In this document: in pieces, positions 1 to 64,000 of the stretch | Layout of the letters: each line of letters starts with the position of its first letter | Position numbering within the stretch: position 1 is the first letter of the stretch | Source of the DNA: Macrostomum hystrix | Lineage: Eukaryota; Animalia; Platyhelminthes | Reading direction: 5' to 3' | DNA: 64,000 nucleotides | Assembly (NCBI GenBank): GCA_950097015.1 | Contig: CATNEN010000025.1 | Location: 4,526,001 to 4,590,000, forward strand | The notes under the pieces: model-generated | Told to the model about the DNA's origin: nothing | Database searches by the model: none | Seen by the model: the letters and a program-made list of their open reading frames with translations, nothing else | Translations under genes and position numbers: made by a program

Positions 1-3000
1 GTCAGCGAAGACGTCGGCGGACCAGTCGCCGCCCATTGTGGCCGAGGGCAGCAGCCTGGACACGAACCGGATCGCAGGGCAGGTGCGCGACCTCCTCAGC
101 TCGCACGGCATCGGGCAGCGGCTGTTCGCCAGACACGTGCTCGGCCTTTCGCAGGGCACCGTCTCAGAGCTGCTGAGCAAGCCGAAGCCATGGGAGAAGC
201 TGACGGAGAAGGGCCGCGAGAGCTACAGGAAGATGAGCGGCTGGGCAGCCAGCTCGGACAATGTGGCCTCGCTCAAGGCGTTGAGTCCGCCAAAGAAGGC
301 GGCGCCAACTGGTTGGTTGCCATGGAAACAGCCAAGATTAGTTTTTGAAAGTAGAAAGGCCAATCGCCATGAAAATCCTGAGCAAATTTTCCGCTCTATT
401 GAATGAAACAACTTCCAGAATCACAAAACATCGGCATCGTCAAGATATTCAACGATTCTCGTCGGGGTGTCTGGTGGCAAAAAACACGAATATCGGCATA
501 ATTTTCTGCTCTCCGACAAGAATCGCTGCTGAATATCTCGACGATGGCGATGTTTTGTGATTCTGGGGAATCAGGGGGAAAAATAGCGTGGTTGCATCAT
601 CTAAACCCATTTGGGCCACACACTGCAGCTGCTGAGCTGTGTACTGCTGTTCAGTCCATGGACCGATGCACCCACACAAAATCAAGGTTGATGCATTTTT
701 TCATTGGGCATTCCCCTGAGCACAGACTCACATGTCCTTTGTAACTAAAACTCTAATGAGTCACCATGCAACAATCATTTTCATACTCAATATTTATTGC
801 AGTCTCCATGGCAACACCAACCACGCCAGGTTCTCCTCAATCGTCACCGCTCTCTCCTCCGCCGCCTTTGCTGCCGCAGTCGCAGATTCAGCCACAGCCA
901 CAGCCACAGCCACAGCCACAGCCACTGACACAGCCACAGCAGCAGCAGCAGCAGCAGCAGCAAGCAACAGTTCAGACGTCGCCTTCGTCAGTAATTTTTG
1001 TCAGCGGAGGCGCCGGACAGCCAGCGGGCACTCGGGAGGCCGCTGAGACCGAGGAGAAAATCTGCCGAATCCTTCGAGAAGCCAAGGCTGCCATGGAAGG
1101 AGCCGCTGCCGCAGCCGCAGCCGCTGCTTCAACGACCTCAACGCCGACGACAACAACATCGGCACTCAGTGTGACATCAGCTTCAACGGATGACATTGGC
1201 ACAGCGACAACGACAATAATTGCCCGTCAGCAGCAGCAGCAGGTTTGCCTTGTTGCAAAGAAATCAGTGCCCCAGTCCACCTCAGCGCCAATTCAGCAGC
1301 AGCAGCATCAGCCACTGACTGAGAACCAAGCAGCCAGTTGCATCACGACAGTGAAACGGCTGATAGAGACAACATCGGACGATGCCAATATTACCAAAGG
1401 AATTGTGAGGAGAATCTACTACGAACAATTAATAAAGGCGCTTGCGCAGGTGAGAAAACTCATGTCGGCAACTAGCTACTATCAGTAGGGTAATGCGGAG
1501 AAAAACAGAATGAAAATTATATTCGAATGTTTCCAGGCCGAGAGCTCGCCTGTCCCAGTGGGCGACGCGGCTGCCGCCACAGTTGAGAAGCTTCGCTGTG
1601 AGATTCGCGAATTGGAAGCCGCCCATCCGGAGCTCAAGGAGACCAAGCGGCTGAACTCAACGGCTGCCGGTGCCACCGCTGCGCCGAAGCCTCTACTGCA
1701 TCAGCAGCCGCAGCAGCAGCAGCCCGTGATTCTTCAGCAGACAAGGCCAACAATCTCATTGATTGCTCCAAAGTCGGAGCCGCGACTTGCCACGCCGCTA
1801 GCGTCGTCTGCGTCAAGCGCATCCGGGATGTCGGTGCCAGCAGCCCGACTGACGGCCAGCCCGCCTGTCACCGAGGCCGCGAGAGTCATCGACACCGAAG
1901 ACCTAGTCCGCCGGATCAAGGAGGTGCTGGGCCAGCATTCGATCAGCCAGCGACTGTTTGGAGAGCACGTAAGAGCCGAGATAATTATTAGCGCTGAGAA
2001 ACACGATCAATCAACCAATCTGTCAATCAATCAATCAATCTGTCAGTCAGGCAACCAATAATTCAATCAATCAATCAATTAATTAATTAATCAATCAATC
2101 AATCAATCAACCAATCAACCAACCAATCAACCAATCAACCAATCAATCATCAGTCGATCAATCAATCAAATAATCAATCAATCAATCAGTCAATCAATCA
2201 ATCAATCTGTCTGTCATTCAGCCAATAAATAATTCAATCGGTTCAGTTTCGCTATAAAAATATAAAAACTGTGAGTTTGACAGAATTCTCAATCAACTCA
2301 ACAACTTATCCAGGTGCTCGGCCTGAGTCAGGGCTCAGTGAGCGACCTACTGGCTCGACCCAAGCCGTGGTCTGTCCTGACCCAGAAAGGTCGGGAGCCG
2401 TTCACCCGGATGCGACGGTTCCTGGACGAGCCTGGCTCGGTGGGCCGGCTTCTGGCGGCGGTCAGCGCCACGGCCCAGGCGCCGCCGATGCCTGCCGGAG
2501 GCAGCTTCGCGACGGAGTCGACTTTGGCAACATCGGTGTCGGCGATTTCGTCTGCCAACTCGACGGAATCGATGGACGGATGCGCTGAGGCGGGCGACAT
2601 CGACACGCTGGAACTGAGCAGGATAGCTTTGCAGGTGAGCAACTGTCAGAGTGACTGCGAGAGTGACTGTCAGAGTGACTGTCAGAGTGACTGGCAGAGT
2701 GACTGTCAGAGTGACTGTCAGAGTGACTGTCAGAGTGACTGTCAGAGTGACTGTCAGATTGACAAATAGGGGGACTAAAGTGCTTTCAGAGCAGCAGCAG
2801 CAGATCATTTATTCACGAAAATCTCCCCGCCCATAGCTGATGTCTCAGCTGAACATCGATGCTCAGGTTCTGGCCAGCTCTGTGCTGCAGGTCGACGAGG
2901 CCCTAGCCAGCCAGCTGCTGACTTGCCCGGAGCCCTGGGCCGAGCTGAAGATCGAGGAGGAGCGCGAGTTCTATCGAAGGCTAAACAGCTGGCTGACTGC

Positions 3001-3939
3001 AAACTGCTCCGCTGCAGCCAAGCAGCCACCGCCGCTTGAGCTGAGGGGTGAGCAGCCACCTTCAGGGACTGATGGAATGCACCTTCAGGGACTGATGGAA
3101 TGCACCTTCAGGGACTGATGGAATGCACCTTCAGGGACTGATTGGATGCACCTTCAGGGACTGATGGGATGCACCTTCAGGGATTGATGGAATGCACCTT
3201 CAGGGACTGATGGGCAGCACTTTCAGTGACTTCAGGGGAAGATAGGACAGTAGCTTCAGGTAGAGTTGAGAACAGTAGCATCAGGTAGAGTTGAGAACAG
3301 TAGCTTCAGGTAGAGTTGAGAACAGTAGCTTCAGGGAGAGTTGAGAACAGTAACTTTACACAAACCCAACCAATTAACTCTACAGTTGCCAGGAGGTGCG
3401 CGGCAGATTCAGCAGCCGTGTCCGACTGCAGCTCAGATGCTGCTCCACCCAAGAAGGGTCGCTACTTGTTCACCGAGTTGCAGAAAGACGCTCTGGCGAA
3501 TGCCTTCCACCGGGACCCTTATCCCTCTGCTGAGCAGGTGGAGGCTTTGGCCAATGACTTTGATTTGCCATTGAAAACTGTTTCCAATTGGTTTCACAAC
3601 CATCGGATGCGCAGTAAAACGGCAGCAGCTTCTAGACTATCGGCACCGTCGGTCGTCGATTTCTCCGTCAACGGCGGACTCGACCTTCGACTCGAACTGA
3701 AACGCCGGCGGCAAATTTTCGCGCCGACAATTTCCTCAACAACGCCAGCAGTGGAAGACGAAGTCCAAGATGAGGAGGATAATATCGACAACTATTCGGA
3801 CGAGATGTGCTCAAGTCCGCCTCCGCCACCGCCGCCTCCGCCTATCAAGGTGTCGACAACGGTGGTTGCGGCCACTGCGGCGCGTCGAAAGTCATCAAAA
3901 CCCATGAGGCTGCTGACTAACACTGCTGCAGACTCGTAG
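1..3939 (+). CDS. cut/Cux: cut/Cux-class CUT-homeobox transcription factor, 5' end outside window; exons <1-311, 803-1449, 1537-1968, 2314-2634, 2837-3047, 3386-3939
   Basis: CUT1 ([38 protein letters not shown]). CUT2 is split by an intron (SQRLFGEH|[19 protein letters not shown]). CUT3 is degenerate. Homeodomain KKGRYLFT...[13 protein letters not shown] has the cut-type His50. All five introns are GT-AG with matching phases (1,0,0,0,1). Confidence 0.93.
2005..2212. repeat. (ATCA)n microsatellite, cut intron
   Basis: Imperfect aatc/aacc tetramer run inside intron 1969-2313. Confidence 0.9.
2641..2758. repeat. 12-bp minisatellite (gagtgactgtca), cut intron
   Basis: About 10 tandem units starting about 6 nt after the donor at 2635; source of the CQSD/VTVR pseudo-ORFs. 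Confidence 0.93.
3058..3235. repeat. 23-bp minisatellite (cttcagggactgatggaatgcac), cut intron
   Basis: About 7 units beginning about 10 nt after the donor at 3048. Confidence 0.9.
3248..3350. repeat. 25-bp minisatellite (gtagagttgagaacagtagcttcag), cut intron
   Basis: About 4 units directly following the 23-bp array. Confidence 0.85.
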
Positions 3940-3952
3940 CTGTCACCTGTCA

Positions 3953-4128
3953 TTTGTCTCTGTCTCTCTGTCTCTCTGTCTCTCTGTCTCTCTGTCTCTC
4001 TGTCTCTCTGTCTCTCTGTCTCTCTGTCTCTCTGTCTCTCTGTCTCTCTGTCTCTCTGTCTCTCTGTCTCTCTGTCTCTCTGTCTCTCTGTCTCTCTGTC
4101 TCTCTGTCTCTCTGTCTCTCTGTCTCTC
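3953..4128. repeat. (TGTCTCTC)n 8-bp repeat just after the cut stop codon
   Basis: About 21 perfect units. Confidence 0.95.
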
Positions 4129-4739
4129 AATCGTTAAGCGTCTGTTGTCTCTTCGACTTTGAGCTTGTGAAACTATTGCATGTCTTTTATTCGTCGGTAC
4201 TACTAACCAGTAGCACATTCCAAATACTTTGTCGTATTCAATAAATAATCTGGTTTAGCAACACTAACTTTTCTAGACTATATCACGAGTAATCAACCAA
4301 TCAATGCTTGTGTATGCATTCTGATCCGATCGAAGTTCTGTTGTATTGTGAATTCAGCAACTTGTCCTGCTGAGTTAGTTAGTTTTACTCAGTGCTTAAA
4401 ATTAGACTCTAAGTTTTACAAATGTTATGCCGATTTCACATTACTCAAATTATAGCACATTACTATGAAAGATTAAAGTTTAGTTGAAGTATCATTGTGT
4501 AGCACTAATCAGTGATAAGTAAGACTTCTATAGGCCAATATGTACTATAATTTGTGTGCTCTCTGCTTAATATACTACCTGTCCACTTATGTACATAAAT
4601 ACAAGCTTATTAAAACACAATCTGTTCTTGTCTTCATGTTACTATACTAAGAATGTTTTGCATAACTAGTGTATAACGTCATGTAGCTGAAATGATCAAC
4701 GATTACCAGTAAATCAAATGGGTGGAAAAGATTGAATTA

Positions 4740-4746
4740 GTAGCAA

Positions 4747-4781
<35 letters not shown>

Positions 4782-4799
4782 AATAGTAGTAGTAGTAGC

Positions 4800-4839
<40 letters not shown>

Positions 4840-4906
4840 ATAGTAGTAGTAGTAATACTAGTAGTAGTAGTAGTAGTAGTAATAGTAGTAGTAGTAGTAG
4901 TAATAC

Positions 4907-4943
<37 letters not shown>
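4740..4943. repeat. (AGT)n microsatellite
   Basis: About 67 triplets with a few interruptions. Confidence 0.95.
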
Positions 4944-4944
<1 letters not shown>

Positions 4945-5400
4945 CAATGCGAGAATTGCCTTTATCACTACTTTTCTTACCAATGCTACTTATGATAAGC
5001 GTACTTTTCGACGTCCTCTGCCACATCCATCGGTCACTCTGTGTGCTCACTTGTTAAGGAGCCTTATTTCTCACCTGCAGTCAGTCTGAGCAGCTACTTT
5101 GAGAAACGGCACCTAAGCAGTTCATGCATAACTTATGTAAAATAAGCGGAGGCCGGGCTGTGGCACTGGGCCAGGCGGGTAATCTCGCCTATTTTTAGCC
5201 CCACAAACTCTCATTGGCCGGTGCCGCGAGAAGTTTCACCCCACCCCAAGGAAGGCCAACAAATTCTTATTTATCCTAGCACAGAAAATAGCATCTCACA
5301 ACAGCTTAGTTCAATATCAATTCACTCGCATTAACTGATTTGCTTCAAGGCAAAACTCTGTGAGTCGGCGATCTTTCATGCAGTTTTTGGAGACTTTCTG

Positions 5401-5512
5401 CGGGAGAATTGTAGGTGGGAGAATTGTAGGTGGGAGAATCGTAGGTGGGAGAATTTTAGGTGGGAGAATCGTAGGTGGGAGAATTTTAGGTGGGAGAATT
5501 GTAGGTGGGAGA
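5401..5512. repeat. 15-bp repeat (gggagaattgtaggt)
   Basis: About 7 units with a degenerate continuation to about 5590. Confidence 0.88.
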
Positions 5513-5758
5513 GCTTTTAGTGAGATAATTTTTGGTGGGATAATTGTTAGTGAGATGATTGCTATTGGGAGACATGTTTTTGGGAAATCATTATAGCGTG
5601 ACGTGAAAATTGTTATCATACAAAAGTATCCTAAACAGTGTATATTTTGCATCTGCGCCCGAAAAATTTTCTAACTCAAAGGTATTAGTCGGTACACCAA
5701 TCCGCGAGGTCAACAAGAGTCAATTACGAGCTAAATTGAATAAATCGGTGCGTCTAAA

Positions 5759-12996
<7,238 letters not shown>

Positions 12997-14472
12997 CAAT
13001 ATTGTTACTATAGTTCATGGCTAGCATTGATGCTTTCTGTTCGATAATTTAATGCGGACCCTAAATAAAATTCAGTGACTGTGTACGTTTCGTTGTTGAT
13101 AAATGTAATCAATATAAATGTGATTTATGAAAACTCCCAATTAACAAAATTGTGCACGCTTTAACTCTCTCTATTTTACAAGAACGCTAATAAACATGTT
13201 TTCTTAAATACACACATAGTTATGGTATTCTAATTAAGTTTCTGCTTTGAAATGTTAAGTAGCTTAAAATCTAAAAATCTTAAGACGAAACTCTAAATGT
13301 GTCTAAACCGATTTTTTAGACAACGAATGCGAAAGACAATGGGAAGAAGTTAAAAGACGCATTTCATTGAGATCCGGAAATCTAAGTATTATAATAAATA
13401 TAGTGAAATAGTGAGGGACAGAGAGCGCAATGCAATAATCAAGTAATCGCGAAATAAACACATGACAATTAAATAAAAAAATACTTCTACAAATAACAAT
13501 TATTGATACAAAAACTTTGCGTCATTTGTCGGTACGAATTCAACTTAACTTAAGGGGCAGAATTTAATTAATTTAAGTTATAGTCAGACAGACGCACAAC
13601 GCAGTCTATTTTCAAAACTCTTAATGTGTACGCAAGATATATAGATTTCCTAAAATTTTTATTTATCATGGTTATGGAAAGTTAATTATTCTTTATCCTT
13701 TACTGGTACCATTGTCATTATTTATGCCGTAAAATAGCTCGTATTAGCGTTAACAGTATACTTTTTACTGTTTAGGCCGGTTTTTATTTGAGATTGATTT
13801 GAAGTTTGTCCTAGATGTGTCCCAGATGTTACATTATAGGCAGGCTTTGTAATAATTTTCCAGAACTTTATATCGCTCACAGGATCAGAGAAAACAAGAA
13901 CCATTAGTAATACATTTGATATATCATCGGTTTAGATTACTTAACTTTTACCACTTAAAGCGTTATAGGTAATTTAATGTGGGTTGCTTGGTATAGTTTG
14001 ATAATTTTAATATTGAATGTATAAATTAGCCTTTTTAAGTCATGAGATTAAAGATTCAACTATTGGTTGTAATCAATCTTCTATCATTGTTTTGATTAGC
14101 CCATAATTAAGGCGTTTAGAATTGCAATAGGAAATGTATTTATGATTGTCTGGGCTTTCAATTAGATTTCGATTCGAATTAACTTATATTTTTCAATGGA
14201 AATTAATATCTAATATAACGTAAGTGAATCTACTTATTTTTTGCTTTAGTTAAAAAATATTCAGCTCAATTGTCTAAACCTTTAAGGACCAAGTTTGTTT
14301 GTGAAAATTTAGTTTTTGCATTTCTTTAGAATTTCTATTTTAGAATTTAAATTTCGAATTCAAATTTTTAATCTGAATTATTACCCAGAAATAATACCAA
14401 CAGAATGTGATTTAAATAATAATTATTATTTAAATGGTTGCTAAAAATAGTTTTACAGCTCCATAGCCCACG

Positions 14473-17400
14473 ATGGAGCGCGGCACTCTAGTATCGTTGG
14501 AAGACCTGATCACTTCTCGGGCGGAGCCATTCAATGACAACGACCTCATAGCCCTGTGCCACTCGGCTGTCTCGGCCCTGCAGTCGCTTTCAATTCACTT
14601 CTCTCACATTGTTTCATCGTTCACTATTTCGCCAGCGTCGCTGCTGTTTAGTGAAAATGGTGAAGCTAGCTTCAACTTGCAGATTGAAGGTGAAGTATTT
14701 TTATCAGTTAATGCGTTTTTGTGTAACATTTTTTTAAATGTTGTCGGCAAACTTCAATGCCTCGAGGGCCAAAGAGTGAAACCTAAATACAACACGCAGA
14801 GAATCAGTCAGGAAATAAAAATATAACGAATAATATTCGCCGAATAATTGTAGCAAAACTGTACAGTAAAGATAAAAAGCCAAGAAAGATAATAAGAGAT
14901 TGGTAGAGAGACACTCGCCCTCATCTCTTTTAGCAAGTGGTCTCAGGTGTCAGTCTCGGTTGTGGGTTCACACAGCTCGGATTAAATTGCAAAGAGAATA
15001 GCTAATTGTTTTATTTAGAGTTTGAAAACGATGCCTGATTCAACTATGTTGGCTGTGTTGGCTTGAAAACAAGCCTAAGTAATTGAAGTCTTCGTTGATC
15101 TGTTGGGTGCAAAGGGTTTGCTGAACAAAATTAGTTTGTTGTATTAGAAAAATAATACCGAATAAATTCGATTAAATGAGAAAGAGCCCACCTCGTCCCG
15201 ACACCCACCTCACTCCAACAACCACCTTACTCCAACATCCACCTCACTCCGACACCCACCTCACCCCAACACCCACCTCACTCGAGCACCCACCTCACTC
15301 CAACACCCACCTCACTCCAGCACCCACCTCACTCCAGCACCCAACTCACTCCAACACCCAACTCACCCTGAAACCCACCTCAAATTAACACCCACCTCAC
15401 CCCAAAACCACCTTAAATCAAAACGCATCACAAACGATAACTAGTTCACTTGAGAACTACGAGCTCTGAGAAAAACCCCAACTCGGAAACGACCATCTGA
15501 GTGTATTTAATGACTGAGACCATCTTCATTATATGTTGAAAATCTTTAAAGTCTGTCAAAATCTTACCACCAAAATAAATACCTCACTTAACAAACTGTA
15601 GAGACCGATCAAGCCTTCCTGGCCCCCGAGGTGTCTCAAACAGAGAGCGGCATCTTTGCCGACGTCACCATCGATAGCGAGCTTGCCCACGTTTACTCAC
15701 TGGGCGCCTGCTTGCACTCGTGCTGTGCCGCAGAGCTGACTGGCGCCGCAGCACGGCGACTTTTTCGTCGAATGCGCGACCCTCAGCCGGTTAGACGGCC
15801 TAGCGTATCGCAGCTCCTGGCTGAGTGTCGCTCGCTGCTGCCGGACTCGCCACGACGGCTGGCAGGCATCATTGTCCGGCGACACTTGCGGCAGACCGCT
15901 GAGGTTGAGCCAGACTTTTCGGGTGAGAAAAGCCAAAACCACCTCCCTCCAATACCACTTCACTCCGACACCCACCTCACTCCGACACCCACCTCACTCC
16001 AACAACCACCTCACTCCAACACCACCTCACTCCGACAAGCACCTCACTCCAACAACCCACCTCACTCCGACACCCACCTCACTCCGACAACCACCTCACT
16101 CCGACAACCACCTCACTCCGACACCACCTCACTCCAACACCACCTCACTCCGACAACCACCTCACTCCAACAACCCACCTCACTCCGACACCCACCTCAC
16201 TCCGACACCCACCTCACTCCAACAACCCACCTCACTCCGACAACCACCTCACTCCGACACCACCTCACTTAGATACCAACATTTCTCTGACACCTACCTC
16301 ACGAGCTAAACCCACTCAATGAGGAGTAAATAATTTTGGCATCTTCAAATGAATTTCAGAACTCGACATTGATGCTATTCGTCAATCACAGGCACCGGAG
16401 CTGCCTGTAAGTGCAAAGACATCTCCGGTGCTACAATAGCCAATAGCTTTCTAGATATAAAGGTATAGTTTTCACAATAAAACTACAGGCACAACAACAA
16501 GCCACATTGAACGAGCTGGACAACTGGGCCTTCGGTTCGGGCAAAGGCGGCGTTGTGCGCTGCTCAACGGAATGCCTAGCTCTGCTGCGCGAGTTCTGCA
16601 TGGCCGCCCTGCAGTTTGACCCAGCTAGCAGCCAGCTCTGGGGTGAGTCCAATCCTGTCCCCGTGTTCTTCTACTCAACCTGTCGCTCTTAAACATCTGT
16701 CAATTGCAACCAATACAGTTCACGGTCTGTCCTTGGATAATTTCGTTCTGGACTCAACTGGCCGCTGTCGCCTACAAGACTCGAGCAGCGGTGGCCGAGG
16801 ATTCAGCGGCCAGCTGAGTCCACTGCGCTGGCTACCGCCGGAGTACTCGAGCAGCGGGCTGGCCACAGACTATGAGAAGACCGTAGCCTATGCCATCGGC
16901 GTCGCCCTGCTAAACGTCCTTGACGTTTTCGACGACGACGATGACGGCGAAGGCTACGACGACAATGGCAACGGTTTGGAAGCTAGGAGGCGCCAGGAGA
17001 CGGAGTTCGGGCCCCGTAGCCTGGACCCGGTGCTGTACTCCATTCTGGAGTCGCTGTGCCACGATCGGTCAGACAGGCGGCCCGCTCTGGCTACCGTGCG
17101 CGACTGGTGCAGCGAGCTGGAGGGCCAGTGCCCGGGTGGCGGCTATCGGCGGGTTCTGGCGGCCATGTTTGCCAGGCTGCACAGCCAGAGACAGAGCAAG
17201 CAGCGGCAGCAGCAGCAGCAGCAGCAGCCACCTCCTCTACCGGCAAGGTATTGTTAATTCCATTAGGAAAATGCTGAAGTGATTCTCTGAAATAGCTCGC
17301 TGGTAGATTTTAAACATTGTACGAGCTGCGTCTCTCGTTGGGGTCGGTATGGGCGTGATTGTGCTGACCGTGATTTCCTATTCTAAGTTTTCTAATTACT

Positions 17401-20400
17401 TGATTACCTAGTACCTAGACGTCGTATCTATTCGTAGTATTCTTGTACCTAGCAAATGACACTTTTCAACCTTAATCAATGGTAGGACTGCCAAAGAGTC
17501 AGCACGTTTGAGGCTGATGCAGCAGCAGCAGCAGCCTCAGAAGCAGCAACAGCAACAGCAGCATCCGCCGCCGCCTCCACAGCGCCGAATTATTCAGCAG
17601 CCGCAGTCCCAGCAGGCAAAATCCTGGCTACCGCCCGCATTCACCAGCCGACTGACTCACTTCACGCCGATAGATGCTCGAGCCGACGATGAGAATAGCG
17701 ACGCCTGGACTGCAACCACTTCTACGGCAACTGCGGTAGCTGCGGCAGCGGCTGCGGAGGCCGCCTCAAAGCAGCAGCTGGCCGAGCGGCTGCGACTTCT
17801 GGCACGCGAGAATCGACGCAGGGTTCTTGACGGGCGCCTCTGCCTGGAATCCATGGAAGCCGACTCGACTCCCATCGACTGGGGCCAGCATCAGAACGTC
17901 ATGGCAGCCAGCTATCAGTTGCTGACACCGTTGGCCGCTGATGAAACGGCCGAAACGGACCTCAACATCTCCAGCGTCGGCTTTGACGATGATCCCGGCG
18001 GCGGGCGATTCCTGCCGACTGCGACGGCTGAGTCAACAGCCAGCACTCGACAGCTGGCTCGGTACAAGAACAGACAGTCAGTGCCACCGGTACGTAGCCG
18101 TGCACATTGAACATGCCTGCATTAATAGTGTATCTATAATTTATTACACCTGTCCGAATCGGGCCGAATGTGCAGCCCACAACAAAGGCCCAGCTCATCT
18201 GATGGCTGCGTACGGCTGTTAAATTCGCTCGGGTACGACTGGGGGGCGCCACCTCTTAATTACCTCAGCTCAAACTGCTACTCATTTAACAGCTGGGTGA
18301 ACCGGAGCAGTGCAGAGTTGTCTTGCTAAAGATAAAAAATAGCTCCGTGTAGTCGTGAATCGAACTCCCGACCTTCAAATTGTGAGTCCGGACGGCTCTA
18401 ACCCACTAGGCAACAAACGCTTCTGAAAGAATAATGTTAAGCTGTGTCACGACTTACCGCAGGTGATTGTGAGCTTAATAATGCTTGTAATAATAAAGTG
18501 CAGGAGGGCTGTGGGCAATGGTACATCATTTGGTGACACTAGACCCGCAGCCAGCGAGGAGGCAATTCTGCCCATTCCGCTGACTCCTGAGCACACACAC
18601 ACACACATAGATACCGTACGCAGGCACACACTCACACAGGTGTGTATATCTGTCCTTTGACTTTCTCATCGTCAGGCAGTGTACACTTCACCGGGCCTTG
18701 GAGGTTGGCCCTCAACGGCGCGAATCGCAAGACAAGCCCCCAAGCCTTCTCTTACGCCCCAAAAGAATGTGGCCTCGCCGCCGAATCGAGCTCAGGGACC
18801 TTGGTGCGAGAGGCAAACGTGTTAACCGCTCTGCCACCGACCCACTGATTGTGAGCTTTGTTTTTGTTCAGTTTTTGAGCACCTAGCCCACCAAACCCGA
18901 TCCGCAGTCGTCCTACATCAGCCACAAGGCCTACTCGGACCCGGTGGTTGCAGAGCACTGGCTGACGCGCACGCCGCCGCGCCCGATTGCGCGCAACATT
19001 CGCGACGTCGATCTGGTCGAACAGCCGCCATCGCATGGAGCAGCTGTCGCTGCAGCGGCGCATCGCGACTCGCCAAATGCCGATTCGGGAGTGAGCATCT
19101 CTGCTAATCACCAGATTCAGCAGTTGCAGCAGCAGCAGCGGTTCTCTACAGCAGCGGCCGGTCAATACGCAACTCCGATGGAGCGGCTACTTTCGAATGA
19201 CGCGGTGCACTACCAGCACACCCTGGCAAGCGTGATCCGCCTCCTACACCGGGAATTCTCGCTAGACGGCTGTCCGGGGGTCGACCTGCCGCTGTTAGCC
19301 GAGTACATTGTCTCGCTAGTGAACCTGTCCTGGGCCACTTTCACTAGCGCAGTCACCGAGAGATTCCCGGATCTTTATTGGAGCGACGACCTGCTCAGAG
19401 CATGCTTCGGAATCGTCAACACAGGTCGGGAACCACCGCCGCCTTTGCAGTCACAGCCGCAGCCACCGCCGACATTGACTACCAATCAGCTACCGATACC
19501 TCAGCCCCTAGCAACGATAACGATTCAGCAGCAGCAGCAGCAACAGCCTCCGAAGCCAGCGACCCCTGCACCGCCTGTTCCTGTCCAAACGAAGCCGAAA
19601 CTGTCACCTTCTCCGCCGCCACCTCCAGCGAGGTCGTCGATTACAGAATCATCTGATCACACCGATCTGCAATGGCGACTGCAGCAGCTGCGCCAGCAAC
19701 TGGTTCTAACAGCGAAGGACGTTGCCAAGGTGAAGAAACTCAGCCGACAACAGCCAGGTGGCAGCCGGTCTTGCAGGTGTGCCCGGTGTTGCTGCGAGAG
19801 ATAATTTTACTGTAATAAATGATGCCAATGCAGAAACCCCAACTTAGTTTCACCTTTAGTGCATAGGTTTTCCTCACTCGATATGATGCACTTTAATCGA
19901 TAAATTTCCTCAGGCGGGATTTAGCTGCGCTGACGGCTCGCATGGAATACCTGGAGGCCAGCTGTCGCCAAGCTGAGGCTTTGTACGCCGACAACCAGGG
20001 CTTACCACTGAGTCTCTGCCAGAGCCTGGCAGGTTGCCTTCGCAGTGGCAGCCAGTTGCAGCTGGTTAGCAATGCTGATTATTCAGAGGCGAAGGTGGCT
20101 TTTAGGCGAGGCCTGGTGCACTCGGCTGATCCCGATTGTCTAGCCGCCCTTCTATTTTGCCGGTAAGAATTCAGGAAAGACTGAAAGGCACTGCCAACTG
20201 CAAACAAACTGCCAAAGGAAGTCTTTCTAATTTTCATTAGCAACAATATCGTCACAACGATAACTTACTGTGCAGTTCTTTTGTGGGCTGAGTATAAAAT
20301 AGTTGTTGCAAGTCTTCTACAATCGAGATCTCGTGGTGTAGTGGTTATCACATCTGTCTAACACACAGAAGGTCCCCAGTTCGAGCCTGGGCGAGATCAT

Positions 20401-22541
20401 ACATTTTGCCCTTATCTTTTCAGACAAAGCATTTCAACTGGATTTGTCTGGGAATACTTTTTTGGATATCGATACTTTGAGACGCCAGAGGATCTCGTCA
20501 AGATAATTACTACTGCTATGAGGAATACATTTCCGACGTGCCTGGAAGACGGCTCGCACCAAAGCCTTGTGTTGGACCGAGGGCTAAACATACTACTTTT
20601 TTGGTTGTTCGGATTTTATCAGATTGACTTTCGAGAAAGAAGCGAGGCTCTAGCCACATTAAAGGCTTTCATGGAATTTTTGTCCGATCAGGTAAATCAT
20701 ATAATTTTCTGCCTCAAAAAATTTAAACTGCGTAAAATGTTTTACCGATATGTATCGAAAAATTCATTTGAGGTATCATATTGGCTCGTAATGAATGAAT
20801 GAATGAATGAATGATCCCCTCTATTTTCTCCAGGCTCCGAAATTGGCAGATAAATATCCGTCCATCACAGGAATTTTTTCTTTATACTCTGATTGCCAGC
20901 GTGGAATTCATGTGGACTTGCAATATTGCGACGTAGACGTGAGCAATACGGCTCAATACACGAGGACACAAACAGTAAGAAAAACGAATATATACTTTTA
21001 CAAATCAACATATAACTATGGTATGGTATGAATAAAGAAAACTGTAATATAGCGACAAACAACGTCAAAAATAATACAGAACAGAACGTCCATGATCAGC
21101 ACAATAGGAATATTCCATAGCCATGTGAAATGAAAGAGGTCTCAGGCAGCATTCCACTGCTTTACTTCTGTGGCTTATGATATTACTTATTCGCCATAGC
21201 AAATAGTGAAGTGAAGTGTGTTGCGTACAGCCGTACAGGCATACATTTAATGACGGAGCTCCTGCTCTAAGGAAGCTATCATATAGATTAGCAGTAGCCG
21301 ACGCCAATAAGATCTCGTGGTGTAGTGGTTATCACATCTGTCTAACACACAGAAGGTCCCCAGTTCGAGCCTGGGCGAGATCATAATTTTTTCTATAAGA
21401 ACCAACTAATTAGTTAGTTTAGCCTCGCTTTGCTAATTACCTAGTTCATCTGCTTATTTTACATTAATATTTTTTCCTTTCAGATAATCCCTCGGCCTGT
21501 TTCCTTTCTTCCGGTAAGTTCCTAGAAAGAAGTTTTGTCTTTACAAAAGCCAGTTTATACTATTTTTCATCTACTTTTAGTAGAGTAGTTAAAAACGGTT
21601 GATTAATTCCGACCCACCGACAGTGGCCGCAGCTGCGCGTGTTCAGTCCGGACAGGGTCACAGAGCGGCTGGCTCGCCAGCTACTCGCCGAGCGCCTGTC
21701 CGAGCCGGCCACCGATCGACCGCTAGCCGTTGTCGACTGCGCCGAAATCGAACTCGCGGCCAGCCTGTGCGCCCTCAGCCGGCAGAAATTCCTGGCCTGC
21801 CACCCGGTGGACCTGCTCACCGGCTCCAGCGCCGGCCTGACCGAGTTTCTTGCCCACTGTGACCGACTGTCGCGCTGGTGCACAGCCGAGCTGTTGGCGG
21901 CCGGGCCAGGCGCCAAGCAGCGCGCTCTGCTGGCTCGCCGGCTCTGGCTGGCGGCTAGCGAATGCGCCGACCGCGGCGACCTGGCCTCCGCGGTGGCTCT
22001 GGCCGAGGGCCTGTCCGGGCCGCGGCTGCAGTGGGCGCCCGGGCTGCACAGGCTTGACGCTCGCGCCAGCCGGGCTCGGAAGCGACTCACCGTGCTCAGA
22101 GCCCGACTGCTGTCTGAGCCGATGACTCAGCAGACCGCGGTGCCGCATCCGAGACTGCTGCGGGCCCACCTGCAGTCGCTGGAGGTTGGCAGCTTCCGGT
22201 TGGCTAGCGGGCACGTCAAATGGGACAAGGTCCGCCGCCTGGCGCTCTGCCTGCAGCCGTTGCGCATGGCCCGCCAGGTCATTGTCGGCGGCGGAAGCGG
22301 CGGCACCGTCGGGGACGCCAGCGACATTGGCGACGATCGGCGGCTGACTAGGCAGCTGAGCCGGCGCATCGAGGAACTGGCCGGAGCCGATCTGGACCTG
22401 CTGCTGCAGATGCAGGCTGATTCCACGGCGCCAACGGTCGCGGCCGGCCTAGCGACCATGTCGGCTACGTCGGGCCACGAAGCTGCGCGATCGGACGAGG
22501 CGTCTGCGGCGGCCATGGCTGTTGGACGGCACAAACGGTAG
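14473..22541 (+). CDS. KNDC1: KNDC1/very-KIND-like protein: two KIND domains + REM + RasGEF (CDC25-like), 1443 aa; exons 14473-14689, 15602-15922, 16360-16406, 16489-16642, 16719-17247, 17486-18089, 18887-19776, 19914-20162, 20424-20691, 20834-20938, 21484-21513, 21624-22541
   Basis: KIND1: LVSLEDLI...LIALC, AFLAPE, AHVYSLGACL. KIND2: TLNEL...WLPPEY...AYAIGVALL...DRRPAL. REM: EYFFGYRYFETPEDL...LNILLFWL. GEF: IELAASLCALSRQKF, LSRWCTAELL, GHVKWDKVRRLA. All introns GT-AG; exon sum 4332 nt is in frame. Small exons and the acceptor at 21624 are less certain. Confidence 0.82.
15190..15420. repeat. C/A-rich variable minisatellite (core cacctcactcc), KNDC1 intron 1
   Basis: Irregular units built on cacctcactcc+gaca/aaca. 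Confidence 0.85.
15945..16270. repeat. C/A-rich variable minisatellite (core cacctcactcc), KNDC1 intron 2
   Basis: Same core as 15190-15420; begins about 25 nt after the donor at 15923. Confidence 0.88.
18240..18418 (-). mobile_element. tRNA-derived SINE, family A, 3'-truncated
   Basis: Minus strand has the tRNA-like head gttgcctagtgggttagagccgtccggactcacaatttgaaggtcgggagttcgattcac, followed by ctttagcaagacaact...cagctgttaaatgagtag, homologous to 7030-7298. Confidence 0.7.
18477..18845 (-). mobile_element. tRNA-derived SINE, family B, with 13-bp TSD
   Basis: TSD TGATTGTGAGCTT at 18464-18476 and 18846-18858; A and B boxes; high similarity to 11161-11536. Confidence 0.9.
20327..20399 (+). tRNA. 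trnV-AAC: tRNA-Val(AAC), in KNDC1 intron 20163-20423
   Basis: 73 nt. Acceptor stem GATCTCG/CGAGATC + discriminator A; anticodon arm TCTGT-CTAACAC-ACAGA; T arm CCCAG-TTCGAGC-CTGGG; T4 run downstream. Confidence 0.95.
21311..21383 (+). tRNA. trnV-AAC: tRNA-Val(AAC), in KNDC1 intron 20939-21483
   Basis: Identical to 20327-20399; T6 terminator 3 nt downstream. Confidence 0.95.
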
Positions 22542-22639
22542 ACTGAGTCGAACAAGAGACAATCGAGGATAAATATCCTTCACTGTTGTTTTTCAAATTT
22601 GATCCTGCTATGATATTTTAGGTATTTTAGCTGTTTTGA

Positions 22640-23482
22640 GGCCATTGCTAGAGAATTTGCTGGCTGGTTTGTTGGCTGGTTTGCTAGATGATTTGCTGGC
22701 TGGTTTGTTGGCTGGTTTGCTAGAGAATTTGCTGGCTGGTTTGTTGGCTGGTTTGCTAGAGAATTTGCTGGCTGGTTTGCTAGATGATTTGCTGGCTGGT
22801 TTGCTAGATGATTTGTTGGCTGGTTTGCTTGATGATTTGCTGGCTGGTTTGCTAGATGATTTGCTGGCTGGTTTGCTAGATGATTTGTTGGCTGGTTTGC
22901 TTGATGATTTGCTGGCTGGTTTGCTAGATGATTTTTTGGCTGGTTTGCTTGATGATTTGCTGGCTGGTTTGCTTGATGATTTGCTGGCTGGTTTGCTGGT
23001 TGGTTTGCTGGCTGGTTTGATGGCTGGTTTGATGGCTGGTTTGATGGCTGGTTTGATGGCTGGTTTGATGGCTGGTTTGATGGCTGGTTTGATGGCTGGT
23101 TTGATGGCTGGTTTGATGGCTGGTTTGATGGCTGGTTTGATTGTTGGTTTGATGGCTGGTTTGCTAGCTGGTTTGCTGGCTGGTTTGCTGGCTGGTTTGT
23201 TGGCTGGTTTGCTAGATGATTTGTTGGCTGGTTTGCTTGATGATTTGCTGGCTGGTTTGCTAGATGATTTGTTGGCTGGTTTGCTTGATGATTTGCTGGC
23301 TGGTTTGCTAGATGATTTGCTGGCTGGTTTGCTAGATGATTTGTTGGCTGGTTTGCTTGATGATTTGCTGGCTGGTTTGATGGCTGGTTTGATGGCTGGT
23401 TTGATGGCTGGTTTGCTGGCTGGTTTGATGGCTGGTTTGATGGCTGGTGATTGATGGCTGGTTTGCTGGCTGGTTTGCTGGC
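22640..23482. repeat. 12-bp minisatellite (gctggtttgatg/gctggtttgctg) with 24-bp gatgattt-containing blocks
   Basis: About 70 units in alternating blocks, between the convergent KNDC1 and Sp6-9 stop codons. Confidence 0.93.
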
Positions 23483-24458
23483 TGAAATTTGTTTGACTCA
23501 TGTTGCTCGCCTGAAGAATCCTAATCCTAAAATCATCTTTCCATCTGTCCAATGGGTGCTCACAATTCGTGCTTGTTTTCAATGACTTCCAGCCGTCCTC
23601 AAGTTTTGTCATGAATTCCGCATTGTAAATCTCATTCGTTATGGGCCAAAATGGTTGACTAAAAAGAATTTTGCAAGTTTTTCTGATAATTTCAACACAA
23701 GGCCCCCTACCTCATTCAACCGTGTTTCCATTAACCAATTGTAAGCAATTTGTGGATTTTATTGTGTATTATTATTCCCAAAGTTTAAGGCGATCACACA
23801 GGGCCTATTTCGGGTGCTAAATATTGGTGCTAAGCCTACCTAAAGTATTCGCTCTCTTCGAATCTCACAGCGGAGTTGTCCTCGCTTTGTTTAAATCTTT
23901 TACAATTTTTGTTTCGATATTCTGAAGCGTATATTGTTTTAAATAAATGAACAGTTTGGTGCCTTTTGCTGTGCTATGCATCTTATTAATAATTGTTTAT
24001 TAACACATACTTATTAAACAGATGTGCGTTCACATCACGAACAACATTCGATGCGCCTACTGTTAGTAGCTGTGACGGATATCAATGCGACAAAAATATT
24101 GTTAAACAAAAACTCAGACATTGTTACTGCAGCTTTGTTACTGCCGATAGACAAAACGAGGCGGTTCGAACTAGAATATTTTTATTTTAAACAGAAAATT
24201 CGAGCAATTCTGGAATGATTATTTTAGGGATTTGAAATGAATCAATTTTAGCGTGGTTTCGAAAAAATTGGTTAAGCATCACTATAATTCTAATGTACGA
24301 GTAATTGATTATCAAAACAGCATTGGCTACAACAGACAAACTGAGGGTCCACTAATAATGAAAAATACTAATTAAAGCGATATAATGTAGCTTTAATGGC
24401 CTTTGAAATCCTTGTGCATACACAGGACAAGCGAAGCCTATCCTCGAAGTGCCCAAAG

Positions 24459-27339
24459 TCACCGCTGGTCAGCCTTAGTAACGAGCCTCTTCTTGTCCGT
24501 TTCCTCTTCCGAGTCGCTCAATTCGGCGGCCGTTGCGTCATCCTCGTCGGCATTATTGTCATCTTCGGCCTCGATGGCGCCGGCGTCAGGGCAGCGCTGC
24601 GCGCTCTCGCTGTGGGTCTTGAGGTGCTTTGAAAGATGATCGGACCGCATGAACCGCTTTCGGCACACCTCACAGGCAAATCGCTTCTCACCTGTGTGGG
24701 TGCGCAGATGCCGCTGGAGCTCGTCCGACCGGGTGAAGCGTTTGCCGCAGAACAGCCAGTTGCAGACGAACGGCCGCTCGCCAGTGTGCCAGCGCAGGTG
24801 GGCCTTCAGGTGTGACGTCTTGTTGTACACCTTGCCGCAGCCGGGAATGTGGCAGCTGTGTAGGCTGCGCCTTCTCAGCTGAGCACCGGCCGGCCCGAGG
24901 CGGTCGGCCTCGTGACAGTTCGGACAGTCGCAGGTGGCCCGTCCGGTGTAGCGACGGCTCGACTTACCGCCAGCGCCGCTGCGGCCGCCGCCGCCGCCAG
25001 AAACAGCTACTGACGCTGAGGGCGGCTGCGCTTGTAGCTGAGGCGGCGGCGGCAGCGGCGGCGGCTGCGCCTGGCCCGCATTAGCAGATGATGAAGCCGC
25101 TGAGGCTGTGCCGACGTAGCCAGCAGCTGCTGCGGCAGCCGCAGCAGCTGCCGCCGCCGCTGCTGAAGCCGCAGCGGCATCGGCGTGGCCAAAAAGCGGT
25201 AGAAATGGATTGCCAGAAGCCTGGCTGACTAGATAGTCAGATGAGGGGGGCTGGCTCATGTGGTAGGCAAAGTGCTGCTGCTGCTGCTGATGGTGTTGCT
25301 GCTGATGCTGATGGTGCTGCTGATGGTGCTGCTGATGGTGCTGCTGATGATCGACACTCGATGCTGCCACTGCGGCGGAGAGCCAAGAGGCGGCACCTCC
25401 GACAGATCCGTGCTGCAGCTCCCAATAAGACTGCTGCTGCTGCTGCTGTTGCTGCAGCGGCTGGTTGTGATGATGCTGCTGCTGAGCTTGGTGATGCTGC
25501 CAGCCCTGGTAAAGCATCTGCGGATAGTCACCCTTAAACATCGATGACGTCATCGGCTCCATCGATGTTGCGTGATAAAATTCGCCACAGCCAGAGCCGG
25601 CCCAACCGCCGCCAGCGCTGGCGCTGAAGCTCGCAGCGGGGCCGCAGCCGCCGCTGCCGTTTCCGCTGCCAGCGCCTCGATAATAAGCTGCCGCTGCTGC
25701 CATTGCAGCCGCCGCGGCAGCCGCCGTCGCCGGTGGCAGCTTGGAAGATGCCGCCTCAGTTGGCAAAGGCTCCTCCGACGACGCCGCCGGTCTAGTCGGG
25801 GCTCCGCCTCCGCTGCCGCCGCCAACGGCTACCGCGCCTGCGAGCTCCCCGGATGTCGCTGGAGAGGCGCCGCCAGATTTTGAAGCCGCGCTGACGCAGT
25901 CGCCGTCGTTGAAGTGTCGAATTGGAGGTTCGCGCTCCGCTGACAGCCGACCGCTCCGATCCTGCAGTTTTTATTCGGATGAAATTTTAAGCAACGCTTA
26001 AAAATTTTAGGATTCAAATCCAACAGGGCAATTTTTATGCAGAGGATGTTTTTCCTTTAATAATAATAATACTAATAATATTATGTTTTTCCTTTATAAA
26101 CCAGTTGCCGAATTCCCATTTTGAGCTTTGATTGCTGACTTTCCCTCCATGATCTCTCTGAAATCCCAAACTGAAACTGAAATACCAAAACTGACTTCCC
26201 AGAGCTGACTTCCCAAAACTCGATTCCTAAAACTGAATGCCCAGAACAAAATTCCAAAAACTGAATTCCCAAAACTGAATTCCAAGAACGGAATTCCCAA
26301 AACTGGATTCCCAAAACTGAATTCCCAAAACGGAATTCCCAAAACTAAATTCCCAAAACTGAATTCCAAAAACGGAATTTCCAAAACTGGATTCCCAAAA
26401 CTGGATTCCCAAAACTGAATGCCCAGAACGGAATTCCCAAAACTGGATTCCCAAAACTGGATTCCCAAAACTGAATTCCCAAAACGGAATTCCCAAAACT
26501 AAATTCCCAAAACTGAATGCCCAGAACGGAATTCCCAAAACTGGATTCCCAAAACTGGATTCCCAAAACTGAATTCCCAAAACTGAATTCCCAAAACTAA
26601 ATTCCCAAAACTAAATTCCCAAAACTGAATTCCCAAAACTCGATTCCCAAAACTGGATTCCCAAAACTGAATTCCCAAAACGGAATTCCCAAAACTGAAA
26701 TCCCAAAACTGAATTCCAAGAACGGAATTCCCAAAACTGGATTCCCAAAACTGAATTCCCAAAACGGAATTCCCAAAACTAAATTCCCAAAACTGAATTC
26801 CAAAAACGGAATTTCCAAAACTGGATTCCCAAAACTGGATTCCCAAAACTGAATGCCCAGAACGGAATTCCCAAAACTGGATTCCCAAAACTGGATTCCC
26901 AAAACTGAATTCCCAAAACGGAATTCCCAAAACTAAATTCCCAAAACTGAATGCCCAGAACGGAATTCCCAAAACTGGATTCCCAAAACTGGATTCCCAA
27001 AACTGAATTCCCAAAACTGAATTCCCAAAACTAAATTCCCAAAACTAAATTCCCAAAACTGAATTCCCAAAACTCGATTCCCAAAACTGGATTCCCAAAA
27101 CTGAATTCCCAAAACGGAATTCCCAAAACTGAAATCCCAAAACTGAATTCCAAGAACGGAATTCCCAAAACTGGATTCCCAAAACTGAATTCCCAAAACG
27201 GAATTCCCAAAACTAAATTCCCAAAACTGAATTCCAAAAACGGAATTTCCAAAACTGGATTCCCAAAACTGAATTCCCATCGCTGACTTCCCGCGTGGCT
27301 CATGCGACTCACCGAACCGGTTCCCCGCAGCGGCACCAT
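24459..27339 (-). CDS. sp6-9: Sp6-9 (Sp8/Sp9-like, buttonhead-class) C2H2 zinc-finger factor; exons 27339-27313 (MVPLRGTGS) and 25961-24459
   Basis: Btd box RATCDCPNC; three fingers [23 protein letters not shown] / [23 protein letters not shown] / [21 protein letters not shown]. The frame stays open upstream of the listed ORF to the acceptor CTGCAG|GAT at 25961. A 9-codon first exon with a GTGAGT donor (phase 0) parallels the short first exon of Sp8/9; exon 1 is less certain. Confidence 0.93.
26160..27278. repeat. 15-bp minisatellite (gaattcccaaaactg) with a 434-bp higher-order period, Sp6-9 intron
   Basis: Identical pseudo-ORFs recur at a 434-nt offset (26345-26566 vs 26779-27000). Confidence 0.93.
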
Positions 27340-27479
27340 AGCTGAAAAGTCCTCTGCCGAATTCATATCTCAACAACAGTTGCTCTTTTAGACGCGAACA
27401 AGCAGCGACTGAGAATTAGATAAAGTCGATGAAGCTTATAAGATTATTAGCGGAACTCTGATGCCTCACTGAGATTTTT

Positions 27480-27600
27480 TTGTTAAATAAATAAAGCCTT
27501 GCCGAACGCGCCGACTGCTCGCCTCTGATTGGCTGGCTGCTCACCCCCACCCCGGACTCGGCGGCAGCGGCGGCGGTCCGGTCGGGTGAGTGGGGCTGAG
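27480..27600 (-). promoter_or_regulatory. Putative Sp6-9 core promoter (CCAAT box, GC/GT boxes, TATA-like element)
   Basis: Minus strand reads GGGGTGGGGG...CAGCCAATCAG (about 27526-27532) ...TTTATTTATTTAA (about 27482-27495), about 150-190 nt upstream of the ATG. Confidence 0.45.
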
Positions 27601-27882
27601 ATCTTGACCCAACTAAAAAGCTGATGCAGAAAATCAATCAATCTCTCTTAGAAGACTCCGGAACCATGGCATCGATTGGTAATCAGCATGGACAAGAATT
27701 GTTTCTCGTGAGGGCTGGGCGTGAGAGTTGGGACGACAAATGGCTGCTCTAAAAATAATTTGCTTTCATTTTCATCGAATTTGTATTTAGGGACATTGTT
27801 AGAGTGCCTGACCACGAAATTGAATTTGAAATTTTATAGAAAACTGCTGAAATCTCATAGAACCAGTTTCGAATCTTACAGA

Positions 27883-28820
27883 ATGAGTGTCTAATCTCAC
27901 ATAATGAGTGTCTAATCTCACAGAAAGAGTGTCTAATCTCACATAATGAGTGTCTAATCTCACATTGAGTGTCTAATCTCACAGAAAGAGTGTCTAATCT
28001 CACAGAAAGAGTGTCTAATCTCACAGAAAGAATGTCTAATCTCACATAATGAGTGTCTAATCTCACAGAAAGAATGTCTAATCTCACATAATGAGTGTCT
28101 AATCTCACAGAAAGAGTGTCTAATCTCACATAATGAGTGTCTAATCTCACAGAAAGAGTGTCTAATCTCACATAATGAGTGTCTAATCTCACATTGAGTG
28201 TCTAATCTCACAGAAAGAGTGTCTAATCTCACAGAAAGAGTGTCTAATCTCACAGAAAGAGTGTCTAATCTCACATAATGAGTGTCTAATCTCACAGAAA
28301 GAGTGTCTAATCTCACATAATGAGTGTCTAATCTCACATTGAGTGTCTAATCTCACAGAAAGAGTGTCGAATCTCACGTAATGAGTGTCTAATCTCACAG
28401 AATGAATCTCTAATCTCACATAATGAGTGTCTAATCTCATAGAATGAGTGTCCAATCTCACATAATGAGTGTCTAATCTCACAGAATGAGTGTCCAATCT
28501 CACAGAATGAATCTCTAATCTCACATAATGAGTGTCTAATCTCATAGAATGAGTGTCCAATCTCACATAATGAGTGTCTAATCTCACAGAATGAGTGTCC
28601 AATCTCACAGAAAGAGTGTCTAATCTCACAGAAAGAGTGTCTAATCTCATAGAATGAGTGTCCAATCTCACATAATGAGTGTCTAATCTCACAGAATGAG
28701 TGTCCAATCTCACAGAAAGAGTGTCTAATCTCACAGAAAGAGTGTCTAATCTCACAGAAAGAGTGTCTAATCTCACAGAATGAGTGTCTAATCTCACATA
28801 ATGAGTCTCTAATCTCACAG
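27883..28820. repeat. 21-bp minisatellite (gagtgtctaatctcacagaaa/cataat) with 19-bp variants
   Basis: About 45 units; 7-aa period in the ORF track. Confidence 0.95.
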
Positions 28821-30326
28821 AATCGAATCTGACAGAAATAGATACAGAAGTCTAAATCTCATATAAATTGTTTTTATCTTCTACAACGTATTTTTTCTTG
28901 AAAAAGAGAAAAACTACTGTATACAAGCTTTGATAAGTTTGACGCAAAAAAACAGCGAATGGCGCCCATATGATGTGTTGGCGGTGCATTTCCCATTTTC
29001 CCATCGCCGATTTCAGAAAAATCGTCACAGAAAATAGTGCCCGTCTCTATAATTTTTATGAGTTTCTTGCTCTCTGCTCGTCATGCTAAATATAAAAGCA
29101 GCGAAAAGGCGCAGAAAACAGCGGACCCGCCATTAGGCGAGTTTTGCTTTTCTCTTTGTGTATTTAAGACCCGGCATGATTGCCGGCTTTGTCAATGATG
29201 AAAGGCGGCAAGTTGGTGTGTGCGTGTGTGTGTGGCTAATTGCCCGCTCCAGACCCATATGTGACACGCTTCGCCGAGTTTCCTATTTTGATTTTATAAG
29301 CTGAAAACTTTTTCCAAAGCCTTGGCCGCTCCGCTCCGTATAGCGCAGTCTCCGTGCGAATGGGCGGGCCGACGGTGGAAGTTATCAATTCCGACTTCTG
29401 ATTATAGGGCAGTGGACCAGTCGGACAGGACAGACAGGGGCAAAACAGAAAGGTGGATGGAATTGAGATTCGGGGAGAAGCAGAAGCAGCGTGTGTCCCG
29501 CATTCCTCAAACTCGGCCCGTTAATCACCGCGACGCACCTGGTTTGCTCAGAAATTCGCGAAACTGAAAATTATTTCCCTCATCCCAAACCCCCCTAAGA
29601 CTCTTCCCCTCTGCTCCGGACTCAAACCCCCAGCCGCAGCTGAGCCCGCACGACCACCCGCCTCCAGACAGCAGACAAGTCATACTCAGAAGAAGAAAAA
29701 GAATAATTCCAATCGGAGAGTAATTATCCCCACTCAAGTCCGATGCCCGCAGTTTGAGTAGCAGCTCAATCACTGTTTAACTCGCTCAACTAGTCTCGTA
29801 TTTCTCAATCTTTCTTCTCGTGGCCGCTTGCTCACTTCCGGCCGACACGAGTTGAGCAGACTCAATTTATTCGCACAAATTTTGAGCTGCCTCGCCAGCC
29901 CTAACGAGCAGAATTGTTGCTCCGCTCAAACGGAGTGAAGATTTTTCTTTCTATGAAACATCTTCCAGAGCTGCCTCATCAAATCTTCTCCTAGAAGACC
30001 AGCTTGTTAATTCGGCGCTGAAGACGAAGGAATAACCTTTTTTTCTGCCGAACCTCCTTAATGAGGACAACAGGCATGTCAGTGATTTGGCAGGGCTGCA
30101 ACAGTCCTAGCACAAATGGAAGAATTGAATAATGTGATTAAAGGCAATTTCTCTTTTTAATCTGATAAAAGACAAGTCAGCGGAAAAGAGAAAATTGCCA
30201 GAAAATTAGCAAGCCTAAATTAAATCATCTACACCACTTTAATAAGTCCCTGCTCAATATTGGCATCTCGGATGAAAATCTACAAAACACTTACAAACAG
30301 AGCATCTTCGACTAGGTGGCACGCTT

Positions 30327-31102
30327 AAGCTCACCTAAACCACACACTTGAGCTCACCTAAACCACACACTTGAGCTCACCTAAACCACACACTAAAGCT
30401 CACCTAAACCACACACTTGAGCTCACCTAAACCACACACTTGAGCTCACCTAAACCACACACTAAAGCTCACCTAAACCACACACTTGAGCTCACCTAAA
30501 CCACACACTAAAGCTCACCTAAACCACACACTTGAGCTCACCTAAATCACACACTAAAGCTCACCTAAATCACACACTTGAGCTCACCTAAATCACACAC
30601 TAAAGCTCACCTAAACCACACACTTGAGCTCACCTAAACCACACACTAAAGCTCACCTGAATCACACACTAAAGCTCACCTAAATCACACACTAAAGCTC
30701 ACCTAAACCACACACTTGAGCTCACCTAAACCACACACTTGAGCTCACCTAAACCACACACTTGAGCTCACCTAAACCACACACTTGAGCTCACCTAAAT
30801 CACACACTAAAGCTCACCTAAATCACACACTAAAGCTCACCTAAACCACACACTTGAGCTCACCTAAACCACACACTTGAGCTCACCTAAACCACACACT
30901 AAAGCTCACCTAAACCACACACTTGAGCTCACCTAAATCACACACTAAAGCTCACCTAAACCACACACTTGAGCTCACCTAAATCACACACTTGAGCTCA
31001 CCTAAATCACACACTAAAGCTCACATAAATCACACACTAAAGCTCGCCTAAATCACACACTAAAGCTCACCTAAATCACACACTAAAGCTCACCTAAATC
31101 AC
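30327..31102. repeat. 23-bp minisatellite (gctcacctaaaccacacacttga/taaa)
   Basis: About 33 units with aacc/aatc and ttga/taaa variants. Confidence 0.95.
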
Positions 31103-31708
31103 AATGTAACAATGTGAATCACACAAGCTAAACTAAATACTTGCCCATTCTGGCTTGTAGAGCTGTAAGCAAGCAAAAAACAAATTATTTCTACTGTCTC
31201 ATTTGTGCTTTGAAAAATGAATTCATGAAAACGCGACACAGTCGGCGCAAGTTTAAAGTGATCATTGCAATGAAAACACGAATATGTTAGTAACAAAATT
31301 TCTTCCATATTTAAAATCAGCTTTTTGAAAGTATATTTTCCACAGCTTTTACTCAATCTGTATTTTGCCGCTTTGTTCAAAATAAATTCGAAGAAAATGA
31401 AACAGAATGAGAATGGCCAGGGCTGTGCTTTCATTAATGAAGCGACAATCAGGTAAGTGAAAAATGATTAAAAACGAAACAGGTGAGAAAGGCGGCGGCA
31501 GCAGAAGCACTAGAAGCAACAATGGCAGATTGACTTTGTTAGCTTTTACACATATGTTTTGTTCGTTTGTTAAGTGCACAAAAGCATAAACAATCAACGG
31601 AAGCAGGCAAGCTGTGCTTAAGGAAAGTTTTTATTTTAGAATTTGGAATTTTTATTAGCTTTATGACCAGGTTTAAACGCATGAGCAAGTGTTCTGCTTT
31701 GAACGAAG

Positions 31709-34700
31709 GTCTGACTCTCCAGCTTCACTCCTTATCTGTCTGACTCTCCAGCTTCACTCCTTATCTGTCTGACTCTCCAGCTTCACTCCTTATCTGTCTG
31801 ACTCTCCAGCTTCACTCCTTATCTGTCTGACTCTCCAGCTACAACTCCTTATCTGTCTGACTCTCCAGCTTCACTCCTTATCTGTCTGACTCTCCAGCTT
31901 CACTCCTTATCTGTCTGACTCTCCAGCTTCACTCCTTATCTGTCTGACTCTCCAGCTTCACTCCTTATCTGTCTGACTCTCCAGCTTCACTCCTTATCTG
32001 TCTGACTCTCCAGCTTCACTCCTTATCTGTCTGACTCTCCAGCTTCACTCCTTATCTGTCTGACTCTCCAGCTTCACTCCTTATCTGTCTGACTCTCCAG
32101 CTACAACTCCTTATCTGTCTGACTCTCCAGCTTCACTCCTTATCTGTCTGACTCTCCAGCTTCACTCCTTATCTGTCTGACTCTCCAGCTTCACTCCTTA
32201 TCTGTCTGACTCTCCAGCTTCACTCCTTATCTGTCTGACTCTCCAGCTTCACTCCTTATCTGTCTGACTCTCCAGCTTCACTCCTTATCTGTCTGACTCT
32301 CCAGCTTCACTCCTTATCTGTCTGACTCTCCAGCTTCACTACTTATCTGTCTGACTCTCCAGCTTCACTCCTTATCTGTCTGACTCTCCAGCTTCACTCC
32401 TTATCTGTCTGACTCTCCAGCTTCACTCCTTATCTGTCTGACTCTCCAGCTTCACTCCTTATCTGTCTGACTCTCCAGCTTCACTCCTTATCTGTCTGAC
32501 TCTCCAGCTTCACTCCTTATCTGTCTGACTCTCCAGCTTCTCTCCTTATCTGTCTGACTCTCCAGCTTCACTCCTTATCTGTCTGACTCTCCAGCTTCAC
32601 TCCTTATCTGTCTGACTCTCCAGCTTCACTCCTTATCTGTCTGACTCTCCAGCTTCACTCCTTATCTGTCTGACTCTCCAGCTTCACTCCTTATCTGTCT
32701 GACTCTCCAGCTTCACTCCTTATCTGGCTGACTCTCCAGCTTCACTCCTTATCTGTCTGACTCTCCAGCTTCACTCCTTATCTGTCTGACTCTCCAGCTT
32801 CACTCCTTATCTGTCTGACTCTCCAGCTTCTCTCCTTATCTGTCTGACTCTCCAGCTTCACTCCTTATCTGTCTGACTCTCCAGCTTCACTCCTTATCTG
32901 TCTGACTCTCCAGCTTCACTCCTTATCTGTCTGACTCTCCAGCTTCTCTCCTTATCTGTCTGACTCTCCAGCTTCTCTCCTTATCTGTCTGACTCTCCAG
33001 CTTCACTCCTTATCTGTCTGACTCTCCAGCTTCACTCCTTATCTGTCTGACTCTCCAGCTTCACTCCTTATCTGTCTGACTCTCCAGCTTCACTCCTTAT
33101 CTGTCTGACTCTCCAGCTTCTCTACTTATCTGTCTGACTCTCCAGCTTCACTCCTTATCTGTCTGACTCTCCAGCTTCACTCCTTATCTGTCTGACTCTC
33201 CAGCTTCACTCCTTATCTGTCTGACTCTCCAGCTTCTCTCCTTATCTGTCTGACTCTCCAGCTTCTCTCCTTATCTGTCTGACTCTCCAGCTTCACTCCT
33301 TATCTGTCTGACTCTCCAGCTTCACTCCTTATCTGTCTGACTCTCCAGCTTCACTCCTTATCTGTCTGACTCTCCAGCTTCACTCCTTATCTGTCTGACT
33401 CTCCAGCTTCACTCCTTATCTGTCTGACTCTCCAGCTTCACTCCTTATCTGGCTGACTCTCCAGCTTCACTCCTTATCTGGCTGACTCTCCAGCTTCACT
33501 CCTTATCTGTCTGACTCTCCAGCTTCACTCCTTATCTGTCTGACTCTCCAGCTTCACTCCTTATCTGTCTGACTCTCCAGCTTCTCTACTTATCTGTCTG
33601 ACTCTCCAGCTTCACTCCTTATCTGTCTGACTCTCCAGCTTCACTCCTTATCTGTCTGACTCTCCAGCTTCACTCCTTATCTGTCTGACTCTCCAGCTTC
33701 TCTCCTTATCTGTCTGACTCTCCAGCTTCTCTCCTTATCTGTCTGACTCTCCAGCTTCACTCCTTATCTGTCTGACTCTCCAGCTTCACTCCTTATCTGT
33801 CTGACTCTCCAGCTTCTCTACTTATCTGTCTGACTCTCCAGCTTCACTCCTTATCTGTCTGACTCTCCAGCTTCACTCCTTATCTGTCTGACTCTCCAGC
33901 TTCACTCCTTATCTGTCTGACTCTCCAGCTTCTCTACTTATCTGTCTGACTCTCCAGCTTCACTCCTTATCTGTCTGACTCTCCAGCTTCACTCCTTATC
34001 TGTCTGACTCTCCAGCTTCACTCCTTATCTGTCTGACTCTCCAGCTTCTCTACTTATCTGTCTGACTCTCCAGCTTCACTCCTTATCTGTCTGACTCTCC
34101 AGCTTCACTCCTTATCTGTCTGACTCTCCAGCTTCACTCCTTATCTGTCTGACTCTCCAGCTTCTCTCCTTATCTGTCTGACTCTCCAGCTTCTCTCCTT
34201 ATCTGTCTGACTCTCCAGCTTCACTCCTTATCTGTCTGACTCTCCAGCTTCACTCCTTATCTGTCTGACTCTCCAGCTTCACTCCTTATCTGTCTGACTC
34301 TCCAGCTTCACTCCTTATCTGTCTGACTCTCCAGCTTCACTCCTTATCTGTCTGACTCTCCAGCTTCACTCCTTATCTGGCTGACTCTCCAGCTTCACTC
34401 CTTATCTGGCTGACTCTCCAGCTTCACTCCTTATCTGGCTGACTCTCCAGCTTCACTCCTTATCTGTCTGACTCTCCAGCTTCACTCCTTATCTGTCTGA
34501 CTCTCCAGCTTCACTCCTTATCTGTCTGACTCTCCAGCTTCACTCCTTATCTGGCTGACTCTCCAGCTTCACTCCTTATCTGGCTGACTCTCCAGCTTCA
34601 CTCCTTATCTGGCTGACTCTCCAGCTTCACTCCTTATCTGTCTGACTCTCCAGCTTCACTCCTTATCTGTCTGACTCTCCAGCTTCACTCCTTATCTGTC

Positions 34701-37700
34701 TGACTCTCCAGCTTCACTCCTTATCTGTCTGACTCTCCAGCTTCACTCCTTATCTGTCTGACTCTCCAGCTTCACTCCTTATCTGGCTGACTCTCCAGCT
34801 TCACTCCTTATCTGGCTGACTCTCCAGCTTCACTCCTTATCTGGCTGACTCTCCAGCTTCACTCCTTATCTGGCTGACTCTCCAGCTTCTCTCCTTATCT
34901 GGCTGACTCTCCAGCTTCACTACTTATCTGTCTGACTCTCCAGCTTCACTCCTTATCTGGCTGACTCTCCAGCTTCTCTCCTTATCTGTCTGACTCTCCA
35001 GCTTCACTCCTTATCTGTCTGACTCTCCAGCTTCACTCCTTATCTGGCTGACTCTCCAGCTTCTCTCCTTATCTGGCTGACTCTCCAGCTTCACTCCTTA
35101 TCTGTCTGACTCTCCAGCTTCACTCCTTATCTGTCTGACTCTCCAGCTTCACTACTTATCTGTCTGACTCTCCAGCTTCACTCCTTATCTGGCTGACTCT
35201 CCAGCTTCACTCCTTATCTGGCTGACTCTCCAGCTTCACTCCTTATCTGGCTGACTCTCCAGCTTCACTCCTTATCTGTCTGACTCTCCAGCTTCACTCC
35301 TTATCTGGCTGACTCTCCAGCTTCACTCCTTATCTGTCTGACTCTCCAGCTTCACTCCTTATCTGGCTGACTCTCCAGCTTCACTCCTTATCTGTCTGAC
35401 TCTCCAGCTTCTCTCCTTATCTGTCTGACTCTCCAGCTTCACTCCTTATCTGTCTGACTCTCCAGCTTCACTCCTTATCTGGCTGACTCTCCAGCTTCAC
35501 TCCTTATCTGTCTGACTCTCCAGCTTCACTCCTTATCTGTCTGACTCTCCAGCTTCTCTCCTTATCTGTCTGACTCTCCAGCTTCTCTCCTTATCTGTCT
35601 GACTCTCCAGCTTCACTCCTTATCTGTCTGACTCTCCAGCTTCACTCCTTATCTGTCTGACTCTCCAGCTTCACTCCTTATCTGTCTGACTCTCCAGCTT
35701 CACTCCTTATCTGTCTGACTCTCCAGCTTCACTCCTTATCTGTCTGACTCTCCAGCTTCACTCCTTATCTGGCTGACTCTCCAGCTTCACTCCTTATCTG
35801 GCTGACTCTCCAGCTTCACTCCTTATCTGTCTGACTCTCCAGCTTCACTCCTTATCTGTCTGACTCTCCAGCTTCACTCCTTATCTGTCTGGACTCTCCA
35901 GCTTCACTCCTTATCTGTCTGACTCTCCAGCTTCACTCCTTATCTGTCTGACTCTCCAGCTTCACTCCTTATCTGTCTGACTCTCCAGCTTCACTCCTTA
36001 TCTGTCTGACTCTCCAGCTTCACTCCTTATCTGGCTGACTCTCCAGCTTCACTCCTTATCTGGCTGACTCTCCAGCTTCACTCCTTATCTGTCTGACTCT
36101 CCAGCTTCACTCCTTATCTGTCTGACTCTCCAGCTTCACTCCTTATCTGTCTGACTCTCCAGCTTCACTCCTTATCTGTCTGACTCTCCAGCTTCACTCC
36201 TTATCTGGCTGACTCTCCAGCTTCTCTCCTTATCTGTCTGACTCTCCAGCTTCACTCCTTATCTGTCTGACTCTCCAGCTTCACTCCTTATCTGTCTGAC
36301 TCTCCAGCTTCACTACTTATCTGTCTGACTCTCCAGCTTCACTCCTTATCTGGCTGACTCTCCAGCTTCACTCCTTATCTGTCTGACTCTCCAGCTTCAC
36401 TCCTTATCTGGCTGACTCTCCAGCTTCACTCCTTATCTGTCTGACTCTCCAGCTTCACTCCTTATCTGGCTGACTCTCCAGCTTCACTCCTTATCTGTCT
36501 GACTCTCCAGCTTCACTCCTTATCTGGCTGACTCTCCAGCTTCACTCCTTATCTGTCTGACTCTCCAGCTTCTCTCCTTATCTGTCTGACTCTCCAGCTT
36601 CACTCCTTATCTGTCTGACTCTCCAGCTTCACTCCTTATCTGGCTGACTCTCCAGCTTCACTCCTTATCTGTCTGACTCTCCAGCTTCACTCCTTATCTG
36701 TCTGACTCTCCAGCTTCTCTCCTTATCTGTCTGACTCTCCAGCTTCTCTCCTTATCTGTCTGACTCTCCAGCTTCACTCCTTATCTGTCTGACTCTCCAG
36801 CTTCACTCCTTATCTGTCTGACTCTCCAGCTTCACTCCTTATCTGTCTGACTCTCCAGCTTCACTCCTTATCTGTCTGACTCTCCAGCTTCACTCCTTAT
36901 CTGTCTGACTCTCCAGCTTCACTCCTTATCTGGCTGACTCTCCAGCTTCACTCCTTATCTGGCTGACTCTCCAGCTTCACTCCTTATCTGGCTGACTCTC
37001 CAGCTTCACTCCTTATCTGTCTGACTCTCCAGCTTCACTCCTTATCTGTCTGACTCTCCAGCTTCACTCCTTATCTGTCTGACTCTCCAGCTTCACTCCT
37101 TATCTGTCTGACTCTCCAGCTTCACTCCTTATCTGTCTGACTCTCCAGCTTCACTCCTTATCTGTCTGACTCTCCAGCTTCACTCCTTATCTGGCTGACT
37201 CTCCAGCTTCACTCCTTATCTGGCTGACTCTCCAGCTTCACTCCTTATCTGGCTGACTCTCCAGCTTCTCTCCTTATCTGGCTGACTCTCCAGCTTCACT
37301 ACTTATCTGTCTGACTCTCCAGCTTCACTCCTTATCTGGCTGACTCTCCAGCTTCTCTCCTTATCTGTCTGACTCTCCAGCTTCACTCCTTATCTGTCTG
37401 ACTCTCCAGCTTCACTCCTTATCTGGCTGACTCTCCAGCTTCTCTCCTTATCTGTCTGACTCTCCAGCTTCACTCCTTATCTGTCTGACTCTCCAGCTTC
37501 ACTCCTTATCTGTCTGACTCTCCAGCTTCACTACTTATCTGTCTGACTCTCCAGCTTCACTCCTTATCTGGCTGACTCTCCAGCTTCACTACTTATCTGT
37601 CTGACTCTCCAGCTTCACTCCTTATCTGGCTGACTCTCCAGCTTCACTCCTTATCTGTCTGACTCTCCAGCTTCACTCCTTATCTGGCTGACTCTCCAGC

Positions 37701-39389
37701 TTCACTCCTTATCTGTCTGACTCTCCAGCTTCACTCCTTATCTGGCTGACTCTCCAGCTTCACTCCTTATCTGTCTGACTCTCCAGCTTCTCTCCTTATC
37801 TGTCTGACTCTCCAGCTTCACTCCTTATCTGTCTGACTCTCCAGCTTCACTCCTTATCTGGCTGACTCTCCAGCTTCACTCCTTATCTGTCTGACTCTCC
37901 AGCTTCACTCCTTATCTGGCTGACTCTCCAGCTTCACTCCTTATCTGTCTGACTCTCCAGCTTCACTCCTTATCTGGCTGACTCTCCAGCTTCTCTCCTT
38001 ATCTGGCTGACTCTCCAGCTTCACTACTTATCTGTCTGACTCTCCAGCTTCACTCCTTATCTGGCTGACTCTCCAGCTTCTCTCCTTATCTGTCTGACTC
38101 TCCAGCTTCACTCCTTATCTGTCTGACTCTCCAGCTTCACTCCTTATCTGGCTGACTCTCCAGCTTCTCTCCTTATCTGGCTGACTCTCCAGCTTCACTC
38201 CTTATCTGTCTGACTCTCCAGCTTCACTCCTTATCTGTCTGACTCTCCAGCTTCACTACTTATCTGTCTGACTCTCCAGCTTCACTCCTTATCTGGCTGA
38301 CTCTCCAGCTTCACTCCTTATCTGGCTGACTCTCCAGCTTCACTCCTTATCTGGCTGACTCTCCAGCTTCACTCCTTATCTGTCTGACTCTCCAGCTTCA
38401 CTCCTTATCTGGCTGACTCTCCAGCTTCACTCCTTATCTGTCTGACTCTCCAGCTTCACTCCTTATCTGGCTGACTCTCCAGCTTCACTCCTTATCTGTC
38501 TGACTCTCCAGCTTCACTCCTTATCTGTCTGACTCTCCAGCTTCACTCCTTATCTGTCTGACTCTCCAGCTTCACTCCTTATCTGTCTGACTCTCCAGCT
38601 TCACTCCTTATCTGGCTGACTCTCCAGCTTCACTCCTTATCTGGCTGACTCTCCAGCTTCACTCCTTATCTGGCTGACTCTCCAGCTTCTCTCCTTATCT
38701 GGCTGACTCTCCAGCTTCACTACTTATCTGTCTGACTCTCCAGCTTCACTCCTTATCTGGCTGACTCTCCAGCTTCTCTCCTTATCTGTCTGACTCTCCA
38801 GCTTCACTCCTTATCTGTCTGACTCTCCAGCTTCACTCCTTATCTGGCTGACTCTCCAGCTTCTCTCCTTATCTGTCTGACTCTCCAGCTTCACTCCTTA
38901 TCTGTCTGACTCTCCAGCTTCACTCCTTATCTGTCTGACTCTCCAGCTTCACTACTTATCTGTCTGACTCTCCAGCTTCACTCCTTATCTGGCTGACTCT
39001 CCAGCTTCACTCCTTATCTGGCTGACTCTCCAGCTTCACTCCTTATCTGGCTGACTCTCCAGCTTCACTCCTTATCTGTCTGACTCTCCAGCTTCACTCC
39101 TTATCTGGCTGACTCTCCAGCTTCACTCCTTATCTGGCTGACTCTCCAGCTTCACTCCTTATCTGGCTGACTCTCCAGCTTCTCTCCTTATCTGGCTGAC
39201 TCTCCAGCTTCACTACTTATCTGTCTGACTCTCCAGCTTCACTCCTTATCTGGCTGACTCTCCAGCTTCACTCCTTATCTGTCTGACTCTCCAGCTTCAC
39301 TCCTTATCTGGCTGACTCTCCAGCTTCACTCCTTATCTGTCTGACTCTCCAGCTTCTCTCCTTATCTGGCTGACTCTCCAGCTTCTCTC
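31709..39389. repeat. 29-bp satellite (tctgactctccagcttcactccttatctg), about 265 copies
   Basis: 7.7-kb uninterrupted array with a few variant positions and one 1-bp insertion near 35891. Confidence 0.98.
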
Positions 39390-41238
39390 GCTATAATAAG
39401 TCCTCAGACACCAACCAACAATCAAGCAGACAGAAGAAAAACAAATTTACAGCAGGGTTTCCGTCAAAATAAAAAATAAACACGTAGTAAAGCCTACCTA
39501 TTTCAAGGAGCAAACAGACAGATAAATAAATTTAAATTCGATTCACCTTAACGAGGAAGTGTGCAGAACAAAAGCGCCAACATAAAAATGAGTCAAAATA
39601 TTGTTTTGGGGAAAGGCAAAAATTATAGCATATCTAATTGGAAAGCAGTGTATTTGATTGCACAAAAGTGGCAGTTAGTGGCAGAAAGGTTAGGCTACAA
39701 TACAATAGTAGTTTGATCGATTTTTTACTGCAGATAAAATGATGAGTAGTAACGGATTGCTCATCTCTATTTGGAAAATCTATATAAATATATTAAGATA
39801 ACTACACTTGCTTTTCGATTAAAAAAATCTGAAATGAATGCATTTTTGAATTATAGATGAAGGACAAGACATGAACACGGGTTAAAGACTGGATGCAGTA
39901 TGTATGCTAACACATAAATAAACAAGCATATGTACAAATAAGGCCTGAAGCTTCTGATAAAGTGACAAGACAAATAATAGAGGCAAAGAGCTATTTAAAA
40001 AATCTGGGAAACATTTTCAACTAAATAAGAACCAAAAGAACCGATAGAAGCCAAATAGTTATACTTACATTTTTACAGCTCGCACATAGACAACTATATA
40101 TTGATAGTTCCCTATATATGTGTATAAATGTAGCTACACAATCGCCAATCCCCTTCAAAGACTTCAATTTACGTTATTTGGATTATGACCCATGGACTTA
40201 TGGAAAATATGTGATTTGTTTCAAAATCCGGAAAAATAATCGAAAACCCGGAAAACTTACGTACAACCCGGGAAAAATACGTAAAACCCGGAAAAATACG
40301 TAAAACCCGGAAAAATACGTAAAACCTGGAAAACTTACATACAACCCGGAAAAAATACGTAAAAAACCCGAAAAAATTCGTTAAACCCGGAAAAAATACG
40401 TAAAACCTGGAAAATTCGCGCATAAAATTCAGAAACCTAACGAATTTAAATTAGGACCTAGAGTGAACTAAAACCGAGAACACGATCAAAATTGAAAGAT
40501 GTTACATTACTCTAGCAATTAGATTGAATATCGAACAATTAGATTAGCATTGGTGTTCTCGTGTATATATAAGGCCCAAATTTTTATGTACATATAATTA
40601 CTGTCTATTCTTAACTGAAGATAAATGAGAGAATCATTTAATTGCAACTAGTCAACTGTCAAGCAGATGATAAAAATATATTATAAATGAAATAGTTATT
40701 TTTCGAAACAAACAAATAAGAAATGAATTTCATTAGACGGAATGATGCAGAGACAGATGACACAGATGTTAAGTAACTAAAAAGCATAATTAGATGGCCA
40801 CAACATTTACAAACAGACAACAAAGCGTTGATTTGAAAAGCCAGGAACAATATAGGAAACACAGACACCTTATTGTATGAAAAACAAACGGTGATAAAAA
40901 ACCAGAAGGAAAATCAACATTCTTTCTTCGAACACGACCCATTGGCGATGAATGATGGAGTTTAAAATTGTCACTCTAGCGTAGATCGCCCTCCTCTAAA
41001 AAACCGACAAGTCGAAATTCTTATTCGCTACCTCCACATACTACTTGTCTGGCGATTGCCAAGCTCCAGTAGTTAGATTGGGACATGCGCACGAGAAATA
41101 CAAAATAAGCGGGAAAATATTATTTTAGCTTTAAAAGCACACCGAGGAGATCGACAGATGATCCGAAGCTAGAGAGACAGCGAGGAAAGTAAAAATAGAC
41201 GAGCGATTCACACTCTAACCCAGCTCGTGGTCGTCAGG
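39177..41238. repeat. Tandem segmental duplication, copy 1 (about 2062 bp: last about 7 satellite units + 1.85 kb unique DNA including a 19-bp cccggaaaaatacgtaaaa array at about 40225-40420)
   Basis: Near-identical to 41239-43297 at an offset of 2062 (ORFs 40118/42180, 40659/42721). Confidence 0.95.
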
Positions 41239-43297
41239 AGCTTCACTCCTTATCTGGCTGACTCTCCAGCTTCACTACTTATCTGTCTGACTCTCCAGCT
41301 TCACTCCTTATCTGGCTGACTCTCCAGCTTCACTCCTTATCTGTCTGACTCTCCAGCTTCACTCCTTATCTGGCTGACTCTCCAGCTTCACTCCTTATCT
41401 GTCTGACTCTCCAGCTTCTCTCCTTATCTGGCTGACTCTCCAGCTTCTCTCGCTATAATAAGTCCTCAGACACCAACCAACAATCAAGCAGACAGAAGAA
41501 AAACAAATTTACAGCAGGGTTTCCGTCAAAATAAAAAATAAACACGTAGTAAAGCCTACCTATTTCAAGGAGCAAACAGACAGATAAATAAATTTAAATT
41601 CGATTCACCTTAACGAGGAAGTGTGCAGAACAAAAGCGCCAACATAAAAATGAGTCAAAATATTGTTTTGGGGAAAGGCAAAAATTATAGCATATCTAAT
41701 TGGAAAGCAGTGTATTTGATTGCACAAAAGTGGCAGTTAGTGGCAGAAAGGTTAGGCTACAATACAATAGTAGTTTGATCGATTTTTTACTGCAGATAAA
41801 ATGATGAGTAGTAACGGATTGCTCATCTCTATTTGGAAAATCTATATAAATATATTAAGATAACTACACTTGCTTTTCGATTAAAAAAATCTGAAATGAA
41901 TGCATTTTTGAATTATAGATGAAGGACAAGACATGAACACGGGTTAAAGACTGGATGCAGTATGTATGCTAACACATAAATAAACAAGCATATGTACAAA
42001 TAAGGCCTGAAGCTTCTGATAAAGTGACAAGACAAATAATAGAGGCAAAGAGCTATTTAAAAAATCTGGGAAACATTTTCAACTAAATAAGAACCAAAAG
42101 AACCGATAGAAGCCAAATAGTTATACTTACATTTTTACAGCTCGCACATAGACAACTATATATTGATAGTTCCCTATATATGTGTATAAATGTAGCTACA
42201 CAATCGCCAATCCCCTTCAAAGACTTCAATTTACGTTATTTGGATTATGACCCTTGGACTTATGGAAAATATGTGATTTGTTTCAAAATCCGGAAAAATA
42301 ATCGAAAACCCGGAAAACTTACGTACAACCCGGGAAAAATACGTAAAACCCGGAAAAATACGTAAAACCTGGAAAAATACGTAAAACCTGGAAAACTTAC
42401 ATACAACCCGGAAAAAATACGTAAAAAACCCGAAAAAATTCGTTAAACCCGGAAAAAATACGTAAAACCTGGAAAATTCGCGCATAAAATTCAGAAACCT
42501 AACGAATTTAAATTAGGACCTAGAGTGAACTAAAACCGAGAACACGATCAAAATTGAAAGATGTTACATTACTCTAGCAATTAGATTGAATATCGAACAA
42601 TTAGATTAGCATTGGTGTTCTCGTGTATATATAAGGCCCAAATTTTTATGTACATATAATTACTGTCTATTCTTAACTGAAGATAAATGAGAGAATCATT
42701 TAATTGCAACTAGTCAACTGTCAAGCAGATGATAAAAATATATTATAAATGAAATAGTTATTTTTCGAAACAAACAAATAAGAAATGAATTTCATTAGAC
42801 GGAATGATGCAGAGACAGATGACACAGATGTTAAGTAACTAAAAAGCATAATTAGATGGCCACAACATTTACAAACAGACAACAAAGCGTTGATTTGAAA
42901 AGCCAAGAACAATATAGGAAACACAGACACCTTATTGTATGAAAAACAAACGGTGATAAAAAACCAGAAGGAAAATCAACATTCTTTCTTCGAACACGAC
43001 CCATTGGCGATGAATGATGGAGTTTAAAATTGTCACTCTAGCGTAGATCGCCCCTCCTCTAAAAAACCGACAAGTCGAAATTCTTATTCGCTACCTCCAC
43101 ATACTACTTGTCTGGCGATTGCCAAGCTCCAGTAGTTAGATTGGGACATGCGCACGAGAAATACAAAATAAGCGGGAAAATATTATTTTAGCTTTAAAAG
43201 CACACCGAGGAGATCGACAGATGATCCGAAGCTAGAGAGACAGCGAGGAAAGTAAAAATAGACGAGCGATTCACACTCTAACCCAGCTCGTGGTCGT
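41239..43297. repeat. Tandem segmental duplication, copy 2
   Basis: About 5 differences seen by eye (ccatgg/ccttgg, cccgg/cctgg, ccagg/ccaag, +1 C near 43051, one satellite variant). Confidence 0.95.
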
Positions 43298-43790
43298 TAG
43301 AAACAGCGGCAGCGGTGCCGATGGCGGCGTCGGCAGATTCAACAATGGGCAGAACGGTAAAACGTCCGACGTGAGTTGCGCAACCGGAACTGCGCCGGTC
43401 AGCTGCGGAGATGCGAGGTTTTTGAAATGATGAAGAGGGACATTTTCTTATGATGTTACTTGCAGTAGGACTAACTAAAAAAATTGTTCAGAATTAAAAA
43501 AAGGAGAAAAGTTAAGGAGAAATCAATGCATAGAAATTAAACAACCAACCAAATTTGTGAGAACTTGCTTTTTTGAAACTACACCTGCGTGTACTATTGA
43601 TATGTAAGCAGAGATTGTGTTTAGTTCTTAAATGGCAATGTAAAAAGCTAAGAGAAAAACAACCAAGCCCAGAAGATGTGAAAGTAGCAACTACCGGTAC
43701 CAAAACGCGTATCTCATATTCAAATGGAGGAACAAAAAATACAGGGTTGAAATCCCAAAGCTGGACTAACTCGAGATAACCCAGTCTCAA

Positions 43791-46700
43791 TCATTGGACT
43801 GCCCGATCAGGCGGGCCGCTTTGCAAACGCGTCGGGCGAACGGCCGCGGCGCCAATTCTGCCTGCCGATATGTTGCGAAATATGTTAATTATAGGAACTA
43901 TATCACATGCAAATGTGAAAAACTAAAATTAATTTTCTAGTTTACTTTTGATTCAAAACTGCGGATTCGAACCTACGACGTCGCTTTTCAAACAAAAAAT
44001 TGTAATAGTAAATACTTCATGGACAAGTTAACAAATCGAAAAATGCAACACAACAAATATTTTTTGCAACTGTACATAAACACTTTTGAAGTGCGAGCAC
44101 TGTGTAGACACTAGCATTATTTAACACATACAAGTCCATGCTTTAGCAAGCAATTCCTGTACCAATTAGTGATTTATTGAGCAAGCTGAGCACTGGCTCA
44201 TCTTGCTGTTCCTGCAGCTGCAGCGCTGAGTCATTAGCTGCTAGACATTCGCCAGTAAGATCGGCAAAAGAAAACGCAAAGTAACCCCTGCATTAAACAT
44301 CGTTTCTGTCTCTAGCGCATTAAATATTCAGTTCTGACACCACACCCTGTCTGTTGGTAGACTTTGAGCTGACACCCTGTCTGTTGGTAGACTTTAAGCT
44401 GACATCACACCCTGTCTGTTGGTAGATTTTGAGCTGACACCCTGTCTGTTGGTAGAATTTGAGCTGACACCCTGTCTGTTGGTAGACTTTGAGCTGACAC
44501 CCTGTCTGTTGGTAGACTTTGAGCTGACACCCTGTCTGTTGGTAGACTTTGAGCTGACACCCTGTCTGTTGGTAGACTTTGAGCTGACACCCTGTCTGTT
44601 GGTAGACTTTGAGCTGACACCCTGTCTGTTGGTAGACTTTGAGCTGACACCCTGTCTGTTGGTAGACTTTGAGCTGACACCCTGTCTGTTGGTAGACTTT
44701 GAGCTGACACCCTGTCTGTTGGTAGACTTTGAGCTGACACCCTGTCTGTTGGTAGACTTTGAGCTGACACCCTGTCTGTTGGTAGACTTTGAGCTGACAC
44801 CCTGTCTGTTGGTAGACTTTGAGCTGACACCCTGTCTGTTGGTAGACTTTGAGCTGACACCCTGTCTGTTGGTAGACTTTGAGCTGACATCACACCCTCT
44901 CTGCTGGTAGACTTTGAGCTGACATCACACCCTGTCTGTTGGTAGACTTTGAGCTGACATCACACCCTGTCTGTTGGTAGACTTTGAGCTGACATCACAC
45001 CCTGTCTGTTGGTAGATTTTGAGCTGACACCCTGTCTGTTGGTAGACTTTGAGCTGACACCCTGTCTGTTGGTAGACTGAGCTGACACCCTGTCTGTTGG
45101 TAGACTTTGAGCTGACACCCTGTCTGTTGGTAGACTTTGAGCTGACACCCTGTCTGTTGGTAGACTTTGAGCTGACACCCTGTCTGTTGGTAGACTTTGA
45201 GCTGACACCCTGTCTGTTGGTAGACTTTGAGCTGACACCCTGTCTGTTGGTAGACTTTGAGCTGACATCACACCCTCTCTGCTGGTAGACTTTGAGCTGA
45301 TTTATTACTACCCTAAACAATCGCTAGCAAGCTGCCAAGCTGTGGATTTATTGAACCCGTGGAAAACTACCTGAAAGCTGTCAAAAGCATTTCCTTTTCT
45401 GACTCACTTGTTGTCGCAGCTCCGGGTACCTCAGCGACAGCCTTGTCACCAAGGTCGTTAGCGACTGCGGCAGCCGACTGCACGGCGGTCAGGACGGCCA
45501 GCACATCGTCCAGCCGCATCTGGGGCCCGCCGTCGAATGCCAAGCAGGTGACGATTGGAGTTGCAGCGGCCTGGTTCGTCTGTCGCCTAGGCCTCGGGCA
45601 GAGCAGCAGGCAGCGGCCGGCATCCAGGGCGGGCAGAGCCTGCGGCGGCAGACCCGGCAGCAGCAGCTGGGCGGAGCCGGAGTGCGGCAGCGCCTGCGTG
45701 CAGCCCTGCGGCTGCCGGTGGGGAAAAAACGAAGTCGCCGTTGGAGTGGTCGGCGGCGCCGGCGACTCTGCGCGCCGGCGCTGCTGCTGCTGGCCGCTCT
45801 CGTTGCGAAATCGAATCACAGGAGAGACCGGCGCCGAGATGGCGGCGTCGGCTACGTCAAGAGATTGCAGGAGCGGTGACGGCGCGTGATGCGGTAGATC
45901 GATTGATATGGGCGTCATTGAAGAGATTGCAGACGCTGTCACGGTGGCCGCGGCTGATGCCGCTGAAAAATTGCGGATTGAGAATGGTCATGGATAGCGG
46001 ACTGAGAATGGTCATGGATAACTGACTGAGAATGGTCATGGATAGCGGACTGAGAATGGTCATGGATAACTGACTGAGAATGGTCATGGATAGCGGACTG
46101 AGAATGGTCATGGAAAACTGACTGAGAATGGTCATGGATAGCGGACTGAGAATGGTCATGGATAACTGACTGAGAATGGTCATGGATAACTGACTGAGAA
46201 TGGTCATGGATAACTGACTGAGAATGGTCATGGATAGCGGACTGAGAATGGTCATGGATAACTGACTGAGAATGGTCATGGATAACTGACTGAGAATGGT
46301 CATGGATAACTGACTGAGAATGGTCAGGGATAGCTGACTGAGAATGACCATGGATAGCGGACTGAGAATGACCATGGATAGCGGACTGAGAATGACCATG
46401 GATAGCGGACTGAGAATGGTCATGGATATCAGACTGAGAATGGTCATGGATAGCGGACTGAGAATGGTCATGGATAACTGACTGAGAATGGTCATGGATA
46501 GCGGACTGAGAATGGCCATGGATAGCGGACTGAGAATGGTCATGGATAACTAAATGAGAATGGTCATGGATATCGGACTGAGAATGGTCATGGAAAACTG
46601 ACTGAGAATGGTCATGGATAACTAACTGAGAATGGTCATGGATAACTAAATGAGAATGATCATAGAGAGCGGAGAGCTAAAGTAGAAACACGTTTCGCTA

Positions 46701-47051
46701 ATAAACTCACGAGAAGTTGTTGCAATATAGTCGTCAAAGTGCAGCCCGTTGCCATAGTGATGATGGCCATTGGATATGGCTGGCATGGAGACAGACATCA
46801 AAGGTGGCATGTTGAGCACATCCGGCTGCTGACGATAGCTCGGACTGCCAGGCAGGTCGAAGTCGGTAAAGCTGCTGACAGCGCCGCCTGTGCTTAGAAA
46901 CTCTTTCATTGGCTGCTGGCACAGGCAATCAACCATGCGCTGCTGCTGCTGGTGCTGTTGCTGCTGATCGACTGCTGTGCTGCAATTGCTGCTTACTTGC
47001 CTGGAGACAGCGGCTGAAGATGTAGCTGGGGAAGCCAGACCGCCGCCACCT

Positions 47052-47083
<32 letters not shown>

Positions 47084-50000
47084 CGCCTCCTCCTCCCAGC
47101 GGCCATTGTAGTCGTCGCGCTCTTTGATGACGCGCCGCTTAGCCTCGGCCCATCGGCGGGCCTGGAGTCCCAGGCGGACAATGCTGGTGTCCAGCTCGAC
47201 GTCCTGCTCCTGCTCCGAGTCGCGCAGCAGGTCCATGAAGTGGTTCCAGATGCCCGCCAGCACCTGCGCGGGTGAGGAAAGGCGTGAGGCTATGTATAAA
47301 GGCATGTAGCTATGAAAAAAGGAATGTAGCTATGAACAAAGGAATGTTGCTATGGACAAGGGAATGTAGCTATGAACAAAGGAATGTAGCTATGAACAAA
47401 GGAATGTTGCTATGGACAAGGGAATGTAGCTATGAACAAAGGAATGTTGCTATGGACAAAGGAATGTAGCTATGAACAAAAGGAATGTTGCTATGGACAA
47501 GGGAATGTAGCTATGAACAAAGGAATGTTGCTATGGACAAAGGAATGTAGCTATGAACAAAAGGAATGTTGCTATGGACAAGGGAATGTAGCTATGAACA
47601 AAGGAATGTTGCTATGGACAAAGGAATGTAGCTATGAACAAAAGGAATGTTGCTATGGACAAGGGAATGTAGCTATGAACAAAGGAATGTTGCTATGGAC
47701 AAAGGAATGTAGCTATGAACAAAAGGAATGTTGCTATGGACAAGGGAATGTAGCTATGAACAAAGGAATGTTGCTATGGACAAAGGAATGTAGCTATGAA
47801 CAAAAGGAATGTTGCTATGGACAAGGGAATGTAGCTTTAAAGAAAGGAATGAGACTTTGAACAAAGAAATGAAACTATAAATAAAGGGATGTAGCTTTGA
47901 ACAAAGGAATGGAATGTTAAGTTAAGGAATGATACTAAATAAATGATCGAGCTTCAGGGCTCACTAACCTTCTTCCTGTAGTACAACAGCTGGTTGCGCA
48001 CGCTGTTCACGACCTTCTGCCTCAGCCGCCGCAGCTGATCGGCGCTCAGTCCGGGCGCGTCAGACTCGGCCAGATCGGCGAACGAGTTGACGACATTCTC
48101 CAGATCTTCGTCTATGAAGCAGTCGAGCTGGAATTCGAAGCCAACGCCTGGCAGGATGCGCATCAGCTGCTGAAGCTGCCGGTCATTCACCACCAGACGG
48201 AAATCGGCCACGTGATAATAGCGGCCGGGATCGCCGACGTACTCGATGGCCGTGGCTGACGATGAGCAACGCTTCGTCGGAGCAGCCGATGTTGTCATCG
48301 TTGTGGCCGACGTTGAATCGCTGCTAGAGATCTGCTGTTGCTGTTGCTGCTGCTGCTGCTGCTGCTGAGTCGAAGACGAAGTCACAGTCGGCTGTGTCAG
48401 CGAGGCGGCGGTGTCGTCATCCTGCCATCGAACAGTCTGGGACATGCGAACCAGCTGCACCTGCACCGGGATCGGCTTCAGGTTGAAAATCTGCAGCGAC
48501 AGCAGCTCCTCGGCGGTGGGGCGAAAGTCGGGCAGCGGATGCGTGCAGGTGAAGAATATGTCCCGAATCTCTGCGCTCTCAAGCCTGGTTTGTCGGTGGG
48601 CAGAGAAACAGAGAAGCTAAGCAGTGAGTAGGTTTCAAAGCGTAGATATTGAGTAGGTTTTAGAGTCGATATTGAGTAGGTTCCAAAGTAGATATTGAGT
48701 AGGTTTCTAACTAGATATTGAGTAGGTTTCTAACTAGATATTGAGTAGGCTTCTAACTAGATATTGAGTAGGCTTCTAACTAGATATTGAGTAGGCTTCT
48801 AACTAGATATTGAGTAGGCTTCTAACTAGATATTGAGTAGGCTTCTAACTAGATATTGAGTAGGTTTCTAACTAGATATTGAGTAGGCTTCTAACTAGAT
48901 ATTGAGTAGGCTTCTAACTAGATATTGAGTAGGCTTCTAACGAGATATTGAGTAGGCTTCTAACTAGATATTGAGTAGGTTTCTAACTAGATATTGAGTA
49001 GGTTTCTAACTAGATATTGAGTAGGCTTCTAACTAGATATTGAGTAGGTTTCTAACTAGATATTGAGTAGGTTTCTAACTAGATATTGAGTAGGCTTCTA
49101 ACTAGATATTGAGTAGGTTTCTAACTAGATATTGAGTAGGCTTCTAACTAGATATTGAGTAGGCTTCTAACTAGATATTGAGTAGGCTTCTAACTAGATA
49201 TTGAGTAGGCTTCTAACTAGATATTGAGTAGGCTTCTAACTAGATATTGAGTAGGCTTCTAACTAGATATTGAGTAGGCTTCTAACGAGATATTGAGTAG
49301 GCTTCTAACTAGATATTGAGTAGGCTTCTAACTAGATATTGAGTAGGCTTCTAACTAGATATTGAGTAGGTCTCTATAGCTCACCTGTCCAGCACCTGAG
49401 GTGGAGTGTTGCTAGCGATTCTCTGCCAGACGTCCATGAAATTCTGGCACTCCTGATATGGCACAGTGTTGGTGACTAGCTCCACCATGAGCAAGCCGAA
49501 AGCGAAGATGTCCACCTTCTCGTCGTATCTCTCCTGCAGCATCTCGGGCGCCATGTAGCCAAGGGTGCCGAGCATGGTCTTGCGGGTCTGGGTCTTGGCC
49601 GTGGCCAGGCCAAAGTCGCCCAGCTTGATGTTGTAGTATTCGTCAGGATTCTCTCCGTCGGCAATGAACACGTTCTCCGGCTTTAGGTCGCGGTGAATCA
49701 CCGGCGGATTCATCCTGGGAGGGAGGGGGAGGCTGCGTTTCTTAGAAACCTTAGAATCCGGCGGAATTCTTTAGGGGTCTGACTCTCGGTTGAAGTCGCA
49801 AACTCTGTTGGGGCTGGAGCTTCAGGATCGAATTCTGCTGGGGCTGGAGCTTCAGGGTCTAACTCTGCTGGGGCTGGAGCTTCAGGGTCTAGCTCTGCTG
49901 GGGCTGGAGCTTCAGGGTCTAGCTCTGTTGGGGCTGCAGCTTCAGGATCGAATTCTGCTGGGGCTGGAGCTTCAGGGTCTAACTCTGCTGGGGCTGGAGC

Positions 50001-53000
50001 TTCAGGGTCTAAGTCTGCTGGGGCTGGAGCTTCAGGGTCTAACTCTGCTGGGGCTGGAGCTTCAGGGTCTAACTCTGCTGGGGCTGGAGCTTCAGGGTCT
50101 AGCTCTGCTGGGGCTGGAGCTTCAGGGTCTAACTCTGCGGGGGCTGGAGCTTTAGGGTCTCTCTGCTGGGGCTGGAGCTTCAGGGTCTAACTCTGCTGGG
50201 GCTGGAGCTTCAGGGTCTAACTCTGCTGGGGCTGGAGCTTCAGGGTCTAAGTCTGCTGGGGCTGGAGCTTCAGGGTCGAATTCTGCTGGGGCTGGAGCTT
50301 CAGGGTCGAATTCTGCTGGGGCTGGAACATAGGAATCGAATTATTTCAGGTTTAAATCTTCAGGGTTTGATGTTCGGGGAAGTGAGGATAATTCTTGAAG
50401 ATTCGTAATGTACTCGTAGTTCAGATAGCAGATTTACTGCTCAGATGATTTTAAGGCAACGATACAATGCTCAGATCTGAAACCTTTGCATCGCAAGATC
50501 GAAGCTACTAATCAATTTAACGTTTGAAATATAATATTAAGAATCAGAAGGCTAGCAGAGAAGACACAATGCCTCAAATTAGACTTGACGTCAATATGAA
50601 ACTCATTGCACGGACTAAATGCCTCTTATCACTATTGGCCATTGGCTATTCACTATTGGCTATCTTGGCTGATATGACATTATCTATATCGACTTTTATT
50701 ACACCGCCTTTTTGTTTGTTTGTTCTAACAGGGAGAAGAGAGGAATACGAATAGTTTGAGGGGCATTAATATACTAATGGTACCGGTTCGAAAAAGATAA
50801 AAGACTATCAATAAAATAGCATATAATAGCAGCACTGCTTTAAAAAGACAAAAATATAACTGGAATGTGGTAAATTTTGTTACTAAACAAAGTGTGAATA
50901 TTCGGGTTCTGTGTGAATATTCGGGTTCAGTGTGAATATTCGGGTTCTGTGTGAATATTCGGGTTCTGTGTGAATCTTCTGGTTCTGTGTGAATATTCGG
51001 GTTCTGTGTGAATATTCGGGTTCTGTGTGAATATTCGGGTTCTGTGTGAGTATTCGGGTTCTGTGTGAATATTCGGGTTCTGTGTGAATATTCGGGTTCT
51101 GTGTGAATTGTCTGGTTCTGTGTGAATTGTCTGGTTCTGTGTGAATTGTCTGGTTCTGTGTGAATATTCTGGTTCTGTGTGAACTTTCAGGTTCTGTGTG
51201 AAGATTCGGGTTCTGTGTGAATATTCTGGTACTGTGTGAAGATTCGGGTTCTGTGTGAGTATTCGGGTTCTGTGTGAGTATTCGGGTTCTGTGTGAGTAT
51301 TCGGGTACTGTGTGAGTATTCGGGTTCTGTGTGAGTATTCGGGTTCTGTGTGAGTATTCGGGTTCTGTGTGAATTGTCAGGCTCTATGTGAATATTCGGG
51401 TTCTGTGTGAATATTCGGGTTCTGTGTGAATATTCGGGTTCTGTGTGAATCTTCTGGTTCTGTGTGAATATTCGGGTTCTGTGTGAATTGTCTGGTTCTG
51501 TGTGAATAGTCTGGTTCTGTGTGAACTTTCAGGTTCTGTGTGAAGATTCGGGTTCTGTGTGAATATTCTGGTACTGTGTGAAGATTCGGGTTCTGTGTGA
51601 GTATTCGGGTTCTGTGTGAGTATTCGGGTTCTGTGTGAGTATTCGGGTACTGTGTGAGTATTCGGGTTCTGTGTGAGTATTCGGGTTCTGTGTGAGTATT
51701 CGGGTTCTGTGTGAATTGTCAGGCTCTATGTGAATATTCGGGTTCTGTGTGAATATTCGGGTTCTGTGTGAATATTCGGGTTCTGTGTGAATCTTCTGGT
51801 TCTGTGTGAATATTCGGGTTCTGTGTGAATATTCGGGTTCTGTGTGAGTATTCGGGTTCTGTGTGAATTGTCAGGCTCTATGTGAGTATTCGGGTTCTGT
51901 GTGAATATTCGGGTTCTGTGTGAGTATTCGGGTTCTGTGTGAATTGTCAGGCTCTATGTGAATATTCGGGTTCTGTGTGAATATTCGGGTTCTGTGTGAA
52001 TATTCTGGTACTGTGTGAAGATTCGGGTTCTGTGTGAATATTCTGGTACTGTGTGAAGATTCGGGTTCTGTGTGAGTATTCGGGTTCTGTGTGAGTATTC
52101 GGGTTCTGTGTGAATATTCGGGTTCTGTGTGAGTATTCGGGTTCTGTGTGAGTGTTCGGGTTCTGTGTGAGTATTCGGGTTCTGTGTGAATATTCGGGTT
52201 CTGTGTGAGTATTTGGGTTCTGTGTGAGTATTCGGGTTCTGTGTGAATATTCGGGTTCTGTGTGAGTGTTCGGGTTCTGTGTGAGTATTCGGGTTCTGTG
52301 TGAGTATTTGGGTTCTGTGTGAGTATTCGGGTTCTGTGTGAATATTCGGGTTCTGTGTGAGTGTTCGGGTTCTGTGTGAAGATTCAGGTTGTTTTAGATG
52401 ATTTTGGGTGCTGTTTGAAGATACGCCAACTCACTTGTGATGCATATGCCGCAGTCCCTCCAGAATCTGCTGCATCCAGGACTGGAAGACGCTGAATTCA
52501 ACCACAGCCTCTCTAGTCTGCTCATTGTAGAATGTCTTCATCTTCTCTTTCAGGGTGCCCTCGCTCATGAACTCGGTCACAATGACCGTGGCTTTGACCT
52601 TTTCGCCTTTCTCGCCATTCTCGTCTAGCTCAAAGTAGCAGTCGAGCAAGTCGTAGTAGCGAACAATGTTCGGGTGTTCGCACTTGATCATCATCTCGAC
52701 CTGGGCAATAAGACAGAGAGCTTATGATTTGAGTCCTGATCAATAGATATTTCAAGTAAGATTGGCATTCTAAAGAATTTGGGGAGCTTCGCAAATGGAG
52801 CTTGAAACTTCCCAAGGACAAAAAGAAAAAATAAATTACTTGAATTTGTTTTAGTTTAATTTTTACTTTTGCTCGAAATGGGACCTATAATACTTTTAAT
52901 TCCAAATTATTTAGGCATCGCTAAAACATTCAACATTTGAGTCCTGCTCAAACGAGCGTTGGGATCTCGGTTAAACTTTGTCTTGGTGGAATTTCAGTCT

Positions 53001-56000
53001 AGAAAGATTTGAGTCCAGTCCTTAAAACCTCACCTCAGGGGTCGCGTTAACGCGTTTACCCCTCGCACCAAGGTCCCTGAGCTCGATTCCGCGGTGAGAC
53101 CACATTCATTTGGGGCGCAGCCGCGGAGAGAAGGCTTGGGGGCTTGTCGCGCAATTTACGCCCCTGAGGGCCAACCTCCAAGGCACAGTGATAGTGTACT
53201 CTGTCTGACGATGAGAAAGTCAGGGCAGATGTACACACCTGCGTGAGCGTATGCCTGAGTACAGTGTGCGTGTGTGCTCAGGAGGCCTCCTCGCTGGCTG
53301 CGGGTCTAGTATCACCAAATGATGTGATCATCACGCCAGTGCCTGCAGCGCTCCTGCAACTATTATTATTAATGCCTCACCTCCTTGCGGACCTGCTCCC
53401 TCTCGGCTGGCTTGTCCTTTCCAACTTGGAATTTCAGCTCGCACCAGGCGATGGGCCGGCCCTGCTCGCGGTCGTAGCCGCGGTAGACAATCTTGTAGGC
53501 ACCTTCGCCGCACTTCAAATTGTGCTTGATCCAACGGCCGCAAGGGCTGACGGCGATGCCGCGCTGCTTCAGCTGCAGCTCCATCTGGTGCCGGCGCCAC
53601 ATCTGGGCGTCCCGCCGGCGCTGCCGCTCCTTCTGCTTCTCCTCGCGCGACCTGGCCGCAGACGGCTGCGGCTGAGCTGTTGACGACGTGGTCGACGATT
53701 GTCGCGACACTTTACCGTGCGGCGAAGGAGGCTGCGGCTGCAAATGCGCCGCGGCTGCTGACGCCGACGTTGCCGACGACGCTGGCGTCGCAGGGGCAGC
53801 CGAAGTCGACGTCGACGCTTCATCGGCAGACGAAGATGACAAAGCGCCGCCGATTAAGGAGCCGACAGAGAGCGACGTCGCCGATACAGCCGGCGAGGAC
53901 GGCGACGGCGAGGTCGACGCAGAGGCGAATGTAGGAATAGTAGCCATGGGAGCTTCCAGCGATGACGACCCGGCTGCCAGGTGGACGTCGCCATTGACAA
54001 CAGCGGCTAGAGCGGTGGCCGGAGTGGCGGCCGGTGATGCAGCGGGAGCCGGAGGGACATCATCGCTGCCGTCAGGGTTGATAGCGGCCGAGTCGGAGTC
54101 GGCAGCCAAGACAACGCCAGGCGCCCTGACGGCTGGGCACGCTGGCGAAGTCAGAATCTTCGTCGTTGAATCATTTATCTTGGACGAAGAAGCGGCGATG
54201 GCATTGTCAGCGGCGGCGGCTGCGTCAGCGGAAGTTGACGCTGACGAACCGTCGATGGCGGCCGCTCCGCTGCCCATTCGATGCGCTGCCTCCGGCTCCG
54301 TCAGCGACAGTCTTCGAATTCTTGATTTAAACAAAAAATGTTACTTTTTAGTTTAACTTTAACCTAATTGAGTTAGAATGAGTATTACAGTATAAAACTA
54401 TGACTATCGATGAAGGCAGAATATATAATTGAAATATAGAAGCTTGATCTCCGTGATTCGCCTCATTAAGACAACTCAAATTCTAATGGACTATGTAATA
54501 GGTAGAATGTAAAATGTACTTTTCTCTTATTTTATACATATTAGATACAGATATAAGGCTGATCAATCTCAGTGTCACGTGGGCAGAGGTACCAGGCGGA
54601 GCGGTGGGTCACTGTCACACCACTTGCACAGATCTACTCTGGTGGAGTGGGGTTGCAAGTGACTTGTTTTATAGATAAAAACCTATAGTGCGTACTTCAG
54701 ACTTGGTTCGGTGACTTGTAACGCTTTTGGCGCCAGTTTAAACTTCAGTTTACGTAACCCTGGCAACACTGAGCATTATTTTCGTAATAATATAATTAGC
54801 AGGTTTTTTGCAAAACGGTAAGAAGGTTAAAAAAAATTTAGACTTGCGCGATTGAAAAAAAATTCATACACGCAGACCAAGCTAAGAAGTCAAATTTCAT
54901 TCTAAGAACTTTTAGCATTTTAACTGCTATCTAACCAGCTAAATGTGCTCTTAATTTATAAGCAGAAGAGGAGTTGCAACAAGAGCAGAAGAGTTGCAAC
55001 AAGAGCAGAAGATTTGCAACAAGAGCAGAAGAGTTGCAACAAGAGCAGAAGAGTTGCAACAAGAGCAGAAGATTTGCAATAAGAGCAGAAGAGTTGCAAC
55101 AAGAGCAGAAGATTTGCAACAAGAGCAGAAGATGAGTTGCAACAAGAGCAGAAGAGTTGCAACAAGAGCAGAAGAGTTGCAACAAGAGCAGAAGAGGAGT
55201 TGCAACAAGAGCAGAAGAGTTGCAACAAGAGCAGAAGATTTGCAACAAGAGCAGAAGAGTTGCAACAAGAGCAGAAGATTTGCAACAAGAGCAGAAGAGG
55301 AGTTGCAACAAGAGCAGAAGATGAGTTGCAACAAGAGCAGAAGAGTTGCAACAAGAGCAGAAGAGTTGCAACAAGAGCAGAAGAGGAGTTGCAACAAGAG
55401 CAGAAGAGTTGCAACAAGAGCAGAAGATTTGCAACAAGAGCAGAAGAGTTGCAACAAGAGCAGAAGATTTGCAACAAGAGCAGAAGAGGAGTTGCAACAA
55501 GAGCAGAAGAGTTGCAACAAGAGCAGAAGAGGAGTTGCAACAAGAGCAGAAGAGTTGCAACAAGAGCAGAAGAGTTGCAACAAGAGCAGAAGATTTGCAA
55601 CAAGAGCAGAAGATTTGCAACAAGAGCAGAAGATTTGCAACAAGAGCAGAAGAGTTGCAACAAGAGCAGAAGATTTGCAACAAGAGCAGAAGAGGAGTTG
55701 CAACAAGAGCAGAAGAGTTGCAACAAGAGCAGAAGAGTTGCAACAAGAGCAGAAGAGTTGCAACAAGAGCAGAAGAGTTGCAACAAGAGCAGAAGAGTTG
55801 CAACAAGAGCAGAAGAGTTGCAACAAGAGCAGAAGAGTTGCAACAAGAGCAGAAGAGTTGCAACAAGAGCAGAAGAGTTGCAACAAGAGCAGAAGAGTTG
55901 CAACAAGAGCAGAAGAGTTGCAACAAGAGCAGAAAGAATCTAATAAAAAAGGCAACTTTGAATTCGTCAAAAAGCAAATATAGCAGAATCCTGTTGATAA

Positions 56001-56506
56001 TTAGATAAAAGCCAGGCTCACTCCACGAGTCCGGAGGTGGAGTAGCCGCCGTTGGCTCCGTTCATAGTGGCAGCCAGCGTCAGCGCGGAGTCGTCCAGCA
56101 CCGTCTCCCGGATGGTGACCCGCTTGCGCAGCATCCGCACACCGCCGGCCAGGCTGGAGCGCAGGGCACTTTTACCCGGCAGTCTAGAGGCTTGCGGCAG
56201 CGGCGGCGGCGGCGCCGGCGGCGCTGGCGGCGGTGGCAACGGCGGCAGCTTGGCGGCGACTAATCCAGTCGTTGGCGTTAAAGCCGGCGTGTTGCACGGC
56301 GGCTCTGTAGCGGACGAATAAGAATGGCACCAGCCGTTGCCGTCAAAGCTGAGGCTGTCAGTGGTGGACGTCATTAGAAGCGTGGCCGTCGTTGGCAGAG
56401 TCAGGGACGCCGCCTCTTGCGGTTGCTCCTGCCGCTGCTGCGACGGCGGCAACGATGCGGACAGGCCCAGCGGTCTCGTTGGTTGTCCAGCAGCGCCGTG
56501 CGCCAT
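43791..56506 (-). CDS. WNK: Divergent WNK (with-no-lysine) Ser/Thr kinase, 1297 aa; exons 56506-56022, 54320-53381, 52700-52435, 49714-49385, 48584-47969, 47263-46711, 45962-45408, 44240-44163, 43861-43791
   Basis: SPCGRWIKHNLKCGEGAYKIVYRG (Lys in beta2) and IAWCEL (Cys at the usual beta3 Lys position) are diagnostic of WNK. Also HPNIVRYYD, VIVTEFMSEGTLK, PPVIHRDLKPEN, DFG, YMAPEM, RYDEKVDIFAFG, PYQECQN and a CCT-like segment after the kinase. Exon sum 3894 nt is in frame. First and last two exons are less certain. Confidence 0.9.
44335..45300. repeat. 30-bp minisatellite (gagctgacaccctgtctgttggtagacttt) with 35-bp variants, WNK intron 7
   Basis: About 31 units; 10-aa period in the ORF track. 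Confidence 0.95.
45975..46655. repeat. 24-bp minisatellite (tggtcatggatagcggactgagaa), WNK intron 6
   Basis: About 28 units; 8-aa period. Confidence 0.95.
47290..47905. repeat. 20-bp alternating monomers forming an 81-bp higher-order repeat, WNK intron 5
   Basis: ggaatgtagctatgaacaaa alternates with ggaatgttgctatggacaag/a; 27-aa period in ORF 47432-47860. Confidence 0.92.
48625..49372. repeat. 23-bp minisatellite (ttgagtaggcttctaactagata), WNK intron 4
   Basis: About 32 units; fills intron 48585-49384. Confidence 0.95.
49800..50335. repeat. 30-bp minisatellite (gggctggagcttcagggtctaactctgctg), WNK intron 3
   Basis: About 18 units; 10-aa period. Confidence 0.93.
50900..52385. repeat. 19-bp minisatellite (gggttctgtgtgaatattc), WNK intron 3
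   Basis: About 78 units with recurring variant blocks. Confidence 0.95.
53037..53374 (+). mobile_element. tRNA-derived SINE, family B, antisense in WNK intron 2, 9-bp TSD
   Basis: Head with A box partly deleted, B box GAGCTCGATTCC, (ATT)n tail; TSD CCTCACCTC at 53028-53036 and 53375-53383. Confidence 0.85.
54962..55935. repeat. 20-bp minisatellite (gagttgcaacaagagcagaa) with 23-bp variants, WNK intron 1
   Basis: About 47 units; explains the QQEQKSCNK and LLLLQLFCSCC pseudo-ORFs. Confidence 0.95.
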
Positions 56507-59500
56507 TCTTACGTGAAGACTGCAACTTTATTAATAGTTTTTTTAATCATTTATTTTTTACAGCAGCCTACTCTTAGTAGGCTAAAAAGTAATTAATAAC
56601 CGAATTTTCTACGTCATATTATTAAGAATGATATAGTCTCCTGAAATTAATTACCACCCACTATAATAATGAACACTAATAATCTAATTAGGCGTGAAGA
56701 CATGAAATTTGAGATTAGTTATTTTGCAGACTAATAAATCTTGGATCAAGCGCAGACTAATTGAGTACTTCAATTTATACTTTGTCTAGGCTTGCCTAAT
56801 TAATCATAGGCTTAGGAGCTCATATCCAGATCTTTATCAAAGTCTCTCTTCATCATCAGCAGATATGCTTTAGATCAATTTTCACCTAGCTTTAAGCTTC
56901 GGCACGAGATTAACGTTTACTCTTCGACTAAAGAATTTGTACTGTGGGATCGAATGATCGAATTTTTAAATCGAATGAAAATTCCATTCACGTTTCTCAT
57001 TACTTTTATTACTGAAGCAGGAATAACTGTGTGGCCCGGCTTTATGGTTAAACTGTGCGTTTCTTCTAAATTAATTAAATTTGGCGCCAATTTAAAACAC
57101 GAAATATTTTTAAATTACAAATGGATTTTCGAGTCTCGGATTCTGAGAAAATCTAGTAAATTAAACTGTTGTTTCTCACTTTGTGTGCCTTCAGTCCGCG
57201 CACAGTTCTGCTGGGAATGCTTAGCTAAACGAAACGAAATATAAGTGCATATCACAATGAGCAGGTCGACTCAAGGCAAGCTAAATGAGTACCGTCACAC
57301 GGACAGGGTCCTTGAAGAACACTTCTTGCCCCCATATCTTTTACCAAGCGTTCGAATAGCACCTGCCTGAAGAGCGAGTAAAATTTCAAAGAGACACTAT
57401 AGCGAACAATAGTGAGCCTTCTTACTTTGAATTGGACGATAATCCAACCACTGAAGTTAGTAGATTTTCTCCAGGCAGATTAATGTATGTAAAAAACTTT
57501 TGTTGCTAGGAAATGGATTTAGTCGACCACTGGCCCAGTGTAAGTCTATTTAAACTTGATGGATGGGAAATGTCGACTAGAAGTCTTACTAAAAGCTTAC
57601 ATAACGGGCAAATTAATTTAATAATGCAGAATCTAATGACCTTCAAGCGTCAACGTGCTCGCAGCCATCTGTTTTCGCTCCAGTGGAGGCCGAAAAAAAT
57701 TGCACCGATGATGACATTTGTTTAAAACAGAAATCCACTTTTGCAAACAAAAGTAAGCTAAACACAATACTGGATTGAACACTCAATACACTCGCTGTGT
57801 GCACTTTTGCACTCGCTATTGAAAAAGTTTGCTGTCATTTTATTAAATTCAGAATAGGAAGCAAAAAGGACAGAATGAAAAGTGCGCGAAAGAAACTTTT
57901 AAAGGTCACTTCCTCGATTTTGGAAAGCGCTGATGTCAGGAAAAGACATGAAGATACAAGAGAGCGAGAGAAAAAGTGTGTCAAAATATAGTTTCCTTGC
58001 AAAAGCATGTCTGCGGTGTTCAAATGTGTCCATAATATCAACTGCTATTGAAGCATGCGCGAAAGAAACCCGATCTGTGACATGCCAGAAACCAGAGAAG
58101 TAATAGCCTATAGCACACTGGCGATCAAAGAGATATTGTGCCGCTAATATATTAATAAATATTTGCATGTATTTTATGCAGGGTGGCGAGTGCGGTGTTA
58201 ATGATTCTACAAAAATACAAAGTACTCATTTATGTTTATATAGACTGCGCTTTAAACTATTTTTCTCGCCCTCAAAGACCAGGAGTTAGAAGAGACGCTG
58301 AATATATTATTTTGTTGGCCAATATTATAGGCACAAAATAGACACGCTTTGCTAGGCATGGAGTATAGACACTAGAACTAGTACGAGCGTATCTATGGGC
58401 GCGAGCAAACAATCGTTGTCAAGAGTTGCAGAGGCTGCTTCTTCCATTGGCTACAATTAAACGATCATAGCCATAAACAAAAACGAAACACACACCTAGA
58501 GAATAATCGTTTAACAAGAGTACATAGTCAATGGTGGAAGGCAAAGCCAGAACCCTTTGTCTTGCATAAAAACCATAAACAATTGATGGTTAAAGATCTG
58601 GACAATGCTTTTCAGCTTAAGTAAAAGATAATCCCTCATAGCTTATGAGGGATGAGGGATTTATACAAATACAACCCGTAAAAAGCTATGCATCATCTCA
58701 CTTAAATTCCGTCATTCTCCGGGATTAAACCTAATAAATCCCGGAGAATGTGACATTTGTCTATGGCCCCTGTCATGCCTCAGGCGGTTAGTCGCCTTGC
58801 GGGGTGTGGAGGGCAGAGCCGGCCCACATATTCCACTTTGTCAAACTTCGAAGTATGCAAGTTGTGGAAATAATTTTTGTCTATGGCTGCAACATAGATT
58901 TCAATCTATGTAATAGATACAAAACGAAAAGCAGATTTTACGGACGGTTCCACAGATTCAGTTCTAAAGATTATAATTCTTCAACTTCGCTTGCAGGATG
59001 GATAATTCACCCGCTTATATACTCAACACGCTTGTCGACCATTCAGTAGATTTTGTTGGAGACTACGATCCCAACGTTCTACGACCTGAGGATTTGGATG
59101 CGCTACTGTATTGGATAGTAGAGCTGATATGCGGAATCCGTACGCCCTCGCCGAGCTACGAAAGGGAAACGAAGTCTACATGCATCGATCGTCATCTGAT
59201 GACGCCGTTTGCCAAGCTCTATTAGACATAGCAGCTGTGAAGGCCTTAAACGATCATTATTTTCCTTATGAATAAATGCTTCCGTAAATTTTGCATTGGC
59301 ACATTTTTAATTGCTTAACTCGTATTCGTTGAATTGTCAAACTTGTCAAAATCTAGTTGACATTTCTTTAGGCATTGCAATCCCTGATTACCATGACTAT
59401 GGATTTCCGGGATTTAAATATTTTCACATTTTCTGTGAAGATTGAAATTCCTGGGTACCCACATGCATAGTTTCTCACGCGCAGCAACAAAAGGGAAGGT

Positions 59501-61167
59501 ATTAATATTGTTCGCAAAGTTTTCCAGCTTCATTTGGCAACTTCCGGCAAATATCACAGGCGTCACCGTCGCAGCCTTACTTGGAGATTGACAATGTTTA
59601 GGTTATAAAACGGACAATTTGATGAAGACAGAAATTCATAAAAATGCTTATCTAAGAGTGTCGCATTTTAGAGCGAACTTTCAGAAATCTTTAGTTTCAA
59701 GCAAATTATCCGCGCCAAGTGGAACAGATTCTACTGCGCATTCACTCTTAGAAAAATAGCCGCGAAAGGAAATGATTCTTTATCGTTTCGTTCAAATGCA
59801 TGTCTAGATTAGACAAAGAAAACTGTCGCGGAATTTGTGTTGACCTTCGGGTAGACCCCTACCCCTGTGTTCTCTAAGCCTTGTCAATGTATCGATTATT
59901 TTCCTTCCCCCAGTGAGCCGTCTTAAGTCTAGCCTCTCGTTTCTCTTACCCGTTTGGTTATGGTCGGCTTTCCAATGTACGCTGTACCCCATCTCTGTCT
60001 ACCCCCCTCAGCCTGATTATGTTCACGCACCCGTTATCAGCACAAAATATTTTATGAGTTAAGAGCTTTGGCTTGCGCACATTGATCTGTTAATAATTAT
60101 CTCAATCACTTGTACTTTTACAAGGCGCAGACGTCCTAGTTAATGGGGCAACAATAACCGAAAAATAACTACTTTTAACCTAGGCCAGACGCCGTGCACT
60201 TTTGCTTCGCTAAGCCTGCATTGTTAACACGCAAGGTTTCTGTCTGTAACTGTCCTTCAGCTTATTCAGTCAGTCTTTATTTAGTCGAACGGGAAGGGAT
60301 GCGCATTGCTATTGTCGATAATAATCCTGCTTTCACTTTCCTAGGCTTTGGGCCCGGTAGAGGAGTCACGTAGGCAAAAAATCTAACAAAACGATTTGTT
60401 GCGTCAGTCAAACAAAGCTAAGAATCGCACCTATAGCTATGCAATTCGCGACAGAGCTGTGAAACACTGCAGCTCTGCGAGGTAAGTGAAGGACAGAGCG
60501 GCAACGCATGGGCATGGAAGCTAGAGGAAGAAAAGTAAGGGAAGGCACATGGGCGAGGGTGGCGCGCAGTCACAGACTGTTGCCAAAAACTGCTTCGACA
60601 GCGACAACAGGAGCTAGCTCGTATAAGTACGCAGCTGAAGTCGAAATGCGAGGCAATTTTTGTAACGCTATAAACGCTAAATCAATAATCAATACTCGTA
60701 TTGGGAATCGGGTTACGGTGAGCATAGGCGACATTCTTATCCCTTTACTTTCCCCAACCCTCGCATAAGAATTAGCCGTAGAAGTTGTTAGTTGAGCCAA
60801 TGAAAGCGCAAATGAGAAGACAATGGCGCAACCAAAAGTTGAGTAGCAAATTGTTTTCAACTTGAATCACTCTTTACTGCCGTTCTATAATCCCTCGGAA
60901 TTTGCAATGGGACAGTGGGACAGTTTCTTTACAGGACACACTTAACAGAATAGGAAAAGTACAACCGCATAATACATGCACTGCTATTTAAGTAGGAACC
61001 ACGTGACAAGCCTTAAGTAAGTCAAGCCTGTGTAGGCAGGTATTTCGGATGTACTTAAGTAGCAGAGTGAGTAGTTTTTTTCTATAATTTCGATTCAATA
61101 TTACAATATGTATAAACTGCAACACAAGCAAGATCCAGATTATAGCGTATTCTTGTGCTCAAAATCT

Positions 61168-61242
61168 GAGGGATAATTTGCCAGCCTGGGAGATAATTTT
61201 CTAACCGAGGGGATAATTTTCTAACCGAGGGGATAATTTTCC
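61168..61242. repeat. Short 22-bp tandem repeat (gggataattttctaaccgaggg)
   Basis: 3-4 units; possibly the subterminal repeat of an old DNA transposon. Confidence 0.65.
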
Positions 61243-62199
61243 AAATAGGGGTGGGTGGGGTACTTTGCAAACTGATTTTGGTTAAATAACTATTTAGTGT
61301 AAAACTTAACCGTAAATATATCAAGTTTAGGAAAAAATAAGATAAGTTAGAGATTTTGAGAGCATTAAGAAGTAACGGACTCAACTCTTGAACTCCATAC
61401 TCTACTCTGCCAGTGAGAAATCAGCCATTGCGTGGGCTGAAGAAGCACTGTGCTTAGAGAGTTAGTGAACTTCTCAAGAAATATTTCTCCTAGTTTAGCC
61501 AGCTAGTTCTGTAGTGAAAGGCGATAGTAGTTCTTAGAGCACCTGTTGAATTATGGCTGTGAAGGACTGCGTGAGTGTCACCGAGTGCCTTATTTCATTT
61601 TGAAGCACAAAACGAAAAGCGAGATGGCTTGACTTCAATTTAAGACTGCATGCTGCTTGTAGTTTAGTTGTAAGCCCTCTTGGCTAAACTAAGGAGTATT
61701 ATAACTTTATAGACAGAGAGCAGAAAGCTGTAGTTCAGTAGCTCTAGTGTCGAGATGTGTCGAGAATTAGCAATGTGCCTTAAATTTTGCTACCACGGGT
61801 CATATTGCGTGCTCCTATGTAGAGAGTTAAAGTTGAATTTTTACAAACCAACTGCACTGTGTGAGAGCGGTGAGTAAAGCTAGAAATAGTCTAGTTGTAG
61901 GTTATTGCGACCAATAAAGAAATAACTACCTAATGCAGGTTGTTCTACACATCCATACCAGTTTTCTTGGCATCAAGCTAAAAATGTCTAGATTTTTAAC
62001 TAGGTCTACGGAGCTAATGCTAACCCAGCTATATATATTTTGTTAGCTAGTTTCAAATGTTAAGACACGAGGGGGTTCAACATCAAGTAATAAAGTACTA
62101 GGTTTATAATTCACAATTATCAGAATTAAATGACATCTTGGGCATAGGTGAAGAGTCAGATGCTAGATTGTGACATAGTCATCTAAACAATGTGTTGTA

Positions 62200-63194
62200 T
62201 AGGGGTCCCAATCCCGGGATCCCGGGATCCCCGGGATCCCGGGATCCCCGGGATCCCGGCTTTTTGTTAGTGTTCGAGATCCCGGGATTAGGGGTCCGGG
62301 ATCCCGGTAAACACGGGATTGGAATTCACATGGCGATGGCCGATGGCCTAGATGGACACTGGGGTGACTGGGCCCACTGGCCCGGGCCACGCCGAATGCC
62401 CGCAACTAAGGAAAAGAAATGAGGCAGAAAAAGGGGGTGGGGTGGGGTGGGGACTGGGTTCTGCTGAGTCTGCGCCTCTGTGTGCGTGAGGTTGTCTGTG
62501 TTGGGGGCAGAGGCACCAACGCAGTGTATGCAGTTCTAATTTCTAACCTTCTAATCCAAGGGGTGAGGAGGGTGTTGTTTAGTATGTATGTACAACTGTA
62601 CATGGATAGTGAACACTGAACACTGCTGAACATCGCACAAGGATTAGAAAGCCAAGACTCATGAGTCATGACCTTGGGGTGGGTTATCCCTATAAAATTT
62701 AACTTGTATAGAAATGATAAACAACTGGAAGGAAACTGGCAGTGGCAACGCAAGCAATACATTTTTTTGAATCAACGATACGATAAAAAAGAGCCCACTT
62801 TGCTGACCACAAAAAGTAGCTTGCGTGCTGACTGCTATAGTGTCAAATCAAATGTCAATTCTATGTACTTGGAAATGGAAATATGGATGGAAATATATTG
62901 CATCGAATCCATCGATGGAAGGAAGGAATGTGACAATTGTGACAACAAGAAATAAGTGACCAAGGATAAGTGATATGAACTATCTTTAACTCTTTTATCA
63001 ATGCAGTGTAAGCTGGAAAGTAGAAAGAAACCCAAATGATGCTCAATTGGTTGAGAAATTTGTTTTTTTGGACAATGGAAAGCTTCCGGTAAATTTGTTT
63101 GTTCAATCCCGGGATTGGCCCGGGATCCCGGGATTGGGTCATTTTTTTGTCCGGGATCCCGGGATTGTAAAATGTCCGGGATTTGGGACCCCTA
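62200..63194. mobile_element. Non-autonomous hAT-superfamily DNA transposon (995 bp)
   Basis: TIRs TAGGGGTCCCAA(A)TCCCGG at both ends; perfect 8-bp TSD GTGTTGTA at 62192-62199 and 63195-63202; subterminal ATCCCGGGAT palindromic repeats at both ends. Confidence 0.9.
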
Positions 63195-64000
63195 GTGTTG
63201 TACATACAACACAAAAATACCCCTGGTCAACATCATCTCTCATTGTGCTTAGAAAGGAAATAAGAACGACCATTGTACAAATAGGAAACCACGAAGGCCA
63301 ACAAAGAGGAAGTTAAACTAAAAAAATAGTGGCCAATTGTAATACAGCATCTCATACGCTCGTACATACTGTCAGGATTGAGCATAAGAAGGAGCAAGAA
63401 GAAATACGTAGCCATCAATAATGTATTAGACATAATATATTCATTGTTGACGCACTAGTAGTAACCTAAAACATGACTGCTAAGCACCTACTTTGCAGCA
63501 GTCATGCCAAGCGACACGCAGTGATGAGGAAGGGACTGTGTGTGTGTGTGTGTGTGCATTCAATTTTGTATAAAACCTAAGCCATGCATGGTTTGGAGAC
63601 ATGGAGGACGGGATAGGCAGGAATTGACAGACAGACAGTTTGCCTAAGCAGGAATATAGCCTAACTAGTCTGCATTCCAAATTCCAGCGTTGTTACTGTT
63701 AGGCAATAATTATTCTTAAAAGTGCACAACCCAAAATAGAAAATATCAGTGCCAATTCCGGAAAAAAATATAATTTATACACCGGAAATGAAGATCTACA
63801 AAAGTGCAAATGATTGTACTTTTGCAGCTCAGCAACAATCAGCATGTTTGAGTTTCTGTAGACTGAACGTACATACATTATTAGCAATAGTTCTAAGGCA
63901 AAACTAATTTGCTTAATTTGCTTAATAGACAAAAAACAGGCCCGTAGTAAGGGCGAAAAATAGTCCCTTAGATTGAGTATAGAGAGGAGTCGCCAAGGAG

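What the first reader, a model, noticed from the sequence alone, without database searches (positions are those of the whole stretch)
49609..49690. WNK kinase with natural DFG instead of DLG: predicted chloride-insensitive WNK
Seen: beta2 Lys (53494-53492) and AWC Cys (53443-53441) define a WNK, yet the Mg-binding loop is KLGDFGLAT (49617-49609) and the catalytic loop is HRDLKPEN rather than HRDLKCDN. The activation segment is TQTRKTMLGTLGYMAPE, with Thr at the autophosphorylation Ser position. Established: WNKs are chloride sensors; the Leu of DLG lines the Cl- site, and the Leu-to-Phe mutants (WNK1 L369F, WNK4 L322F) reduce chloride inhibition and activate the kinase. Inference: a natural paralogue uncoupled from intracellular chloride, possibly an adaptation for osmotic or ion regulation or a new signalling role. 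A chloride channel gene in the same window is probably coincidental.
Basis: partly seen in the sequence, partly recalled or inferred. Interest (0 to 1): 0.7.

Follow-up and report, generated by a model that had tools for sequence, protein, structure and literature searches.

The report
Flatworm WNK kinase with natural DFG
This is an intact, expressed WNK kinase gene of a Macrostomum flatworm. Its DFG in place of the usual DLG is real but not a private oddity: every flatworm WNK examined has it, along with other changes at sites where mutations make mammalian WNKs insensitive to chloride and potassium, so flatworm WNKs may sense ions differently, which nobody has tested.

Summary
On the minus strand the window holds a multi-exon gene (about 56.5 to 43.3 kb). 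Its kinase domain has the WNK hallmarks: a catalytic Lys in beta2 (53494-53492) and Cys at the usual beta3 Lys position (53443-53441). It also has HRDLKPEN, D-F-G (49617-49609) and Thr at the WNK1 Ser382 position.

Each kinase exon matches WNK1/WNK3 best among solved structures. A spliced contig confirms the exon junction and expression. The TTT codon is unchanged in four organisms' data.

The interpretation needs correcting. The gene is not an odd paralogue beside a normal WNK. Its nearest relatives are Macrostomum lignano proteins, then the WNKs of Schistosoma, Clonorchis, Paragonimus, Dicrocoelium, Echinococcus, Hymenolepis and Mesocestoides. In 9 of 9 aligned flatworm WNKs, DFG, Thr382, Tyr/Cys283 and Ile299 are present, plus Gly at the WNK1 Glu388 position. 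Eleven canonical animal WNKs keep F283, L299, L369, S382 and E388. The schistosome kinome tables contain no GDLGLA kinase.

L369F and E388A/Q are published mutations that keep activity and reduce ion inhibition. Ion-insensitive flatworm WNKs are therefore a reasonable hypothesis, but untested. A CCT-like fold and a C-terminal RFTV motif suggest that signalling to SPAK/OSR1 is kept. This is a new variant of a known kind, of moderate interest.

The parts
56021..56509 (-). Upstream coding exon (low-complexity N-terminus); approximate limits
   Evidence: tblastn of M. lignano P0160 residues 6-143, 49% identity
53381..54319 (-). Exon with the N-terminal low-complexity region plus beta1-beta3 of the kinase domain (SPCGRW, GEGAYK, IAWCE). 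The donor gtgagg follows 53381.
   Evidence: PDB phmmer of 53381-53620 hits only WNK3/WNK1, best E 4.6e-11
53492..53494 (-). Catalytic Lys in beta2 (WNK1 K233 position)
   Evidence: column table
53441..53443 (-). Cys at the canonical beta3 Lys position (WNK1 C250)
52435..52700 (-). Exon for alphaC to alphaE. Tyr at the WNK1 F283 position is at 52658-52656; Ile at the L299 position is at 52583-52581.
   Evidence: PDB best hits WNK1 at 3.7e-08; 98.9% identical to M. lignano P0152
49385..49714 (-). Exon for the catalytic loop, DFG, activation segment and alphaF
   Evidence: Pkinase 7.6e-25; WNK1 99.8 bits against 59.7 for the best non-WNK; spliced contig ends at both exon borders
49672..49695 (-). 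Catalytic loop HRDLKPEN (canonical animal WNKs have HRDLKCDN)
49609..49617 (-). GAC TTT GGC = D-F-G; Phe at the WNK1 L369 position
   Evidence: unchanged in contigs of four organisms; Phe in 9 of 9 flatworm WNKs
49576..49578 (-). Thr at the WNK1 Ser382 (activating autophosphorylation) position
   Evidence: HMMER alignment to WNK1; column table
49558..49560 (-). Gly at the WNK1 Glu388 position (GTLGY instead of GTPEF)
   Evidence: Gly in 9 of 9 flatworm rows, Glu in 32 of 34 non-flatworm WNK rows; role of E388 from PMC13397483
47969..48584 (-). Exon for the end of the kinase domain, a poly-Q linker and a CCT-like 1 / autoinhibitory-like domain (about 48268-47970)
   Evidence: AF2 model pLDDT 64; VIA-align Z 8.2 to the WNK1 autoinhibitory domain 2lru and 7.8 to WNK2 CCTL1 6fbk, next unrelated hit 5.2; hhalign E 1e-3 but probability only 22%; no Pfam OSR1_C hit
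46691..47263 (-). Next coding exon (acceptor cag before 47263); its end is approximate
   Evidence: 63% identity to P0160 residues 820-993
45412..45924 (-). C-terminal region exon; approximate limits
   Evidence: tblastn with P0160 residues 1006-1170, 60% identity
43278..43402 (-). Terminal exon ending in a stop codon. It encodes HVGRFTVLPIVES, an RFxV-type SPAK/OSR1 docking motif, with RFTV at 43364-43353.
   Evidence: matches the tail of M. lignano P0152; similar (R/K)FTV motifs occur near the C-termini of cestode and trematode WNKs

Best explanation
The locus is one of several Macrostomum copies of the flatworm WNK kinase. It is an intact, spliced and expressed gene of at least eight coding blocks.

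Shown:
- It keeps what makes a WNK catalytically special: the Lys in beta2, Cys in beta3, HRD, and the Asp of the D-x-G motif.
- A CCT-like domain follows the kinase domain, and there is a C-terminal RFTV motif.
- All flatworm WNKs examined share a derived set of changes around the ion-regulatory sites of mammalian WNKs. These are L369 to F, F283 to Y (Macrostomum) or C (parasites), L299 to I, S382 to T, P387 to L/V and E388 to G. Other animal WNKs keep all of these positions invariant.

Inferred:
- Phe at 369 fills the hydrophobic chloride pocket, and there is no carboxylate at 388. The chloride- and potassium-stabilised inactive state of canonical WNKs is therefore probably weakened or lost in flatworm WNKs.
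- These kinases would then autophosphorylate on the activation-loop Thr with little or no ion inhibition.
- They would still signal to SPAK/OSR1 through the RFxV motif.
- The change would date to before the split of Macrostomorpha and Neodermata.

The confidence given covers the whole statement. The identity part alone (a flatworm-wide DFG-type WNK) I put at about 0.9, and the loss of ion inhibition at about 0.5.
For: Gene model and expression. A spliced contig in X5 joins 49385 to 48584, and depth is zero in the flanking introns.

WNK identity: the PDB matches of the N-lobe and alphaC exons are WNK1/WNK3 apart from weak unrelated rows, and exon C scores about 40 bits higher on WNKs than on any other kinase. 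The WNK clade separates from outgroups at 97/97.

Flatworm-wide state: the exhaustive search, names, motif census and column tables. M. lignano has three DFG paralogue groups. The schistosome kinome supplement holds GDFGLATH four times, VAWCE four times and GDLGLA zero times.

Functional background: the Cl- site residues and L369F (PMC7606576). E388A and E314A/Q keep activity but lose K+, Cl- and water inhibition, and L295F also reduces K+ inhibition (PMC13397483).

Architecture: CCT-like fold with Z 8.2 and 7.8; RFTV motif.

Purifying selection: 28 of 35 variable sites are third codon positions.
Against: - No biochemical data exist for any flatworm WNK.
- The three pocket changes could compensate for each other. 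F283 to Cys in the parasites makes room for Phe369, so a chloride site could persist.
- L371 and the backbone amides that ligate Cl- are retained.
- Mammalian WNK3 shows that chloride sensitivity in cells is not predicted by pocket residues alone.
- The tree does not resolve where the long flatworm branches attach. Flatworm monophyly has only 74/26 support. A flatworm-plus-animal clade is merely not rejected (p-AU 0.44).
- The CCT-like assignment rests on a model with pLDDT 64 and mid-range Z-scores. Pfam OSR1_C does not hit.
- I could not search the Macrostomum genome for a canonical DLG-type WNK. A second WNK locus 3.4 Mb away was not inspected.
Confidence: 0.6

Rival explanations
1. This is the flatworm WNK orthologue, but it is still chloride-regulated. 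The pocket has co-evolved, with Phe369 accommodated by Ile299 and by Cys or Tyr at 283. On this view DFG is a neutral or compensated change without physiological meaning.
For: L371 and the Gly-Leu backbone that binds Cl- are kept. Three pocket residues changed together rather than one. DFG has arisen at least 7 times among WNK-like kinases of protists, plants and flatworms, which suggests the position is tolerant.
Against: A single L369F in WNK1 is enough to raise autophosphorylation and reduce Cl- inhibition. Flatworms also lack E388, a second independent sensitivity determinant. Eleven other animal WNKs keep all of these residues invariant.
Confidence: 0.3
2. One reading: a neofunctionalised, chloride-blind paralogue that coexists with a canonical DLG WNK in the same genome.
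For: Macrostomum has several WNK copies. Another WNK locus is noted 3.4 Mb away, and I could not read its DLG/DFG state.
Against: All Macrostomum copies recovered (P0152/P0160, P0161, P0162) are DFG. All trematode and cestode WNKs recovered are DFG. The schistosome kinome tables contain no GDLGLA kinase. The diverged copies laid on the window keep TTT.
Confidence: 0.08
3. It is an artefact or a dead gene: a sequencing error at the codon, a pseudogene, or a kinase of another family that only resembles WNK.
For: None was found. The only weak points are the missing Pfam OSR1_C hit and the failure of a kinome classifier to place a 338-residue schistosome WNK-like fragment.
Against: The same codon appears in independent data sets of four organisms, and a spliced transcript contig exists. 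The reading frames are open, the splice sites are clean, and there is third-position bias. The best PDB hits of the kinase exons are WNKs, and the clade support is 97/97.
Confidence: 0.02

Closest known systems
Mammalian WNK1/WNK3/WNK4 kinase domains (e.g. PDB 6cn9, 5drb, 5o26) and their chloride-insensitive mutants WNK1 L369F, WNK3 L295F and WNK4 L322F
   Same: Catalytic Lys in beta2 and Cys in beta3. The domain order is kinase, then CCT-like domain, then RFxV motif. About 45-50% identity in the C-lobe exon. The window's Phe is exactly the engineered L369F state.
   Different: The Phe is natural. It is accompanied by Y283, I299, T382, L387, G388 and HRDLKPEN, and by an insert between beta4 and beta5. 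The protein is short, about 1,100-1,200 residues judging from M. lignano P0152 and P0160.
Public flatworm WNK entries: M. lignano A0A1I8GZD7 and A0A1I8GJT5; S. japonicum KAH8853002 ('WNK4'); C. sinensis GAA48562 ('WNK1'); E. granulosus CDS20373 ('WNK1'); P. heterotremus KAF5402540; S. mansoni/S. haematobium Smp_154440
   Same: The same derived motif set: GEG(A/G)YK, AWCE, GDFGLAT, RKTMLGT(L/V)G(F/Y)MAPE and HPLxxFRPT. The M. lignano proteins are 92-99% identical in the kinase exons.
   Different: The window copy is not identical to any M. lignano entry, so it is a congener or a further copy. Parasite WNKs are 2,000-2,600 residues long and have HRDLK(A/S)(D/E)N and Cys283. None of these entries is annotated for the DFG or Gly388 peculiarity. 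I found no paper on it.
WNK1 E388A and WNK3 E314A/Q mutants (PMC13397483)
   Same: The acidic residue after GTP in the activation segment is lost. Flatworm WNKs have Gly there.
   Different: These are laboratory mutants of otherwise canonical WNKs. Flatworms combine this loss with Phe369 and with P387 replaced by L/V.
Other natural DFG WNK-like kinases: euglenozoans (Peranema, Rhabdomonas, Lacrimia), the diatom Conticribra, Heterosigma, and the plant Penstemon
   Same: WNK signature with a Leu-to-Phe change in the D-x-G motif.
   Different: These are independent origins: at least 7 changes are needed on the tree. They keep GTPEF (E388) and mostly Ser382, and apart from Heterosigma (AWC) they have AWN rather than AWC.

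Membership tests
WNK (with-no-lysine) protein kinases | Catalytic Lys moved to beta2 (GxGxxK), with no Lys at the canonical beta3 VAIK position | tested here: met
   GEGAYK with Lys at 53494-53492, and IAWCE with Cys at 53443-53441. The column table gives K233/C250 in all flatworm rows, whereas the outgroups have G/K.
WNK (with-no-lysine) protein kinases | The kinase domain is closest in sequence to WNKs and falls inside the WNK clade | tested here: met
   The best PDB hits of every kinase exon are WNK1/WNK3. The WNK clade, including the flatworm proteins, separates from outgroups at 97/97. Its place relative to other animal WNKs is unresolved. The tree used M. lignano full-length proteins as stand-ins, because exons were not joined.
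WNK (with-no-lysine) protein kinases | DLG in place of DFG, with the Leu lining the chloride site (typical of canonical WNKs) | tested here: not met
   DFG at 49617-49609. Of 101 WNK-signature proteins fetched, 76 have DLG, 24 DFG and 1 DMG. The sample is biased towards the query. The feature is therefore typical of the family but not universal.
WNK (with-no-lysine) protein kinases | CCT-like 1 / autoinhibitory (PF2-like) domain directly after the kinase domain | tested here: inconclusive
   No Pfam OSR1_C hit. hhalign against canonical CCTL1 gives E 1e-3 but probability 22%. An AF2 model with pLDDT 64 has as its top structural matches the WNK1 autoinhibitory domain (Z 8.2), WNK2 CCTL1 (Z 7.8) and a further WNK1 domain, PDB 5g3q (Z 5.9), above unrelated folds at 5.2 or less.
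WNK (with-no-lysine) protein kinases | RFxV/I motifs that dock the CCT domain of SPAK/OSR1 | tested here: met
   RFTV at 43364-43353 in the terminal exon. It is conserved in the M. lignano P0152 tail, and similar (R/K)FTV motifs occur in cestode and trematode WNKs. Binding itself was not tested.
WNK (with-no-lysine) protein kinases | Phosphorylatable activation-loop residue at the WNK1 Ser382 position | tested here: met
   Thr at 49578-49576, and Thr in 9 of 9 flatworm WNKs.
WNK (with-no-lysine) protein kinases | Inhibition of autophosphorylation by chloride (and potassium) | not testable with these tools
   Sequence-based inference only. Three of the four hydrophobic pocket residues and E388 are substituted.

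The most novel reading that the evidence does not exclude
Flatworms (at least Rhabditophora, from Macrostomum to flukes and tapeworms) have only 'ion-blind' WNKs. An ancestral double change, Leu369 to Phe and Glu388 to Gly, abolished chloride and potassium inhibition. The WNK-SPAK/OSR1 pathway of a whole phylum would then be controlled by something else, such as crowding or osmotic pressure alone, or upstream phosphorylation of the Thr sites. That would be a natural loss-of-sensing experiment in animals with protonephridial osmoregulation.
Probability: 0.4. Interest if true: 0.65.

Novelty: new variant of a known kind. Interest (0 to 1): 0.5.

Why it matters
Chloride sensing through the DLG pocket is treated as a conserved property of animal WNKs, from Drosophila to mammals (PMC7606576). 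Here a whole animal lineage naturally carries the residue that is used experimentally to make WNKs chloride-insensitive. It also lacks the glutamate recently tied to potassium, chloride and water inhibition.

If flatworm WNKs are ion-insensitive, they give a natural system for separating ion sensing from osmotic or crowding activation of WNKs. They would also show how osmoregulation is wired in flatworms. In addition, the WNK active-site region of parasitic flukes and tapeworms would differ from the host enzyme.

If they remain chloride-sensitive, they show how the pocket can be rebuilt around a Phe. Either result is obtainable with a simple recombinant-kinase assay.

Tried and rejected
- **Word-index search.** The search with exon C alone found one 96-residue fragment. 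The tool's length window excludes full-length relatives, so I used the exhaustive search.
- **Multi-kinase hits.** Many top hits of the exhaustive search were multi-kinase-domain proteins with summed scores. I set them aside and used single-stretch hits plus a WNK-signature filter.
- **Pfam on the post-kinase region.** No OSR1_C hit even at E 10. A profile of the flatworm tail against PDB sequences gave nothing.
- **Structure of the tail.** Single-sequence AF2 was poor, with pLDDT 48. The 7-row alignment gave pLDDT 64. Foldseek E-values were not significant. VIA-align gave the WNK CCT-like domains as the top three matches.
- **Frame error in my scripts.** In some searches exon D was translated out of frame (start 48581 instead of 48583). 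This produced no exon D matches and a spurious RFNV. I corrected it.
- **Joined exons.** Exons were searched one by one by reference. Stored full-length M. lignano proteins (P0152, P0160, P0161, P0162) served as stand-ins for alignments and trees.
- **Not possible here.** I could not scan the whole Macrostomum genome for a DLG-type WNK, or read the second WNK locus noted 3.4 Mb away.
- **Literature.** Searches for WNK with flatworm, Platyhelminthes, planarian, Macrostomum or DFG/DLG found no paper on this feature. That is absence in the held library only.
Full report
**What is in the sequence**

On the minus strand the reported codons are exactly as described. AAG (Lys of GEGAYK) is at 53494-53492 and TGC (Cys of IAWCE) at 53443-53441. 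HRDLKPEN is at 49695-49672 and GAC TTT GGC (D-F-G) at 49617-49609. The activation segment reads TQTRKTMLGTLGYMAPE.

Stop-to-stop translation and the splice sites give a clean model for the kinase domain:
- exon ending at 53381 (donor gtgagg);
- exon 52700-52435 (acceptor cag, donor gtgagt, phase 2);
- exon 49714-49385 (donor gtgagc, phase 2);
- exon 48584-47969 (donor gttagt).

tblastn with a full-length Macrostomum lignano protein maps further colinear blocks. These are 56509-56021, 47263 to about 46691, and about 45924-45412. A terminal exon lies at 43402-43278. The introns are filled with minisatellites.

**Is it real and expressed?**

Contigs of four public runs were laid on 49371-49800. 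Run X5 has no depth outside 49385-49714. One of its contigs, identical to the window, continues beyond 49385 with the reverse complement of the first bases of the 48584 exon. That splice is therefore used, and the gene is transcribed.

A second X5 contig is about 90% identical. It continues beyond 49714 with an exon-B-like end, so a sister copy is spliced at the same place.

No differing letter is listed at 49609-49617 in any run. Yet diverged copies cover those positions: X10 (37 differences in 301 bases), X11 (30 in 225) and X5 record 9 (12 in 123). The tool withheld four weakly supported rows, which is a small caveat.

Of the 35 variable positions listed, 28 are third codon positions. A sequencing error or pseudogene is excluded as far as sequence data allow.

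**What family is it?**

Pfam sees a protein kinase domain in the two central exons. Against all PDB sequences:
- the N-lobe piece hits only WNK3/WNK1;
- the alphaC exon hits WNK1/WNK3 first;
- the C-lobe exon scores 99.8 bits on WNK1, against 59.7 for the best non-WNK kinase.

The word-index search was blind to full-length relatives, so I ran the exhaustive search with the C-lobe exon.

The nearest protein is a Macrostomum lignano entry, 96% identical over that exon. The window is therefore from a Macrostomum flatworm. This fits notes by other agents on the same genome.

The next nearest single-domain hits, at 51-56% identity, are the WNKs of other flatworms:
- Paragonimus and Dicrocoelium;
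- Schistosoma japonicum (named WNK4);
- Clonorchis (WNK1);
- Echinococcus (WNK1);
- Mesocestoides and Hymenolepis.

**The key correction: DFG is the flatworm state, not a private one**

Every flatworm WNK recovered has GEG(A/G)YK, AWCE, GDFGLAT and RKTMLGT(L/V)G(F/Y)MAPE.

M. lignano has three paralogue groups (P0152/P0160/P0002, P0162 and P0161), and all are DFG. The window copy is 92-95% identical to them in the C-lobe exon, so it is a congener's copy or a further copy.

A column table keyed to WNK1 numbering was built from 43 WNK rows and 3 outgroups. It gives, for the positions tabulated:

| Group | 283 | 299 | 369 | 371 | 382 | 387 | 388 |
|---|---|---|---|---|---|---|---|
| 11 of 11 canonical animal WNKs (vertebrates, amphioxus, mussel, rotifer, nematodes and unnamed rows) | F | L | L | L | S | P | E |
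| 9 of 9 flatworm WNKs | Y or C | I | F | L | T | L or V | G |

The supplementary kinome tables of S. haematobium and S. mansoni hold GDFGLATH four times and VAWCE four times, but never GDLGLA. The main text and tables list one classified WNK, Smp_154440, and one 338-residue WNK1-like fragment. Schistosomes thus appear to have no canonical DLG WNK.

Outside flatworms, DFG has arisen independently in euglenozoans, a diatom, Heterosigma and Penstemon. At least 7 changes are needed on the tree, and DMG occurs in chytrids. Those proteins keep GTPEF.

**Phylogeny**

In a 46-row maximum-likelihood tree, the WNK clade including the flatworm proteins is separated from three outgroup kinases at 97/97. 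The Macrostomum and neodermatan groups sit on long stems (0.93 and 1.09), and their attachment is unresolved. Flatworm monophyly is present but weak (74/26). Holding flatworms together with the other animals costs 1.09 log-likelihood units (p-AU 0.44).

Orthology to the animal WNK is therefore consistent with the data but not proven. The shared Cys250, found otherwise almost only in animal WNKs, points the same way.

**Architecture beyond the kinase domain**

The segment at about 48268-47970 aligns with the post-kinase segment of parasite WNKs. By profile-profile comparison it aligns with the canonical CCT-like 1 domain at the expected strands, with E 1e-3 but probability only 22%. Pfam OSR1_C does not hit.

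An AlphaFold model from the 7-row alignment (pLDDT 64) has these top three structural matches:
- the WNK1 autoinhibitory domain (Z 8.2, rmsd 3.1, 86 residues);
- WNK2 CCT-like 1 (Z 7.8);
- a further WNK1 domain, PDB 5g3q (Z 5.9).

Unrelated folds score 5.2 or less. I count this as probable.

The terminal exon encodes HVGRFTVLPIVES. This RFxV motif is shared with the M. lignano P0152 tail. Cestode WNKs have GNRFTVV and trematode WNKs have KFTVV. The schistosome kinome table also lists an OSR1/gck-3 orthologue. Coupling to SPAK/OSR1 is therefore probably retained.

**How it most likely works**

Established background:
- Cl- binds the backbone amides of G370 and L371 in a pocket lined by F283, L299, L369 and L371, and stabilises inactive WNK1. 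L369F raises autophosphorylation (PMC7606576).
- L369F and WNK3 L295F are used as chloride-insensitive mutants, and L295F also reduces potassium inhibition.
- E388A and E314A/Q keep full activity but lose potassium, chloride and water inhibition (PMC13397483).

Shown here: flatworm WNKs naturally carry Phe369 and Gly388, with two further pocket changes, while the catalytic residues are intact.

Inferred: the ion-stabilised inactive state is weakened or lost. The kinase would self-activate on the loop Thr with little ion inhibition and still signal through its RFxV motif.

The main rival is compensation inside the pocket, for example Cys283 making room for Phe369, with chloride sensing kept. 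I give it about 0.3.

**Comparison with the known, and novelty**

The protein is a WNK by the defining Lys placement, by similarity and by clade. It fails only the typical DLG feature. The flatworm sequences are public and named WNK1 or WNK4, but I found no paper noting their DFG, Gly388 or pocket changes.

I therefore rate it a new variant of a known kind. It is a lineage-wide natural counterpart of the laboratory ion-insensitive mutants. Interest is moderate (0.5), because the functional claim is untested and the underlying sequences are not new.

Stored M. lignano proteins served as full-length stand-ins. A frame slip for exon D in my scripts was corrected.

Noticed in passing
window 48625-49370, 49801-50326, 50892-52390, 54967-55934, 47278-47911, 46000-46663: Almost every intron of this gene is filled by a long, well-kept minisatellite: 23-nt x32, 30-nt x18, 19-nt x79, 20-nt x47, 40/81-nt and 24-nt x28 arrays. 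Several read as long open frames on both strands.
   Followed up: partly
window 49384-49714 (contigs of runs X5, X10, X11): Organism A's transcript contigs hold at least three versions of this exon: identical, about 90% and about 83% identical. These match the three M. lignano paralogue groups (P0152/P0160, P0162, P0161). All keep the DFG codons.
   Followed up: partly
M. lignano proteins P0002 and P0165: Public gene models look faulty. P0002 (A0A1I8GJT5) skips the first 26 residues of the alphaC exon. P0165 looks like a frameshifted, fused model of a P0162-like copy.
   Followed up: no
window 43809-43862 and 43278-43402, minus strand: There are two candidate alternative C-terminal exons. One resembles the P0160 tail (AAAVRPTRL) and the other the P0152 tail carrying RFTV. 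This suggests isoforms with and without the SPAK/OSR1 docking motif.
   Followed up: partly
window about 45412-45700, minus strand: The C-terminal segment RCLLLCPRP...IVTCLAFDGGPQMRLDDVLAVL is conserved with M. lignano P0162 and P0160. By eye it has the strand-strand-helix pattern of a second CCT-like domain. This was not tested.
   Followed up: no
No link to the WNK gene is apparent.
   Followed up: no
same genome, 3.42 Mb beyond the window end (note s1-405159): Another WNK locus is noted by the scan (an ATG-less first exon, a candidate spliced-leader start). Its DLG/DFG state is unknown to me.
   Followed up: no
proteins P0224, P0243, P0138, P0177, P0214, P0217, P0228, P0127: Natural DFG also occurs in WNK-like kinases of Penstemon, the diatom Conticribra, Heterosigma and three euglenozoans. 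DMG occurs in chytrids. All of these keep Glu388.
   Followed up: partly
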